DNA of 64,000 nt from assembly GCA_003242735.2 (NCBI GenBank), contig QGVH02000009.1:7660-71659 (forward strand), read 5' to 3'. The DNA comes from a bacterium. GTDB taxonomy: Bacteria > Gemmatimonadota > Gemmatimonadetes > Longimicrobiales > RSA9. Shown in pieces: positions 1-64,000 of the stretch (positions are counted from its first letter, which is position 1; each line of letters starts with the position of its first letter). The translations under genes were made by a program, and so were the position numbers. Under the pieces are notes generated by a model. That model worked only from the letters and a program-made list of their open reading frames with translations, did no database searches and had not been told where the DNA came from.

Positions 1-2465
1 TCGTACGTCACGTTGCTCCGGACGCTCGACGTGATCGAGAAGGGCCCCGGGAACGTGCTCCCCGAGAACCCGGACCGGATGCCGTACGTGTAGCCGCGTT
101 GCTCCCGCAGCACCTGCGTCAGGTCGGACGCGAAGCCGCCGCCGCCGAGACGGAAGTTCATGACGGTCGCGGGATAGTAGTCGGGATCGGTGGCGGCCAG
201 CGCGAGATACCCGATGGCCAGTACCGACTGCTTCGCGTCCGGCACATCGAGGAAGTAGAGCCCCGCACGCTCATCGGACCACGTCGGCGGGTCGGGGAAC
301 GACACCTGCTTCGCCGCCCACCGGGTGGCGAGGCCCTCCAGTGAAGCCAGCACCTCCTGCGGGCTCACCGCCCCCGCCACGTGGAACGCGGCCTCGCCGG
401 GAGCCAGCGCCTCCGCATGGTAGCGCTTCAGGTCGTCCAGCGTGATCGCCTGGACGCTCTCCTCGCTGCCCCGCGGATTCCTGCCCATGATGTGGTCGCC
501 GTAGAGCAGGCGGGCGAACACGTCCTGCGCCAGCGCGGCCGGGTTGGCGGACCTCTGACGCAGCTCGTTCAGCACCCGCTGCTTGGCGAGGGCGAACCGC
601 TCGGCATCCCAGCGGGGCTCCAGCAGGATCTCCTCCACCAGGTCCATCGTGGCCCGGTAGTTCCGCGCCAGCGTGCTGCCACGGATGTCGAAGCTCTCCC
701 GGCCCGCGCTCACGCTGATCGAGGCGCCGAGCTTGTCGATGGCCAGCTCCAGCTCTTCGGGCGTCTTCGTGGCGGTGCCCTCGGTCAGCATCTCCGCGAG
801 CAAGTTGGCCACGCCGACCCGTGCCTCGTCCTCGAGCAGGAGGCCGCCGCGGATCCGCAGGTGGAACTGCACGAGCGGCGTCTCGCGGTCCTCGATGACC
901 AGCACGCGCAGGCCGTTGGCGAGCGTGTCCTGGAAGACCTCCGGCGGCCGGACCGAGGGCGGAGCGCCGAACGGCGGCTCGATGCTCCGGTCGAAGGACG
1001 ACGGCGTGCGCGGGATCTCGCCCCGGTCCACGAGGACGATCTCCGGCTCGGCGCCCTGGATGATCGGCTCCTCGACCACGTCGGCCTTCTGCGACCCCTC
1101 CACCGCCAGCTCGAGCCGGCCGCGGGGCACGAAGCTCGCAGCGACGTACGGCCGACCCTTGATGTACTTCTCGTACACGGCCATCACGTCGTCGGCCGTG
1201 ACGGCGAGCAGGCGCGCGAGGTCTTCCTTCACGTAACCGGGGGACGGCGCGAAGATGTTGTAATCCGCCAGCCGGATCGCCTTGCCGAGCACGCTCGAGA
1301 GCCCGCTGTAGAACTCCGCCTCGTACCGCGCCTTCACCCGTTCCAGCTCACCAGCGCTCACCCCCTCGGCCTCGAAGCGCGCGAACGCGGCCTCCACCGC
1401 CGCCAGCACGTCATCCAGGTCCTTGTCCGCGTACGCCCGGATCTGGATGGTGAACCGGCCCGCCAGCTCCTGCGACCCGTTCGCCGCGAACACGTTGGGC
1501 GCGAGCTCCTTCTCCTTCACGATGACCTTGTAGAAGGGCGTGCTCTTCCCGTCCGCCAGCACAGCGGCGAGCACGTCCAGCGCGTAGGAGTCCTCGTGGA
1601 AGAGCGGCACCGTGGGCCACGCCAGCGTGAGCTGCGGCAACCGCGCGAAGTTGTCCTCGTGGTAGAGCTTCTTGGTCGAGTCGAGCACGACGGGCGGTGG
1701 AGCGGGCACCTGGGGCAGCGGCCGCGCGGGGATCTCGCCGAAGTACTTCTCGATCCACGCCTTGGTCTGCTCGACATCGATGTCTCCCGCCACGACCAGC
1801 GTCGCGTTGTTCGGGCCGTACCACCGCGCGTGGAACTCCTTCACGTCCTCGAGCGTCGCCGCGTCCAGATCCTCCAGCGACCCGATGACCTGCCACCGGT
1901 ACGGGTGCCCCTCGGGGTACAACGCCCGGTCGATCACGTAGCTGGTGTGCCCGTACGGCTGGTTGTCCACGCCCTGCCGCTTCTCGTTCTTGACGACCTG
2001 CTTCTCCTTCGCCAGCACGGCCTCCGTGACCGTGTTGATGAAGAAGCCGAGTTTGTCCGATTCCGCCCAGAGCACCTTCTCGAGGGCGTCCTTCGGAACA
2101 ACCTCGAAATAGTTCGTCCGGTCACGGCTGGTCGAGCCGTTCGTCGAGCTCCCCACGCGCGTCATCAGACGATCGAGGCCGCCCGGACCCAGGTTCTCCG
2201 AATCCAGGAAGAACAGGTGCTCGAAGAGGTGGGCGAACCCGGTGCGCCCCTCGACCTCACGCGCCGAGCCGACGTGGAACGCCATCGCCACTGCGACGAT
2301 AGGGTCCGAGCGGTCCACGTGCAGCACCACGTCCAGGCCGTTCGGCAGCTCGTACTTCTCGTAGGCGATGTCGAGGGTGGGGCCCGAACCGCCCGGCGTG
2401 GACGTGCCGCAGGCGGCGACGAGCAGGCATGTGAAGACGGGGACGAGGCGTGCGCCGTACCGCAT
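1..2465 (-). CDS. M16 (insulinase/pitrilysin) family zinc peptidase, two-repeat type. The 3' end runs off the left edge.
   Basis: The reverse-strand ATG at 2465 opens a frame that stays open to position 1, so the gene is absent from the ORF track. The translation starts MRYGARLVPVFTCLLVAACG (lipoprotein-like signal) and contains the inverted zinc motif HLFEH in GFAHLFEHLFF. A second M16-like repeat is visible around 700-950 (LANGLRVLVIEDRETPLVQFHLRIRGG). Confidence 0.85.
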   Translation of the reverse strand, partial: MRYGARLVPVFTCLLVAACGTSTPGGSGPTLDIAYEKYELPNGLDVVLHVDRSDPIVAVAMAFHVGSAREVEGRTGFAHLFEHLFFLDSENLGPGGLDRLMTRVGSSTNGSTSRDRTNYFEVVPKDALEKVLWAESDKLGFFINTVTEAVLAKEKQVVKNEKRQGVDNQPYGHTSYVIDRALYPEGHPYRWQVIGSLEDLDAATLEDVKEFHARWYGPNNATLVVAGDIDVEQTKAWIEKYFGEIPARPLPQVPAPPPVVLDSTKKLYHEDNFARLPQLTLAWPTVPLFHEDSYALDVLAAVLADGKSTPFYKVIVKEKELAPNVFAANGSQELAGRFTIQIRAYADKDLDDVLAAVEAAFARFEAEGVSAGELERVKARYEAEFYSGLSSVLGKAIRLADYNIFAPSPGYVKEDLARLLAVTADDVMAVYEKYIKGRPYVAASFVPRGRLELAVEGSQKADVVEEPIIQGAEPEIVLVDRGEIPRTPSSFDRSIEPPFGAPPSVRPPEVFQDTLANGLRVLVIEDRETPLVQFHLRIRGGLLLEDEARVGVANLLAEMLTEGTATKTPEELELAIDKLGASISVSAGRESFDIRGSTLARNYRATMDLVEEILLEPRWDAERFALAKQRVLNELRQRSANPAALAQDVFARLLYGDHIMGRNPRGSEESVQAITLDDLKRYHAEALAPGEAAFHVAGAVSPQEVLASLEGLATRWAAKQVSFPDPPTWSDERAGLYFLDVPDAKQSVLAIGYLALAATDPDYYPATVMNFRLGGGGFASDLTQVLREQRGYTYGIRSGFSGSTFPGPFSITSSVRSNVTY

Positions 2466-2775
2466 GGGTTCGCTCCGATGTGGGTCTGACGAGACGCGGC
2501 GGCCGGGGCCGGCCGCCAGGAGGGGATGATCGCCCGGTGGAGCCCGCGCGGCAAGCGGGCGTCGGGCACCCGGCGCGCCGCTGCGCGGCGTTCGGGTCAC
2601 GAGCGAGGGGCGCTGTGGCCGCGGCGGTTGCCACCTCGGGCCGGCGGGCACTACCTTCGCGGTGCCGGCCCCGTCAGTGGCCCCGGCCGGCGCGGCCGTG
2701 GGTACGCCGGAGCGCCGGCGCGAGGAGGCCGGCCGGCGAAGCGAACGCAACGGACGATGCACCGGGAGACACCCC

Positions 2776-3336
2776 ATGAGCATCAGCCGCTCCATCCTCA
2801 TCGGCGTAGCGACGACGGCCCTGTTCGCCGCGGCGGCTGCGCGGCCTGCGGCCGCCCAGCAGCAGGCCGACGAGACGGCGCAGCACGTCGCACGCGCACA
2901 GCTCGTCGACGCGGAGGGGAACGTCGTCGCGACCGCGACCCTGCGCGAGACCGCCGGGCACGGCGTGCTGATCCGCCTCGAGGCCGAACGACTGCCGGCG
3001 GGCGAGCACGCGTTCCACATCCACCAGACGGGCCGCTGCGAGCCGCCCGGCTTCGAGTCGGCGGGGGGGCACTACGCGCCGCGCGGCCGGCAGCACGGGT
3101 TCCTGGTGCCGGCCGGCCCGCACGCGGGCGACCTGCCGAACATCCATGTCCCGGCAGACGGCCGGCTCGTGATCGAGGTCGTCGCCCCGGACGTCACGCT
3201 CCGCCCCGGCGCGCCGAACACGCTGTTCGATGAGGACGGCTCCGCGCTCGTCATCCACGCCGGCCGCGACGACTACACGAGCCAGCCGGCGGGGGACGCG
3301 GGCGGACGCATCGCTTGCGGCGTGATCCGGCGCTGA
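2776..3336 (+). CDS. sodC: Periplasmic Cu/Zn superoxide dismutase
   Basis: An internal ATG at 2776 gives the signal peptide MSISRSILIGVATTALFAAAAARPAAAQ. SodC-like motifs are present: HAFHIHQTGRC, GGHYAP, HAGDLPN, ALVIHAGRDDY and GGRIACGVI. Confidence 0.9.
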   Translation: MSISRSILIGVATTALFAAAAARPAAAQQQADETAQHVARAQLVDAEGNVVATATLRETAGHGVLIRLEAERLPAGEHAFHIHQTGRCEPPGFESAGGHYAPRGRQHGFLVPAGPHAGDLPNIHVPADGRLVIEVVAPDVTLRPGAPNTLFDEDGSALVIHAGRDDYTSQPAGDAGGRIACGVIRR

Positions 3337-3353
3337 CGCCCACCGGCGCGGGC

Positions 3354-3392
3354 CCCGCGGCCGCCCCGCCAGCAACGCCGGGCGGCCGCGGG
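3354..3392. terminator. GC-rich stem-loop between convergent genes (possible bidirectional terminator)
   Basis: A perfect 13-bp stem pairs CCCGCGGCCGCCC (3354-3366) with GGGCGGCCGCGGG (3380-3392) around a 13-nt loop. It lies between the sodC stop and the stop of the small minus-strand ORF. There is no clear U tract. Confidence 0.4.
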
Positions 3393-3463
3393 CTCCGGCT
3401 CCAACCGTCCAGAGGGAGGGCCGGCGCTCCGGGCCTCCAAGCGGGGGCTGGCGCTCCTCCCGC

Positions 3464-3685
3464 CTAATCCGCCTGCATCGCCTCCGGCGCAGGCTCGAAC
3501 CCCGCGCACCCGGAGATCGGCGTGACGACGAGGTGCAGCGCCGCGTGCTGCGGGTGCCCGCACTCCTCCGTCAGGTCCTCCGGCGCGCGGTGGGTCCTGC
3601 GGATCTGCACGAGTTCGGGCCGGTAGCCCTGGTGTTCGCCGAAATGGACGCAGAGACCACACTGACCTTCGTTCACCAGCTTCAT
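3464..3685 (-). CDS. Small Cys/His-rich hypothetical protein (73 aa)
   Basis: A GGGAGG Shine-Dalgarno sequence lies about 6 nt upstream of the ATG. The composition is not Arg/Pro-shadow-like. It has four Cys (CGLC, C42, C60) and several His. I recognise no family. Confidence 0.55.
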   Translation of the reverse strand: MKLVNEGQCGLCVHFGEHQGYRPELVQIRRTHRAPEDLTEECGHPQHAALHLVVTPISGCAGFEPAPEAMQAD

Positions 3686-3790
3686 CGTCGCCTCCCGCTG
3701 CGGGGCTGCCCGGGGTCGTGTGTGGGGCGAGTGGGCATGGCTCGTGCCAGAGGCGTGCGCGCGCCGCTTTTACTTGTCAGTGCAAAGTAC

Positions 3791-3819
3791 TTGACAGGAG
3801 ATGGGGTGCGACGTAGCTT
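3791..3819 (+). promoter_or_regulatory. Sigma70-type promoter for the 3829 gene, implying a leaderless or near-leaderless mRNA
   Basis: TTGACA (3791-3796), a 17-nt spacer, then TAGCTT (3814-3819). Only 9 nt separate the -10 from the ATG at 3829 and there is no SD. It sits in a local AT-rich island with direct repeats ACTTGTCAG (3772-3780) and ACTTGACAG (3789-3797). Confidence 0.45.
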
Positions 3820-3828
3820 GCGCACACC

Positions 3829-4449
3829 ATGAACCGCGACACCGCTCCGGACCTCACCAGACGAGTCGCGCCGGCCGTCGCCCTGCACGATCGCGCCGCC
3901 GCCGACCTGCGCTACAGCCGCCGCACCATGGAGCAGGCCGGCTCCTTCACGGCGGTCCCCGGGCTGGGCGGCATCCTCATGGGCGTCTCCGCGCTCGCGG
4001 CCGCGGCGCTGGCCGCGAGTCGGCCCACCTTCGAGCAGTGGCTGGCCGTCTGGCTCGGGGAGGCGGCGGTCGCGGCGGCCATCGCGGCATGGGCCGTGGC
4101 GCACAAGGCGCGGAGCGTGGGGATCCCGCTGCTCTCGGCACCGGGGCGCAAGTTCCTGCTGAGCTTCTTCCCGCCCGTGGCGGCGGGCGCCGTGCTGACG
4201 TTCGCGTTGCACCGCGCCGGCGCGATGGAGGCGATCCCCGGCACCTGGCTCCTGCTCTACGGCTCGGCGATCGTGGCCGCGGGCACGTTCTCCGTCCGGA
4301 TCGTTCCGATCATGGGGCTCTGCTTCATGCTGGCGGGAGGCGCGGCGCTGCTCTCGCCGCCCCACTGGGGGAACGCGTACCTCGCCGCGGGCTTCGGCGG
4401 CCTCCATGTGCTGTTCGGCGCGCTCATCGCGAGGAGGCACGGTGGCTGA
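3829..4449 (+). CDS. Polytopic inner-membrane protein of unknown function
   Basis: The 206-aa product has about five or six hydrophobic segments (GGILMGVSALAAAALAA, AVWLGEAAVAAAIAAWAV, FLLSFFPPVAAGAVLTFAL, WLLLYGSAIVAAGTF, IMGLCFMLAGGAALL). It is translationally coupled to the downstream regulator. Confidence 0.75.
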   Translation: MNRDTAPDLTRRVAPAVALHDRAAADLRYSRRTMEQAGSFTAVPGLGGILMGVSALAAAALAASRPTFEQWLAVWLGEAAVAAAIAAWAVAHKARSVGIPLLSAPGRKFLLSFFPPVAAGAVLTFALHRAGAMEAIPGTWLLLYGSAIVAAGTFSVRIVPIMGLCFMLAGGAALLSPPHWGNAYLAAGFGGLHVLFGALIARRHGG

Positions 4450-4843
4450 CGGTAGCGTGGCGCGACGGCGGCGCGAGGACCCGGCTCGCGCGACGGAGGA
4501 GGCCCGGCCGGCGGCTGCGCCGCGCGGGTCCGGCGCCAGGCGCAGGAGCGCCGTCGAGCTGGACCGGGTCATCCACGAGCGCGTGCGCCTCGGCATCGTG
4601 AGCGCCCTCGCGGTCAACGACAAGCTCAGCTTCAACGACCTCAAGCGCCTGCTCGACACCTCGGACGGCAACCTCAGCGTGCACGCGCGCCGCCTGGAGG
4701 AGGCCGGCTACATCGAGTGCATCAAGTCCTTCCGGGGGCGGGTCCCGCGCACCGAGTACCGGCTGACGGCGGAAGGGCGCCGCGCGCTGGAGCGTTATCT
4801 GGACCACATGGAGGCGCTGATTCGGCACGTGCGGTCGCAGTGA
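4442..4843 (+). CDS. Winged-helix (ArsR/MarR-like) transcriptional regulator
   Basis: The C-terminal 95 aa (VIHERVRLGIVSALAVNDKLSFNDLKRLLDTSDGNLSVHARRLEEAGYIECIKSFRGRVPRTEYRLTAEGRRALERYLDHMEALI) are a typical wHTH. The start is uncertain. I chose GTG 4442, which overlaps the upstream stop (GTGGCTGA). Confidence 0.7.
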   Translation: MADGSVARRRREDPARATEEARPAAAPRGSGARRRSAVELDRVIHERVRLGIVSALAVNDKLSFNDLKRLLDTSDGNLSVHARRLEEAGYIECIKSFRGRVPRTEYRLTAEGRRALERYLDHMEALIRHVRSQ

Positions 4844-5010
4844 GGGAGGGCAACGGGGTCGTGACGTCTTGGTGCGCGCGTTCGGCGCGTATTTTTCGAG
4901 GCCGGCACTTGGCGATGCAAAGGACTTTGTTCGACGCTTCGGCGCGGGCCTGCGCATGGCGGCGATCGCCGTGACGCACCACGGCATGGACCCCAGAGAC
5001 GAGCACACCG

Positions 5011-6561
5011 ATGAACGATCCGCGCAATCGGCCCGGCGCCGTACTGGGCACAGGCCTCGTGCTCGGCCTCCTCGCGGATGCGCTGTTCCGTGCCGACGGC
5101 GAGCCGGCCCTGAACCTCTTCCTGTGGGCGGCGGCGCTGGGCACCGCCGTCGTACTGCTCCGCCGCGCACGGGGTGCACCGACCAGCCGCGAGGCGGTGG
5201 CCCTGCTGGCCACCGGCCTCGTCATCGCCGCGAGTCTGGCATGGCGGGACTCACCCACACTGAAGCTGCTGACGCTCGCCGCCACGGCCGGCGTGTTCGC
5301 GTTGGCGGCGCTCGATGCAGGCAAGGCCTGGGTGAGGCACGCGAGCGTGACCCGGTACGGGCTCGCGGTGGTGGTGGCTGCCGCCCGCGCCGGGTTCGGC
5401 GTGCTGGTGCCGCTCGCAGACGTGGACGGGGCGGCGCTGCGCGCGCATTCGGCCAGCGGTTCGCGGCGGAGGCGCGTGGGCGCCATCGTCCGCGGCATCC
5501 TCATCGCACTGCCGCTGCTGGTGGTGTTCGGCGGCCTGTTCATGGCGGCGGACGCGGTGTTCGAACGCCTGGTGGTGAACGCGTTCCGGATCGATCTGGA
5601 GGACCTGGCGAGCCACGTGGCGCTCACCGGCTTCTTCGGATGGGTCGCCACCGGCTACGTGTACGGCTTCCTCACCGGCATGCGGCTGCCCGCCCGGCGG
5701 GCGCACTCGCCGCGCGACGCGATCCAGGATGCACCGCTCCGCGTCCTCGCCCGGCGCCCGTCGCTGGGCATCACCGAGAGTGGTGTCGCGCTCGGCCTGC
5801 TCGCAGCGCTCTTCGCCATGTTCGTCGTGGTCCAGTTCCGGTACCTGTTCGGCGGCGCGGAGCTGGTGGAGGTCACGCCGGGGCTGACCTATGCGGAGTA
5901 CGCGCGGCGCGGCTTCTTCGAGCTGGTCGCGGTGGTGGCGCTGATGGTGCCGGTGCTGCTGGCGGCGGACTGGCTGCTGCGGCGCGAGCGGCCGCGGGAC
6001 GAGCGCGTCTTCCGCGCCATCGCGGGCGTGCACGTCGTCCTGCTGGCGGCGGTGATGACGTCGGCGCTCCAGAGAATGCGGCTCTACCTGGAGGCGTACG
6101 GCCTGACGGAGGCGCGGTTCTACGCGACGTCGTTCCTGATCTGGCTCGCCGTGGTCCTGCTCTGGTTCGTGGCGACGGTCTTGCGCGGGCGACGCGACCG
6201 GTTCGCGTTCGGCGCGCTCGTGTCCGCCGTCGTCGTCGTGACGGCGCTCCATGGGATCAACCCGGACGCGGTCATCGCGCGCACGAACCTCGCCCGCGAG
6301 CGTGCGGGCAAGGAGCTCGACGCGGCGTACATCGCGTACCTGAGCGGCGACGCGGTCCCCGTGCTGGTCCCGGCGCTGCCCGCGCTGCCCACGGAGGCAC
6401 GCTGCCGCATAGCGGAACGGCTGCTACGGCTCTGGGGTGGGGAGCGAGGGCTGGACTGGCGGAGCTGGAACCGGAGCGCGGCGCGTGCGCGCGCCATCGT
6501 CCGCGGGCGTGCGGCGGACCTGGGCCGCTTCGCGGACGAATGCCCGCGGCCCGGCCGCTAA
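5011..6561 (+). CDS. Large polytopic membrane protein, DUF4153/DUF4173-like
   Basis: The 516-aa product has more than 10 predicted TM segments and a soluble C-terminal tail. The overall pattern resembles DUF4153-family proteins, from memory of the family and not searched. Confidence 0.75.
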   Translation: MNDPRNRPGAVLGTGLVLGLLADALFRADGEPALNLFLWAAALGTAVVLLRRARGAPTSREAVALLATGLVIAASLAWRDSPTLKLLTLAATAGVFALAALDAGKAWVRHASVTRYGLAVVVAAARAGFGVLVPLADVDGAALRAHSASGSRRRRVGAIVRGILIALPLLVVFGGLFMAADAVFERLVVNAFRIDLEDLASHVALTGFFGWVATGYVYGFLTGMRLPARRAHSPRDAIQDAPLRVLARRPSLGITESGVALGLLAALFAMFVVVQFRYLFGGAELVEVTPGLTYAEYARRGFFELVAVVALMVPVLLAADWLLRRERPRDERVFRAIAGVHVVLLAAVMTSALQRMRLYLEAYGLTEARFYATSFLIWLAVVLLWFVATVLRGRRDRFAFGALVSAVVVVTALHGINPDAVIARTNLARERAGKELDAAYIAYLSGDAVPVLVPALPALPTEARCRIAERLLRLWGGERGLDWRSWNRSAARARAIVRGRAADLGRFADECPRPGR

Positions 6562-7037
6562 GCCGGGTGGTGCCGCAGGTCCGGCGCCAGCGGCGGCGTG
6601 TCCTCCTCCCGCGGCGGCTCGGGCGCCGGCGGGGCCTTGCCGGCGATGCGCGCCATGTTGTCGAGGAAGATGCGCTCGTCGGGACGGAGCGCGTCCACAC
6701 CGAGAGCCTCGACCTTCGCGAGCAGGCGAACGACCTCCTCGCGGTTGATCTCGTGGAGCTTGTCCAGGTCGATGCTCTGCCACCGCTGGCGAGCTTCGGC
6801 GGCCCGGGCGAGCTGGGAGGCGTAGAACGAGTTGGGCATCTCGACGACGCGGCGCCTCCCCTGGCGCCGGGCGCGAACGCCCCGGGCGATGGCGACGCCC
6901 AGCGCGGCGCCTGCAACGACCGCCAGCATGCCGAGCGACATGAAAAAGAGAGGATCGAACGCGCGCATCGTCGTCACCTGCTGCTGGGGCGCGGCCACGG
7001 CTTCGGCCGCGTCCTCCGACATCGCCGACTGTGGCAC
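6558..7037 (-). CDS. Single-pass membrane-anchored hypothetical protein
   Basis: One TM segment (FFMSLGMLAVVAGAALGVAIA) is followed by a helical soluble part (IDLDKLHEINREEVVRLLAKVEALGVDALRPDERIFLDNMARI). The start is GTG 7037 or ATG 7022. The 3' end overlaps the convergent 5011 gene by 4 nt. Confidence 0.55.
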   Translation of the reverse strand: MPQSAMSEDAAEAVAAPQQQVTTMRAFDPLFFMSLGMLAVVAGAALGVAIARGVRARRQGRRRVVEMPNSFYASQLARAAEARQRWQSIDLDKLHEINREEVVRLLAKVEALGVDALRPDERIFLDNMARIAGKAPPAPEPPREEDTPPLAPDLRHHPA

Positions 7038-7183
7038 CCGTACGTTCGCCAGGATGCCGCGTCAGCGCAAGGGGTTGCCGCCCGCGGGGCCGGCGCGCCG
7101 GTGGGGCTCACGGCCCGAGGGCGGACCCACCGGAGCACACGGACCGGCGATCCTCCACGGCCGGCCGCCGGCCGCGACGGCCC

Positions 7184-8470
7184 TCAAGGGTGGGCGGCCG
7201 ACGCGTCGTCCGCCTCGCACGCCGAAGCGCGCCGCAGCAGCAGCGCGCGTTCGCGTTCGTTGCGGGTGAGCGACGCCGCGCGCCGGAACTCGGCGCGCGC
7301 CTCCTCGAGCCGTCCGAGCTTTGCCAGCAGGTCGCCGCGCACGGCGGGCAGGAGGTGATACGCCCTCATGGACGGCTCGTCGAGGAGCCGGTCGGCGATC
7401 TCGAGGCCGGCGGCGGGGCCGAACGCCTGCCCGACGGCCACGGCGCGGTTGAGTTCCACGACAGGCGAAGGGGTGAGCCGGGCGAGCGCGTCGTAGAGCG
7501 CCGCGATGCGTTCCCAGTCCGTCTCCGCGGCCGTGGGGGCCTGTGCGTGGCACGCGGCGATCGCGGCCTGGAGCGTGTACGGCCCGGGGGCGCCGCCGAG
7601 CGCCAGCGCCCGATCGAGCGCGGCGAGCCCACGGCGAATGAGGAGCGGGTCCCAGCGGGTGCGGTCCTGGTCGAGCAGCAGGACCGGCTCGCCATCCGGT
7701 CCGATCCGCGCGCGCAGCCGGGACGCCTGGAGCTCCATCAGTGCGACGAGCCCGTGCGCCTCCGGTTCGTTCGGCGCGAGCGCGGCCAGAATCCGGCCGA
7801 GCCGGAGCGCATCCTCGCAGAGCGCGGGCCGAACCCAATCATCGCCGGCCGTCGCCGCATAGCCCTCGTTGAAGATCAGGTAGATCACCTCGAGCACGGA
7901 GCCGAGGCGAGCAGCGAGATCGGGGCCCCGGGGCACCTCGAACGGAACGCGTGCCTCGCGTAGCGTACGCTTGGCGCGGACGATTCGTTGCGCGAGCGTG
8001 GGCACGGGCACGAGGAACGCGCGCGCGATCTCCTCGGTGGTGAGGCCGCCGACCAGCCGGAGGGTGAGCGCGACGCGCGCCTCCTTCGGGAGCACGGGGT
8101 GGCAGCAGATGAAGATGAGGCGGAGCAGGTCGTCGCCGATGGGGTCGTCGAGCGCCTCGTCGAGATCGGGGCCGGCCATCTCCTGCTCCACCTCCAGCTC
8201 GCGGCCGAGCTCGTCGTGCTTGCGATCCAAGAGGTGGCCGCGGCGCAGGTGATCGATAGCGCGGCGCCTGGCGGTGGTCATGAGCCAGGCGCCCGGGTTG
8301 TCCGGCACGCCCGTCTCCGGCCAGCGTTCCAGTGCGGCGACGAGCGCATCCTGCGCCAGGTCCTCTGCCAGGCCGACGTCGCCGACCAGCCGCGTGAGCC
8401 CGGCGATGATGCGGGCGGACTCGATCCGCCAGACCGCCTCGATCGCGCGGTGCGTGTCTTCTGCCGTCAT
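7184..8470 (-). CDS. ECF sigma factor with a long C-terminal helical/TPR-like extension (ECF42-like)
   Basis: Sigma2/sigma4 regions are present (DLAQDALVAALERWPETGVPDNPGAWLMTTARRRAIDHLRR; LTLRLVGGLTTEEIARAFLVPVPTLAQRIVRAKRTL), followed by an extension of about 250 aa. I chose the start at ATG 8470 (MTAEDTHRAIE). It is flanked by YCII/DGPF genes. Confidence 0.85.
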   Translation of the reverse strand: MTAEDTHRAIEAVWRIESARIIAGLTRLVGDVGLAEDLAQDALVAALERWPETGVPDNPGAWLMTTARRRAIDHLRRGHLLDRKHDELGRELEVEQEMAGPDLDEALDDPIGDDLLRLIFICCHPVLPKEARVALTLRLVGGLTTEEIARAFLVPVPTLAQRIVRAKRTLREARVPFEVPRGPDLAARLGSVLEVIYLIFNEGYAATAGDDWVRPALCEDALRLGRILAALAPNEPEAHGLVALMELQASRLRARIGPDGEPVLLLDQDRTRWDPLLIRRGLAALDRALALGGAPGPYTLQAAIAACHAQAPTAAETDWERIAALYDALARLTPSPVVELNRAVAVGQAFGPAAGLEIADRLLDEPSMRAYHLLPAVRGDLLAKLGRLEEARAEFRRAASLTRNERERALLLRRASACEADDASAAHP

Positions 8471-8710
8471 GGCTCCTGGGCGATGCCCATCGGACGTTCC
8501 TCGCGCGGCGGCATCGTCGCCGCCACGCCGCACGCCGGCCGGCTGCCGCCACGCTCCGCCGTGGCGAGTCGGGCCGCCGCGGGAAGCTGGGCCGCAGCCC
8601 TCATCGTGTCAAACGATCCCGCCGCGACGAGCCCGTCCTCTTGTGGGATGTCGCAGCGTCCCCCACCATACCGGCGGCGCGGGACTCGTCAGTACACCCC
8701 CACGGAGCGC

Positions 8711-9130
8711 ATGTCCATGGCAGCCGAGACCTCCACCTACCTCCTCATCTTCCGCGAGACCACGCCGGAACGCTACGAGGCGCTCTCCCGCGAGGAACGC
8801 ATGCAGGCCCTCGCGCGCTGGAACGCCTGGTGCGACGAGCTGGTGGCGCAGGGCAAGCTCAGGAGCGGCAACACGCTGCAGCCCGAGGGCCGCGTCGTCA
8901 CCAGGCAGGGCACCACCGACGGCCCGTTCGCCGAGGCCAAGGAGGTCGTCGGCGGCTATTTCCTCCTCGAGGCCGCGAGTCTGGACGAGGCCACCGCGAT
9001 TGCCGAGCAGTGCCCCAACCTGCCGTACGGCATGGCCGTGGAGGTCCGGCCCATCGGCCAGGCCTGCCACCTCGCCCGCTCGCTGGGCTGGACGACGATG
9101 CGCGGGCCCGGAGACGGCCAGCCGGCCTGA
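8711..9130 (+). CDS. YCII-related (DGPF) domain protein
   Basis: The internal ATG at 8711 is in frame with ORF 7988..9130. The sequence TDGPFAEAKEVVGGYFLLEAASLDEATAIAEQCP is typical of the YCII/DGPF family. It is divergent from the sigma factor gene. Confidence 0.85.
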   Translation: MSMAAETSTYLLIFRETTPERYEALSREERMQALARWNAWCDELVAQGKLRSGNTLQPEGRVVTRQGTTDGPFAEAKEVVGGYFLLEAASLDEATAIAEQCPNLPYGMAVEVRPIGQACHLARSLGWTTMRGPGDGQPA

Positions 9131-9278
9131 TGACGGCCGGCCGGCGCGGGCAATGCTGCGGCCTGTCACAGCTCGCTCACACGATGCGCAAGGCGGGGCC
9201 GCGTGCGCTGGGCGGCGGCGGGCCGTGACCAGCACGGCCTCGCGCCGCCGCTCTGCGCTACCGCGCTCCGCCCGCCGA

Positions 9279-9686
9279 TCAGACCTGCGGGCCGTTGACC
9301 ATCCACGGCACGCCGAACCGGTCCACCAGCATGCCGAACCGCTGTGCCCAGAAGGACGGCTGGAGCGGCATCGTGACCTGGCCACCCTCGGCGAGGGCGT
9401 TGAAGACGCGCTCCGCCTCCTCGACGCTGTCCACCTGAACGTTGGCGCAGAAGCCCGCGGGCCTGGCGTAGAGGCCGGGCGGAGCATCGCCGCCCATGAT
9501 GGCGCCGCCGTCCACGGCGAGATACGCGTGGAGCACCCGGTCCTGCCAGTCGGGCCCGACCTGGTCCGCCATGGGAGAGTCGGCGAAGGTCATCAGCGTC
9601 TCGAGCTTGCCGCCCAGTGCCTTCTCGTAGAAGCGGAACGCCTCCGCGCAGTCGCCGTCGAAGCTGAGGTAGGTGAAGAGCTTCAT
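9279..9686 (-). CDS. VOC (glyoxalase/PhnB-like) family protein
   Basis: The 135-aa product begins MKLFTYLSFDGDCAEAFRFYEKALGG and ends FWAQRFGMLVDRFGVPWMVN, a typical PhnB/YjdN-like pattern. A GGAAGGAG SD lies upstream. Confidence 0.85.
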   Translation of the reverse strand: MKLFTYLSFDGDCAEAFRFYEKALGGKLETLMTFADSPMADQVGPDWQDRVLHAYLAVDGGAIMGGDAPPGLYARPAGFCANVQVDSVEEAERVFNALAEGGQVTMPLQPSFWAQRFGMLVDRFGVPWMVNGPQV

Positions 9687-9735
9687 CGTTCGCTCCTTCC
9701 AGGGGTGAGAAGTGGGTGGGTGTGCGGCCCGCGGC

Positions 9736-10158
9736 TCACGGGCGCTGCCGTGCGGCCGTCTGCTCGCGCAGACGCGCCTCGCGCTCCCGGATCCCGGCCG
9801 TGGCTGCCTCGCCGAAGTCCTCGATCTCGAACACCTGCCGGATCTCGATCTCGCCGTCGCGGAAGGGGACGCGCTTGACCCACTCGATCGCCTCTTCCAT
9901 GGACCTGGTTTGGATGAGCCAGAACCCGGCGATCAGCTCGTTCGACTCGGAGAACGGACCGTCGATGACCGTCCGGTCCTGGCCATCGAACCGCACCCGC
10001 GCGCCCCGGGAGCTGGGGTGCAGGCCCTCACCCGCGAGCAGCACGCCGGCCCGGACCAGCTCCTCGTTGTAGCGGCCCATCGCTTCGAGCTGTTCGGTGG
10101 TCGGCATGACGCCGGCCTCGGTCTCCTCGTTCGCCTTGACCAGGAGCATGAAACGCAT
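9736..10158 (-). CDS. YCII-related domain protein
   Basis: The start is ATG 10158 with a GGGAGG SD. The product begins MRFMLLVKANEETEAGVMPT and continues IDGPFSESNELIAGFWLIQTRSMEEAIEWVKRVP. The upstream 49 codons of the track ORF were discarded. Confidence 0.85.
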   Translation of the reverse strand: MRFMLLVKANEETEAGVMPTTEQLEAMGRYNEELVRAGVLLAGEGLHPSSRGARVRFDGQDRTVIDGPFSESNELIAGFWLIQTRSMEEAIEWVKRVPFRDGEIEIRQVFEIEDFGEAATAGIREREARLREQTAARQRP

Positions 10159-10244
10159 GGTCGTACCTCCCTCTGGTGGTCTCGTGGGGCGGAGCCCGGC
10201 CGGCTTCTCGCACGGGCCGTGGAACCGTGGCCGCCCGATGGTGC

Positions 10245-10271
10245 GACGAACGGGAGGCGGCCGGATCGACA
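10245..10271 (-). promoter_or_regulatory. Candidate ECF-type promoter (TGTCGA-N17-CGTC) upstream of the YCII-VOC operon
   Basis: On the minus strand, TGTCGA lies at 10271-10266 and CGTC at 10248-10245, about 87 nt upstream of ATG 10158. This resembles the promoter motif I recall for ECF42-group sigma factors. Confidence 0.35.
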
Positions 10272-10440
10272 AGCCGCACCGGCGGGTGGCGCCGTGGGGC
10301 CGCAACGGCAGGCGCGGGGCGGGGCGCGGCCTCGAGCCGTTGCAGCAGGAGCAGCGCCGCGAGAGCGCCGCAAGGACGCGAAAGGGCCGCCGGGACCTGC
10401 CCGGCGGCCCTCCGCTCCGCTCACTCGGCGCCGTTCGCCG

Positions 10441-11094
10441 TCAGAACGACAGCCGCAGCCCCGCGCTCAGCGCGACGTTGTGCATGCGGTCGCCGTCGAT
10501 GGGGAGGAAGGCGGCCTCCTCGACGTCGAACTCGCCCATGTAGTCCTTGGCCATGAGGCGCAGGCCCACGTTGGACGAGAACGCGATGTCGAGCCCGGCG
10601 CCGACGTTGAACATGAAATCGTCGGCGGAGGTGCTCACGCCCTGGACGTCGAGTTTGCGGTGGACGCCGCCGGCGCCGACCTGGATGAACGGCCGCGCGA
10701 CGCCCGGCAGCGGCAGCGCGACCTCCACGCCGCCGTCGTACAGCCACGTGGTGCTCTCGCCGAAGTTCACGCCGCCCACGACCGGCGCGCTCGCGCGCAG
10801 GTCCGCGGTCGAGTAGGCGCCGTTCGCGAACAGGGACACGCCGAAGGCGAGCGGGAAGCTGACCTGCGCGCCGAAGACCGGCGCGTTGGCGGGGCCGACG
10901 GCCGTGCCGAACGGGCCCCGGAGCAGGTCATCGGAGATCAGGACGCCAGCGTAGGGCGCGATCTCGACGGCGGGCGCGGGCGCCGGGGCCGCGCGTGGCG
11001 ACCACTGTGCGGCGGCGGGCGCCGCGAACGCGAGCATCAGGAGCGGAAGCACGACCAGCGTGCGGACATCGCTTCGGACAACAAGTCTGGCCAT
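10441..11094 (-). CDS. Outer-membrane beta-barrel (OmpW/porin-like) protein
   Basis: The start is ATG 11094. The signal peptide is [30 protein letters not shown]. The sequence has alternating beta-strand patterns and ends in ...LSAGLRLSF (terminal Phe). Confidence 0.75.
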
Positions 11095-11276
11095 GGGACC
11101 TCCCGGAACGGACGACAGGTCTGCGCCGCGCGGAGAGGCACGGGTGGTGCCAGCCGCGGCCCGGGCCGGAAACCGAGGCACGGAGCGGTTTTTCCGAGGA
11201 ATGCGGCTGCCGGCGCAGCCGCCGACTGTCACCGCAAAGGGACGTTCGCCCGTCTATCTTTCGCGCCGCCGCGAGG

Positions 11277-11306
11277 TTGACAGGCAGCGTGGCCGCGCCG
11301 TACCGT
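11277..11306 (+). promoter_or_regulatory. Candidate sigma70-type promoter of nadA
   Basis: TTGACA (11277-11282), an 18-nt spacer, then TACCGT (11301-11306). Confidence 0.3.
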
Positions 11307-11317
11307 CCACAACCGGC

Positions 11318-11348
11318 GACGGCCGGAACTCGGGCCGTCTTTGTGTTT
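11318..11348 (+). terminator. Intrinsic-terminator-like hairpin plus U tract inside the nadA 5' leader (attenuator candidate)
   Basis: GACGGCC (11318-11324) pairs with GGCCGTC (11333-11339) around an 8-nt loop, followed directly by TTTGTGTTT (11340-11348). It lies 38 nt before the nadA ATG, and no plus-strand gene lies upstream. Confidence 0.4.
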
Positions 11349-11386
11349 CATCCGCCAGTCTTGCCCATGCCGTGCAGGAGTGCTGC

Positions 11387-12517
11387 ATGACCTCTTCCGT
11401 GCATCACGCCTCGGCCGCCGGCGCCGCGACGCGCGACGCCGCACTCGCCTATACGCCCGAGGTCGCTGAAGCGACCGCGCCGATCTACGAGCGGGTGCGC
11501 CATGTGATCCCCGAAGTCGAGTGGCCGGTGCACGCACCCTACATCCACGAGATCAACCGGCTCAAACGCGAGCGCAACGCCGTCATCCTGGCGCACAACT
11601 ACCAGACGCCCGAGATCTTCCACGGGATCGCCGACATCAAGGGCGACTCCCTGGAACTCGCGCGGGCCGCGGCCCGGACGGATGCGGATGTGATCGTGCT
11701 TTGCGGCGTGCACTTCATGGCGGAGACCGCCAAGCTCCTCAACCCGGAGAAGACGGTCCTCATCCCGGACCTCGGGGCGGGCTGCTCGCTGGCCGACGCG
11801 ATCACGGCGGAGGACGTCCGCGCGTTGCGGGAGCGTTACCCGGGCGTACCCGTGGTCACGTACGTCAACACGTCCGCCGCGGTGAAGGCCGAGTCGGACA
11901 TCTGCTGCACCTCCGGCAACGCGGTGGAGGTGGTCCGTTCGCTCGGCGCCGAGCGCATCATCTTCCTTCCGGACGAGTACCTGGGTCGGCACGTCGCGGC
12001 GCAGACGGGCGTCGAGGTGATCCTGTGGCAGGGCCACTGCGTGGTGCACGAGCGGTTCACGGCCGCGGAGCTGCGCTCCTTCCGCCAGGCGTATCCCGGC
12101 CTGCGGATCCTCGCCCACCCCGAGTGCCCGCCGGACGTGCTGGCCGAGGCGGACTACGTCGGCTCGACGGCGGGGATGATCCGGCACGTGGGCGAGACCC
12201 GGCCCGCGCGGGTCATGCTGGTGACGGAGTGCTCGATGAGCGACAACGTCGCGGTCGCGTACCCGGAGATCGAGTTCGTGCGGCCGTGCAACCTCTGTCC
12301 CCACATGAAGCGCATTACGCTCGCCGGCGTGCTCGAGTCGCTGCGCACCCTGACGCATCGGGTCGAGATCCCGGAGGACGTGGCGGCACGGGCGCGGGTG
12401 GCCGTCGAGCGCATGCTCGAGGTCGGACGCGGGAAGGGGGCGCACGGCGGGAACGGCGCGCGGGCCGCGGCGGGCGCCGGCGCTCGGGGGCCGCGGTCCG
12501 CCCTGGCCGCGGACTGA
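11387..12517 (+). CDS. nadA: Quinolinate synthase A
   Basis: The start is ATG 11387 with an AGGAG SD. Matching segments include [53 protein letters not shown] and MLVTECSM. Confidence 0.95.
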
Positions 12518-12552
12518 GCCGGTCGCCACCGAAACGGACCGGGTCGGGACTC

Positions 12553-13413
12553 ATGCCTGGACTGCTGCCGCCCCTGCCGCCGCTGCTCTACGAGCCGCTG
12601 GTCCGCCGCGCGTTGCGCGAGGACCTCGGGCGCACAGGCGATCTCACCACCGACGCCGTCGTGCCGCCGGACGCCCGCGTCTCCGCCAGGATCGTCGCGC
12701 GCGCGGCCGGCCGCGTCGCGGGGCTGGACGTGGCCGCCGCCGCGTTCCGGCTGCTGGATCCCGCCGTGGAGGTGGAGGCGCACGCGCGGGATGGGGACGA
12801 CGTCGTCGCAGGGACGACGCTCGCGCGCGTCACGGGCCCGGCGCGTGCGATCCTCACCGCGGAGCGGGTCTCGCTCAACTTCCTCGGCCGGCTGAGCGGG
12901 ATCGCGACGGCGACGCGCGAGGCCGTGGCCGCGGCCGAGCCCTACGGCGCGCGCATCGTGTGCACGCGCAAGACGACGCCCGGGCTGCGGGCGCTCGAGA
13001 AATACGCCGTTCGTGCGGGCGGTGGGCGCAACCACCGCTTCGGCCTGGATGACGGCATCCTGATCAAGGACAACCACCGCGTACTCGCGGGGGGACTCGC
13101 CGCCGCGGTCGAGCGCGCCAGGGCCGCTGCGGGTCACATGGTCCGCATCGAGGTCGAGGTCGATTCCCTCGAGGAACTGGACGAGGCGCTCGCCCTGGGC
13201 GTGGACGCCGTGCTGCTCGACAACTTCGGGCTGGATGCGTTGCGGCAGGCGGTGCGGCGGGCGAAGGGCCGGGCGGTGACGGAGGCGTCCGGCGGCATCG
13301 CACCGGGCGACGTCGCGGCCGTCGCCGCCACCGGCGTAGACCTCATCTCGCTGGGCTGGCTCACGCACAGCGCGCCGGCGCTGGACGTGGCGCTGGACGT
13401 GGAGGCGGGCTGA
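12553..13413 (+). CDS. nadC: Nicotinate-nucleotide pyrophosphorylase (carboxylating)
   Basis: The start is ATG 12553. Matching segments include RALREDLGRTGDLTT, AERVSLNFLGRLSGIAT, TRKTTPGLRALEKYAVRAGGGRNHRFGLDD, ILIKDNH and ASGGI. Confidence 0.95.
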   Translation: MPGLLPPLPPLLYEPLVRRALREDLGRTGDLTTDAVVPPDARVSARIVARAAGRVAGLDVAAAAFRLLDPAVEVEAHARDGDDVVAGTTLARVTGPARAILTAERVSLNFLGRLSGIATATREAVAAAEPYGARIVCTRKTTPGLRALEKYAVRAGGGRNHRFGLDDGILIKDNHRVLAGGLAAAVERARAAAGHMVRIEVEVDSLEELDEALALGVDAVLLDNFGLDALRQAVRRAKGRAVTEASGGIAPGDVAAVAATGVDLISLGWLTHSAPALDVALDVEAG

Positions 13414-13487
13414 GGGAGACGGCCGGCGCTGGATCGCGCGAAGCGACCCTCCGCGCCCCCGCCCCCGCCCAGCTCTCTCACGCGATC

Positions 13488-14684
13488 CTACCGCTCGCTC
13501 GTCATGATGAACAGCGGCCGGCCCTGGAAGGTCTCGTACTTCGGCCGCAGGCGGTCGATGTTGTAGTACTCCTCGACGTTGACCACCTTCTTGTGCTCGG
13601 TCACGAGCGAGAGCGGCACGCTGCCGTAACGGCCATCGTTGATGGCGACCAGCAGGCCGGACTTGCCGGCGAGCACCAGGTCGAGCGCCAGGTTGCCGAA
13701 CGCCATCGGCACGATCGAGTCAATGGCGTCCGGGTCGCCGGAGCGCACCAGGTAGCCGAGCCGCTGGTTGACGACCTCGATGCGCTTGCCGTTGTTGTAC
13801 TGCGGCGAGAGCTCCTTCAGCAGCGCAGCGATGCGGTCCCCGATGCCGCCCAGCTTGCGGTGGCCGTACTGGTCCGTCTCCTCGCTCTCGAACATGTAGT
13901 CTTCCTGGTGCACGAGACGCGCCCCCTCCGAGACGAGGACGACCGCGTAGCGGCTCGGGTTGCGGTTGCGGTCGTACACGAGCAGCTCCGTCAGGCGCTC
14001 GATGTCGAACGGGTGCTCCGGGATCACGCACCGGTGAGCCGCGCCCGCCATGGTCGGCAGCAGGGCGGTGAAGCCGGCGTAGCGGCCGAAGACCTCGACC
14101 ACGAGGAACCGCTCGTGTGAGCCCGCGCTGGTCCGCAGTCGGTTGGTCAGCTCGATCGTGCGCGTCACGCACGTGCTGAACCCGATGCAGTAGTCCGTGC
14201 CGGGCACGTCGTTGTCCATGGTCTTTGGCACGGCGACGATGCGGACGCCCTCCTGGTGCAGCCGCTGGGCGTAGCTGAGCGTATCGTCCCCGCCGATCGG
14301 GATGAGCGTGTCGATGCCGAGCCACTCGAGGTTCTTCAGCACCTCGGGCGTGAGGTCGTTGACGTCGTCGTCGTACTTGTCCTTGAGGTGCTCGGGCACG
14401 GCCGAACGCGGGAGGAAGCTCGGGCGCGTGCGGGACGTGTGCAGGAACGTGCCGCCGGTGCGCGCCGCGCGGTTGACGACGTCCTCGGTCAACACCTGAA
14501 CGTTGTTGCTGTTGTCCGCGTCCGGGTCCCGCACGAGGTCGACCAGGCCGGCCCAGCCGCGCCGGATGCCCAGCACGCGATAGCCCTCGCGCAACGCGCG
14601 GATCGTGATGGCGCGGATCGCCGGATTCAGCCCCGGCACGTCGCCACCGCCCGTCAGGATCCCGATCGTGCCTTTCGTCGCCAT
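13488..14684 (-). CDS. pfp: 6-phosphofructokinase, probably pyrophosphate-dependent
   Basis: Matching segments are MATKGTIGILTGGGDVPGLN, IGGDDTLSYA and VPKTMDNDV. Asp in GGDD and Lys in PKTxDND are the residues classically associated with PPi rather than ATP use, so the PPi assignment is an inference. Confidence 0.88.
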   Translation of the reverse strand: MATKGTIGILTGGGDVPGLNPAIRAITIRALREGYRVLGIRRGWAGLVDLVRDPDADNSNNVQVLTEDVVNRAARTGGTFLHTSRTRPSFLPRSAVPEHLKDKYDDDVNDLTPEVLKNLEWLGIDTLIPIGGDDTLSYAQRLHQEGVRIVAVPKTMDNDVPGTDYCIGFSTCVTRTIELTNRLRTSAGSHERFLVVEVFGRYAGFTALLPTMAGAAHRCVIPEHPFDIERLTELLVYDRNRNPSRYAVVLVSEGARLVHQEDYMFESEETDQYGHRKLGGIGDRIAALLKELSPQYNNGKRIEVVNQRLGYLVRSGDPDAIDSIVPMAFGNLALDLVLAGKSGLLVAINDGRYGSVPLSLVTEHKKVVNVEEYYNIDRLRPKYETFQGRPLFIMTSER

Positions 14685-14975
14685 GCGTCTCCTTTGCTGC
14701 TCGTGTGGTGCACGTGGTCTATGTACGAATCGAGGCCGGAGCGGGATCGGTGGCCATGCCGGTCACGACCCGCTTGCGGCCGACGGAACCTGCTCGTTAT
14801 CCATCATACTACCGAAGCGCCGGGGTGGGGATCCGCGGCCGGCGGGGGCAGCGGGCGGTCGGGGGAGGCCAGGGGAGCGTCTCTCGGCCCGGGTGGGCCG
14901 GGGGAACAATTCCGCGCCGTCCGGCGGTATTCACGGATATCGCACGACACGGCGAGCGTCTTCCGGGAGGTCCTC

Positions 14976-15785
14976 ATGCTTCGCCTCCGTGTTCGCAGCG
15001 CCGTCCCGGCCGCCGTCCTCCTTGGCGGCCTGACCGTGGTTGCGCCGCCGCTCGAGGCGCATCCGGCCGCCGAACCCGACCCGCCGTCGGCACCTGCCCC
15101 GATGCTCCGCGCTCCGACGGGCCCGGACTTCCTCTTCGGCGCCCCGCACGGCTCGCTCTCGCTCCGCATCGGCCGGCTGTTCGCCCGCACGGAGGGCGGT
15201 GTCTTCGAGCGCACGTTCGCCAACCTCTCGGCGGAGCCGGACGACTTCGATGGGCTCACCCTCGGCGCGGACCTCGCGCTCCGCGTGGTCGACCGCGCGG
15301 ACCTGGTCGTCGGCGTGGGGTTCGCGCGAGCGACGGTCGACTCGGAGTTCAATGATTGGCTGGACGAGAACGGCCAGCCCATCCGCCAGACGACGCGGTT
15401 CCGCCAGATCCCGGTCACCCTCGGCGCCCGGCTGTACCTCACGCCCCGGGGCCGCGAGATCAGCCGGTTCGCGTGGGTCCCCGCGCGTACGACGTTCTAT
15501 GTCGGCGGCGGCGCCGGCCTGATCCACCACCTCTACGAGCAGGAAGGCGAGTTCGTCGACGAGACGTCTCTCGACATCTTCGCCGATCATCTGAGCTCGA
15601 GCGGCTGGTCGTCGCTGGTGTACGTCGGCGCCGGCGCCGAGCTGCGGGTGACGACGAGCGTCGCGCTCGTCGCGGATGTCCGCTACACGCGCGGCTCGGC
15701 CCGCGCCACCGGCGACTTCAGGGAATGGGAGGACATCGGCCTGGGCGGGCTCGCCACGTCGGTCGGCGTGGCCCTGACCTTCTGA
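14976..15785 (+). CDS. Outer-membrane beta-barrel protein (hypothetical)
   Basis: The start is ATG 14976 after GGGAGG. The signal peptide is MLRLRVRSAVPAAVLLGGLTVVAPPLEA. The C-terminus ...SVGVALTF is typical of a barrel. It forms an operon with the next gene (14-nt gap). Confidence 0.7.
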   Translation: MLRLRVRSAVPAAVLLGGLTVVAPPLEAHPAAEPDPPSAPAPMLRAPTGPDFLFGAPHGSLSLRIGRLFARTEGGVFERTFANLSAEPDDFDGLTLGADLALRVVDRADLVVGVGFARATVDSEFNDWLDENGQPIRQTTRFRQIPVTLGARLYLTPRGREISRFAWVPARTTFYVGGGAGLIHHLYEQEGEFVDETSLDIFADHLSSSGWSSLVYVGAGAELRVTTSVALVADVRYTRGSARATGDFREWEDIGLGGLATSVGVALTF

Positions 15786-15799
15786 CCGAGGAGGTCCGC

Positions 15800-17170
15800 A
15801 TGATGACGCAGCGTTCCGCCCGACTCCTCGCGCTCGCGTCCGTGCTCGCGTGCGTCGCCCCGCGCGCAGCCGGAGCGCAGGGCCTCACGGACACGCGCTG
15901 GGCGCCCTGGCTCGGTTGCTGGGCCCCGGTCGCCGTGCAGCCGACCCAGTCCACGGACGAGCCCACGGCGCTGCCGCCGGCGGCGGCGCCGGAGGCGACC
16001 GCGTTGCTGTGCGTCAGCCCCGCGCCGGATGGCGCAGGCGTCGTCGTGACGACGGTGCGCAAGGGCGAAGAGCTCGCGCAGCGCACCCTCGTCGCGGACG
16101 GCGTGGAGCGCGAGGTGGAGGTCGAGGGGTGCCGCGGCGTGGAGAGCGCGCGCTGGTCCCAGGACAACGGCCGTGTGTACTACCGGACCGCGTACACGTG
16201 CGAGGGCGGAATCGGGCGGCGCTCCTCGGGCGCGACGATGATGCTGTCGAACGGCCACTGGCTGGACGCCGAGCTCGTTCAGGCCGGCGACTCGCGCGAG
16301 CTGGAGGTGCGGCGCTATCGGGCGGCGACGGACGCCGAGTACCGGGCGCACGGCCTCGAGCCGCCCGCGGGCAACGCCCTGGCGCTCGAGACCGCGCGGA
16401 AGGCGGCAGCAGCCACGATCTCCATCAGCGACGTCATCGAGGCCGTGGAGGCGGTGGACGAGGAGGTCGTCCAGGCGGTGCTGGTGGATTACGGCCGCCG
16501 TTTCCCCGTCGATGCCGAGGCGCTGGTGCGCCTCGCGGATGCCGGCGTGTCCGGGGAGACCATCGATCTGATCATCGCGCTCTCGTACCCGGAGCGGTTC
16601 GTCGTGGACCGGGGCGCGCTCGCGGTGGCGTTCCGCCCGCCCGAGGCGCAGGCGGCCGCACCCGGCGTGCGCGCCGGTGACGCGTACGGCGACGCGGCGT
16701 GGAGCTACGGCTATCCGGGCTTCTGGTCCTCGTCACGGATCTGGCGCTTCGGCTACCCGTGGGGTTTCGACGACTACCGCTACGGGTATCCAGGCTTCGA
16801 TGGTCTGTACTACTGGCCGTACTCGCGGCGCTGGATCGACCCGGGCTACGGCGGGCCGATCATTGTCGTCGAGCGGAAGGAGGACGCGGGCGGCCGCGCG
16901 GTCGCCGGCGGCGGCTACACGCGCACCGACAAGACCAACTCGCGGGGCAAGGCCGTGCCCCGCGCCGGAGCCCCGCAGCCGGACATGGGCCGCAGCAGCG
17001 CCGTCGTGCCCGCCAGCGGCAGCCGGGCCACGAGCACCAGCGGCCGCGCCACCAGCAGCGGCGGCCGCGCTTCGAGCAACGGCGGCTACCGGGCGGGGGA
17101 CGACAGGGCCTCCACGGGTGACACCGGCACGCGGAAGGCGCAGCCGAGGTCGGCGGCCGGGTCGCAGTAG
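15800..17170 (+). CDS. Secreted hypothetical protein with an aromatic/Gly-rich block and a Ser/Gly/Arg-rich tail
   Basis: The start is ATG 15800 after GAGGAGG. The signal peptide is MMTQRSARLLALASVLACVAPRAAGAQG. The C-terminal part contains YGYPGFWSSSRIWRFGYPWGFDDYRYGYPGFDGLYYWPY and then a low-complexity tail. Confidence 0.7.
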   Translation: MMTQRSARLLALASVLACVAPRAAGAQGLTDTRWAPWLGCWAPVAVQPTQSTDEPTALPPAAAPEATALLCVSPAPDGAGVVVTTVRKGEELAQRTLVADGVEREVEVEGCRGVESARWSQDNGRVYYRTAYTCEGGIGRRSSGATMMLSNGHWLDAELVQAGDSRELEVRRYRAATDAEYRAHGLEPPAGNALALETARKAAAATISISDVIEAVEAVDEEVVQAVLVDYGRRFPVDAEALVRLADAGVSGETIDLIIALSYPERFVVDRGALAVAFRPPEAQAAAPGVRAGDAYGDAAWSYGYPGFWSSSRIWRFGYPWGFDDYRYGYPGFDGLYYWPYSRRWIDPGYGGPIIVVERKEDAGGRAVAGGGYTRTDKTNSRGKAVPRAGAPQPDMGRSSAVVPASGSRATSTSGRATSSGGRASSNGGYRAGDDRASTGDTGTRKAQPRSAAGSQ

Positions 17171-17199
17171 AGAAGGCCGCAGAGAGACAGATGGGCGGG

Positions 17200-17231
17200 G
17201 CCGGCTGCGGGCGCATCAAGCCGCGGCCGGC
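17200..17231. terminator. Stem-loop between convergent genes, overlapping the stop of the GHKL gene
   Basis: GCCGGCTGCGG (17200-17210) pairs with CCGCGGCCGGC (17221-17231), giving 11 bp with one mismatch and a 10-nt loop. Confidence 0.3.
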
Positions 17232-19081
17232 CTCAGCTTTCCCAGCCGCTGCGCGACCGCCGCACGGAGGCGCATCTCGGTCAAATAGCACGGCAGCGAG
17301 ACAGCGGTCAGCGCCTCATCCGACAGCAGCGCGCGGATGTGCTCGTCCGACCAGCCGGGGGTGCCGCGCAGGAAGTGCGAGCGGATGACCAGCTCGCGCA
17401 GCGGCTGCTCCAGCCACTCCCGCACCAGGTCCTCCACCTCTCGCTGCGCCGCGGGGTTGCCCGCGTACTTCGCGCGCCAGCGCTCGATGTAGCCGGCGAA
17501 GACGCGGAAGTCCCGGTTGATGAGCAGGGTGTTGGTCTCCGGGATGTAGCGCGCTGCGCGCTCGACCACACCGCATTCCGCCTCGCTCACCCACACCACC
17601 TCCAGCTCGAGCAACCGGTCCAGGTCCAGCTCGGGCAGCGGCGTGTCACGGTCGCTGTCGTCGCGCTTCGGCCCCTCGCGCGGCGGCGTGGCCCGCGCCT
17701 CGTCGGGCTCCGCCCCACTCCCCGGCGCGCTGCTCCGCGTCGTGGCGGCGTTCCGCTCTCGGGCGGTGGCAGGGACGTCGTCGCCATCCTGCTTGCCGTT
17801 CCGTGAACGGGGATCTGCCTCGAGCGCGAACAGCCGCCGCAGGTTCTCGGCGCTGTTCCCGCCGATGAACAGCAGGTTGGCCAGCCCCTTCATCCGCTGC
17901 TTGAACGCCTCGGTCCGGTCCCGCGCCGAGCGCCCATCCGCCACCTCCTCCATCAGCGCCAGGATCTCCGGCGGAAGGTTCTCGCGGAACCGCTCGGCCC
18001 ACTCGTCCCAAGGCAGCGGCCGGCCGTTCACCAGCAACGCCGTGCGCGCGGTGTTGGGGACGACGCGGCACCTCCGCGTCACGCGCGGCTCCACATACAG
18101 CACCACGCGCTGGTGTCCGACCGCGATGCCGAAGCTCTGGAGCTTCGCCGTGCCCGCACGGCCCGTGTACAGCTCGTAGAGCTCACCCTGGAACAGCGCG
18201 CCCACGTGCCCGCTGGACGGGTACCGGTCCGCCAGCTCCTGCGGCACCTCCTCCGGCAGGATCCACCAGTGGGCGGTCGCATCCGGAAGGCGCACGCGCC
18301 CGCTCGCGCGGCTCACCAGGTCCAGGAAGTGCTTCATCCCGCGCACCGGCCGCACCCGCGACCGCGGCGTGCCCCAGTGCTCGCGCGCCTTCAGCTCCAC
18401 CCCTTCGGGGAGCTCGAAGAAGCGACTGTTCAGATAGCGCGTCAGCCAGAGCGAACGATTCGAATCATCTGCTGCGCCGTCGGGCGGCAGCGTCGTGTCC
18501 TCCGACTCGCTCGCGCCCAGCAGCACCACCACCGTGCCGTGCTCCCGGATCAGCGCCGGCTTGAGCGATGGGGGCGCCGGCGCCCAGTAGGCCTCCTCGC
18601 CCGGGCCGCGGCCGAGCCGCTTCAGCCCGTACTGGCCCGTCTCCGGGTTGCGCCAGAGCCAGACCATCGCGCCTTCGCCCCGCTTCCACGAGAGGTACAC
18701 GATCCCCGCCGGGTTGCGCGTCGCCGCGGCGATCTTTGCGCCCACGCCGAAGTTGCCGTCATCGGCCTGCGTTCCGGCGCTGGAGGCCAGGTGGTTGATG
18801 TACTCGACCATCTCGGGGCCGGTCATCCCCACCCCCGTGTCCACGATGCACAGCTTCGCCGCGCCGAACCGGCGGGAGTACACAGGGTCGTGATCCCACG
18901 CGACGACGCCGTTGCCGCCGGCCCGCTGCACCGCCTGGATCGCGTTGACCGTCAGTTCGCGGACGAACTGGTCCGGCGCGCAGTCCCGCCCCAGCCGTTC
19001 GAGGAGGAACGACATGTTGCGGACTCTCAGTTCGAGGGTGGGCGCGGCGTGGGTCGGGCGGGTTTTCGCACCAGCCGGCAT
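17216..19081 (-). CDS. Stand-alone GHKL (Bergerat-fold, MORC/HATPase_c_3-like) ATPase
   Basis: I chose the start at ATG 19081, which has an AGGAG SD. The upstream 177 codons of the track ORF are Arg/Pro junk. Bergerat motifs are RELTVNAIQA (motif I, with Q where D is usual), IVDTGVGM (motif II) and GNFGVGAKIAAA (motif III). These are followed by a middle domain, an acidic/basic disordered linker and a C-terminal helical domain. Confidence 0.8.
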   Translation of the reverse strand: MPAGAKTRPTHAAPTLELRVRNMSFLLERLGRDCAPDQFVRELTVNAIQAVQRAGGNGVVAWDHDPVYSRRFGAAKLCIVDTGVGMTGPEMVEYINHLASSAGTQADDGNFGVGAKIAAATRNPAGIVYLSWKRGEGAMVWLWRNPETGQYGLKRLGRGPGEEAYWAPAPPSLKPALIREHGTVVVLLGASESEDTTLPPDGAADDSNRSLWLTRYLNSRFFELPEGVELKAREHWGTPRSRVRPVRGMKHFLDLVSRASGRVRLPDATAHWWILPEEVPQELADRYPSSGHVGALFQGELYELYTGRAGTAKLQSFGIAVGHQRVVLYVEPRVTRRCRVVPNTARTALLVNGRPLPWDEWAERFRENLPPEILALMEEVADGRSARDRTEAFKQRMKGLANLLFIGGNSAENLRRLFALEADPRSRNGKQDGDDVPATARERNAATTRSSAPGSGAEPDEARATPPREGPKRDDSDRDTPLPELDLDRLLELEVVWVSEAECGVVERAARYIPETNTLLINRDFRVFAGYIERWRAKYAGNPAAQREVEDLVREWLEQPLRELVIRSHFLRGTPGWSDEHIRALLSDEALTAVSLPCYLTEMRLRAAVAQRLGKLRPAAA

Positions 19082-19433
19082 GGCGACTCCTGCGACTGTG
19101 TTCGGTGTTTCTTCGGCTCGTTGTTCTACACCCGAACGCCGCGCGGGTGCGCGTCCGGCCGCCCTCGAGCAGCCGCCAAGTGCAAGGCGCTGGCGGGCTT
19201 GACGAGTCCCGGGGCCGTTTCTACCGTTTGTTCCGGTTCCGAAACGACGGTTGCGCTCGACGCGTCGGATTCGCAGTACCGACTCATCGGGTGAGCAGGC
19301 CGCGTCGGGCGGTGCGACGCTCGGGGCGGCTTTTCTACGCCCCGTGGCCGGAGACACGCCAGTTCCACGACCCCGCCCTCGCCCCCGCCCGTTCCCTTGC
19401 CCGGGGGCGCCGGGCCGGGGAGGAGGCAAGGGA

Positions 19434-20474
19434 ATGATTTCGGTCGAGTCCGTCACGAAACGCTTTGGCGCGTTGACGGCGGTGGACGGCGTCAGCTTCG
19501 AGGTGCGGCGCGGCGAAGTCGTCGGGTTCCTGGGCCCGAACGGGGCGGGGAAGACGACGACGATGCGGATGCTGGCCGGCACGCTCCAGCCGGACGCGGG
19601 CGCGGTGCTCATGGATGGCCGCCCGATTTCGGAGGACCTGACCGCAGCGCGCCGGCGGATCGGCTACATGCCGGAGAGCAACGCGCTGTACACCGAGATG
19701 CTGGTCAGCGAGTACCTGGACTTCGTGGCGGAGCTGCGTGGGCTGCGGGGCCCGGACCGGCGCAGCGCGCTGCGGGACGCCGTCGAGCAGACCGGCATCG
19801 GCGACGTCTACTACCGTCCGATCGGCCAGCTCTCCAAGGGGTACCGCCAGCGGGTGGGGCTCGCCGCGGCGATCCTGCACCGTCCGGAGGTGCTGATCCT
19901 CGACGAGCCGACGGAGGGGCTGGACCCCAACCAGCGCGTCGAGATCCGGCGGCTGATCCGTGAGCTGGGGAAGGACCGCACGGTCATCCTGAGCACACAC
20001 GTGCTGGGCGAGGTGGAAGCGACGTGCAGCCGGCTGCTGATCATCAGCCGTGGCCGCGTCGCCGCGGACGGCGGCGTGGCGGAGCTGCTGGACCGCGGGC
20101 GTGCGGGTGCACGCTACGTGGTCGAGGCCGAGGGCGACGACGTCGTCACCGCCCTCGCCGCGCTGCCCGGCGTCACGCGGCACAGCAGCGTGCGCGTGGA
20201 CGGCCGCATGCGCGTGGAGCTGGTGGCGAGCGGCGACACGGATCTGAGGCCGCTGATCTTCCGCAGCGCGCTGGAGCGCGGCTGGACGCTCTGGGAGCTG
20301 CACCGAGAGCGGCAGAGTCTCGAGGAGCTGTTCCGGGAGTTGACAGGCTCCGCAGAGCCGGGCTCCCAGGCTTCGCGCCGGGACGGGGCATCCAGCCCAG
20401 CGCAGCCTAGCGGGCGCGGAGCGCCCGTGGAGCCCGGTGTGGCGGCGTCCGCCGGAAAGGAGGCCCTGCGATGA
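19434..20474 (+). CDS. ABC transporter ATP-binding protein (GldA-like)
   Basis: The start is ATG 19434 after AGGAGG. It has Walker A GPNGAGKTT, signature LSKGYRQR and Walker B ILDEPTEGLD. Confidence 0.9.
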   Translation: MISVESVTKRFGALTAVDGVSFEVRRGEVVGFLGPNGAGKTTTMRMLAGTLQPDAGAVLMDGRPISEDLTAARRRIGYMPESNALYTEMLVSEYLDFVAELRGLRGPDRRSALRDAVEQTGIGDVYYRPIGQLSKGYRQRVGLAAAILHRPEVLILDEPTEGLDPNQRVEIRRLIRELGKDRTVILSTHVLGEVEATCSRLLIISRGRVAADGGVAELLDRGRAGARYVVEAEGDDVVTALAALPGVTRHSSVRVDGRMRVELVASGDTDLRPLIFRSALERGWTLWELHRERQSLEELFRELTGSAEPGSQASRRDGASSPAQPSGRGAPVEPGVAASAGKEALR

Positions 20475-22726
20475 ACCGCACGTGGATCCTGGCCCGCCGC
20501 GAGTTCCGGAGCTACTTCGACCACCCCACCGCATACGTGCTGGTGGTGGCGTTCCTCGCGCTGGCGCTCTTCTTCGCCTTCCGCGCGCTGTACGCGGGCG
20601 GCGTGGCGACGCTGCGCGGGATGTTCTCGCTGCTGCCCTGGCTGCTCGCGGTTTTCATTCCTGCGATCACGATGCGCTCGCTCGCCGAGGAGCGTCGCAG
20701 CGGCACGCTCGAATGGCTGGTCGCGCAGCCGATCACCGAGCTGGACGTCGTGCTGGGCAAGTTCCTCGGCAACTGGCTGTTCGCCCTGACCGCCCTCGCC
20801 GGCACGCTGCCCGCTGCGCTGGGCGTGTGGCTGGTGTCCGAGGCGGACCCGGGCATCATGGTGGCGCAGTACGTGGGTGCGGCGCTGATGACGGCGCAAC
20901 TCGTGGCGATCGGGCTGTTCGCATCCAGCGCCACGCGCAACCAGATCACGGCGTTCATCCTCGCGCTCGCGATCAACTTCGCGCTGGTGCTGATGGGGCT
21001 GCCGATCGTGACCCTCGGCCTGCCCGGTCTGCTCGCGGAGGCGGCGCAGCGGCTGGCGTTGCTGGATCACTTCGACGCGGTGGCGCGGGGCGTGATCGAC
21101 CTGCGCGACGTCCTGTACTTCGTCTCGATGGCGGGGCTGTTCGTCGCCCTGACCTACCTGCTCGTCGCGGGGGAGAGGCTGAGCCCCGCCCGCGGCGCGC
21201 TTCGTCGGCTGCGCATCGGGACCGCCGCGCTCGCCGTCGCCGTGCTCGCGTCGAACCTGCTGGGCGCGCGCATCCACGGCCGGATCGACCTCACGCGCGG
21301 CAACCTGTACACGCTGTCCTCGGGCACGAAGCGGGTGCTCAAAGGGCTCGACGACGTCGTCACGATCAAGCTCGTGGTCTCGCAGGAGCTGCCGCCGGAG
21401 GTCATGCTCACCCTGCGCGACGTGCGCGACCTGTTGGCGGACTATCGGCGCGCGGCGGACGGGCGGCTGCGCATCGAGGAGCTGCACCCGGACCGCGACA
21501 CGACGGCGGCGTCGGAGGCGAGCGGTCTCGGCATCCAGCCGATCCAGTTCAACGTGCTGCGCGGCGACGAGTTCCAGGTCAAGCGCGGGTGGCTCGGCCT
21601 GGCCGTGCTGTACGCGGACAAGCGCGAGGTCATCCCGCTGATCGACCGGACGGACGACCTCGAGTACCGGCTCACGTCCATGATCGCCGCCCTGACCACG
21701 GACCGGAAGCCGCGGCTCGCGTTCCTGTCCGGCTTCGGCGCGCGCTCGATCTGGGAGTTCGGCGCGTTCCGCGAGGTCGTGCAGCGGCAGTACGACGTGC
21801 GCTCCGTCGACATCGAGAACGATACGACGATCGTGCTCTCGCCGGATTCGTTCGAGGTGGCGGTGCTGGCCGCCCCGCAGCGGCCGCTGGACGCCGCCGC
21901 GCTGGACCGGCTCCGCTCGTACCTCGATGCCGGCGGCGCCGCGCTGCTGCTCCTGGACGGCACGCGGCTCAACCCGCAGATGCCGATGTCCGATCCGGTG
22001 TTCACCGGCCTCGATCCGCTGCTGGAGGAGTACGGCGTCCGCCTCGTTTCGTCGCTGGCGTACGACCTGCGTTCGAACGAGCAGGTCTCGCTCGGCCGGC
22101 AGGGGTTCTTCAACGTCATCACGTCGTACCCCTACTGGCCGATCGTCCTGCCCGCGAGTGACGACCATACGTTGACGCGCGGGCTCAGCGCCCTCAGCCT
22201 CGCGTGGGCGTCGCCGCTCGAGATCACGGACAGCGCGCGGGTCCGGCCGCTCTTCACGACCACCGAGTACGGCGGCCGGCAGCCGGCCGGCACCATCATC
22301 GCGCCGGACGTGCCGCCCAACCCGGATCCGTCGGAGCTCGGGCCGCAGATCATGGCGGTCGCGGTCGAGCCGCGTGCGGCGGAGGCGGATGGCGAGGTCG
22401 CGGGCGCCAGCGAGCGCCGCGGTCGCCTCGTCGTCATCGGCGACGTGGACTTCCTGCAGGACCGCTTCGTCCAGTCCAATCCGCAGAACCTCGCCTTCGC
22501 CGCCAACGCGGTGGACTGGCTCGCGCAGGACGAGGCGCTGATCGCGATCCGCGCCAAGAACCGCACCCCGCCGCCGCTCGTCTTCGAGACGGACTTCACG
22601 CGGGCCGCGCTCAAGTGGGGGAACCTGGTGGGCGTGCCTCTGCTGTTCGTCGCCTGGGGCACGTCCCGTGTGCTGCGTCGCCGGCGCCTCGCCTCGCGGC
22701 GCTGGCAGGAGGAGCTGGCCGCATGA
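20471..22726 (+). CDS. Fusion of an ABC-2 permease (GldF-like) and a GldG-like auxiliary domain
   Basis: The start overlaps the upstream stop (ATGA). The N-terminal 240 aa hold six TM segments of ABC-2 type. The remainder resembles the ABC-type uncharacterized transport system auxiliary component and ends in a C-terminal TM anchor. Confidence 0.85.
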   Translation: MNRTWILARREFRSYFDHPTAYVLVVAFLALALFFAFRALYAGGVATLRGMFSLLPWLLAVFIPAITMRSLAEERRSGTLEWLVAQPITELDVVLGKFLGNWLFALTALAGTLPAALGVWLVSEADPGIMVAQYVGAALMTAQLVAIGLFASSATRNQITAFILALAINFALVLMGLPIVTLGLPGLLAEAAQRLALLDHFDAVARGVIDLRDVLYFVSMAGLFVALTYLLVAGERLSPARGALRRLRIGTAALAVAVLASNLLGARIHGRIDLTRGNLYTLSSGTKRVLKGLDDVVTIKLVVSQELPPEVMLTLRDVRDLLADYRRAADGRLRIEELHPDRDTTAASEASGLGIQPIQFNVLRGDEFQVKRGWLGLAVLYADKREVIPLIDRTDDLEYRLTSMIAALTTDRKPRLAFLSGFGARSIWEFGAFREVVQRQYDVRSVDIENDTTIVLSPDSFEVAVLAAPQRPLDAAALDRLRSYLDAGGAALLLLDGTRLNPQMPMSDPVFTGLDPLLEEYGVRLVSSLAYDLRSNEQVSLGRQGFFNVITSYPYWPIVLPASDDHTLTRGLSALSLAWASPLEITDSARVRPLFTTTEYGGRQPAGTIIAPDVPPNPDPSELGPQIMAVAVEPRAAEADGEVAGASERRGRLVVIGDVDFLQDRFVQSNPQNLAFAANAVDWLAQDEALIAIRAKNRTPPPLVFETDFTRAALKWGNLVGVPLLFVAWGTSRVLRRRRLASRRWQEELAA

Positions 22727-23673
22727 GTGAGAAGACGCTTCGCATCATCGTCGGCGTCGCGGTGCTGCTCGTCGCTGCCTACGCGCTCACCGCCATGGTC
22801 GGCGGCAGCACCTCCGCCGACCGCGACGGCACGGCGCGCACGCTGGTCCGCGCCCTCGCCGGCGCGAGCAAGGGCCTCTCGCTCGTCCGCATCGTCGGCC
22901 CCGAGCCCGGCGACAGCGTCGAGCTCGTGCGCGGGGACGACGGCACCTGGACCGTGAACGGCAGGCCGGCGGACTCCGCGGCCGTGGCGCGCCTCGAGGA
23001 GGCGCTCGAGGGCGCCCGGGTCGGTCATCTCGCCGCGACGAACCCGGACAACCACAAGCGCCTGGGCGTCGCGGCGGACAGCACCTGGCGCCTCGAGCTG
23101 CACCGTGCGAGCCGCGGCGATCCGGTCCGGCTGCTGGTCGGCAACAACGGGCCCAGCTACCCGAGCGCCTACGTCCGCCTGCCGGACTCCGACGAAGTGT
23201 ACGTCCTGCTGGGCAACCTCGTGAGCGCGGTGCGCCGTCCCGCGGCGGAGTGGCGCGACCGTATCGTGGTGCGCGTGGACACCGCGGCGGTGCGGCGCGT
23301 CGTCGTCATGCGCGACGAGGAGACGTACGAGCTGCAGCGCGACTCTGCGCGCTGGGTGGTGGGCGACGCACCGGCCGACTCGGTGACGGTCGGCGACCTG
23401 CTGGCGGAGCTCGCGCGGCTCGAGGCGCAGGCGTTCGTGGAGGACACGGTCGCCCTGGGCGACGGCGTCACGCGCTCCGTCGTCGCGCTGGGCGAGGCCG
23501 GCGACACGCTGGCGCTGGTTCGCATCGCCCCGACGGAGCAGAGCTGGACGTGGCGCGCCACCGCCGCCGGCAAGGCCGCCGCGAAGGGGTTGGGCGAGGA
23601 CGCGTTCGAGCTGTCGAGCTGGCGGGTGGACCGCATCACGCCGGAGAAGGGGAAGGTGGCGGGCGGCCAGTGA
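22723..23673 (+). CDS. DUF4340-like protein (third gene of the GldA/F/G-type operon)
   Basis: ATG 22723 overlaps the upstream stop (ATGA). It has an N-terminal anchor IIVGVAVLLVAAYALTAMV. The family call rests on position and architecture only. Confidence 0.7.
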   Translation: MSEKTLRIIVGVAVLLVAAYALTAMVGGSTSADRDGTARTLVRALAGASKGLSLVRIVGPEPGDSVELVRGDDGTWTVNGRPADSAAVARLEEALEGARVGHLAATNPDNHKRLGVAADSTWRLELHRASRGDPVRLLVGNNGPSYPSAYVRLPDSDEVYVLLGNLVSAVRRPAAEWRDRIVVRVDTAAVRRVVVMRDEETYELQRDSARWVVGDAPADSVTVGDLLAELARLEAQAFVEDTVALGDGVTRSVVALGEAGDTLALVRIAPTEQSWTWRATAAGKAAAKGLGEDAFELSSWRVDRITPEKGKVAGGQ

Positions 23674-24135
23674 CGGGGCCGGGCAGCCAGGACCAGCAGT
23701 CCTGGACTGCCGCATGAAACGAAAGGCGGTTGCTACCGGCCGCAGCGGGCGTGAGTCTCGCGATCGTTGCCGGGTCCGGTCCGCGCCGCCTGAATTGTTT
23801 GATCATGGGGGCGGCACTGCGTGGATCCCCGACGTGGAGCTGGTCGGTCGCCCTCGCCCTCCCGTATCAGTCTTGACAGAGGGTCTCCCGAAGTACACCC
23901 CTGGAGCGAGCGCCCTTCCGAGGGACGCCCTCGCCGCTGGCCGATTCGTCTGTACGGGCGACGGTCAACATTGCGCGTGACCCGCCGGGGGAGACGGTCG
24001 CTGGAGCCCGCCGTGCGGCATGGGCGAGGGCCGGGGCCGTGCAGGTAAGCGTGTGACGGATGTCAGGAGCTGGCTCGTGCGGGCATTGAGTCAGGCGGCA
24101 TCGCGGCGTCGACGCTCACGATCTCGGCTCGAGGT

Positions 24136-25200
24136 GTGGACGGACAGGTGCGCGGGACGGGCATCGACGTCCGGGACAGCAGCGGGATCCGAATCGTCGA
24201 CAACCGCCTCCAAGACGTTCCCCTCGCAAACCGGCGGGTGTCGGACCGGCCCGTCACCCGGATCGGCGTCGTTGAGGGCGCTCCTGCCTGTACGACGCCA
24301 GCGGCACGCACATCGTGACGGTCGGACGGACAGGTGAGGGGCCGGGCGAGTTCCGGACCCTCATGGGAATCGGGGCGTTGCCTGCCGACTCGATCCTGGC
24401 CTTCGATTGGAACCTCAGACGCGCGTCCGTGTTCGGGCCGGCCGGGGAGTTCGTCCGCTCTTTCCAGCTGGAGCCCGGCGATGACGGTTTGCCTCGACCG
24501 ATCGGCGTGATGGGAGGGTCCCTGCTGGTATCTTCTGCCCTGATTTTCGATCCTTCCAGCCCGGATGGCGTGCATCGAATCACGGCCACCTTGTATCGCT
24601 ACGATCTCGAGGGTCATCGCCTGGCTACACTGGGTGAGATCCTCGATGCGGAACGGTACGTCCGCTCGGACGAGAACGCACCGAGTGTTCGGTTCACGCT
24701 CCCCCCTTCGGGAGGAGTACGCGGGTCGCGACCGCTGGCGACCATTTCTTCCTTGCCCGCCAGTCGACCTACCAGATCGAGCGGTACACGAGCGAGGGGA
24801 AGCTCGATCGGCTCGTGCGGAGATCGTTTACGCCGCGGCGCGTCAACCGCGGGCACATCGATGCGTTCAAGAGAAAGCGACTCGCGAGCCCGGGGGAGCC
24901 GCGGAGATCCATCGACGCCCGCCTGCTCGCGGAGGTTCCGTTCCCGGAGACGTTCCCTCCGCACGGACAGATCCGAGTCGACTCCGAGGGCTACATCTGG
25001 GTGCAGGATGATCCGATCCCGGGGGCAGTGAGGAATCGCAGTGGACCGTGTTCACGCCCACGGGGCGCCTGCTCGGCACGTTGCGCCTCCCACGAAACTT
25101 CGAGGTCTTCGAGATCGGTGCGGACTACGTTCTGGGGCTCGCCAGGGACGACAACGACGTGGAGACCGTCGAGCTCTATCGGCTGGAACGTTCGAAGTGA
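24136..25200 (+). pseudogene. Decayed 6-bladed beta-propeller (NHL-like) protein gene
   Basis: Family-like segments lie in three different frames: VRDSSGIRIVDN...RIGVVEG (frame of 24136), LYDASGTHIVTVGRTGEGPGEF...VRFTLPP (frame of 24315), FGRSTRVATAGDHFFLARQSTYQIERYTSEGKLDRLVRRSF...YIWVQDDPIPG (frame of 24815), then SEESQWTVFTPTGRLLGTLRLPRNFEVFEIGADYVLGLARDDNDVETVELYRLERSK ending at 25200. Two of the shifts sit at C6 and G5 homopolymers, and an internal deletion lies near 24270-24290. The signal-peptide region is missing. Confidence 0.7.
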
Positions 25201-25365
25201 GAGAGGAGCGTCCGTTGCGCGCCTCTCCCCCCAGCGTCCCCTCGATCACGCGTCCCTCGTGGTTCGAACTCTCCCGCCGCCGCACCGGTGGTCTCCGGTG
25301 AGCCGGGCCGGCGCGTCCCCGGAACCCTGTCCAACCATTCCTTCCCTCGGGAGGGAGGTTCTTGC

Positions 25366-26232
25366 ATGTCGACCCGTCGCGCCCTCATGCGCACTGCCGG
25401 GCCGTACGTCGCTGCCGTGCTCGTCGTGGCGGCCGCGGCCCTGGCCATCGACACGCTGGGCGGCGGCAGCCGGCCGCTGGCTCCGAGCCGGATCACCATC
25501 ACGGCCGACGAATACGTCTTCCTCATGCCCGACACCGTTCCCGCCGGCACCGCGACGCTGGAGCTGGTCAACCGCGGCGAAGAGCTGCACCACGCCATGC
25601 TGATCCGGCTGGACGAGGACAGGACACTCGAGGAGTTGCGGGAGGAGTTGCAGGCGGCGCTCCAGGCCGGCAGTGAGCCGCGTCCGTGGGTCGTCTTCGC
25701 CGGCGGGCCGAACGCGGTGGATCCGGGTGTGAGCGCCAGCGTGACGGTCGCGCTGGAGCCCGGCCGCTATGCGCTGGTCTGCCTCATCGCTTCGCCGGAC
25801 GGCGACCTGCACGCGGCGAAGGGGATGATCCGTGAGCTGATCGTGGTCCCCGCGCACGCCGCGACGGAGACGCCCCCCGCCGATGCCGCCATCGTGCTCT
25901 CGGATTACGACTTCGAGTTCTCCACGCAGCTCGCGGCGGGCAGGCACACGCTGCACGTCCGCAACGATGCGGCGCAGTGGCACGAGATCCAGCTCTTCCG
26001 GCTCCATCCCGGCAAGACGGTCGAGGACCTCGAGCGGTGGCTCGCGGCCGGAGACGGGCCGCCGCCGGGCGCGAGCATCGGCGGCGTGGCCGCGCTCTCG
26101 CAGGGCCATGCCAACAACCTCGAGCTGAACCTGCCCCCTGGCGAGTACGCACTCGTCTGCTTCCTGCCGGACGCGCGGGACGGCAAGCCCCACTTCGTGC
26201 ACGGGATGATCGAGGGGTTCACGGTGCAGTAG
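25366..26232 (+). CDS. Secreted or anchored protein with two cupredoxin-like repeats (hypothetical)
   Basis: The start is ATG 25366 after GGGAGG, with an N-terminal TM/signal segment. There are two internal repeats, each with a His...Cys-x(9-10)-His-x4-Met pattern (HHAM...LVCLIASPDGDLHAAKGM and HEIQ...LVCFLPDARDGKPHFVHGM) like type-1 copper ligands. Confidence 0.6.
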   Translation: MSTRRALMRTAGPYVAAVLVVAAAALAIDTLGGGSRPLAPSRITITADEYVFLMPDTVPAGTATLELVNRGEELHHAMLIRLDEDRTLEELREELQAALQAGSEPRPWVVFAGGPNAVDPGVSASVTVALEPGRYALVCLIASPDGDLHAAKGMIRELIVVPAHAATETPPADAAIVLSDYDFEFSTQLAAGRHTLHVRNDAAQWHEIQLFRLHPGKTVEDLERWLAAGDGPPPGASIGGVAALSQGHANNLELNLPPGEYALVCFLPDARDGKPHFVHGMIEGFTVQ

Positions 26233-26525
26233 CCGCGGACGGGCGCGCGGCCTTCCCTCGCCGCCACCCCTCCCGGGCCGGGGCGTGGGCGGCGGCGGCA
26301 AGGGACGAGGCGCCGCCCAGTCCATGGCGCGGCCGCACGGCAAACGTCCCCGCCCGCGGTTACACCCGCAGGTCCCCCGCCCGGGGTGACGGCGCGGATG
26401 CAGGGCGGTCTCCTGGGTGGAAGGGCGCAGCGGGAGGGGCGCCTCCTCCCCCGGCCGCGGCTCAGGGGAGGAGCCGGGGTGGAAGGGGCGACCCGGCCTC
26501 GCCCGCAGCCGATGGGGCCGCGCGG

Positions 26526-26554
26526 TTGACTCGCCCGCCCACCCGCCTTACATC
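26526..26554 (+). promoter_or_regulatory. Candidate sigma70-type promoter of the metalloprotease gene
   Basis: TTGACT (26526-26531), a 17-nt spacer, then TACATC (26549-26554), about 55 nt upstream of ATG 26610. Confidence 0.3.
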
Positions 26555-26609
26555 CCTGCGCGGCTGGCGTTTGCCAGCAGGCAGTTCCCGCCCGATACGG
26601 AGTGTGTTC

Positions 26610-29267
26610 ATGCGACGGACGACCCTCATCCTCGCCATCCTCGCCGCGACGGCCGTGTCCGGCTGTTCCCTGCGCGCGAGCCGATCCTCCCCCGCGCTCC
26701 GGGCGCAGCAGGCCGCCGGGCAGGCGGAGGGCGGCCAGGCCCGCGCCCAGGACGGACTCAAGCCGTTCGCCGAGCTGACCCGCGGCGCCACCTATCGCGC
26801 CGGTTTCTTCGACACCTACCAGAAGGGAGACAACCTCTACCTCGTCGTGCCGAAGGACCGGCTCGGGCAGGACTTCCTGCTCACCTTCGAGATCAGCCAG
26901 GGCGTCGGCGCGGCCGGGCTGTTCGGCGGCACGATGCTCGGCATCTTCGAGGGCGCGATCGTGGCGCTGGAGCGCCACGGCGACCGGGTCTTCCTCGTGC
27001 GACGGCCGCACCGCTACGTGGCGCCCGAGGGCTCCGCGGTCGCGCGCGCGGTGGAGCTCTCGTACACGCCGTCGGTGCTGGAGTCGGCGAAGATCGAGTC
27101 CATCCGCGAGGACTCGGCGGTCGTGATCAACATCAGCGACTGGATCCTCTCCGACCTGTCCGCGGTCGGCGAGCTGGTCAACAACGCGGTCTCGCGGCCG
27201 GGCCAGCAGGGGCGCGCCAACTTCGATCGGCAGCGCAGCTACATCGAGTCGGTCAAGGCGTTCCCCGACAACCTGAACCTGCGGGCGCGGCTGACGTTCC
27301 GGCCGCCGTCGCCGGCGCAACTCCGCACCGTCCCGGATTCGCGCTACATCTCGCTCGGCATCCACTACTCGTTCGCGCGGCTGCCCGAGCGGCCGATGAA
27401 GCCGCGGCTCGCCGATGACCGCGTCGGCTACTTCATCACGGCGCACAAGGACTTCTCGAAGGACGACGGCGACTCGTTCTTCGTCCGCTACATCAACCGC
27501 TGGCGGCTCGAGCCGAAGCCCGGCGTCGTCGCGTCCGATGGGCTCATCGAGCCGGCGAAGCCGATCGTCTACTACCTCGACCACAACATCCCGGAGGAGT
27601 ACCGGCCTTACGTGAAGGCGGGCGTCGAGGCGTGGAACCGCGCGTTCGAGGCTGCGGGCTGGAAGAACGCGATCCGCGCGGAGATGCTGCCCGAGGGCGC
27701 GGACCCCGAGGACCTGCGCTACGCCACGATCCGCTGGAACACGTCCGACCAGCCCGGCTACAGCGCCATCGGCCCGTCCATCGTGGACCCGCGCACCGGC
27801 GAGATCCTGGACGCGGACATCCTGCTCGAGGCCAACATGGTGATGGGCTTCAAGCGGGACTGGCGGACCAAGGTCAGCCCCGCCCAGGCGATCCAGGAGA
27901 TGCTGGCCGCATCGCCCGAGGAGCTCGCGTGGGCCGAGGCGGGCGGCGAGGTCGCCTCGCTGGGCGCGGCGCTGAGCGCGCAGGGCGCGCTCCTGCGGGT
28001 GCTGCTCGCGGCGAGCGGCGACATCGGGCCCAACGACCCCGTGCCCATGGAGTACGTCGGCCAGGCGATCAAGTGGGTCACCATGCACGAGGTCGGGCAC
28101 ACGCTCGGTCTGCGCCACAACTTCCGGTCTTCGTTCGATACGCCGCTGGAGAAGCTCACGGATCCCGAGTGGGCCGAGGAGCGCGGCGTGTTCAGCTCCG
28201 TCATGGAGTACCCGAGCGTCAACCTCGACGCCCGCGGCGGCAAGGGCTACTTCTACAACCCCGGCCTCGGATCGTACGACCTCTGGGCGATCACCTACGG
28301 CTACACGCCGGATGACGAGCGCGCCGCGGCGGTCGCCCGCGAAGCGGCGAAGCCCGGTCACGCCTACGGCACGGATGGCGATGCCCGCGGGCCCGGCGCG
28401 CTGGACCCGAGCGTGAACGTCTACGACCTGAGCAGCGACCCGCTCGAGTGGGGCAAGCGCCGCGCCGAGCTGATCGCCAGTCTCTGGCCGACGCTGCCCG
28501 AGCACGTCCTCACGGACAACTCGCGTTACGCAGACCTGACGGACGCGTACCGTACGCTGCTCACCGAGTACGCCCGCGCGCTGGCCGTCGCCGTCAAGTA
28601 CATCGGCGGGCAGTACCAGTACCGGGACCACGTGGGCGACCCGGACGGCCGCATGCCGTTCGTCAACGTCGAGAAGGCGCGACAGCAAGAGGCGCTGGCG
28701 TTCCTGCGCAAGTACGCGTTCGACGAACAGGCCTTCACCCTGCCGCGGGAGGTGCTGGCGCGCTTCGGCGCGAACCGCTGGGACCACTGGGGCGAGAACA
28801 CCACCATCAACGGCCGGATCGATTACCCGTTCATCGACCAGGTGCTGGAGCTCCAGACCACGCTGCTCGATCAGCTCATCCAGCCGCTGCTCTTCGCGCG
28901 CATTCGTGATGCGGAGCTGAAGTACGGCGCCTCGCAGGTTCTCACGGTGCCGGAGCTGCTGGCGGGGCTCACGGAGTCGGTGTGGAGCGAGGTGTGGAGC
29001 GGCGGCGCGCGCAACATCCCGGTCCTACGCCGGGATCTCCAGCGCGCCTACCTGGATCGGATGACGACGCTGCTGGTCAACCCGCCCGCGCAGATGCCGG
29101 CGGACGCGCGCGCCGTCGCGCGCATGCGGCTCCAGGACCTGGACCGCCGCATCGCCGCGCGGATCAACGCGCCGGCGCTGGACGACTACACCCGGGCGCA
29201 CCTGCTCGAGGCGCGCGCCCGCATCGCCAAGGCGCTGGACGCAGGGCTGGAGGCGGAGCGGCGGTAG
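26610..29267 (+). CDS. Large zinc-dependent metalloprotease lipoprotein (DUF5117/DUF4953-type zincin)
   Basis: The start is ATG 26610. The lipobox is LAILAATAVSGC. The zinc motif is TMHEVGHTLGLRHNF with downstream SVMEYP. The first 211 codons of the track ORF were discarded. Confidence 0.9.
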   Translation: MRRTTLILAILAATAVSGCSLRASRSSPALRAQQAAGQAEGGQARAQDGLKPFAELTRGATYRAGFFDTYQKGDNLYLVVPKDRLGQDFLLTFEISQGVGAAGLFGGTMLGIFEGAIVALERHGDRVFLVRRPHRYVAPEGSAVARAVELSYTPSVLESAKIESIREDSAVVINISDWILSDLSAVGELVNNAVSRPGQQGRANFDRQRSYIESVKAFPDNLNLRARLTFRPPSPAQLRTVPDSRYISLGIHYSFARLPERPMKPRLADDRVGYFITAHKDFSKDDGDSFFVRYINRWRLEPKPGVVASDGLIEPAKPIVYYLDHNIPEEYRPYVKAGVEAWNRAFEAAGWKNAIRAEMLPEGADPEDLRYATIRWNTSDQPGYSAIGPSIVDPRTGEILDADILLEANMVMGFKRDWRTKVSPAQAIQEMLAASPEELAWAEAGGEVASLGAALSAQGALLRVLLAASGDIGPNDPVPMEYVGQAIKWVTMHEVGHTLGLRHNFRSSFDTPLEKLTDPEWAEERGVFSSVMEYPSVNLDARGGKGYFYNPGLGSYDLWAITYGYTPDDERAAAVAREAAKPGHAYGTDGDARGPGALDPSVNVYDLSSDPLEWGKRRAELIASLWPTLPEHVLTDNSRYADLTDAYRTLLTEYARALAVAVKYIGGQYQYRDHVGDPDGRMPFVNVEKARQQEALAFLRKYAFDEQAFTLPREVLARFGANRWDHWGENTTINGRIDYPFIDQVLELQTTLLDQLIQPLLFARIRDAELKYGASQVLTVPELLAGLTESVWSEVWSGGARNIPVLRRDLQRAYLDRMTTLLVNPPAQMPADARAVARMRLQDLDRRIAARINAPALDDYTRAHLLEARARIAKALDAGLEAERR

Positions 29268-29667
29268 CCGAGGACCGCGGTCCGCCCTTGTTCGTTCGAA
29301 ACAGCGGTTCTGCGTCGGGGGCTCCCCCACGCCCGCACGAAGGGGCGCGCGTGGTCGCGTTCGCTGCCGCCGCCGGATCGGCTTACGGATCGGCGGCTCG
29401 CGGCTCACCGCGCCCGCCAGACCGCGGAGCCGCCGGGGATCGCGGCCGGCGGCGCCCTCGGGACGCGCCTCTGGCGGGCTTCGTGCCTCCCCTCTATCAT
29501 CCCCGGCCGGCGGCGGTCCACGCCCAACCTCTTCGGCCCCACCCCGGCTGGGGCCCTCGTGAGGCAAAGGGGGGCATACTCCCGGACCGGCATCGACGGA
29601 ACCCTGCTCGTCGCGGAGCGCCTCGCCGGGGGAGGCGAGTCGTGGCGTGTGCAGAGGAGAACCGGAG

Positions 29668-30438
29668 ATGCCGAAGGACAAGGACCTCAAGCGCCTGGTC
29701 CGGGCGCGCATGGCGAAGACGGGCGAGTCGTACACCACCGCCCGCGCCCGCATCATCGCGAGGAAGCACGAGCAGATCCCAGAGTCTGCAGCCGCCCAGC
29801 CCGTTGCAGCAGCGGTGAACGCCGGGGAGACACTCGCCGTGCCGGCCGCTGCGCCCGCGACCGCTGCACCGCTCTCGCTTCCCGACGATTACGAGAAGAT
29901 CGCCGGCAAGAGCGATGCGGCGGTGAAGAAAGCATCGGGTCGGACGTGGCCCGAGTGGGTCGCGCTGCTCGACGGCCACGGCGCGGCGGGCATGGAGCAC
30001 CGCGCGATCGCGAAGCTCGTGCACGAGGAGTACGGCGTGGGCGAGTGGTGGGCGCAGATGATCACCGTCGGCTACGAGCGTCTGCGCGGGCTGCGCGATG
30101 TCGGCCAGCGGCGCGGCGGCGCCTACGAGACGAGCAAGAGCGTGACGGTCGCCGCGCCGGTCGAGGCGCTGTGGCGCGTCGTCTACGACCGGGCGCAGCG
30201 CGAGCGCTGGTTGCCGAGCGTGGATCTCGAGGTCCGCACGGCCACGGAGCCCAAGTCGCTGCGCGCCCGGCTCGCCAACGGGATCAAGCTGGAAGCGTAC
30301 TTCACCGCGAAGGGGCCGGCGAAGAGCACGCTCGCGGTCCAGCTCAAGGGCCTCCCGGACAGGGAGGCGGCGCGGGCCGCAAAGGAGTTCTGGGGCGAGC
30401 GGCTGGCCACGCTGAAGGCGCTGGTCGAGCGGGAGTGA
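29668..30438 (+). CDS. DUF4287-like domain protein with an SRPBCC-like C-terminal half
   Basis: The start is ATG 29668 after GAGGAG. The central segment SGRTWPEWVALLDGHGAAGMEHRAIAKLVHEEYGVGEWWAQMITVGYERLRGLR is typical of DUF4287, recalled from memory. Confidence 0.7.
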   Translation: MPKDKDLKRLVRARMAKTGESYTTARARIIARKHEQIPESAAAQPVAAAVNAGETLAVPAAAPATAAPLSLPDDYEKIAGKSDAAVKKASGRTWPEWVALLDGHGAAGMEHRAIAKLVHEEYGVGEWWAQMITVGYERLRGLRDVGQRRGGAYETSKSVTVAAPVEALWRVVYDRAQRERWLPSVDLEVRTATEPKSLRARLANGIKLEAYFTAKGPAKSTLAVQLKGLPDREAARAAKEFWGERLATLKALVERE

Positions 30439-30569
30439 GGGCGAGCACGCTCGGAGGACGTGGATGAAGAACGGGGTGGCCCGCTGCGGCGGGGGCCACC
30501 CCGTTCGCCGTCGGCGGCGGCGACGCCGATGCATCCCACGGCAGCGCGCCTTTCGCATCGCCCGCAGGG

Positions 30570-31868
30570 TCACCCGTGCGCCGGGGCGAGCAACGCGCGC
30601 AGATACCCGGTCCACCGGGCGGCCCGCGCAGAGCTGTCGGCGGGCTGGTCACCCCCGGATTGCGGCTCGCGGTTGCGCTGGACCGCCTCCCACGCCTCTT
30701 CGCTCTCCCACGGCCGGTGAGCGCCGTGCCCCGACCACCTCGGCGCCATGCCCGCGGTCCAGAGGAGGCGGCGCAAGCGCACGGACGGACACGGCCCGGG
30801 ATTGCGCGGGTACAGCGAGGCGATGTAATGCCGCTCGAGGAGGTCCAGCACCAAACGCGGCCGCGGGGGACGGAGCCGCTCGAGGACAGGCGGGGGCACG
30901 GTCACGTGAGCGAGTGACCGCGCGAGACGGAACGTCCAGTAGCACGCGGTCGTTGCACGCGCGGCCCGAGCGGCGTCCACGACTGCATCCCAGTCCACCG
31001 GGGTGCGTCCGAGGATCTGGTGCAGGTCACGGAACGTGCGCCACGACGCATGCGCGAGGCCGTGCGACCACGCGAAGTGCACGGCCAGGTGCAGCACCTG
31101 ATGTTCAGTGGCAGGGACGAGCGCACGCCGGCCGTGGATCTCTATGGCACGCGCGCTACGCCAGATCGTCTCCGCAGGAAGATGGATGGCGTCCGTCTGA
31201 CTGAGCGCCGCGTGCAGCTCCAGCGCGATGCCCGTCCCCAGCGGGTCGAGTAGAGGCGGCAGGTGGTGGTGCGCCTCGTAGATCTCGGATGGGTACGCTT
31301 CGGCGTCGTGTACCCAGCCGGCGGCGCGCAGCGCCTCCCACGCGGCGGCGACGTGCTCCTGCCTGACCAGCAGATCCACGTCGTACATCGGCCGCGCTGC
31401 GAAGGAGCCGTACGCCGTCGCCGCGACACCCGCCCCCTTCAGCAAGACGACGTCGATGCCTCGTTCCGCGAGCGCGTCCAGCGCGCCGATGAGGAGCTGC
31501 TGGAGCCGGAGCATGCGGAACTGCGTGGCGCGCACGAGCGCGGCGAGGCGAGTGCGCGAGGTCGGCGGGATGCTGTCTTCGGGCGCGCGGTCCGTGAGCC
31601 CTGCGAGGGCACCAACGGCTTTCTCTTGCCACGCGAGTGTGAGCAACGCGTCCCAATCCAGCGACGGATCCTGCAGCGCCGCTGCGGCTCCCGCCGGATC
31701 GAGATCGGGCTGGATTGCGGCGAAGAGGACGCGCGCCTCGGGGCAGAGGAGCCGGCGGCTCACGCTGTTCAGCGCGTCAGCCACGGGACGACGGCAGGAC
31801 CGACAGGGACGGGAGAGGCAGCATGGCAGCAATCGGTCCCCGGGGGGCCGCGGCCCCCCGGGACGCAT
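30570..31868 (-). CDS. Nucleotidyltransferase-fold protein (NTP_transf_5-like), lasso-cluster tailoring candidate
   Basis: The 432-aa product contains ERGIDVVLLKGAGVAATAYGSFAARPMYDVDLLV and LHLAVHFAWSH, typical of the uncharacterised nucleotidyltransferase family seen in RiPP/lasso clusters. Its start lies 5 nt after the stop of precursor A1. Confidence 0.8.
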   Translation of the reverse strand: MRPGGPRPPGDRLLPCCLSRPCRSCRRPVADALNSVSRRLLCPEARVLFAAIQPDLDPAGAAAALQDPSLDWDALLTLAWQEKAVGALAGLTDRAPEDSIPPTSRTRLAALVRATQFRMLRLQQLLIGALDALAERGIDVVLLKGAGVAATAYGSFAARPMYDVDLLVRQEHVAAAWEALRAAGWVHDAEAYPSEIYEAHHHLPPLLDPLGTGIALELHAALSQTDAIHLPAETIWRSARAIEIHGRRALVPATEHQVLHLAVHFAWSHGLAHASWRTFRDLHQILGRTPVDWDAVVDAARAARATTACYWTFRLARSLAHVTVPPPVLERLRPPRPRLVLDLLERHYIASLYPRNPGPCPSVRLRRLLWTAGMAPRWSGHGAHRPWESEEAWEAVQRNREPQSGGDQPADSSARAARWTGYLRALLAPAHG

Positions 31869-31873
31869 CAGCG

Positions 31874-32014
31874 TTACGAGCGATCCTTGTCCTTGCAGAA
31901 GAGCTCGTCGCCGTCGCCGATGCCGAAGATGCCGCCGTCGCAGTCCGGGTTCGTCCCGAGCCGTGTCAGTTCACGCACCGACCCGAACCGCTCGAGCTTG
32001 GGCTTGATGTACAT
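31874..32014 (-). CDS. Lasso peptide precursor A1 (46 aa): MYIKPKLERFGSVRELTRLGTNPDCDGGIFGIGDGDELFCKDKDRS
   Basis: These are the last 46 codons of the spurious track ORF 31874..33268. ATG 32014 is preceded by AGGAGGGAGT. The leader KPxLE...ELT-x resembles known lasso leaders. It lies immediately downstream of the cyclase and is a paralog of A2. Confidence 0.8.
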   Translation of the reverse strand: MYIKPKLERFGSVRELTRLGTNPDCDGGIFGIGDGDELFCKDKDRS

Positions 32015-32034
32015 ACTCCCTCCTTTGGGATGAT

Positions 32035-32082
32035 GGGTTGCGGGCGACTGGCCCGCGCAGCCTGTCGCACCCGCGACAGGAT
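32035..32082 (-). repeat. Copy 1 of the 48-nt double-hairpin element upstream of a precursor gene
   Basis: It matches 38487-38534 at 47 of 48 positions. The minus-strand RNA reads AUCCUGUCGCGGGUGCGACAGGCUGCGCGGGCCAGUCGCCCGCAACCC. Hairpin 1 is CCUGUCGC/GCGACAGG and hairpin 2 is GCGGGC/GCCCGC. Confidence 0.75.
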
Positions 32083-32085
32083 CGG

Positions 32086-34053
32086 TCAGATCGCAACGGT
32101 TGCCGCCGCAACGACCGTAGCGTTCGTCGGTTTCTCCAGACTTCCGGACGCGTTGCCTCGCCGGGCACGCAGCCAGAGCTCCGTCTGGAGCGTGTAGTAG
32201 AGGCCGACCCGGGTGGCGGCGTCTCGGCGGCGCGGGTACTCCGCGCACGCGCGGCGCAGCTCTTCGGCTCGAACGATGCCCAGCTCCTCCAGCACGAGCG
32301 GCTCGCGCATCGTCCGTTCGAGCAGACCGGGGAACACCTCCACCATCCAGCGGTGCGAGTAACCACCGGTGATCCCGGTCCGGTACGGCCGCGGGGCGAG
32401 AACCTCCTCCGGCAGCAGACCGTGCATGGCCCGCCGGAGCAGACGCTTGGTCTCCTTGCCGGACGATCGCTCCCACCAGGGGCGCGACACGGCGAATTCG
32501 ATAACACGCCGGTCTGACAACGGCGAGCGGACCTCGACGCCCTCGCGCAGCGCGAACCCCGTGATCAGGGCGAACGCGCGGGAGACGAAGAGCGAGGTGA
32601 AATGCCAGTCGATCTCCCGGCCCGCGTGCGTGGCGGGGATCTCCCGCGTGAGGAACTCGCGGTCGCGCGCCTCCAGCTCGTGGCGCGCGACGAACTCCGG
32701 GTTCAGCCAGGACGGGATCGGGCGCTCGAGATAATGCTTCAGCCGCCGTCCGCCCCGGAGCCACGCGGCGAGGCGGAGCGCTGGCTCCGGCAGGTTGGGC
32801 TGGATCACCCACTTGAAAAACGGCCGGAACCCGCCGCGCGGCCGGGCCCGCCACTCGCGCGCCACCGTCCACCAGCGCCCTGCCCGGAACAGGTCGGCCA
32901 GGAAGACGTCCGAGTTCTGGAAGAGCTGGTCGCCGCCGTTGCCGTCCATGGCGACGCGTGCGCCCAGGGCCCGGGCCCCGGCTGCGAGCGCGCCGTTCCA
33001 CCGCTCGTAGAGGTGCGCGTACGGCTCGTCCCGGGCCGCCGCCCGCTCCTCCTCGCGCTCCAAGAACGGGATGTCCGCGATGTCGATCCAGTGGACGGCC
33101 CCCCCCCACCGGTCCGCGATCGCCTGGATCCACTCGTCCTCGCGCCCCGGGTCGCCTTCGGGGTAGCTGATCGAGACCGGCCGCACGGCCGCGTCCAGGC
33201 CGTCCCGGCGGATCACGTGGCACGCCGCGCCGAACACCGCGGTCGAATCCCACCCGCCGCTCATCCACACGGCGTTCACCGCGCCCGGCTGCAGCCGCTC
33301 CCGCACCGCCGTCGCCAGCAGCTCACGCAGGTGCACGGCCGCATCCTCGTGCGAGAGCCGGCTGGGCTCAGCGTTCACCGGCACCTCCCAGTACCGGACC
33401 GGGCCGTGGAGACGGCCGTCCGACCAGCTCATGCGGTGCGCGTTGGGGAGCACGCGCACCGCCGTGTAGCAGGTCTCCGGGCCCGCGGAGAAGTGCAGGC
33501 CGGCGATCGTCGCCCCGAGGATCGGCAGGTTCAGGTCGTCCGGGCAGCGCGGGTGCGCGACGACCCCGCCGATCGTGGACGCCACGACCAGCTCGCCGCC
33601 GAGCTCCGCGTAGTGGAGCGGACGTTTCCCGCCGAGATCCCGCGCGCACAGGACCCGCCGCCTCGCCCGGTCCCAGAGGATGAAGGCGAAGTCACCCTCG
33701 ATGTGCGACACGCAGTCGTCGCCCCAGGCGCGATAAGCGGCGAGGATCAGGTGCGCCGGCGAGTCGCCGGCCGGGCTCACGCCACGCTCGCGCAACGCCC
33801 GCCGCAGGTCTTCGCGGTAATAGACGGACGCGTCCGCCGCGACCACCACAGCGCCGTCCTCGACGACCAGCACCGGGCCGCTGAACGTCGGGTCGAGCTC
33901 CCATTCGTGGCGCGCGACCGCGAGCACGGCATCGCCGCCCCGCCAGATCTGCAGACGATCCCCGCCCCGGGCCGACATGCGGCCCAGCATCGCGCGGATC
34001 TGCGCATCCGTCACAGACGGCGCGTCACCGAACACCCCGACAATTGCGCTCAC
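32086..34053 (-). CDS. Lasso peptide cyclase (asparagine synthetase B-like, McjC-type)
   Basis: The 655-aa product starts at GTG. It has an N-terminal Ntn-like domain without the catalytic Cys (MSAIVGVFG), the PP-loop WMSGGWDSTAVF and a C-terminal Asn-synthase fold. A precursor gene lies 71 nt downstream. Confidence 0.92.
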   Translation of the reverse strand: MSAIVGVFGDAPSVTDAQIRAMLGRMSARGGDRLQIWRGGDAVLAVARHEWELDPTFSGPVLVVEDGAVVVAADASVYYREDLRRALRERGVSPAGDSPAHLILAAYRAWGDDCVSHIEGDFAFILWDRARRRVLCARDLGGKRPLHYAELGGELVVASTIGGVVAHPRCPDDLNLPILGATIAGLHFSAGPETCYTAVRVLPNAHRMSWSDGRLHGPVRYWEVPVNAEPSRLSHEDAAVHLRELLATAVRERLQPGAVNAVWMSGGWDSTAVFGAACHVIRRDGLDAAVRPVSISYPEGDPGREDEWIQAIADRWGGAVHWIDIADIPFLEREEERAAARDEPYAHLYERWNGALAAGARALGARVAMDGNGGDQLFQNSDVFLADLFRAGRWWTVAREWRARPRGGFRPFFKWVIQPNLPEPALRLAAWLRGGRRLKHYLERPIPSWLNPEFVARHELEARDREFLTREIPATHAGREIDWHFTSLFVSRAFALITGFALREGVEVRSPLSDRRVIEFAVSRPWWERSSGKETKRLLRRAMHGLLPEEVLAPRPYRTGITGGYSHRWMVEVFPGLLERTMREPLVLEELGIVRAEELRRACAEYPRRRDAATRVGLYYTLQTELWLRARRGNASGSLEKPTNATVVAAATVAI

Positions 34054-34266
34054 AGCACGATACCCGAATTGCGCGGTCCCAACGCGCTACCACGAAGTGG
34101 AGTTGGCCGACGCTCGCGGCGACGGATCACATTCGATACCCCGGGCCGATGTGGCCGCGCGCGCCAGCGGCCGGTTTGCAAGGGGAGTGCCATTCGGGGT
34201 GGCCACTCATCTCGTAATATGACAACATGTTACGGTTTTTTGGCGCGACGTGTCGGCGGTTCGGCC

Positions 34267-34315
34267 TGTTGCAGGCGATCATCATCTTGGCGCCCAGAAA
34301 AGTCACCATTTTGTC
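34267..34315 (-). repeat. Copy 1 of a conserved upstream non-coding block (candidate promoter/operator of the cyclase unit)
   Basis: It matches 39057-39106 at 38 of 50 positions with one 1-nt gap. Shared blocks are TGTTGCAGGCGA, CATCA, TGGCGCC, GTCACC and TTTTGTC. It lies in the 299-nt gap between the permease stop and the cyclase start. Confidence 0.5.
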
Positions 34316-34352
34316 GCAGTGAGATCGCCGCACGGCAAGCGGGTCCGTCCCA

Positions 34353-35153
34353 TCAATAATGTGAGAGAGACCCGACGCGCCGCGCGTACGCGAGCGCGAC
34401 CCGCAACGCGATCATCCCGACGGACAGCAAGCCGACCACGAAAAGGGCGAGGATCGCGAGGTCCGGCAGCACCGCCCGGAGCGGCTCACCTTCCAGCAGG
34501 GTCCGGCGCAGCGCCCGAAGGCCGTAGGTCAGGGGAATCATCCCGGAGACAGACTCGAGCCAGGACGGAATGACGTGCGTCGGGTAGTAGACGCCTCCGA
34601 GGAGCGCGGAGAGGGTCGTGACGGCCTGCGGCAGTGGGCCCGTCGTGCGGAAAGCGATGACCAGCGCCGCCGCCATCATCCCGAACGGAACGTAGGCGAG
34701 GACAATGAGCAGCACGATGAGGAGGGCGAGCCCGACCCGCGACCAGAGGATCGTCGCGCCCAAGAGCCATGCGCCGACGAGCATGGTGGCGGCGCGCAAA
34801 CCCGCCCATAGCAGGCTGAAGCCGATCAGCCCGGCCAGGACCTCGGACAGGCGGGTTCGGGTGCCGAGCAGGGCCTCGAGCACGCCGGTATTGATGCCGG
34901 AGCCGATCTCGCCCGCGAGCGCGTTGACGCTCACGGGGAGGAGCAGGAACGTCATCGTGCCGACGGCGAGGAATGCGAAGTATTGATCGCCCTCCGCAGC
35001 GATCTTGTCGGCCATGATTGGCTGGAGCGCGTTGGCGACGAAGAACAGCGGCACGACGGTCGCGAGCAACGAGAGGGTGGAGAAGACCATGCGGACGCGA
35101 TAGCTCCGTGCCGCGAGCCAGCGCGCGCGGATCAATGCGACGGCGCCTCGCAT
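34353..35153 (-). CDS. ABC-2 type transporter permease (lasso export/immunity candidate)
   Basis: ATG 35153 overlaps the ATPase stop (ATGA). The 266-aa product has about six TM segments. The upstream 54 Arg-rich codons of the track ORF were discarded. Confidence 0.85.
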   Translation of the reverse strand: MRGAVALIRARWLAARSYRVRMVFSTLSLLATVVPLFFVANALQPIMADKIAAEGDQYFAFLAVGTMTFLLLPVSVNALAGEIGSGINTGVLEALLGTRTRLSEVLAGLIGFSLLWAGLRAATMLVGAWLLGATILWSRVGLALLIVLLIVLAYVPFGMMAAALVIAFRTTGPLPQAVTTLSALLGGVYYPTHVIPSWLESVSGMIPLTYGLRALRRTLLEGEPLRAVLPDLAILALFVVGLLSVGMIALRVALAYARRVGSLSHY

Positions 35154-36235
35154 CAGTCCTCCGCCTTCAGGCGGACCATGCGCTCGAGCAGGTCCGCGAG
35201 GGTGACCGGTCTGTGCTCGACCCCGCAGACGGCGACTCCGTGCCGGACCAGATGGCCCACCATGTCGGCGACGCCGTCGGGGCCGCCGGGAATGGGAGCC
35301 TCGACGACGGCCCAACGGGCGGTGCCGCGACCGTCGTCGAGCGTCGCGCCAATGTGTCCGGCGCGGGCGAGTGCGCGGAGCGCGTCGTCGACGTGGTCGG
35401 CGCGGACCGTCAAGCGGTACATGTCGTCCCGGACCTCGCCCATCAGTTCGTCGAGCCGGCCGACGGCGAGCAACCGCCCGCGATCGAGGACCGCGACGCG
35501 CTCACAGAGCTCGAACGCCTCCTCCGCATTGTGGGTCGCCAGGAGGATCGTGCACTGCTGGCGGCCGACGATCTCGTCGCGGAGGAAACGGCGGAACTGG
35601 CGCGCGGCGACGGGGTCGAGGCTCCGGGTCGGCTCGTCGAGCAGGAGCACCTTCGGCCGCGCCAGCAGCGCTCGCGCGATGAGGAGCCGCTGCTTCATGC
35701 CGGAGGAGAAGGTGCCGACCAACTTGCTGCCGGTGTGCTGGAGCCCGACCGCCTCGAGCAGTTCCCCGACGCGCGTCGACACGTCCCGGCGAGGAACGCG
35801 GTAGAGGGCCGCGAAGAGCTCGAGGTTCTCGCGCGCCGTGAGTCGCCAATCGAGGCTGCGCTCGTCCGGCACCACGAGCGCGAGCGCGCTCCGCACGGCG
35901 TGCGGCTCGCGAAGGATGTCGTGGCCTGCGATGCGCGCCGTGCCGGCGTCGGGGAGCAGCAGTGTGCTCAGCATCCGGAATAGGGTGGTCTTGCCTGCGC
36001 CGTTCGCGCCGAGCAGGCCGAAGAACTCGTTGCGGCGGATGTCGAAGCTGACGCCGTCGACGGCGGTGATGCGCCGCGCCCGGCGCCAGGGAGCGCGCAG
36101 GATCTCACCCCAGGTGCGCCGCTCGGGAAACGCCTTGGTGAGCCCCTGGACGGAGACGATGGGCTCGCCGTCGGCCGGGCGGGCGGCGGACGCACTGGCG
36201 TGTTGCGACGATGCAGTGAGCGGCGCGGTGGTCAT
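35153..36235 (-). CDS. ABC transporter ATP-binding protein (lasso export/immunity candidate)
   Basis: ATG 36235 overlaps the kinase stop (ATGA). It has Walker A GANGAGKTT, signature FSSGMKQR and Walker B LLLDEPTRSLD. It is part of the 751-aa track ORF 35153..37408, whose 5' part is spurious. Confidence 0.9.
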   Translation of the reverse strand: MTTAPLTASSQHASASAARPADGEPIVSVQGLTKAFPERRTWGEILRAPWRRARRITAVDGVSFDIRRNEFFGLLGANGAGKTTLFRMLSTLLLPDAGTARIAGHDILREPHAVRSALALVVPDERSLDWRLTARENLELFAALYRVPRRDVSTRVGELLEAVGLQHTGSKLVGTFSSGMKQRLLIARALLARPKVLLLDEPTRSLDPVAARQFRRFLRDEIVGRQQCTILLATHNAEEAFELCERVAVLDRGRLLAVGRLDELMGEVRDDMYRLTVRADHVDDALRALARAGHIGATLDDGRGTARWAVVEAPIPGGPDGVADMVGHLVRHGVAVCGVEHRPVTLADLLERMVRLKAED

Positions 36236-37203
36236 GGCGTCGTGCCGGCGAGAGACTGCGCGTGCCAGTCGCGGATGGTGGCGACGGCCTCCTCGAGCCG
36301 ATCGAAGTCGCGCACGATTTCCAGCCGGTAGACGGGGACGCAGGCTGCGAGCGCCGTCGCGTGCCGGAACAGGTTCGGCGCCTCGGGGCCCGTGAGCAGC
36401 GGCGCCAGCTTGGCGTGGCCGAGGATCACCAGGGCCGCCTCCATGCCGGAGAGCCGCGTGCGGCGGACGGCTGCGCCGTCGGGTGCCTCCCGGACCGGGG
36501 CGAGCAGGTACAGCGCCGCGAGCGGGTGCGTGCAGTGAGAAACGCGCTCCTCGGGCAGGGCGCGGAACACGGTCTTCGGCCCCACGGCAGCGGGCGCCGC
36601 CTGGCCGATGCCGACGACCCTGGCCGAGTCGGCCCAGAGACGGGCGGCGTGGAGGCCGGGGCCTGCGAGCGGCGGCGAGCCGGCAAGGACCGGCATGGTG
36701 TCGTCGGTGAGGAGCTTCCCGCCGGACCTCACCAGCGCGAGCGCCAACGTTGACTTCCCGTGCCGCTTCGGCGCGACGAACCCGACGGCCTGCCCGTCCA
36801 GCACCACCGCGCTCCCATGGAGACAGACGGTGCCGGCGGCGTACAGCGCGGTGGCGAGCACGCGGCTGGTGATGTCGGCCCGCGCGTCGGCGGCCGAGAC
36901 GTCCTCTGCATGGGTCCACGTGATGGTCCGGCCATCTGCGGCGATGTCGAAGCAGCCGGTATCGTCGAAGACCAGGCGGAACCCGTGGCTCGTGCGGTAA
37001 AGACGGGTCTCGACGCCCGCCGTCACCGTGTCGCTCCCGAGCGGGACGCATTCCGCCTCCGGCGGCTCGCCGACCCGCGAGCGGAGGACCCACGTCACGT
37101 CCTCCGCGGGATCCGCCGCCTCGAGCTCCGGGATCGCCAGATCGCTCTCGAGGACGCCGCCGAAGAGCCGATAGCGATGCCTGATGGAGGGCTCGTTCGT
37201 CAT
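36232..37203 (-). CDS. HPr kinase/phosphorylase-related kinase (lasso precursor Ser kinase candidate)
   Basis: The 323-aa product has P-loop-like VAPKRHGKSTLALAL and LHGSAVVLDGQAVGF, typical of HprK-related kinases in kinase-type lasso clusters. Its start codon directly abuts the B2 stop codon (37203/37204, no overlap). Confidence 0.8.
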   Translation of the reverse strand: MTNEPSIRHRYRLFGGVLESDLAIPELEAADPAEDVTWVLRSRVGEPPEAECVPLGSDTVTAGVETRLYRTSHGFRLVFDDTGCFDIAADGRTITWTHAEDVSAADARADITSRVLATALYAAGTVCLHGSAVVLDGQAVGFVAPKRHGKSTLALALVRSGGKLLTDDTMPVLAGSPPLAGPGLHAARLWADSARVVGIGQAAPAAVGPKTVFRALPEERVSHCTHPLAALYLLAPVREAPDGAAVRRTRLSGMEAALVILGHAKLAPLLTGPEAPNLFRHATALAACVPVYRLEIVRDFDRLEEAVATIRDWHAQSLAGTTP

Positions 37204-37662
37204 TCAGAACTCGACCAGCCGGAGATCCGGCAACCGGGTGAACGTCTGCACGTGCTGCCGCGAGTCGCCGATCACGACACCGTCCAGCTCGATCCACGCG
37301 TGCGCCTCGAACTCGCCGTTGCGCCTGCGCACGCCGACGTTGATCCTGCTCGCCGTGATCCCCCGCCGTCGCAGCATCCGCTGGATCGCCATCGATCGGA
37401 CCAGGCATTGCGGCCGGAAGACACCGTACCTCGCTGCCCGTGTCACCGCCCAGGCGACCGCCTCCGCAATGCGTCGATCCTCACGGCTCGGTGCTCGTCG
37501 CTCGGGCTCGGGCTCTGCCCTCCCGAGGAGCTCACCGACGGGGCGCCGCCAGCGTTCGTACTGGCACGCGAGCAGCACCACCTGGGCCTCTGCGAGCAAC
37601 CGCACCTCTCGCAGAGTGAGCCCGCGGAGTCGGCGGAGCCACACGGCCGCGGTCCGGGTCAT
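37204..37662 (-). CDS. Lasso peptide B2 leader peptidase (transglutaminase-like cysteine protease)
   Basis: The 152-aa product has a Cys...His...Asp context (RPQCLVRSMAIQRML, EFEAHAWIELDGVVIGD), typical of the McjB C-terminal domain family. Confidence 0.85.
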   Translation of the reverse strand: MTRTAAVWLRRLRGLTLREVRLLAEAQVVLLACQYERWRRPVGELLGRAEPEPERRAPSREDRRIAEAVAWAVTRAARYGVFRPQCLVRSMAIQRMLRRRGITASRINVGVRRRNGEFEAHAWIELDGVVIGDSRQHVQTFTRLPDLRLVEF

Positions 37663-37666
37663 GGGG

Positions 37667-37942
37667 TCACCGTTCGTCGGCCGGGATCACCAGGCCGTGA
37701 CGCGCCAGGTCATCGAGGAGCTCGACCACGTCGCTCCGGAGTTGCTCGGCGGGCACATCCGGATAGCGCCGCCCGAGCTCCGCGCACACCTGGTCGAGGT
37801 CCTGGCACGTGGGGGGCAGGAGTTGCCACACCTCGACACCGACGGGGTTGAGACCGAAGTAGACTTCCTGTTCCATGTGCAGGAGGATCGCGCCCTCCGG
37901 CACGGGCTGGAACAGCACGGCAGGGTGAGGTTTCGGCAGCAT
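37667..37942 (-). CDS. Lasso peptide B1 protein (PqqD-like RiPP recognition element)
   Basis: I chose the start at ATG 37942. The product begins MLPKPHPAVLFQPVPEGAILLHMEQEVYFGLNPVGVEVWQLL, a typical PqqD-family pattern. The stop lies 4 nt before the B2 start. No obvious SD is present, so the start is uncertain. Confidence 0.78.
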   Translation of the reverse strand: MLPKPHPAVLFQPVPEGAILLHMEQEVYFGLNPVGVEVWQLLPPTCQDLDQVCAELGRRYPDVPAEQLRSDVVELLDDLARHGLVIPADER

Positions 37943-38282
37943 TCGTTCAGAATCGAAACGACACTCTGGTTGAAAGCGGGTCCATGACGCCGGTGGCCGG
38001 ACGGGCAAGTCAGGGGCCGATGGGGGCCATGGCGGCCAAATCGTGAATCCGTAATGACCTGGGAGACGTCCGGCGCCGACACGGGCGCCTCGAAGCTGTT
38101 GCGTTTGCGCAACCCTGTCAGGGAGGCGGCGCGGCGGCGGTGCGACACTGCCGGCCGGGAGGGCGGCGAGCAGGCCACGGCCTCGAGGCAGCGGAGCCCG
38201 CGCCTCCCTCGTCCACCGCGTCGACCGCGGGGGACGAGGGGAGGGGGCGGAGCGTCCGGTCAGGATCGGCGCAGGGAAGGGC

Positions 38283-38304
38283 CCGGGGGGCCACGGCCCC
38301 CCGG
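38283..38304 (-). terminator. GC hairpin 10 nt after the A2 stop (attenuator or mRNA-stabiliser candidate)
   Basis: The minus-strand RNA is CCGGGGGG-CCGUGG-CCCCCCGG, an 8-bp all-GC stem with a 6-nt loop and no U tract. A gap of about 340 nt follows before B1. Confidence 0.4.
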
Positions 38305-38314
38305 CGGGTTGGTG

Positions 38315-38464
38315 CTACGAGCGGTTTCCGGTGTTGGTGCACCCTACCCAATGGCCGCGGGCGGCGTCGACGCCGAAGATGCCGCCGTCGCAATCGGTGC
38401 TGAGACCGTATTGGGTCAGCTCGCGCACCGAGCCGAACCGCTCCAGTCTCGGTTTGACATACAT
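38315..38464 (-). CDS. Lasso peptide precursor A2 (49 aa): MYVKPRLERFGSVRELTQYGLSTDCDGGIFGVDAARGHWVGCTNTGNRS
   Basis: These are the last 49 codons of the spurious track ORF 38315..38983. ATG 38464 is preceded by GAGAGGAG. It matches A1 at 24 of the first 31 residues, with many synonymous codon differences. Confidence 0.8.
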   Translation of the reverse strand: MYVKPRLERFGSVRELTQYGLSTDCDGGIFGVDAARGHWVGCTNTGNRS

Positions 38465-38486
38465 TCGATCACTCCTCTCGGGAGAC

Positions 38487-38534
38487 GGGTTGCGGGCGAC
38501 TGGCCCGCGCAGCCTGTCGCACCCACGACAGGAT
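38487..38534 (-). repeat. Copy 2 of the 48-nt double-hairpin element upstream of a precursor gene
   Basis: It matches 32035-32082 at 47 of 48 positions. The single difference (plus-strand A at 38524 versus G at 32072) turns a C-G pair of hairpin 1 into a U-G wobble on the minus-strand RNA only. Confidence 0.75.
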
Positions 38535-39056
38535 AGCACAGATGGCACCGGTAGCGCCACCCTTCGATTCGAACGGCACCTCGCCCCTCCCGCGCGGGCG
38601 AGCCGCGCGTCGGCATCGCGAGCATGCCCCGGGAACGCCTCGACCGCCCCGTGTCGGGCGGCGGGGCGCTCCCCCGAACAGGACGAGCCGGACCACCGCC
38701 CCGGAAGACGGCCGGAAAGCGCTGTGCGGTTCCGCCTCCTCCGATCAACGGGGCGCCGTGCCCGGCGGACAGCGCCCCAGCTGCGCGGGTGTGGAAGTCG
38801 GCCGCTGCGTGTGCCCAACCGAAACCGCCGACGACGGCGCGCACCGGCGCTTTCCCGCACGGATCCGGTCTGAGGGTACCACCACAGCGGGCGCTGGCCG
38901 CCGCACCCGGCGGCGCAGGAGAGACGGCCACAGCGGCTGCCGCAGCCGTTCGCTGCGCGGGGGGCCCGCAAACACGATACCAAACAGGGGGATGCCGTCT
39001 ATCTCGTGTGGCTACGAGAGTTTCGAGACGGCACGCCGTGCGGTGCGGCGCAGTCT

Positions 39057-39106
39057 TGTTGCAGGCGAGCATCAGACCTGGCGCCTGCATTGGTCACCGT
39101 TTTGTC
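39057..39106 (-). repeat. Copy 2 of the conserved upstream non-coding block
   Basis: See 34267-34315. A further shared ATCTCGT word lies 56-58 nt away in both copies (34209-34215 and 39001-39007). Confidence 0.5.
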
Positions 39107-39202
39107 CCACGGCGGCGGGCCACCGGCTCGTCGTACGATACGAGAAGGCGCCGACGAACCATGCATGGCGAAGCGTGACGCGGCCGCGCGCCGCGCGCCT
39201 GC

Positions 39203-39661
39203 TCACCCCTCCTGCTCCGCCGCCGTCGCGATCTTCGGCTCGACGGCGACGTCAATGGCGATCCCCTGGCGTACGCTCTGGGTGACGGTGCAGAAGTCCT
39301 CGAAGAGGCCGATGCAGCGCGTGAGGCGCGCGGCGTCGGCCTCGTCCAGCTCCGGGGCGAGCCGGACCGCGATGCGGCTGACGCGGAGGCGGCCCGCGTC
39401 GTTGCGTTCGATGGTGCCGCTCACCTCGGTCTCCATGCCCGTCACGGGCACATGCGCCTTCTGGAGGCAGAAGAGCAGACTCGCGGCGAGGCAGCTCCCC
39501 ACCGCGGCGCCGAGCAGCGCGGTCGGGTTCGGCCCCGCGCCCCCGCCCAGCGGCGGCGGCTCGTCGACGGTCAGTTCTCCGGTGGTCCCGGAATCGAAGC
39601 GGACCGCGAACTCGTAGCCGTCGCGCCGCGTCAGCGTGACTCTGAAGGTGTTGTCTTTCAT
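39203..39661 (-). CDS. OsmC/Ohr family peroxiredoxin-like protein
   Basis: The start is ATG 39661 after GGGGAG. The sequence GGGAGPNPTALLGAAVGSCLAASLLFCLQKAHV...CIGLFEDFCTVTQSV has the typical OsmC pattern with conserved Cys. Confidence 0.85.
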   Translation of the reverse strand: MKDNTFRVTLTRRDGYEFAVRFDSGTTGELTVDEPPPLGGGAGPNPTALLGAAVGSCLAASLLFCLQKAHVPVTGMETEVSGTIERNDAGRLRVSRIAVRLAPELDEADAARLTRCIGLFEDFCTVTQSVRQGIAIDVAVEPKIATAAEQEG

Positions 39662-40038
39662 TGCGCTCCCCTCGTCATCGAGGTCGTGATCCGGCCGGAG
39701 TCTCGGCCGCCGGCGTGCCACTCCCGACCGTGGCCCGTGGGCCATCGACCCCTCCGCCGGCCGCACGGAAACATGCGTCGTCCATGCGAGGCGGTCTATC
39801 GGGGAATGCCGGACGGCCCGTGGGGCGGAGTCGGCGGCGGGCCGCAGGGCCGGGCTTGCCCGCGGGCGGCCGCACAGCGGTGTGGATGCCCGGGCGGCCC
39901 GCCCCGCCTTTGCCGCCCGTGCGAGGTGGGGAGCGGGCGCATCCGCGCGGCGCAGCGGATGCTCGAGGGGCCCGCCGCGCCGGGACCTCGGGCGCCGCGC
40001 GGGGTACACGTGGATGCCCCCCTGCGAAAGGAAGGCGC

Positions 40039-40275
40039 ATGTCCGACTGGGTGAAGCTCCGGAACTACGCGAGCCGCGCGGAGGCGGACTTCCACGCCGG
40101 TCTGCTGCGGGGCGAGGGGATCCCCGTGTTGCTCCAGGGCCCGGACATCGGGATCTTCGGCGGCGGGTTCGGCGGCATGTCCGTCCAGGGCGTGACCCTC
40201 CTCGTGCCCGCGGCCGACCTCGACCACGCGCTCGAGGTGCTGGGGCTCGACGAGCCGGAGGACGAGCCGGCGTGA
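40039..40275 (+). CDS. DUF2007-like small protein (putative signal-transducing fold)
   Basis: The start is ATG 40039 after AAGGAAGG. The 78-aa product begins MSDWVKLRNYASRAEADFHAGLLRGEGIPVLLQGPD. Confidence 0.65.
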   Translation: MSDWVKLRNYASRAEADFHAGLLRGEGIPVLLQGPDIGIFGGGFGGMSVQGVTLLVPAADLDHALEVLGLDEPEDEPA

Positions 40276-40289
40276 GCGGCACGGCGGCG

Positions 40290-41120
40290 ATGCTCTGCGC
40301 TTGCCCCGGGGCGGCGACGGGTGGCGGCGCGCGCGGCGACGCCGGGTTGGCTGCGCACGTGAACGCCGCGCGAGGCGCTGCGGGCCCGGCGCCGATCGCG
40401 GCGAACGGCGGCAGGACCGCGGTGGAGCCCGCCTTGCCGCGGGCGGCGGTCGGGTGGAGCGGCGGCAAGGACTCGGCGCTGGCGCTGGATGCAGTGCTGC
40501 GCGAGGGGCGGCTCGCCGTGCACGCGCTGGTCACGACCGTGACGGACGCGTACGACCGCATCAGCATGCACGGCGTGCGGCGCGCGCTGCTGCGTGAGCA
40601 GTGCGCCGCGCTCGGGCTGCCGCTGGTCGAGGTCGAGATCCCGCCGGGCTGCACCAACGAGGTCTACGAGGCGCGGACGGCGGAGGCGTTCGAGGCGTTG
40701 AAGCGCCAGGGCGTCGAGCGTCTCGTGTTCGGCGACCTGTTCCTCGAGGACGTGCGTCAGTACCGCGAGAACCTCGCCGCCCGCCTCGATCTCGCGTGCG
40801 AGTTCCCGCTGTGGGGCCGTGACACGGCGGAGCTCGCTCGCGCGTTCATTGAGGCGGGGTTCCGCGCCATCGTCGTGTGCGTGGACCCCGGGCAGCTCGA
40901 CCCGTCGTTCTGCGGCCGCGCGTACGATGCTTCGTTCCTCGCCGATCTCCCCGCCACGTGCGATCCGTGTGGCGAGCGCGGCGAGTTCCACACGTTCGTC
41001 TACGACGGCCCGATCTTCGGCCGGCCGGTGGCGGTAGAGAGGGGCCAGGTGGTGGAGCGGGAGGGGTTCTGGTTCGCGGATCTGCTGCCGGCGAACGGGT
41101 CGGCGGGCGCCACGGGCTGA
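40290..41120 (+). CDS. Adenine-nucleotide alpha-hydrolase (Dph6/MJ0570-related ATP pyrophosphatase-like)
   Basis: It has the PP-loop context VGWSGGKDSALAL and C-terminal CDPCGERGEFHTFVYDGPIF. The start is uncertain: ATG 40290, GTG 40272 or GTG 40422. Confidence 0.72.
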   Translation: MLCACPGAATGGGARGDAGLAAHVNAARGAAGPAPIAANGGRTAVEPALPRAAVGWSGGKDSALALDAVLREGRLAVHALVTTVTDAYDRISMHGVRRALLREQCAALGLPLVEVEIPPGCTNEVYEARTAEAFEALKRQGVERLVFGDLFLEDVRQYRENLAARLDLACEFPLWGRDTAELARAFIEAGFRAIVVCVDPGQLDPSFCGRAYDASFLADLPATCDPCGERGEFHTFVYDGPIFGRPVAVERGQVVEREGFWFADLLPANGSAGATG

Positions 41121-41309
41121 GGCGACCGGCCTCTCACAGCGGCCCGTTCCCCGACACCCCGGCGCGCTGACCACCGGGATGTTCCGGGCGCACGGGGAGT
41201 GCAGCGAACCGGAGGCTCTGCCGTGCCCTGCCGTGAAGCGTGGTTCGCGCGCGGGGCGTGCAGCCCGGGCGCAGGCGGCGTCAGGCGCCCGCGACTCACG
41301 CGCCGCTCC

Positions 41310-41867
41310 TCACTCCGTGATCTCGCGGATCACGCGGCACGGGTTGCCCGCGGCGAACACCCCCTCCGGGATGTCCCGCGTCACGACGCTGCCCGCGCCG
41401 ATCACCGAGCGCGACCCGATCCGCACGCCGGGGAGGATGATCGCGCCGCCGCCCACCCACACATCGTCGCCGATCTCCACCGGCTTCCCGTACTCGGCTC
41501 GCCTGCGGAGCTCCGCGTTGAACGGGTGCAAGGGCGTGTAGATCTGCACCGCGGGGCCGAAGAGCGTGAAGCTCCCGATGCGCACGGGGCAGACGTCCAG
41601 CACGACGCAGTTGAAGTTGAAGAACACCCGCTCGCCGAGCTCGATGTTCGTGCCGTAGTCGCAGTAGAACGGCGGCTCGACCCACGCCGACTCGCCGCCC
41701 TTGCCGAACAGCTCGCGCAGGATGCGGCGGCGCTCCTCCACGTCCCCTGCCCGTGTCGCGTTCAGCGCTCGGCAGAGGTCCCGCGCCCGCTCGCGGGCCG
41801 CGAGCAGCTCCGGGTCCAGCGGGTCGTAGAATTCCCCGGCGATCATCTTCTCCCGTTCGGTCTTCAT
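41310..41867 (-). CDS. Sugar O-acetyltransferase (maltose/galactoside acetyltransferase family, hexapeptide repeat)
   Basis: The start is ATG 41867 after GAGGAGG. The product begins MKTEREKMIAGEFYDPLDPELLAARERARDLCRALN and carries hexapeptide repeats (VWVGGGAIILPGVRIGSRSVIGAGSVV). Confidence 0.85.
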   Translation of the reverse strand: MKTEREKMIAGEFYDPLDPELLAARERARDLCRALNATRAGDVEERRRILRELFGKGGESAWVEPPFYCDYGTNIELGERVFFNFNCVVLDVCPVRIGSFTLFGPAVQIYTPLHPFNAELRRRAEYGKPVEIGDDVWVGGGAIILPGVRIGSRSVIGAGSVVTRDIPEGVFAAGNPCRVIREITE

Positions 41868-42025
41868 TGACGCCTCCTCGGTTCGGCGCAGCGCTCCGGC
41901 GCGCGCACCGGGTGGCGCCCGATCCGGCGCGGCCCCGCCCACGCACGAAAGCGCCTGCGCCCGGACCCAGGGCCTCGGGCGCAGGCGCCCTCTCCCGCCG
42001 CGTCAACCCGCCGTGCGGCTGCGGC

Positions 42026-42865
42026 TCAGCCCGCGTTCACCCACGGGTCGTTCCGCATCCAGTCTGCGTCGAGCGGGGAGAAATGGAAGACCACGCCGCC
42101 GTTGGCGAGCAGGGGCAGCAGCCGCCGGGCGCGGTCCATCTCGATGGCGGGGCAGCCCTCGCTGCGGCCCGCGTCCCGCGCAGTCACGTAGGGCGCGCCG
42201 TGGGCGACGATGCGGCGGCGGCGCGCTGCGTTGTTGAAGCGGCCGGACTGGCCGTCGAGCCGCAGGCCGACGGAGGTGTACGCGCGGCCGCCGGCCCTGC
42301 CGTGGAAGGTGTACGTCTCCTGGGCGAGGTACAGCCCCAGGGAGGTGGCCTTGCTGCCGGGCCGGTTCGAGAACCGGGTCGGCACGCCGTTGCGGGTGCT
42401 GGACGAGCCGCTGCCGTGGGCGACGGTGAACGGGCCCTCCACGAGCTTCAGCCGGTCCATGTCGAAGACGTAGCCGCGCGGCGTCCGGTTGTCCAACCCG
42501 AAGTCCACGAAGAAGAGGTACGGCTTGCGGACACGGCCGGGGTTCGCCGCCCGGTAGTTGTAGTAGGCGCGGAACGCCATGCGGAGGGCTTCCGGATGGC
42601 TCATCCGGCGGACGTGGGGCGAGAGCGCGCGGAGCGCGGCCGCCACGCGGCGGTCGACGACGTCGAGCGCATCGTCCGCCTCGAGCGGCGCGGGCGTGGC
42701 CGCGGGCGGGACCACGACCTCCTCGGCTCGAGGGGGCTGTTCGGCCGCGGCGGCGCCCGGGCCGGGCACGGCGCTGGCGCTGGTCGGCGGCGCGGCCCCG
42801 AGGACCAGCACGGCGAACGCGAGCAGCAAGGGGGTCGGGATGCGCGGTGATGCTTGCGCGATCAT
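42026..42865 (-). CDS. Secreted L,D-transpeptidase catalytic-domain family (YkuD_2-like) protein
   Basis: It has a signal peptide and the segments YLFFVDFGLDNRTPRGYVFDM, HGSGS and RSEGCPAI (catalytic Cys context). Confidence 0.78.
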   Translation of the reverse strand: MIAQASPRIPTPLLLAFAVLVLGAAPPTSASAVPGPGAAAAEQPPRAEEVVVPPAATPAPLEADDALDVVDRRVAAALRALSPHVRRMSHPEALRMAFRAYYNYRAANPGRVRKPYLFFVDFGLDNRTPRGYVFDMDRLKLVEGPFTVAHGSGSSSTRNGVPTRFSNRPGSKATSLGLYLAQETYTFHGRAGGRAYTSVGLRLDGQSGRFNNAARRRRIVAHGAPYVTARDAGRSEGCPAIEMDRARRLLPLLANGGVVFHFSPLDADWMRNDPWVNAG

Positions 42866-43103
42866 TGGACCTCGCGATGCTGTGAGCGTCTTCGCTCGGA
42901 CTCGATCTGTGGACCGGAATCGAGGCGGGCACGACGCTATGTCAACGGACTGCGCGGCCGCACCGTTGTCCGACTACACGCCCGGGGGGCTGAGGTTTCA
43001 CGCGGCTCTGCGTTTTCGGGAGGCGGGGCCGACGGGCGGCGGTGGGCCCGGGCCGGGCTGACCCGACGCCGGCCCGCACGCCCCGGGCTGCCGGGCGCGC
43101 GGC

Positions 43104-46100
43104 CTAGCCCCGGGGCGGCACCGGCCCCCGCCGCCGGAACGGCTCCCTCACCCGCTCCGGCACCCGCTGCCACTGCTCGGGTGTGAGGATCTTCTGGACG
43201 GCCGCCAGCGCCTCGGTGACCTCCCGGCGGGCGGCCTCGATCTCCGGCTGGAGCTCGGCGAACGCGCGCATCTGCTCCTGGCCGCTCATGCCGTCCAGCC
43301 GCTTGCCCAGCGCCTCCCGGCGTTCGTTCAGCTTCTCCTGGAGCCGGGCCGAAACCTCCTCGACCGCCGCGACCTGCTCGGGGGACAGCCCGAGCGTGTC
43401 CTTCAGCTCGAGCAGCACGGGGATCGGGTTCGCGAGCATGCGGTCCAGCAGGCCGACGACGTTGAAGCTCCGGCCCGCGCCGCCCTCGCCGCGCCCGCGC
43501 GGCCCGTCCGGCCCGCCGCCGAAGCCGCCCGGGCCCCCGAAACCGCGCATGCCGCCGAAGCCGCCCGGCCCTCCGCGCATCGGGCCGAACCCGCGGTCGT
43601 TCAGGGCCGGGATGCCGCCCACGGCGAGGCGGGCGGAAAGGGTGAGGGAGAAGGCGTTGCGGAAGGCGCCCGGGCCGCGCCGCACCTGGCCGAAGCCCTC
43701 GTTGACCTCGTAGACGAACGCGTTGGTCGCCGGGTCGAAGCCGCGCACTTCCAGCAGCGTCGCATCCGCCCGCCGACCCTCGCCCCAGCCCCGCATGCCG
43801 TTGCGCCCGTGGAGCAATTGGTCGAGCCCCGTCAGCACGTTCTGCGCGTCCACCGTGATCGTCAGCCGCCGGCCGATGGTGGGCAGGTTCGGCCGCAGCC
43901 CCAGACGCATGCTCAGCGACTGGGTCCAGCCGTCGCGGCAGCTGTTGCGGTCCGCGATCCTGCCGATCTGGGAGGTGAGGCACTCGCGGACGCGGTCCGG
44001 CACGTTCGCGAGCAGCCGCGCCATGCCGTTCGCGATCGCCGTGTCCGGCGCGTTGTTCGGATCGAAGATGAACGCGCGGTCGTTGTACGCGCCGTCGCCG
44101 TTGACATCGCCCCGGACCATCGGCGTGAACGGCGAGCCGGAAGAGAGGCCCGCGACCGCCGCGAGCTCGATCTCGGGAGTGAACGGGTACGCCACGATGA
44201 GGTTCAGCGTGTGGCGACGGTCGTTGCTGCTCGTCGCCCACTCGGGGACGTTGGGGTTGCCGGCCGTCGGCGTGCCCGCGAACGAGCCGGAGCCCTGGTC
44301 CCGCGCGAAGCCGAGGGTGTAGTTGACACCAAGCCGGAGCTTCTCGCCCACCAGCCCGTTGACGCTCGCCGTGACCTGGTGCGCGACCGAGCGGCGATCG
44401 GACACCAGCTCGAGCACGTGCCCGAATTCCGGGAACCGGCGCGACGTCGCCATCCCGACCGCGCCCGTGCCCGGCACGATCGCCGCCGGGTCGCCGAAGA
44501 ACGGGCGCCCCTCGTGCGCGAGGGTGACCGCCTTCGACTCATCCAGGTTGAGGTCGCGGTAGCCCCACAGCCCGCTCCCGCGCGCATACCGGTACCGGAT
44601 GTCGCCGGTCAGCCCGAACGGCAGCGGCGTGCGGTAGCCGAGCTCGAAGCGAATCGACTTGGGCACCGACTGCGCCGGGTCGAGGAGCAACACGTTCGGC
44701 GCCCGCTGCGCCTGCCCGGGCGGCTCACCCGGGCCGCCGTCCGCGCACGTGTCCGGCACCGCGTCCGGGTCGGCGAGGTAGAGCTCCCAATCCGGCACGG
44801 GCACGGCCGACCCGATGCAGACGAGCCGCTGCTCGGCGTCCGGCAGACCCGTCTGGCGCGTGGCCGACGCGTACGTGCTCGTGGGCGCACGGCCCGCGAA
44901 CACGCCGATCCCGCCGCTCAGCTCCTTCAGCGGCGAACCCGCCTCGCTCAGCCGGTAGCTGAACCCGATCCGCGGGCTCAGCGCGGAAGCGTGCGGCGCG
45001 ATGTCCGTGCGCCGGCCGAACGCCTGCTCCACCGCCGGGTTGTACGCGGGCCGCTGGTCCAGCGACCAGCGGTCCCAGCGCAGGCCGAATGTGAGCTCGA
45101 GCGGCATGCTGACCCGCCACGTGTCGCCGATGTAGAGCCCCGCATTGAGCGTCCCCATCCGCGCCTCGCGGGCAGCGAGCGCCCGCTCGTACCGCTCCGG
45201 CCGGTTCGCCTCCAGGTCCGCCAGCGACGCGAACGTGAACACGCCCAGCAGGTCGGCCGTGGAGCGCTGCACATCGGTCGAGCGCTCCAGCGATCCGCCG
45301 AGCTTCAGCCGATGGATCTGGTAGCCGATGGGCAGGAGGAACGAGACGTCGTTGGCGATCTGGAAGTCGCGGCTGCGCGCCTCTGACGGCATGCTGCGGT
45401 TGCCGCCGAACACCAGGCTGCGCGTGCCGCGCGTGCCGTCCTCGAACTCCGAGGTGACGCGCACCCGCCCTTCCGGAACCTGGAGGTACGGCAGCGCCTC
45501 GGACCAGCGGTCGGCGAACGAGACGCGCAGAGTGTTCGTCCAGTTCGTGCCGAGCCGCGAGTTGATCGAGAGGGCGGCCATCCGCTGATTCCGCTCCGTG
45601 TCGCCGCCGTGCTGCGCCAGCTCGAGCACGCTGATGCGCGTGCTGTCGTCCGAGCTCACGTTCGCGTTCAGCCGCAGCGACACGGTGTGCGACTGGCTGC
45701 GTCGCTGCATCACGTTCCAGTCGAACCGCGCCTGGAGCCGCACGTCGTCACGCAACTGGTCGTAGGGGCCGGTCTGGCCCTCCACGGGCAAGCCCTGGCT
45801 GCTGAGGATCGAGAGAAAGCGCGCGATGGAATCCACGCTCACGCCCGATCGTTGCACCGCCAGCGGGTCGTCCGCCGCCAATGCGAACCGGTGGTTCACG
45901 TTGCGCGTGAGTTGGAACGAGACGTTGTAGAACAGCCGGTTGCGCACGATCGGCCCGCCCCACGAGCCACCCAGGGAGTGGCGCGTGAACGCGTTGACCG
46001 TGGGTGCGCTGTTGAACTGCAACGCGTCGTCGGCGAGGCGGTAGGAGAACAAGCCGGCCGGACGGTTGGCGCCCCGCGCCGTCGTCATCGAGACCAGGCC

Positions 46101-46781
46101 GCCGGCGAAGCCGCCGCGGGACACGTCGAACGTGCTGGTCGTGACCTGCGTCAGCCGAACGCCCTCCTCCGGCACGCCCATCTCGCCGCCCCGCAGCACC
46201 GTGCCGTCCAGGGTGATCTGGTTCAGCAGGTCGCTCATCCCCGCGACGGAAAAGCCCATGCGCCCCGACAGCGAATCCAGCTCCGTGGCAATGACGCCTT
46301 CCGCGAGCAGCGCGATCGTGTTCGGATCGAGGTCGGGCAGCGGCAGCCGGTTGAGCAGCTCCTGCGGCAGGACCGTGGACTCCTCACCCGTGCGCCCCGC
46401 GGTCGGCGGCGGCAGCGGCGCGCGTACCGTCAGCCCCTCGAGCTGGATCGCCTCCGGCTGCATGGTCACGTTGGTGATCAGCAGCTCCTGCTGGCCCTCC
46501 CGGACCACCGTGCGCACCACGTCGGCCATCCCGATGAACGTGATGCGCAGCACGTACCGGCCGCCGCCGTCCGGGAAGAGGATGAGGTAGCGGCCATCGG
46601 CGTTCGTGATCGTGGACCGGCTGATCTCCGTCTCGACCGAGATCGCCTCGACCCGCGCGCCGGCGATCGGGTTGCCCGCGGCGTCCACGACGCGCCCGGT
46701 CAGCACATCCGCTTCCTGCGCGGCGGCGCGGCCCGCGGACAGCAGGAGCACGACTGCGACGAACAGCAGACGACACGGCAT
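43104..46781 (-). CDS. Oar-like TonB-dependent outer-membrane receptor (carboxypeptidase-regulatory domain, plug, barrel) with a Gly-rich linker and a C-terminal Spy/CpxP-like LTxxQ domain
   Basis: The start is ATG 46781, giving signal peptide MPCRLLFVAVVLLLSAGRAAAQ. The N-terminal GRVVDAAGNPIAGARVEA...ADGRYLI is a CarboxypepD_reg-like domain. A long barrel follows, then GFGPMRGGPGGFGGMRGFGGPGGFGGGPDGP, then helices carrying LSPEQVAAV and LTPEQWQRV. Confidence 0.85.
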   Translation of the reverse strand: MPCRLLFVAVVLLLSAGRAAAQEADVLTGRVVDAAGNPIAGARVEAISVETEISRSTITNADGRYLILFPDGGGRYVLRITFIGMADVVRTVVREGQQELLITNVTMQPEAIQLEGLTVRAPLPPPTAGRTGEESTVLPQELLNRLPLPDLDPNTIALLAEGVIATELDSLSGRMGFSVAGMSDLLNQITLDGTVLRGGEMGVPEEGVRLTQVTTSTFDVSRGGFAGGLVSMTTARGANRPAGLFSYRLADDALQFNSAPTVNAFTRHSLGGSWGGPIVRNRLFYNVSFQLTRNVNHRFALAADDPLAVQRSGVSVDSIARFLSILSSQGLPVEGQTGPYDQLRDDVRLQARFDWNVMQRRSQSHTVSLRLNANVSSDDSTRISVLELAQHGGDTERNQRMAALSINSRLGTNWTNTLRVSFADRWSEALPYLQVPEGRVRVTSEFEDGTRGTRSLVFGGNRSMPSEARSRDFQIANDVSFLLPIGYQIHRLKLGGSLERSTDVQRSTADLLGVFTFASLADLEANRPERYERALAAREARMGTLNAGLYIGDTWRVSMPLELTFGLRWDRWSLDQRPAYNPAVEQAFGRRTDIAPHASALSPRIGFSYRLSEAGSPLKELSGGIGVFAGRAPTSTYASATRQTGLPDAEQRLVCIGSAVPVPDWELYLADPDAVPDTCADGGPGEPPGQAQRAPNVLLLDPAQSVPKSIRFELGYRTPLPFGLTGDIRYRYARGSGLWGYRDLNLDESKAVTLAHEGRPFFGDPAAIVPGTGAVGMATSRRFPEFGHVLELVSDRRSVAHQVTASVNGLVGEKLRLGVNYTLGFARDQGSGSFAGTPTAGNPNVPEWATSSNDRRHTLNLIVAYPFTPEIELAAVAGLSSGSPFTPMVRGDVNGDGAYNDRAFIFDPNNAPDTAIANGMARLLANVPDRVRECLTSQIGRIADRNSCRDGWTQSLSMRLGLRPNLPTIGRRLTITVDAQNVLTGLDQLLHGRNGMRGWGEGRRADATLLEVRGFDPATNAFVYEVNEGFGQVRRGPGAFRNAFSLTLSARLAVGGIPALNDRGFGPMRGGPGGFGGMRGFGGPGGFGGGPDGPRGRGEGGAGRSFNVVGLLDRMLANPIPVLLELKDTLGLSPEQVAAVEEVSARLQEKLNERREALGKRLDGMSGQEQMRAFAELQPEIEAARREVTEALAAVQKILTPEQWQRVPERVREPFRRRGPVPPRG

Positions 46782-47019
46782 AGCGGTCCTATCCTTCCTG
46801 ATGGAGCTCCGCACCCCCACACCGGCGACGGCGGCTGCGGGCGCGCTCGACCCGTCTTCTCTATTGACGCCTGGCGGCGGAAGTTCGTTGACCGACCCTT
46901 GTCGCTCTCGCCGGGGCGGCGGGGATCCCAGCGGCACAGGGCGCGTCTCCGGCGCCACGCACCCTCTGCCCATGCGGCGGTGTACAGGAACCGGCGCATC
47001 ATTGAGACCCCTGAACCCC

Positions 47020-48570
47020 ATGTCGGCCCTGATGCGACGTCGCTCCGCCGCCTCCACGCTTCTCGTCTGCGCCCTTGCCTTCGCCGGGTGCGGCGGGCCG
47101 CCACGGCCAGGCCAGCCGCGCGTCGGCGGCGCGGGATGCGACCTCGTCCCCGGCATGGATCCGGCCGGCGGCACGGCCACGGCCGGCGACGCACAGCCCG
47201 TCGTCGTCGGGATGCCGGAGGCGGTGAGGCCGGCGAACGCGCCGGTGCCGCGCAACGCGGCGGAGCGGCTGGTCTTCGCCCAGCTCTACGAGGCGCTGGT
47301 CCGCGTGGGCTGCGACGGCCGCATCGAGCCCGGCCTCGCGGCGCAGTGGCGGGCGGAAGACGGCGGCCGGTCCTGGGTCTTCACCCTGCGCGCCGACGCC
47401 CGCGACTGGACCGGCGCGCCCGTGACCGCCCGCGATGTGGCGGAGAGCTGGCTCGCATCGCCCGTCGCGCCGGCGCAGGGCTCACGCGCGGCGGAGGCGC
47501 CGCGCCTCAGCGCCGTCACCGTCCTGGACGGCCGGACCGTGCGGGCGCAGGTGACCGTTCCGGTCCCGCTCCACTGGTTCGCGCGGCCGGAGCTGGCCGT
47601 GCGGACGGCGGCCGAGGTCGGCGGCTGGCCGGCGGGCACGGGCCCGCTCCGCCCGGAGACCCGCTTCCCCGGCAGGGGCGTCCTGGACCGCGTCGTGCTC
47701 CGCTCCGCCGGCACAGGCGCCGTGGAGTTCAGGGCGCTTCCTCCCGACCCGCGCAACGCCGTGGATGGGGGTGTCGACCTGCTCATCACGCGCGACCCCG
47801 CGGTCGTGGACTACGCCGCCGCATCCGGCGCGTTCGAGGCCGTGCCGCTCCCGTGGGACCGGGCCTACGTGCTCGTGTCGCCGGGCACGGCGGCGGGCGA
47901 GCCCCGGGTCGTGCTCCCGCCGGACAGCGCGCTCCGCGCACTGGCGCGGGACGCGGTGCGGGCGGAGGCGCGACCGGCGCGGGAGCTGTTCGCCGGCGCG
48001 GAGGCGTGCGGCGAGGCGAGGGTGGGGCCGGGAGCCACGGCCGGTGCAGGCGCGCGGCGGCAGCCGGAGCGGGTGGTCCTGCTCTACCCGCCGGGCGATG
48101 CGGTGGCCCAGGGGCTCGCGGAGCGGCTGGTGGCGCTGGCGCCGGAGGCGGGGCGGGCGGCGGCGTGGCTGGCGGATGCGGCGCCGCAACTGGCCGCGGC
48201 GGGCGCCCGGGCCCGGGCCGGGACGGCCGCGCGGGACGACGACTTCGCAGCCATGCTGCGCCGCGGGGCCGGCCCGGCCGTGGTGCCCGTGGAGCGGGCG
48301 GCGGGGATGGACGCGTGTGGAGCGCTGGACGCGCTGCGGGGCGCGGTGCCGTGGTTGACCAACGCCCAGGCGCACGGAGCGCCGACCGGGGAAACGATCG
48401 GCGGGCAGGAGGGCGCACCTGCGCCCGGCGCTGACGGCCCCCGCGTCGTCCCGCTGATCGAGACCCGGCCCGTGCTGCTCGTGCGGCGCGGGGTCGCTGG
48501 CGTCGCCGTGGACGGCCAGGGCACGCTGCTGCTGGGCCGGCTGCACCGAACGCGCGGAGGTGCGCCGTGA
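47020..48570 (+). CDS. Lipoprotein resembling a family-5 solute-binding protein (degenerate)
   Basis: The start is ATG 47020. The lipobox is LLVCALAFAGC. The segment FAQLYEALVRVGCDGRIEPGLAAQWRAEDGGRSWVFTLRADARDWTGAPVTARDV matches the SBP_bac_5 N-terminal pattern. Confidence 0.65.
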   Translation: MSALMRRRSAASTLLVCALAFAGCGGPPRPGQPRVGGAGCDLVPGMDPAGGTATAGDAQPVVVGMPEAVRPANAPVPRNAAERLVFAQLYEALVRVGCDGRIEPGLAAQWRAEDGGRSWVFTLRADARDWTGAPVTARDVAESWLASPVAPAQGSRAAEAPRLSAVTVLDGRTVRAQVTVPVPLHWFARPELAVRTAAEVGGWPAGTGPLRPETRFPGRGVLDRVVLRSAGTGAVEFRALPPDPRNAVDGGVDLLITRDPAVVDYAAASGAFEAVPLPWDRAYVLVSPGTAAGEPRVVLPPDSALRALARDAVRAEARPARELFAGAEACGEARVGPGATAGAGARRQPERVVLLYPPGDAVAQGLAERLVALAPEAGRAAAWLADAAPQLAAAGARARAGTAARDDDFAAMLRRGAGPAVVPVERAAGMDACGALDALRGAVPWLTNAQAHGAPTGETIGGQEGAPAPGADGPRVVPLIETRPVLLVRRGVAGVAVDGQGTLLLGRLHRTRGGAP

Positions 48571-50285
48571 CGTTCCGCTCGAAGCTCCTCGTGGCGTGCG
48601 TGCCGCTCGCCCTGGCGCCGCTGGCGTTCTTCGGCCTCCGGGTACGCGACGAGGTGGTGGGGCGGCTCGAGGCGCAGTACCGCGAACGGGTGGCGGCGCT
48701 CGCCGACGTGGTCCAGGCCGACGTTGCCCGCGAGGCCGCGGCGGTAGGGGCGAGGCTAGACCGGGTGGCGGAGGCGATCAAGGCGGACAACCGCCTGCGG
48801 CGCGCGCTCCTGGACGGCGCGCACACGGACCGGACGTACGTGCTGGACTACGCGGGCCACGCCATGGGGCTCGTCGGGCTCGACGTGCTGCGGATCCAGG
48901 ACGCCGAGGGACGCGTGCTCAGCTCGGGCCATTTCCGCAACGAGTACGACGTGGTGGACGCCGCGCTGCCGGCGGCGGTCGCGCGCGCGGGCGACTCTGG
49001 GGCGCTCGCGGCGGTCCGTACGCCCGGCGGCGAGGTGCTCGCGCTCGCACGCGTCCGTGAGCTGCGGCTCGGTCCGCGCGTGTTCACGCTGCTCGGCGGA
49101 ACGGCGGTGGACACGGCGTTCCTGGACCGGCTCGCCCGCGGAACCGGCCTCGGCGTGCGGCTCGAAGCGCCGGCGCCGCACAGCGTCGCGGAGCAAACGC
49201 CGTCCGCCGCGCCCGCCGGTAGCGCGTACGCGCGCGCGGTGACACTCCGCTTCGCAGGCGCGGGGCCCGACACCGTCGCGCGCTTCGTGGTGCACGCGTC
49301 GCTCGAGCCACTGGCGGCGCTGCGGGCGCAGATGGACCGCTGGTTGCTCGTCGCCGCCGCAGCGGCCGCTGCGCTCGCGCTGGCGCTCGCGTCCGTCATC
49401 GCGGCGCGGCTCAGCCGACCGCTGGCCGAGCTGGCGCGGCACGCCGCACGCGTGGACCTGGACGACCCGGACGCATCCTTCGCGACGCGCCGCCGCGACG
49501 AGATCGGCGCCCTCGCCCGCGTGCTCGACGCGATGATGCAGCGGCTGCGGGCGAGCGCGGCGCGGCTGCGCGAGGCGGAGCGGCGTGCGACGGTCGGCGA
49601 GATCGCGCGGCAGGTCAACCACGACGTCCGCAACGGCCTCATCCCCATCCGCAACGTCGTGGCCCACCTCGCCGAGCTCGCGCGCGAGCGGCCGGACGAG
49701 CTGCCGCGCGTCTTCCTCGAACGGCAGCGCACGCTGGACGCGGGCATCGAATACCTGCACTCGCTCGCCGCGAATTACGCGCGTCTCTCCCCCGAGCCGG
49801 TGCGCAAGCCGTGCGACGTGAACGCCGTTGCGCGCGCGGTCGCCAGCGACGCTGCGGCGCGGGCCATGGGAGCGAGCGGTGCGCGGGCCGTCGTCGCCAC
49901 GGACCTCGCGCCCTCGGTCCCGCCCGTGCTCGGCGACCCCGTCGCGCTCCGGCGCATCCTCGAGAACCTGGTCGTGAACGCGCTCGAGAGTCTGGACGAC
50001 GACGGCGGCCGCGTGCTCGTCGCGACGCGCGTCGAGCGAGGCGAGGACGGCCCGCGCGTGGTGATCGAGGTCGCGGACACCGGCCGCGGCATGGACGAGG
50101 CGCAACGGGCGCGCATCTTCGAGGACTTCTACACCACGAAGCCGGGCGGCACGGGCCTAGGCCTCTCCATCGTCCGCCGGCTGGTCAGCGACCTGGGCGG
50201 CCGCATCGAGGTGGAGAGCGCGGTGGGGCAGGGGACGCGCTTCAGGATCGAGCTGCCGGGGGGCGTGAGCGCGGGCAGAGAATGA
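48567..50285 (+). CDS. Membrane sensor histidine kinase (periplasmic domain, HAMP, HisKA-like, HATPase_c)
   Basis: GTG 48567 overlaps the upstream stop (GTGA) and GGAGG lies upstream. It has two TM segments, HAMP (RLSRPLAELARHAARV), H-box EIARQVNHDVRNGL, the N box LVVNALES, and the G boxes DTGRGM and GGTGLGLSIV. Confidence 0.88.
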   Translation: MTFRSKLLVACVPLALAPLAFFGLRVRDEVVGRLEAQYRERVAALADVVQADVAREAAAVGARLDRVAEAIKADNRLRRALLDGAHTDRTYVLDYAGHAMGLVGLDVLRIQDAEGRVLSSGHFRNEYDVVDAALPAAVARAGDSGALAAVRTPGGEVLALARVRELRLGPRVFTLLGGTAVDTAFLDRLARGTGLGVRLEAPAPHSVAEQTPSAAPAGSAYARAVTLRFAGAGPDTVARFVVHASLEPLAALRAQMDRWLLVAAAAAAALALALASVIAARLSRPLAELARHAARVDLDDPDASFATRRRDEIGALARVLDAMMQRLRASAARLREAERRATVGEIARQVNHDVRNGLIPIRNVVAHLAELARERPDELPRVFLERQRTLDAGIEYLHSLAANYARLSPEPVRKPCDVNAVARAVASDAAARAMGASGARAVVATDLAPSVPPVLGDPVALRRILENLVVNALESLDDDGGRVLVATRVERGEDGPRVVIEVADTGRGMDEAQRARIFEDFYTTKPGGTGLGLSIVRRLVSDLGGRIEVESAVGQGTRFRIELPGGVSAGRE

Positions 50286-50303
50286 GCGCAGCGCTCGGTC
50301 GCC

Positions 50304-51392
50304 TCACCTCAACCGGACCACGGTCACCCGCCCCCGCACCTCCACGTCCGCATCACGGAAGCTTCCCGAGAACCCGGATGCACGCAGGCTGGTGCGCGCG
50401 CCGTCGCGCTGCACATCCGGCCGATCGGCGATCCCCGCGACGGTCACGCGCCCGACGCCGTTGAAGAGCGGGTGTGCGCCGGCGGCCTCGGTCAGAGCCT
50501 CGACGTCCGCACCCGCTTCAGCGATCAAGCTCAGCTCCGCCGCCTCGTTGCCGAGGCGCAGGAACCGCGTGTGCAGCAGGCCGCCTTCCACGTGCTCGAC
50601 GTTGAGGGGGGCGAAGCCCTGCGGCCAGAGCCGCCGGCCGCTCGCCGCCTCGATGACGATGCGCCAGCCCTCGCGCGCGTCGAACGCCCGCCGGCGCTCC
50701 GCGCGCCGCGCGACCACCGCGGCCGCGTCGTCCTTCGCGGCGCGTTCCAACACCGCCGCCTCGTCGGCTCCGAAGCCGCAGCGCCCGGCGTCGCTCGTGC
50801 GTCCGTCGAGAGCGGCCTCGAGCAGCGCGTCGAGATGTTGCGCGTCGTCTTCCTCGAGCGCTGCATGCCAGCCCGGGCGGAACCGGTCGAGCAGGAACGC
50901 GAGCGCCGGGCCGATGGCGTAGCTGCGGTTACGCGCGGCAGCGGGCGGAAATTCCGTCTCGGGAATATCGACCGTCGTGCGACCCGCGGCGCGGCGCTGG
51001 ACGTACGTGGCGAGCCCCTCGTTCAGCTCGGTGAGCCGCTCGTAGGCAGAGAACGCGGAGTCCATCGCGGCGAAGCGCTCGCGGCGGGCTTCCAGTGCCA
51101 CCCGCGCCCAGCACGCCGCGTCGGCTTCATCCGCCGCCGCGAGCGCGCGACGCAGAGCGGCGGACTCGCGCCGCCGCAGCCCGAGCAGCCCGGCATCGGT
51201 CACCGGGTAGAGCAGCAGGTCGGCCTCGTTGCCCACCCAGCCCGGGCGCCTCGCACGCTGGAAGACGTGGAACGCCTCGTGGAGCGCCACAGCGGCCAGC
51301 TCCCGCACGCCGGACGGCCCGCCGGGGCCGCCGTCCGCGAGCAGCGCGGCCGTCGTCACGCCGCCGATCTCGATGCTGGTGTCGGCCACCAT
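50304..51392 (-). CDS. Hypothetical protein with an HExxH motif (putative metallopeptidase-like), possibly 5'-truncated
   Basis: It contains ALHEAFHVF. The frame stays open and looks coding for 65 codons upstream of ATG 51392, but contains no ATG, GTG or TTG. Confidence 0.55.
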   Translation of the reverse strand: MVADTSIEIGGVTTAALLADGGPGGPSGVRELAAVALHEAFHVFQRARRPGWVGNEADLLLYPVTDAGLLGLRRRESAALRRALAAADEADAACWARVALEARRERFAAMDSAFSAYERLTELNEGLATYVQRRAAGRTTVDIPETEFPPAAARNRSYAIGPALAFLLDRFRPGWHAALEEDDAQHLDALLEAALDGRTSDAGRCGFGADEAAVLERAAKDDAAAVVARRAERRRAFDAREGWRIVIEAASGRRLWPQGFAPLNVEHVEGGLLHTRFLRLGNEAAELSLIAEAGADVEALTEAAGAHPLFNGVGRVTVAGIADRPDVQRDGARTSLRASGFSGSFRDADVEVRGRVTVVRLR

Positions 51393-51782
51393 GGCTGGAT
51401 GACGGCCCTCGAACGCCAGGACGTGCGGCGCCGCCCCCGCGACCGGAGTGAACCCCTCCGGCGGCGATGGGTGGCGGAACAGGTACGTGCGACCCTCGGC
51501 GAAGATGGCGAGTGGGATGGAAAGCGGAACCCGTCGCGCTTCGGTGCTCAGGCGCCGCCGTCCAGCGCGGGAAGGGGTCCAGTTCCGTTACAGCGCACGG
51601 GCCTGTGCCGCAGGACCAGCCTTCCTCGAGCCGTCGTGAGGCCGGTGTGCGCGCGGTAATGCATTGAGATGCAACGGCTTGGATGGTATTGATCGGTCTG
51701 CGCCCGGCACCCTTGCCCGTTCCCTGCGGCCAGCCCCAGTGTGGCATCGCCTCTCCCCAGGACCGCGCAGGAGGGTCTCGAC

Positions 51783-52667
51783 ATGGATGCGTACCGTCGG
51801 CGTCGGGCGGCCGCGTGGGTCGTGCTGTCGTTGTTCGCGGCCGCGGCGTGCTCGGACTCGACCGGGGTGGAGGACCGCATCGAGGGCAACCTGCGGCTCT
51901 CGGTCCGTGTTCCCGCGCCGGGCGAGTCGGGAGCGGCGTTCTCCGTCGTGCCCGTCACGGATGATGCGGGCCGGACGCTGGACATCCAGCAGGTGCAGCT
52001 CGTGTTCGAGGAGATCGAGCTGGAGGCCGTGCGCGGGAAGGGCAGGAGTGGTGGGAACGGTGAACACGGTGGCGCGTCCGCCCTCGTGTGGTGCTGGAGC
52101 GATGACGACGACGATTGCTCCCGTCACCGGGAGAGGCAGCGCGGCCGTAAGGGTCGGGTGTTCGAGGCGGGGCCGGTCCTCGTGGACCTGCCGCTGGATG
52201 GCGGCTCGATCCGTTTGCTGGAGGGCGAGGCGCCGGCGGGGAGCTACCGGAAGCTGGGGCTGGAGATCGACCGGCCCAACGACCGCACGCCCGCGCATCG
52301 GGCGTTCCGGGAGGAGCACCCGGATTGGCCGCGCAACGCGAGCATCCGTGTGCGCGGCACGTATGACCCGGGCACGGGCCCGCAGGCGTTCGACGTCTTC
52401 CTGAACATCGAGCTGGACCTCGAGCTGGAGTTCGACGAGCCGCTCGTGATCGAGGAAGACGAGAACGGCGTCACCGGGCCGGTGGAGGTGACGCTCTCCG
52501 TTGACGTGAACCGGTGGTTCGTGGGGCGCGACGGGCTCTTCTTCGACCCGCGCGCGCTGTCCGCAGACCCGGCGCTCCGTGAGCGGGTGGCGCGCAACAT
52601 AGGCCTCTCGTTCAAGGCGTATTGGGACCGGGATCGCGGCCGGCCCTGGCCGAAGCGCCGGCGTTGA
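51783..52667 (+). CDS. Lipoprotein, DUF4382-like (tentative)
   Basis: The start is ATG 51783 after GGAGGG. The lipobox is VVLSLFAAAAC. The family call is tentative. Confidence 0.6.
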   Translation: MDAYRRRRAAAWVVLSLFAAAACSDSTGVEDRIEGNLRLSVRVPAPGESGAAFSVVPVTDDAGRTLDIQQVQLVFEEIELEAVRGKGRSGGNGEHGGASALVWCWSDDDDDCSRHRERQRGRKGRVFEAGPVLVDLPLDGGSIRLLEGEAPAGSYRKLGLEIDRPNDRTPAHRAFREEHPDWPRNASIRVRGTYDPGTGPQAFDVFLNIELDLELEFDEPLVIEEDENGVTGPVEVTLSVDVNRWFVGRDGLFFDPRALSADPALRERVARNIGLSFKAYWDRDRGRPWPKRRR

Positions 52668-53007
52668 GCCGTGTTCCGGGGCGCCGTGCGGGAATCGTCG
52701 CACGGCGCCCCCGGGCCCATCGACGCTCGCGTGGCCGCGCGGCTTGACGCCAGCGGCGGCGCCCGCTATGTAGGGCCGGGGTCCAGAGCTCGAACGAGCG
52801 CGCCGCGTGGCGTGGTTCCGGCCCATGACCTCGGGGGCCGGGGCACGGCTCGGCCCGACCGACGGGCTGCCGCGCGTTCGTCCCCGTGCCGCGCAGCCGG
52901 CGCCGCGGCTGGGGAGGGGAGATCGGGCGCGCGTCTTGCCGACCGGATTCCGGGGCCGTGGCCTTCCCGACGCCACGCCGGCACGCGAAACGTACGGGGC
53001 GAGTGAC

Positions 53008-53454
53008 TTGGAGCTTCCGGGATCCTTCCGCCGCTTCTTTCGGCTGCTTCTTCCCACGCTCGTGCTCCTGGTCGCCATGTCCATCGCGTCCGAGGTGCGG
53101 CGACAACGGCCGCCGGCTCTCAGCGTGCAACTGCGCAACGACCTGATCCGGGCACGCGCGCTCGCCGACTCCTGTACGGCGGCCCTCGCCGAGGCCGAGG
53201 CGAGTTTCCGCGCATACAACGCCCACGTGGACTCGTTGCACGATGCCGTTCGCGGCTACGAATCACTCCACCCTGCCGGTGTCCCCGCGGACAGTTACTC
53301 GAGCTACCTGGCCGCGTTCGACAGCTACAACGTGGCCGCCGCGGGCTGGCAGGCGCGTGCCGACTCGCTCCGGGCGAGCTGGGCCGCGTGCAAGGAGGTG
53401 ATCGAGCGGCACAACGCGCTGGCGGATTCGGCGCGGCGGATGATGGAGCAATAG
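53008..53454 (+). CDS. Membrane-anchored helical hypothetical protein
   Basis: One TM segment (FRLLLPTLVLLVAMSIA) is followed by Ala-rich helices. The start is very uncertain: TTG 53008 was chosen, but the track ORF begins at 52807 with an Arg/Pro/Gly-rich extension. Confidence 0.4.
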   Translation: MELPGSFRRFFRLLLPTLVLLVAMSIASEVRRQRPPALSVQLRNDLIRARALADSCTAALAEAEASFRAYNAHVDSLHDAVRGYESLHPAGVPADSYSSYLAAFDSYNVAAAGWQARADSLRASWAACKEVIERHNALADSARRMMEQ

Positions 53455-53607
53455 CAGGGACACGAGCGCACGCACGAGGCGTGCGCGGGGCTCGCCCCTC
53501 ACCCCGATCGGAACCCGGAACGGCCGCCGAGCGTACCGCCCAGGCGGGGGGAGGCGGCATGCTCCGTGCGTGCCGCGCTCCCGATTCCGCAGACCAGGGT
53601 GGGGCGC

Positions 53608-54675
53608 ATGGCACGGTACGCGAGCATCGTCGACGCGATCGGCAACACACCGGTGGTCCGGATCAATCGGCTCGCTCCGCCGGGGATCGAGCTGTACGTC
53701 AAGGTCGAGGCGTTCAACCCGGGCGGCTCGGTGAAGGACCGTCTGGCGCTCGGCGTGATCGAGGACGCTGAACGGTCGGGCCGGTTGAAGCCGGGACAGA
53801 CCGTCGTCGAAGCGACGAGCGGCAACACCGGCATCGGCCTGGCCGTGGTGTGCGCGGCGAAGGGCTACCCGCTCGTCGTCACCATGACGGAGACGTTCAG
53901 CGTGGAGCGGCGCCGGCTGATGCGGTTCCTGGGCGCCAAGGTCGTGCTCACCCCGGCGGCGGCGGGCGGGACGGGAATGGTGAAGAAGGCGGTCGAGCTC
54001 GCGGAGGTGCACGGCTGGTTCCTGCCGCGGCAGTTCGAGAACGAAGCGAACGCGGACATCCACTCACGCACCACCGCTCGAGAGATCCTGGCGGATTTCG
54101 CGGGGCAGCGGCTCGACTACTTCGTCACCGGCTTCGGCACGGGCGGAACGCTGAAAGGCGTGGCGCGGGTGCTCGCCGCCGAGCGGCCGGAGACGAAGGT
54201 CGTGCTCGCCGAGCCCGCGGATGCCCCGCTGGTCTCGAGCGGCGTGCCGCAGGAGCGGAACCCGGATGGCTCGCCGGCCGCGCGCCATCCGGCGTGGAAG
54301 CCGCACCCGATCCAGGGATGGAGCCCGGACTTCATCCCGAAGCTCGCGGGCGATGCGGTGGAGGCCGGCCTGGTGGACCGTGTGGTCACGGTCCCGTCTG
54401 TGGCTGCGATGGAGTGGAGCCGGCGCCTGGCCCGCGAGGAAGGGATCCTCGTCGGCATCTCGGCCGGCGCGACCTTCGCTGCGGCCATGCAGGTCGCCGA
54501 GGAGGCGCCGGCGGGATCCACCATCCTCTGCATGCTGCCCGACACGGGCGAGCGCTACCTCTCGACGCCGCTCTTCGAGAACACGCAGGTGGACATGACG
54601 GAGGAGGAGCTGGCGATCCTGCGGTCCACGCCGACGTTCGCGGACGCGTTCGGCCCGGCGGCCAGCCTGCCGTGA
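53608..54675 (+). CDS. cysK: Cysteine synthase A (O-acetylserine sulfhydrylase), with a C-terminal extension
   Basis: The start is ATG 53608. Matching segments are NTPVVRINRL, KVEAFNPGGSVKDR, TSGNTGIGLA, GFGTGGTL and GISAGA. Confidence 0.92.
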   Translation: MARYASIVDAIGNTPVVRINRLAPPGIELYVKVEAFNPGGSVKDRLALGVIEDAERSGRLKPGQTVVEATSGNTGIGLAVVCAAKGYPLVVTMTETFSVERRRLMRFLGAKVVLTPAAAGGTGMVKKAVELAEVHGWFLPRQFENEANADIHSRTTAREILADFAGQRLDYFVTGFGTGGTLKGVARVLAAERPETKVVLAEPADAPLVSSGVPQERNPDGSPAARHPAWKPHPIQGWSPDFIPKLAGDAVEAGLVDRVVTVPSVAAMEWSRRLAREEGILVGISAGATFAAAMQVAEEAPAGSTILCMLPDTGERYLSTPLFENTQVDMTEEELAILRSTPTFADAFGPAASLP

Positions 54676-54740
54676 GGCGCCCCCGGCGCTTGCGTGGCGC
54701 GGTGCGGCGCGCCGGGATTGGGTCAACGTCCCCGTCCACA

Positions 54741-56213
54741 ATGGAGTCGAAGCCAATGTTGGGTCGCCGAGTGCGTACCGCGCTCCTGCTGCTGAGCATC
54801 GCGGCGCCGTGCGCCGCGCAGATCCCCGCGTCCGAGTACGCCGCGCGCCGTGCAGCGCTGGCGGAGCGGATCGGCACCGGCGTGGTCCTCGCGTTCGGCG
54901 CGACGCAGCCGATGAACGACGCGGCCAGCTACCGTCAGCTCCCGGCGTTCAACTACCTGACCGGCTTCCAGGAGCCCGACGCCGCGTTCCTCATGGTCGC
55001 CCGTGACGGGCGGCCGTCGTACGCAATGCTGTACGTGCCGGCGCGGGACCCGCGCATGCAGCTCTACGACGGCTTCCCGCCGGACTCGGCCGAGACGCTC
55101 GCGCGGCTGGGGCTGGGCGTCCGCACGCTGGACGCACTGCGCCCGACGCTGGATACCCTCGTCGCCGCCGGGCTGCCGGTCTACTCGGTATGGGACTTCG
55201 CTTCGCGGGACTACGCGCGCACCGACTCGCTGACGCGCGGACGCAGGTTCATCGAGCTCCTGCGCGAGGCGCACCCCAACGTGGAGGTCCGGGACGCCCA
55301 CCCACACATCGACGCGTTGCGCGTGGTGAAGAGCCCGGCGGAGATCGCGTTGCTCCGCAAGGCGGTGGACATCACGGTGGCCGCGCTGGAGGAGGCAATG
55401 CGATCGGTGCGGCCGGGAATGAACGAGGCGGAGCTGCAGACGATCATCGAGTTCACCTTCCGGCGCGGCGGCGCGGAAGGTCCCTCGTTCCACTCGATCA
55501 TCGGCTCCGGCCCCAACTCGACGAGCTACCACTACCGCGCGAACAACCGCGAGATGCAGGCGGGCGACGTCGTCGTCATGGATGTCGGCGCGCTGTACCA
55601 GGGATACGCGGCGGACGTCACGCGCACGATCCCGGTGAGCGGCACGTTCACGCCGGAGCAGCGCACGATCTACCAGATCGTGCGGGAGGCGCAGGCGGCC
55701 GCGGAGCGCGAGGTCCGGGCCGGGGCACCGGTCGCCAACAGCAACAGGGTGGTCCGCGAGATCCTCGCCAGGCGGCTCGCGGAGCTCGGCCTGATCGAGT
55801 CGCCGGACGCCACGTTCGATCCCCCGTGGGGCGGCGACTGCTCGCGTCCGAATCTCCGCTGCACGCAGGCGTTCCTCTACATGGCGCACGGCCTGGGTCA
55901 CGGCATCGGGCTCGAGGTGCACGACGTGGGCGGCCATTCGTACTCCCCGACGGGGGTGTTCCAGGAAGGCGAGGTCATCACGATCGAGCCGGGCCTGTAC
56001 ATCGGCACCCACCTGCTCGACATGCTGCCGGACACGCCGAAGAACCGCGCGTTCATCGCCGCCGTGCGCCCCGCGGTCGAGCGTTACGCGAACATCGGCG
56101 TCCGCATCGAGGACGACTACATCGTCACCGCGACGGGCGTTGAGTGGATCTCGCGGGCGCCGCGGGAGATCGAGGAGATCGAGGCGGTGATGCGCCAGCG
56201 GCCGGGGACCTGA
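54741..56213 (+). CDS. pepP: Secreted Xaa-Pro aminopeptidase (M24B family)
   Basis: The start is ATG 54741 (or 54756) with a signal peptide. Matching segments are FHSIIGSGPNSTSYHY, VVMDVGALYQGYAADVTRT, HGLGHGIGLEVHD, VITIEPGLY and VRIEDDY. Confidence 0.9.
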   Translation: MESKPMLGRRVRTALLLLSIAAPCAAQIPASEYAARRAALAERIGTGVVLAFGATQPMNDAASYRQLPAFNYLTGFQEPDAAFLMVARDGRPSYAMLYVPARDPRMQLYDGFPPDSAETLARLGLGVRTLDALRPTLDTLVAAGLPVYSVWDFASRDYARTDSLTRGRRFIELLREAHPNVEVRDAHPHIDALRVVKSPAEIALLRKAVDITVAALEEAMRSVRPGMNEAELQTIIEFTFRRGGAEGPSFHSIIGSGPNSTSYHYRANNREMQAGDVVVMDVGALYQGYAADVTRTIPVSGTFTPEQRTIYQIVREAQAAAEREVRAGAPVANSNRVVREILARRLAELGLIESPDATFDPPWGGDCSRPNLRCTQAFLYMAHGLGHGIGLEVHDVGGHSYSPTGVFQEGEVITIEPGLYIGTHLLDMLPDTPKNRAFIAAVRPAVERYANIGVRIEDDYIVTATGVEWISRAPREIEEIEAVMRQRPGT

Positions 56214-56309
56214 CGGGGCCCGAGGCGAGCCGGAATCCGCCCCGAACCTCCCGGGCCGACCGGCGCCTGGCACACGCGGGGCACCGGCGTTTGGGCTGGG
56301 GGACCACGG

Positions 56310-56330
56310 GGCGGGGGAGAATCCCCCGCC
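56310..56330 (+). terminator. Perfect 9-bp hairpin downstream of pepP (possible terminator)
   Basis: GGCGGGGGA-GAA-TCCCCCGCC, about 100 nt after the pepP stop. There is no U tract. Confidence 0.3.
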
Positions 56331-56346
56331 ACGAGCGAGCCCGCGG

Positions 56347-56376
56347 TTGACAGGGCCGTCCCGCGGGCTTTAGCAT
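56347..56376 (+). promoter_or_regulatory. Near-consensus sigma70-type promoter with a flanking inverted repeat, upstream of the TonB-dependent receptor
   Basis: TTGACA (56347-56352), an 18-nt spacer, then TAGCAT (56371-56376). The inverted-repeat arms GCCCGCGG (56339-46) and CCGCGGGC (56361-68) bracket the -35 region. The implied leader before ATG 56668 is about 285 nt. Confidence 0.45.
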
Positions 56377-56667
56377 GCGGTACCGCGGTGGAAGAGAGTT
56401 CGGAAGGCCCAGGCAGCATGCAGGGATCCTCCCCGGATCTCCCCGGAAGGACGCATCCACGCCGGCAGTGCCGCCCCAGCACAAGCCACGTCACGTCACG
56501 CGCCACAGGTGTCCCCGGCGCATGGCTGTCTTGCGGGCGTTGCGCGCGGGATCCCCGGAGCCGTTGAGGCGACCGTTGGCGCCGGAATGATGGCCGCCGT
56601 CCGCCGCCACCGGGTGCTCCAGACTCGTTTCGCTGGGACAATACGTTCCGGCCGAGGCGCTGATGCC

Positions 56668-59037
56668 ATGGAGAGCAGGATCGGGCATCGTCGTGCCTGC
56701 ATTCGCGCGGCTGCCCTGATCGCGTGGTCGCTCGCGCGTGCCGCGGCGCCTGGCGACGCCGCCGCGCAGGAACGGCCGAACGTCTACGGAACCGTGCGCA
56801 CCGCCGAGGGCAGGCCGGTGGCCGCCGCGTTCGTGGTGTTGAGAGCGCCGGCCGGGAAGCACGTGGGAACGGAGTTCACGGATGAGGGCGGGCGGTTCAG
56901 CCTCGGCCCGGTGCCGCCCGGGCAGTACGTCCTCACCGTCTCGAGCATCGGCTACTCCACGGCCGTGGAGAGCGTGGAGGTTCTGGCGGGGGAGCTCGCG
57001 AGGGTCGACGTCGTCCTCGTCCCGGAAGCGGTTCAGGTCCAGCCGTTGCGCGCGGATCTCGCGGCGGCCCGTCGCGCGGCGCTTCGTGAAGAGGCCGGCA
57101 TCACGGCCCACCAGCTCACGCAGCCCGAACTGAAGCTCATCCCCGGCCTGGCCGAGCCGGATCCCATGCGCGCCGTCGCGACGCTCCCCGGCGTGGTATC
57201 GAGCTCCGACGTCACCTCCTCGTTCAACGTCCGCGGCGCATCGGCAGACCAGAACCTCATCCTGCTGGACGGCATCCCTGTCTTCAGCCCCCAGCACCTG
57301 GGAGGCGTCTTCTCGATCTTCAACACGGACATCATTGATCGCGCCGAGCTGTATTCGGGCGGATTCCCTCCGGAGTTCGGCGGTCGCGTCTCATCGGTGT
57401 TGAGCATCGAGAGCGACGTCGGCGACGGCGACTTCGGCGTGAGCGGCGGCCTCTCGCTCCTCGCCGGCCGCGTGGCGGTGGGGGGCGGCCTCGAGTCCGG
57501 GCTCGGCTTCCGCGACCTGCGCTGGCGGTTCTCCGTCCGCCGTTCCCACCTGGACCGGCTGCTGCGCCCGGCCATGGAGTTCCCGTACCACCTGACGGAT
57601 GCGCAGGGCGTCGTGGAGGCGTGGGCGCCCGGCGGGGACAGGGTCCTGCTCACCGGGTACTGGGGGAGGGATGTGCTGGATTTCCGCGACTCGGGGCCGT
57701 CGGAGTTCCCGCTCCGGTTCTACTGGGACTGGGGCAACGCCCTCGGCGGACTGCGGTGGACCCGGCCCCGCAGCGGCGGCGGCACGCTCGACGCTCGCGC
57801 CGGCATCTCGACCTTCGACACGCGACTCCGCTTCATCGACTACGACGACACGGACCTCCGCAGCGAGATCCGCCAGGCGTTGCTCACGCTGGATCTCGAG
57901 CAGCCGCTCTCGTCCACGTGGACGCTGAAGTCGGGGATCGAGGCCAACGCGCTGGAGCACCACAACCGGATCCTGGTGGGCGGTACGGAGTTCAGCGCCT
58001 CCGCCGGGCGGGCGTGGCTCGCCTCGGGCTACGCCCAGCTCTCCTGGCGTGCGTGGGACCGCTGGTCCGTGGAAGGCGGGATCCGCGTGGACGCGTTCCG
58101 CCCGGACGACGGCGCGGAAAGCATCGAGGTGGCACCCCGCCTCTCGGTGAAGCGCTTCATCGCGGGTGAGGTGGCTGCGGTGAAGCTCTCCGTGGGCCGT
58201 TACACCCAGTACCTCCACTCCGTGCGGGACGAGGAGCTGCCGCTGGGACTGGACACGTGGGTCGTCGCGGGCGCGCACGTGCCGTACGTCGTCTCGGACC
58301 AGGCCCAGCTCGGTTTCGAGCTGCGCCCGGCGTCCGGCTGGTTCGTCTCGACAGAGGTCTACGAGCGCCGGTTCGAAGGCGTCGTGACCACCAATCCGGG
58401 CGAGGATCCGAACGACCCGGGGGACGACCTGCTCCCGGGCAACGGCCTCTCGCGCGGCGCGGACCTGATGATCCGGCGCGCGCACGGAAGGACCCGCGGC
58501 TGGCTCAGCGTTTCCTGGCTCAAGGCGACGCGCACGTTCCCCGATTTCACATCGAGCCGTCAGCCACTGCCGGAGATCACGTACCCGCCGTCGTTCGACC
58601 GGCGGCTGGACGTCAACGTCGTCGTGCAACGGGATCTGCCGGGCGGCATCGAGGGCGGGCTGCGGTGGCACTTCGGCACGGGCACCCCCTACACGCGGCC
58701 GGTGGCGGGACACGCGCTGTACGCAACACGGTTCTCCCTCGGCGCGCGCCGCCGCTGGCAGGGGCCCAGCAGTCCGGAGGATTCCGGCGGCTTCGGCGTC
58801 GTCATGGGTAGGCGCAACGCGGAGCGCTATCCCGACTACCACCGCCTGGACCTGAGCTTCCGCCGCCCAATGGATCTCTCGTGGGGGCGCGTCGTCCCGT
58901 ATCTGGACATCCTCAACGTCTACAACCGGAAGAACGTTCTCATCTACTTCTACGAGTTCGACCGCGATGTGCCCATCCGGAGCGGACTCTCGATGTTCCC
59001 TCTCCTGCCCGCTCTCGGCGTAGAGGTCCGCTTCTGA
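56668..59037 (+). CDS. TonB-dependent receptor with an N-terminal carboxypeptidase-regulatory-like domain
   Basis: The start is ATG 56668. It has a signal peptide, a CarboxypepD_reg-like domain (YGTVRTAEGRPVAAAFVVL...DEGGRFSL), a plug (FNVRGASADQNLILLDGIPVFSPQHLGGVFSIFN) and a barrel ending LPALGVEVRF. Confidence 0.88.
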   Translation: MESRIGHRRACIRAAALIAWSLARAAAPGDAAAQERPNVYGTVRTAEGRPVAAAFVVLRAPAGKHVGTEFTDEGGRFSLGPVPPGQYVLTVSSIGYSTAVESVEVLAGELARVDVVLVPEAVQVQPLRADLAAARRAALREEAGITAHQLTQPELKLIPGLAEPDPMRAVATLPGVVSSSDVTSSFNVRGASADQNLILLDGIPVFSPQHLGGVFSIFNTDIIDRAELYSGGFPPEFGGRVSSVLSIESDVGDGDFGVSGGLSLLAGRVAVGGGLESGLGFRDLRWRFSVRRSHLDRLLRPAMEFPYHLTDAQGVVEAWAPGGDRVLLTGYWGRDVLDFRDSGPSEFPLRFYWDWGNALGGLRWTRPRSGGGTLDARAGISTFDTRLRFIDYDDTDLRSEIRQALLTLDLEQPLSSTWTLKSGIEANALEHHNRILVGGTEFSASAGRAWLASGYAQLSWRAWDRWSVEGGIRVDAFRPDDGAESIEVAPRLSVKRFIAGEVAAVKLSVGRYTQYLHSVRDEELPLGLDTWVVAGAHVPYVVSDQAQLGFELRPASGWFVSTEVYERRFEGVVTTNPGEDPNDPGDDLLPGNGLSRGADLMIRRAHGRTRGWLSVSWLKATRTFPDFTSSRQPLPEITYPPSFDRRLDVNVVVQRDLPGGIEGGLRWHFGTGTPYTRPVAGHALYATRFSLGARRRWQGPSSPEDSGGFGVVMGRRNAERYPDYHRLDLSFRRPMDLSWGRVVPYLDILNVYNRKNVLIYFYEFDRDVPIRSGLSMFPLLPALGVEVRF

Positions 59038-60029
59038 TGATGGACGGCCCCGGGATGCAGTTCCTTGGATTCCCGCGTCGCTGCGTGTCGGGCGTCACAC
59101 GGTCCGCGCTCGCGTGGGCGCTCGCGCTCGCCGTGGCCGGCTGCGAGCTGACCGAGGTCACCCTCGCCGAACCCAGCGACCTGGTCGTGGCCGAGGTGTT
59201 GATCCAGCACTCCGACACCGGTGTCCACGCGTCTGCCCTGCTGTACACGACCCAGGGCAGCAAGGACCCGGACCGGGTACGGAGCGCGCGGGTCGTGCTG
59301 ACGCCCGAGGGCGGGAAGCCCGTACACCTCCCGCGCGTGAGGCACACGGTGTGTCTGGAGTCGATGCCGCGCGAGCCCGTCACCGAACCGGCGTGCTACG
59401 CGAGCAACACTGCGCTCGCCCACGTGCGGCCGGGCCAGTACGTGGACCTCACGATCACCCTTCCCGACGGCGCGGAGATCCGCGGTTCCACACGGACGAT
59501 CGGCGACTTCGAGGTGGCGGCCAAGGAGCGGATGGCCAAGGGACCACGTGGGCTGCCGATCTGCTACCTCCCTCCGCAGACGACGCTCGCGCTCGCCTGG
59601 ACGCGAGCCGCGGGGGCCTGGGGCTACGTCATCGAGAGCTGGATCTACGGGCTGCCGGACGCCCTGGCCCCGGAAGGGATCGCGATAGACCAGGATCCCC
59701 TGTTCCTGACCGGGGTCTCGCTCTCCGCCGCGGACACCACGATCGTCTTCCCGTCCCAGGTCGGGCTGGCGGAACGGCTCGACGAGGACGCCGAGGTCCT
59801 GCTGGCGCTCCAGGATGGACTGCCGGAAGGGTCCAGCGCGATCATCTACGTCGTGGCCGCGGATCGAAACTTCGTTCGATGGTTCCGCGGCGCGTCCTTC
59901 AACCCGGCGGGCACCGAGCGGATCTCCAGTCTCACGGGCGACGGGTTCGGGTACTTCGGAGCAACGGCCATCCGGGGCCTTTCGGTGACGACGGTTGCGT
60001 CCCCCGGCGTCCCGTCGTGCATCGAGTGA
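59037..60029 (+). CDS. Lipoprotein partner of the receptor (DUF4249-like, tentative)
   Basis: ATG 59037 overlaps the receptor stop (TGATG). The lipobox is LALAVAGC. The family call rests on position downstream of a TonB-dependent receptor and on size. Confidence 0.6.
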   Translation: MMDGPGMQFLGFPRRCVSGVTRSALAWALALAVAGCELTEVTLAEPSDLVVAEVLIQHSDTGVHASALLYTTQGSKDPDRVRSARVVLTPEGGKPVHLPRVRHTVCLESMPREPVTEPACYASNTALAHVRPGQYVDLTITLPDGAEIRGSTRTIGDFEVAAKERMAKGPRGLPICYLPPQTTLALAWTRAAGAWGYVIESWIYGLPDALAPEGIAIDQDPLFLTGVSLSAADTTIVFPSQVGLAERLDEDAEVLLALQDGLPEGSSAIIYVVAADRNFVRWFRGASFNPAGTERISSLTGDGFGYFGATAIRGLSVTTVASPGVPSCIE

Positions 60030-60176
60030 GCGGCGCGCGCCACGGCCGCGAGTGAACGGCGTGCACAAGACCGCGGCCGGCCACGCGGGGATATCCGTTG
60101 GCCCGCGCGCCGGCCGCCGCTGCTCCCGACAGACCGCGTCCCTGGCCTCGCTCGGCCCACGACCGGATGCGCCCGC

Positions 60177-61340
60177 CTACTGCGTGAACGGCTCCCGCGG
60201 GATGGAGGGCAGGAGCTCCAGCGCGTTGCCGTGATACAGCTTGCGCAGTACCTCGTCCGGCAGGCCCATGCCGTACAGCTTCCAGAACGCGTGGTAGTCG
60301 CGGTAGTAATCGAAGTACTCGTCCTCCGTCTCGAGCACGCGCCAGTAGTACGGGTACTCGTCCGGTTGGAACGAGTCCTTGCCGAACAGCAGCCGGTCCT
60401 GGTACTTCACGAAGAACTTGTGCGCCGTCCGCGGCTGGCGGCCCAGGTCGTAGAGGATCGCCCCGATCTCAGCGTACACGTTGGGCATCGCATCGAAGAT
60501 GCGGCCGAGGCGGGCGAGGTCGTTGGCGTGCCAGCCGAGGTGCGCGAGCACCCACTTGACGTTCGGGTGTCGCGCCAGCAGCCGGTCCCGCTCCTCCATC
60601 AGCTCCTCGAACGACGGGTAGCGCGAGCGGTCGAAGAACCGGCGGTTGGGGAACAGCGCCATCTCCAGCCACCGCTCGTTGTTGTAGTCCAGCGGCTGGA
60701 AGAACTCGGCCGGGTCGCCGACGTGGATGAACACCGGGATGCCGAGGCGCGCGGCGGTCTCCCAGACCGGATCGAGCTCGGGGTCATCCAGCCGCAGGCG
60801 CGTGCCGTCCGTCTTGCGGTACGTGAGCCCGAAGCTCTTGTTGATCTCGCCCACGCCGACCGCGCCGGCGCGCACGTCCTCCTCGAGCTGCGCGGCGAGC
60901 TTCTCGCCCGAGCCCGGGCCGACCTGGCTCAGGTCCAGCGTGGTGAAGAACACGAACCGGTCCTCGTAGCCCGCCTCGCGCACCGCCTGGATCTGCCGCC
61001 TCAACTGCTCGCCCGACGTCCCGCGCGCCTGCACCATCACCTGGATGTTCAGCGAATCCATCGCAGCGACGACCCGCTCGATCACGTCCTTCGAGACGAG
61101 CAGCGGCGGGTGCCCGTGGAAGTCGACCACGGGGAACTTCGCCCGCGGCACCTCGTGCGCGGGCACGACCAGCGTCGACCGCGGCTTGTACTCGAGGATC
61201 GTCGGCGGCGGGAACTCCGGCCGCCGGCCCTCGCCCGGGCGCCCGCGCTGCCCCTGCTGCGCGAGGACCGGGTCGGCCGCGGCCAGCACGGTCAGGCCGA
61301 GGGCGAAGAGGGAGACCGAGCCAGTACGTCGACGATGCAC
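60177..61340 (-). CDS. Secreted amidohydrolase-family (TIM-barrel metal-dependent hydrolase) protein
   Basis: The start is GTG 61340 after GGGGAG, followed by a signal peptide. Matching segments are VDFHGHP, PVFIHVGDP, HLGWH and LFGKDSF. The upstream 292 codons of the track ORF were discarded. Confidence 0.82.
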   Translation of the reverse strand: MHRRRTGSVSLFALGLTVLAAADPVLAQQGQRGRPGEGRRPEFPPPTILEYKPRSTLVVPAHEVPRAKFPVVDFHGHPPLLVSKDVIERVVAAMDSLNIQVMVQARGTSGEQLRRQIQAVREAGYEDRFVFFTTLDLSQVGPGSGEKLAAQLEEDVRAGAVGVGEINKSFGLTYRKTDGTRLRLDDPELDPVWETAARLGIPVFIHVGDPAEFFQPLDYNNERWLEMALFPNRRFFDRSRYPSFEELMEERDRLLARHPNVKWVLAHLGWHANDLARLGRIFDAMPNVYAEIGAILYDLGRQPRTAHKFFVKYQDRLLFGKDSFQPDEYPYYWRVLETEDEYFDYYRDYHAFWKLYGMGLPDEVLRKLYHGNALELLPSIPREPFTQ

Positions 61341-61378
61341 GATGCACTCCCCGGATCGAGCGGGTTCACCTGCCGGGC

Positions 61379-62317
61379 CTACCGCGCGCACGCCCGTACG
61401 GGGCCCGCCGTCGGATCGGCGGCTCGCGGCGTAGCAGCGACGCGCCGGCCGGTCCCGGCCGCCGCCCGCCGCAGCACCAGCTCCGCGACGACGGGGAAGT
61501 GGTCGGACGCGACCGTCTCCTCCACGACGTCCACCGCCACCACCCTCCAGCGGTCCTTGCCCGACACGAACACGTAATCGATCTCGCGGTTCGGGTCGTC
61601 CGCGCTGAACGTGAAGCGCTGCTCGCCCGTCTTCGCCGCTTCCCTCGCCCGTTCGCGGAAGAGGGAGAGCGTGCGCGTGTGCGGGCGGTCGTTGAAGTCT
61701 CCGGCGAGGATGTAGGGCGTGGAGAGGGAGTCCAGGAAGCGCGCGACCCGCTGCGCCTGAGCGAAGCGGTACCCATCGCCGGCGACCCAGTCGAAGTGCA
61801 CGTTGACCACGGTCACCGGGCCGCCCGGCGCATCGAGCTCGACCGCGAGGGCGACCCGCGGCTCGTTGCCGTCCGGCAGACGCACCGGGTTCGCCCGGCG
61901 GATCGCGCAACGGGAGAGGATCGCCATGCCGTAGCGCCCGCCCTGGTAGTCCATGAACGCGCCGAACGCGTGCTCCATCCCGAGCAGCTCGGCCAGCCGC
62001 TTCGCCTGGTCCTCGCCGCCGCTGCGCGTCACGACGCTGTCCACCTCCTGGAGCGCGATCACATCGGCATCGAGCGAACGCAGCACCCGCGCGATCCGCT
62101 CGAGGTCGACGCGCCGGTCCAGCCCCTCGCCGTGGTGGATGTTGTAGGTGACGACGCGCCACGTCTCCGCCGCCGGCGCGGGCGTCGGCTCGCCGGGCGG
62201 CGCAGGCCTGGCGCACGCGGCGAGGAGCAGGAGAGCGAGCACGCGTGCGGCCCGGGCTCGGGACGCGGCGGCGCGGCGCAGTCGGGGCGCCGGATCGGAA
62301 AACGCGGTACGGAGCAT
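61379..62317 (-). CDS. Endonuclease/exonuclease/phosphatase (EEP) family protein, lipoprotein-like
   Basis: The start is ATG 62317 after GAGGA. Matching segments are VVTYNIHHG, DVIALQEVD, VNVHFD, LAGDFN and SDHFPVVAEL. Confidence 0.85.
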   Translation of the reverse strand: MLRTAFSDPAPRLRRAAASRARAARVLALLLLAACARPAPPGEPTPAPAAETWRVVTYNIHHGEGLDRRVDLERIARVLRSLDADVIALQEVDSVVTRSGGEDQAKRLAELLGMEHAFGAFMDYQGGRYGMAILSRCAIRRANPVRLPDGNEPRVALAVELDAPGGPVTVVNVHFDWVAGDGYRFAQAQRVARFLDSLSTPYILAGDFNDRPHTRTLSLFRERAREAAKTGEQRFTFSADDPNREIDYVFVSGKDRWRVVAVDVVEETVASDHFPVVAELVLRRAAAGTGRRVAATPRAADPTAGPVRACAR

Positions 62318-62410
62318 GGCGTCATCCTCGAAGCAAATGGCGGAATGGATGCGGAACGCAGCGCGGATCTGCAACCTGCACGGCCCGCAGTGTGAGGACG
62401 TCGAACACCG

Positions 62411-63070
62411 TCAGCGCGGCGATCTCTTGCCGTACAGCCGCAGGAACGCGCGCACGCCGCTCGCCACGAGCGCCTCCACCTCGGCCTGCTCGAGCGGGAT
62501 CGCGCCGAACAGCGAGCGCAGACTCGCCGGGCTGGTGACCAGCGCGGCGAAGTGGCGGGCCGCCTCGTCGGCGTCATCGATGTCCAGCAGACCTTCTTCC
62601 GCGAGTCGCGCGAGGTGCGCCGCCAGCGCCCGGTGCACCGCCTCCGGCCCCAGCTCGCGCCACGTCTGCACGATCGCCGGGAAGTGCCGCGCCTCGGAGA
62701 CGATCAGCAACACCAGCGACTGGTGCTCGCGCGACTCCGCGTCCGTGGACGCCCACGCCCGGCCGAACGCGTTCAGCCGCTGCTCCAGGTCGCCCGTGCC
62801 GCCCAGGTGCCGATCGGCCATGGCGATGAGCTGCCGCGTCGCCTCCGCCGTGCTCTCCTCGACCACGGCGCGGAAGAGCTGGTCCTTGTCCGCGAAGTGG
62901 CTGTACAGCGTGCGCTTGGAGACGCCCGCCTGGGCCGCGATGGCGTCCATGCTCGTGCGCACGTAGCCCTCGCGCAGGAAGAGCGTCCGCGCCGCCTCCA
63001 GGATCGCGCTCCGTTTGGCCTCCGACCGCCGCCGACCCGGGGGCCGGGTCGCTGGATCTCCTGCCGCCAT
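62411..63070 (-). CDS. TetR/AcrR family transcriptional regulator
   Basis: It has the N-terminal HTH ILEAARTLFLREGYVRTSMDAIAAQAGVSKRTLYSHFADKDQLF and is divergent from an MFS gene. Confidence 0.9.
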   Translation of the reverse strand: MAAGDPATRPPGRRRSEAKRSAILEAARTLFLREGYVRTSMDAIAAQAGVSKRTLYSHFADKDQLFRAVVEESTAEATRQLIAMADRHLGGTGDLEQRLNAFGRAWASTDAESREHQSLVLLIVSEARHFPAIVQTWRELGPEAVHRALAAHLARLAEEGLLDIDDADEAARHFAALVTSPASLRSLFGAIPLEQAEVEALVASGVRAFLRLYGKRSPR

Positions 63071-63161
63071 CGCACCTCTCGTCGAGCCGTGTTCCGGACA
63101 TTACGACGCCGGGCCGCGGCCCGCCACGCCGCGGTCCACATCCTCCCGCCCCGCACTGCCC

Positions 63162-63189
63162 TTGACAATACTAAACGGTATAGTTTACT
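63162..63189 (+). promoter_or_regulatory. Promoter plus imperfect palindromic operator of the MFS gene, implying a leaderless mRNA
   Basis: TTGACA (63162-67), a 16-nt spacer, then TTTACT (63184-89). Only 6 nt separate the -10 from ATG 63196 and there is no SD. The inverted repeat ACTAAAC (63170-76) / GTTTACT (63183-89) has a 6-nt spacer and one mismatch. The region is an AT-rich island in a 70% GC context. Confidence 0.5.
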
Positions 63190-63195
63190 TAGGCC

Positions 63196-64000
63196 ATGGA
63201 CAGGATCGACCGCCGGCTCGCCGCCCTCGCCGCCGTCCTGCTGTGCGGCGCGGTCCCGGCGCTCATGGACGCGACGATGGTGAACGTCGCGGTCGAGGCG
63301 CTGGCCGCCGACCTGGACGGGACCCTGACCGACGCGCAGTGGGTGGTGACCGGCTACCTCCTCGCCACCACGGTCGGGATCCCGCTGGTCGGCTGGGGGC
63401 TGGACCGCTTCGGCGCCCGGGCGCTGTGGACCTTCGCCCTGGCGCTGTTCGCCGCCGGCTCGGCGCTCTGCGGGGTGGCGTGGTCGCTCAGGAGTCTCGT
63501 CGTGTTCCGCATCGCCGCAGGTCTCGGCGGCGGCCTGGTCCTGCCGCTCGTCCAGGCGATCATCGCGGCCGCCGCGGGGCCGCTGCGCGTGGGGCGCGCG
63601 ATGCTCCTGCTCACCGTGCCGGGGCAGTTCGTGATGATCCTGGGCCCGGTGTTCGGCGGTCTGATCATCGAGTCTCTGGGCTGGCGCTGGACGTTCTTCT
63701 CGCAGGCCCCTCTGTGCGCCGCCGCGGCGGTGCTCGGATGGTGGCGGGTGCCGAGCGGGCGACGGAACGGGAGCTCCCGGCTCGACGTCGTCGGGTTCGC
63801 ACTGCTGCTGCCTGCGCTGGTGATGCTGGTCCACGGCCTCTCGAGCCTCCGGCCGGAAGGTGTGCGGGAGGTGAGCACCGGAGCGGTCGCAGCCACCGCG
63901 TGGGGAGCACCCGCGACCGCCCTCCCGCCCTCCACCTGGGTTCTCGCCGGGGGTGTGCTCCTCGTCGGCTTCGTCGCTCACGCGCTCCGTGGCCGGGCCA
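63196..64000 (+). CDS. MFS transporter (DHA2/EmrB-like). The 3' end runs off the right edge.
   Basis: It is not in the ORF track because no stop lies in the window. Manual translation from ATG 63196 gives MDRIDRRLAALAAVLLCGAVPALMDATMVNVAVEALAADLDGTLTDAQWVVTGYLLATTVGIPLVGWGLDRFGAR..., a typical drug:H+ antiporter N-terminus. Confidence 0.85.
   Translation, partial: MDRIDRRLAALAAVLLCGAVPALMDATMVNVAVEALAADLDGTLTDAQWVVTGYLLATTVGIPLVGWGLDRFGARALWTFALALFAAGSALCGVAWSLRSLVVFRIAAGLGGGLVLPLVQAIIAAAAGPLRVGRAMLLLTVPGQFVMILGPVFGGLIIESLGWRWTFFSQAPLCAAAAVLGWWRVPSGRRNGSSRLDVVGFALLLPALVMLVHGLSSLRPEGVREVSTGAVAATAWGAPATALPPSTWVLAGGVLLVGFVAHALRGRA

Follow-up and report, generated by a model that had tools for sequence, protein, structure and literature searches.

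Gene content of the locus

The window analysed here is a stretch of 64,000 nucleotides (72% GC) from an uncultured Gemmatimonadota, Longimicrobiales-like bacterium. Its minus strand carries a lasso-peptide gene cluster in the order A2-B1-B2-K-ABC ATPase-ABC-2 permease-C-A1-N, delimited by codon-position GC profiles and profile searches; the two precursor genes flank one enzyme set (Table 1). A search of the six frames of the window for the leader motif gave exactly two ORFs: A2 and its one paralogue, A1, on the same strand. The cluster belongs to the multi-precursor clusters (two or more intact precursor genes with a single B1/B2/C set).

Table 1 Features of the lasso-peptide cluster, with positions in the window
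Feature	Position	Strand	Evidence and remarks
N′, degraded copy of the A-to-N spacer and the nucleotidyltransferase 5′ end	38152..38282	minus	Frameshifting indels, several 1-nt gaps
GC-rich 3′ hairpin of A2	38283..38304	minus	9 bp; 11 nt after the stop codon; without U-tract
A2, precursor ORF	38315..38464	minus	49 aa and stop
Ribosome-binding site of A2	38472..38476	minus	AGGAG, 7 nt before ATG, read from the sequence
5′ element of A2	38489..38535	minus	47 nt, two hairpins: CCUGUCG...CGACAGG, then GCGGGC-CAGUC-GCCCGC; R1 66.8 bits, E 4e-11
C′, degraded copy of the cyclase 3′ part	38554..38645	minus	Homologous to window 32254-32344
B1, PqqD-type RiPP recognition element	37667..37942	minus	Pfam PqqD E 8e-18; NCBIfam lasso_PqqD matches
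B2, transglutaminase-like leader peptidase	37204..37662	minus	Pfam Transglut_core3 E 3.5e-25; NCBIfam lasso_biosyn_B2 82 bits vs cutoff 33
K, HPr-kinase-like, putative kinase of the precursor C-terminal Ser	36232..37203	minus	323 aa; sub-threshold HprK_rel_A, ScmC, Hpr_kinase_C
ABC transporter ATPase	35153..36235	minus	NCBIfam drrA-type E 9e-73
ABC-2 permease	34353..35153	minus	Pfam ABC2_membrane E 3e-16
C, Asn-synthetase-like lasso cyclase	32086..34053	minus	Pfam Asn_synthase and GATase_7; NCBIfam lasso cyclase E 6e-69 (233 bits, under the model's 525-bit cutoff)
5′ element of A1	32037..32083	minus	47 nt, two hairpins; R1 68.3 bits, E 2e-11
A1, precursor ORF	31874..32014	minus	46 aa and stop; peptide MYIKPKLERFGSVRELTRLGTNPDCDGGIFGIGDGDELFCKDKDRS
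GC-rich 3′ hairpin of A1	31839..31862	minus	10 bp; -31.5 kcal/mol, z = -3.4
N, PF14907 nucleotidyltransferase, putative second tailoring enzyme	30570..31784	minus	Pfam NTP_transf_5 E 7e-44; start at 31784 taken from public gene calls

The A2 peptide consists of a leader (residues 1-18, MYVKPRLERFGSVRELTQ) and a predicted core (YGLSTDCDGGIFGVDAARGHWVGCTNTGNRS). The original prediction quoted this peptide as the exact translation of 38464..38315 on the minus strand gives it, and two further figures stated there, the 6.3 kb between the two ORFs and the 24 identical residues among the first 31, agree with the coordinates and the alignment, respectively. Both peptides score above the curated cutoff (19) of the NCBIfam model NF033521, lasso_leader_L3 (A2, 25.5 bits; A1, 23.4 bits), and both carry the leader motif YxxPxLx3Gx5Tx in the canonical spacing (Y2, P5, L7, G11, and T17); in A2, Thr17 is the penultimate leader residue and Q18 the last. 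We regard A2, with a probability of about 0.8, as a second, functional precursor gene in the split-B lasso-peptide cluster of this uncultured bacterium.

A protein identical to A2 exists in public data under the name 'lasso RiPP family leader peptide-containing protein'. The public record of A1, MFO7260507.1, carries the annotation of a lasso leader peptide-containing protein, and the NCBI records of the source MAG (locus tags DIU52_*) already label both A1 and A2 in this way. The matches of a protein search with A2 were limited to A2 itself and one relative, P0002. In the codon-position profile, GC3 across 38250-38550 is highest in the A2 frame. A longer ORF in the same frame (38983..38315, 222 aa, TTG start) was rejected as a real gene: no codon-position signal is seen upstream of 38464, the conserved Met-Tyr start, the ribosome-binding site, and the 5′ RNA motif of A2 also disfavour it, and the length is 49 aa in all public gene calls.

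The predicted core starts at residue 19 (Leu in A1, Tyr in A2). The consensus of the close family is M-Y-x-K-P-x-L-E-R-F-G-S-V-R-E-L-T-x / [L/I/Y]-G-x3-D-C-D-G-G-[I/V]-[F/H/W/N]-G...bulky residues...C...R-S, where the free-standing slash marks the predicted cleavage. Tyr at core position 1 was found only in A2, the other family members having Leu, Ile, or Ala. Asp8 is invariant in all recovered family members, the acceptor being expected at core positions 7-9. In the distant members L036 and L037, the cores have the form AGxxxxxD, in which D8 is the sole acidic residue among the first nine, and they end in Ser; this supports the predicted cleavage site, Asp8 as the acceptor, and a functional role of the C-terminal Ser. 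A core start at Gly20, with a Gly1-Asp7 ring, is less likely, since Thr would then sit at -3, which does not fit the canonical spacing of the motif.

A1 and A2 share the ring and the first loop residues (xGxxxDCDGGIFG). The tails beyond had been described as unrelated in sequence and charge. As for charge, the A1 core is indeed strongly acidic and the A2 core near neutral. As for sequence, the tails are largely different, but they are not fully diverged: the tail Cys (core 22 in A1, core 24 in A2), bulky residues before this Cys, and the C-terminal Arg-Ser, encoded by the same codons (CGC TCG), are kept in both. The 'HWVGC' of A2 fits the family pattern of bulky residues before Cys (W-V-G-C, compared with W-I-G-C and L-V-G-C in relatives). 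The close family conserves two Cys, one located in the ring and the other in the tail; in L024, the former is shifted to position 3, and two Cys are still present. A terminal Ser occurs in A1, A2, and all of the approximately 20 distinct relatives recovered, the closer ones ending in Arg-Ser. Because the cluster contains putative kinase and nucleotidyltransferase tailoring genes, which the original prediction had overlooked, this conserved Ser is likely the target of the HPr-kinase-like enzyme, as in paeninodin and pseudomycoidin.

The K product scores below the cutoff in every comparison (HprK_rel_A, E 1e-5; Hpr_kinase_C, E 0.027; the HPr kinase structure PDB 1ko7, E 0.17). Nevertheless, the stretch aligned with 1ko7 contains LHG, GKS, and DD (H129, K150, D167, and D168), and these four residues are identical in the two K sequences aligned, those of the window and L001. 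Homologues of K form 94 clusters, of which the named ones are from Gemmatimonadota, and a kinase-type gene is present in every locus covering that part of the cluster. The cluster members and kinase homologues bearing a name come from MAGs of Longimicrobiales or Gemmatimonadota. A profile search of the genome contigs with the kinase alignment gave nothing beyond the L001 contig. The N product belongs to PF14907, the family in which we presume PsmN, discussed below, also falls.

The precursor cassette and its decayed flanks

Two collinear blastn matches connect the surroundings of A2 with those of A1: 38152-38555 matches 31706-32103 (71% identity, 411 nt, E 1e-46), and 38554-38645 matches 32254-32344, inside the cyclase gene (70% over 92 nt, E 3e-5). 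Thus, the duplicated unit corresponds to a segment made up of the cyclase 3′ part, a precursor gene, and the nucleotidyltransferase 5′ part, which now lies upstream of B1. As judged from the sequence comparison, A2 arose by duplication of this cyclase′-A-nucleotidyltransferase′ segment; the route may have been a local duplication, or a tandem copy of the entire cluster may have been lost except for this segment.

The C′ and N′ flanks have fallen to about 70% identity and contain frameshifts. The C′ remnant upstream of A2 has lost internal sequence and is visible at the DNA level only (the best protein-level match to the cyclase, E 0.066, is not significant). In contrast to these flanks, the ORF, the ribosome-binding site, the 5′ element (identical to that of A1 at 46 of 47 positions), and the 3′ hairpin are preserved. 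The unit retained at A2 is a self-contained precursor cassette composed of these four parts. The contrast between decayed flanks and intact ORF and 5′ element is stronger evidence of A2 function than dN/dS alone, and, for selection on so short a gene, the co-duplicated flanks serve as an unusually clean internal neutral control.

The 5′ element was aligned using the 84 nt upstream of 12 precursors, and two hairpins were recognized. Three of the pairs in helix 1 (7 bp) show compensatory double changes, for example, from U-A to C-G in L021 and L019, and L020 has a wholly different stem at this position. Of the cells, 96.8% are paired, versus 31-56% with slid partners, and none of 500 shuffles reached the observed covariation score. 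Helix 2 with its loop (GCGGGC-CAGUY-GCCCGY) is near-invariant. In single-sequence folding, the A1 element forms both hairpins (z = -2.25), while the fold of the A2 5′ region is not distinctive (z = -1.25); the structural support lies in the covariation. Since G-U pairs are possible on the sense strand only, an RNA element is favoured over a DNA operator.

The covariance model R1, built from 13 copies, was searched on 257 kb comprising the window and the related loci. All its matches lie directly upstream of precursor ORFs, exactly two of them in the window, and one copy outside the training set was also recovered (L035, E 2.7e-4). Rfam gave no match within 30000-39500 at E up to 1. This precursor-specific 5′ RNA motif, absent from Rfam, is the most novel by-product of the A2 analysis, and its possible roles include mRNA stabilization, mRNA processing, and translational control.

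As for the 3′ hairpin, the stem is conserved and the loop variable across the family members. The hairpin of A2 is likely a terminator or an mRNA stabilizer; the terminator scan misses the hairpins of both A1 and A2 because they have no U-tract. A scan for sigma-70 promoters found nothing near A1 or A2. The lack of a sigma-70-like promoter upstream of A2 and the strong hairpin located between A2 and B1 are points that speak against a functional A2.

Relatives, selection, and population-level variation

Synteny with the window is seen in two loci from different samples, L021 (5.5 kb) and L027 (17 kb), whose left flanks show 82-91% nucleotide identity to it. The precursor at the A2 position in these loci is intact, 54 aa in length, with the sequence MYVKPKLERFGSVRELTR-IGLYADCDGGVFGTDNGGVGGCGGSGGGDFTDGGRS. 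It keeps the leader, G2, D6, C7, D8, GG(V)FG, the tail Cys, and the C-terminal RS, and in L027 the core begins with Ile1 followed by the same conserved residue set as in A2. Its tail is unrelated to that of A2: a 15-nt indel and dense substitutions are confined to the tail. A different C′ piece, matching window 32485-32567 at 83%, precedes it. The original prediction named a decayed pseudogene in orthologous clusters as an outcome that would count against it; the frame at the A2 position of these orthologous loci is open throughout.

The number and sites of precursor genes vary widely among the other relatives. L001 has one precursor, located after C, and the region upstream of its B1 is empty. 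Three tandem precursors follow C in L019/L032, where they lie on a repeated segment of about 520 nt (84% identity). In L033, a Gemmatimonadota MAG, three precursors are scattered over the cluster: one is upstream of B1, another separates B2 from K, and the third follows C. One precursor each was recovered from L020, L023, L034, L035, L036, and L037, some of which have a different gene order; L020 and L023 are short contigs starting within the cluster, and the count there is at least one. The A2 position is empty in L001, L019/L032, and L035-L037, which indicates that the second precursor is dispensable. With one to three precursors at varied sites, multiplication and relocation of the precursor gene are a habit of this family. 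We tentatively propose, at slightly under even odds, that the precursor genes travel as a mobile cassette (47-nt 5′ motif, ORF, and 3′ hairpin), which multiplies inside the cluster, either in tandem or at new sites. The tail would diversify fast while the leader, the ring, the Cys residues, and the C-terminal Ser stay fixed; the cluster would then amount to a natural tail-swapping library, and the motif would set the stability or translation of the precursor mRNA.

Ten nucleotide differences had been reported across the 17 leader codons up to the conserved Thr. The figure holds for codons, 10 of the 17 being different, but not for nucleotides, of which 11 are changed, since AAG and AGA differ at two bases. 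Eight of the codon differences are synonymous, exactly the eight pairs that had been listed, and the other two are conservative replacements (I3V and K6R). According to the Nei-Gojobori method, pS and pN between A1 and A2 are 0.73 and 0.07 for codons 1-18 and 0.61 and 0.13 for codons 1-31, respectively, and the synonymous excess is significant in Fisher tests (P = 9e-6 and 1.6e-5, respectively). This excess is far beyond chance. The dN/dS check suggested for the two precursors was thus carried out and gave a strong synonymous excess at P ~1e-5, with an omega of approximately 0.03-0.11, which is a rough value, dS being saturated. Low dN/dS together with saturated dS indicates that A2 is not a relic and was not copied recently, and the view that both copies have been kept by selection is borne out.

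When the window is compared with L027, the part between 37210 and 30400, which holds K through N and some sequence beyond, is approximately 100% identical, and the identity is only 50-90% from 37210 upward (B2, B1, A2, and the flank). The same identity junction occurs in L021, which is from the other sample. We read this drop as a recombination breakpoint at the B2/K boundary; less probably, it may reflect an assembly chimera.

Near-clonal assemblies (≥99.9% identity) contain approximately 59 distinct variable sites in 20 kb. Five of these sites, including I29L and E37K, fall in the 245-nt A1 cassette, where about 0.7 are expected (Poisson P ~8e-4, hand count). L028 differs from the window at three positions in 12.2 kb, and all of them are inside the A1 cassette. 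In further A1 alleles, the core carries E37Q, L38H, or a Gly-Ile insertion. No variant of the A2 ORF occurs among the same assemblies.

Proposed maturation, rival explanations, and known systems

The mechanism considered here was put together from the sequence and from the characterized paeninodin and pseudomycoidin systems. The shared YxxPxL leader would be bound by B1, and the C-terminal Ser of the linear precursor would be phosphorylated by K and may be decorated further by N. B2 would cut after Thr17-x18, and C would link the new N-terminus (Tyr1 in A2, Leu1 in A1) to Asp8, giving an 8-residue ring. The ring Cys7 and the tail Cys could form a ring-to-tail disulfide, and the product would be exported by the ABC transporter. 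Because A2 has every residue that this scheme needs, the most economical reading is that one enzyme set would yield two lassos with the same ring and different tails, acidic for A1 and near neutral with aromatic residues for A2. The main reason for caution is Tyr1 of A2, with which cleavage or cyclization could be poor.

This caution leads to an explanation in which A2 is translated but not matured to a lasso, Tyr1 or the altered tail blocking B2 or C; the peptide would then serve as a decoy or competitor for B1, as a regulator of the cluster, or as a linear phosphopeptide. The uniqueness of Tyr at core position 1 within the family is in its favour, and the invariance of A2 beside a variable A1 core in near-clonal strains hints at different selective regimes. 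However, the processing residues (Y2, P5, L7, G11, and T17 in the leader; G2, D8, both Cys, and the C-terminal Ser in the core) are all kept, the peptide at the A2 position in L027 combines Ile1 with the same conserved set, and lasso cyclases serving several precursors are documented (caulosegnins, cited in PMC8498205). We therefore consider non-maturation unlikely.

Less probable still are two explanations that deny or reinterpret selection on A2. According to one, A2 is a non-functional relic of the duplication, whose open frame and similarity to A1 are accidents of its short length. The decayed duplicated fragments around it, its absence from several relatives, and the failure of the sigma-70 scan to find a consensus promoter would fit such a relic. 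But when the same number of substitutions was placed at random in 200,000 trials, a stop codon arose in 47% of them and seven or fewer amino-acid changes in only 1e-5; moreover, A2 has kept its ribosome-binding site, 5′ RNA element, and 3′ hairpin, and an orthologue at approximately 15% divergence still has an intact frame. The other attributes the similarity of the A1 and A2 leaders to gene conversion (concerted evolution) instead of purifying selection on each copy. The near-identity in DNA of the 5′ element and of the 21 nt encoding CDGGIFG suggests conversion, and the three differences of L028 in the A1 cassette look like a short conversion or recombination tract. Nevertheless, the synonymous sites of the leader are near saturation, so no recent conversion can have covered it, and the A2 leader protein is identical to that of the single precursor of L001, not to that of A1. 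Selection suffices to explain the 5′ element, which is equally conserved in single-precursor clusters and distant lineages, and the CDGGIFG codons that the two copies have in common are the GC3 codons preferred in this 72% GC genome. With A2 taken as a functional precursor gene, a small ORF that a gene-caller could easily overlook is a true gene under selection, and two related lassos are the probable products of the cluster.

Caulosegnins I-III of Caulobacter segnis (Hegemann et al. 2013 JACS, cited in PMC8498205) are described there as coming from several precursors with one maturation set. In the features given by that source, the present cluster resembles the caulosegnin type in having several precursors with similar leaders and different cores for one enzyme set. 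It differs, in the same respects, in that the copies are not adjacent but flank the enzyme genes 6.3 kb apart, only the tail differs between them, B1 and B2 are split, and putative kinase and nucleotidyltransferase tailoring genes are present; the cluster is from Gemmatimonadota.

In paeninodin and pseudomycoidin, the HPr-kinase-family enzymes PadeK and PsmK act on the linear precursor and phosphorylate its C-terminal Ser at the side chain; PsmN, an uncharacterized nucleotidyltransferase-family protein, is needed to add a hexose to that Ser phosphate, and the C-terminal Ser is extremely conserved in kinase-containing lasso clusters (PMC9266682, PMC6993621). The present cluster shares with these systems an HPr-kinase-like gene, an invariant C-terminal Ser in the precursors, a nucleotidyltransferase-family gene, split B1/B2, and an ABC exporter. 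However, K is too divergent here for the Hpr_kinase_C or HprK_rel_A cutoffs, the gene order differs, the cores have two Cys and Leu, Ile, or Tyr instead of Ala at position 1, and the producers are Gram-negative Gemmatimonadota, not Bacillota. The A2 cluster joins two known types, the multi-precursor clusters and the kinase/nucleotidyltransferase-tailored ones.

Class III lasso peptides, such as BI-32169, have a single ring-to-tail disulfide. The cores of the present family likewise have one Cys in the predicted ring and one in the tail, the disulfide being a prediction here. We know of no class III lasso peptide that combines the disulfide with a kinase and a C-terminal Ser. Citrulassin A, from the work of Tietz et al. 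in 2017, reportedly has Leu at core position 1 and a Leu1-Asp8 ring. A hydrophobic residue other than Gly at position 1 and the closure of an 8-residue ring, predicted for the present family, on Asp8 are common to both, whereas citrulassin A has an unrelated core and is actinobacterial, with a single precursor and no kinase. The classes of lasso peptides are reviewed in PMC9266682.

Lasso BGCs have been counted or predicted in Gemmatimonadota MAGs (PMC11316326), and in the literature we found no report of an experimentally characterized lasso cluster from this phylum. The conceptual advance of the A2 finding is small, multi-precursor lasso clusters being established and both ORFs being already labelled by NCBI; the RNA motif, together with the cassette-like spread and the tail diversification, could prove more novel. 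The lasso family described here combines Gemmatimonadota origin, a putative kinase, a nucleotidyltransferase, two Cys, and non-Gly residues at position 1. With their shared ring and different tails, A1 and A2 form a ready pair for testing how well the cyclase, the putative kinase, and the exporter tolerate different substrates. Genes for TonB-dependent receptors are located nearby, which fits with a Gram-negative host.

Strain-level variation at the two precursor genes

When nearly identical strains were compared over 20 kb, five of the approximately 59 variable sites were located in the A1 cassette (31839-32083, 245 nt), the segment carrying the first lasso precursor gene: two amino acid replacements (I29L and E37K), one synonymous change, and two changes in the conserved 5′ motif described below. 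All three differences between the window and the near-clonal locus L028 also fell within this cassette, and other public A1 alleles carry E37Q, L38H, or an insertion of GI. The A1 cassette is a hot spot of strain-level variation. The ORF of the second precursor, A2, had no variants in the same assemblies that vary at the A1 cassette.

Another type of difference was found in the cyclase gene (C) and the nucleotidyltransferase gene (N), where 1-nt indels at 33108 and 33097 (C) and at 31437 (N) occur in some of this organism's JGI assemblies (L009, L013, and L014). The effect is either a split cyclase, called as a 325-aa fragment, or a truncated N. These indels may be either sequencing errors or true inactivating variants.

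Mosaic structure and gene calls over duplication scars

In the comparison with the syntenic locus L027, the region that starts with the kinase-like gene K, extends to N, and includes the right flank is approximately 100% identical, while the leader peptidase gene B2, the RRE gene B1, A2, and the left flank show only 50-90% identity. The change is sharp at approximately 37210, the B2/K junction, against both L027 and L021, the other syntenic locus. This mosaic suggests recombination inside the cluster, because the identical junction occurs in contigs from two samples; an assembly chimera retains a small probability.

Two public ORF calls (247 and 95 aa) overlap C′ and N′, the decayed remnants of C and N that flank A2. 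Neither region has a Pfam match or a codon-position GC signal, and both calls are probably artefacts of the scars that the duplication left.

Conserved upstream motif and related loci

A 47-nt motif with two hairpins lies 20-25 nt upstream of almost all precursor ATGs in the window and its relatives (L001, L019-L025, L027, L032, L033, and L035). Helix 1 shows covariation, and helix 2 and the loop are almost invariant. Matches to its covariance model in the 257 kb searched were confined to these precursor-upstream sites, and no Rfam family corresponds to it. Among the three precursors scattered in L033, the copy located 5′ of B1 is without the motif.

In L019 and L032, three precursors occur in tandem with a repeat unit of approximately 520 nt (84% identity). 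In the L024 precursor, the Cys of the ring occupies core position 3, not 7 (IGCDPDADGG...), but the peptide retains exactly two Cys. This pattern is consistent with selection acting on a predicted ring-to-tail disulfide and not on a fixed Cys position.

Locations of the features in the window or in the related locus named
Feature	Location	Strand
Tandem precursors	L019 8907-10092 = L032 15250-16520	
Dispersed precursors	L033 8706-8867, 9782-9943, 14863-15018	
Family precursor with shifted ring Cys	L024 1677-1829	
Kinase-like protein K	36232-37203	(-)
Two-hairpin 5′ motif, conserved upstream of precursors	38489-38535 and 32037-32083	(-)
Public ORF call, 247 aa	38542-39285	(+)
Public ORF call, 95 aa, some assemblies only	38010-38294	(-)

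K itself scored above no curated cutoff; PF27840 (ScmC, a recent Pfam family) or Hpr_kinase_C is present in some members of its family. This family comprises approximately 94 sequence clusters, nearly all metagenomic, and its taxonomically named members belong to Gemmatimonadota.
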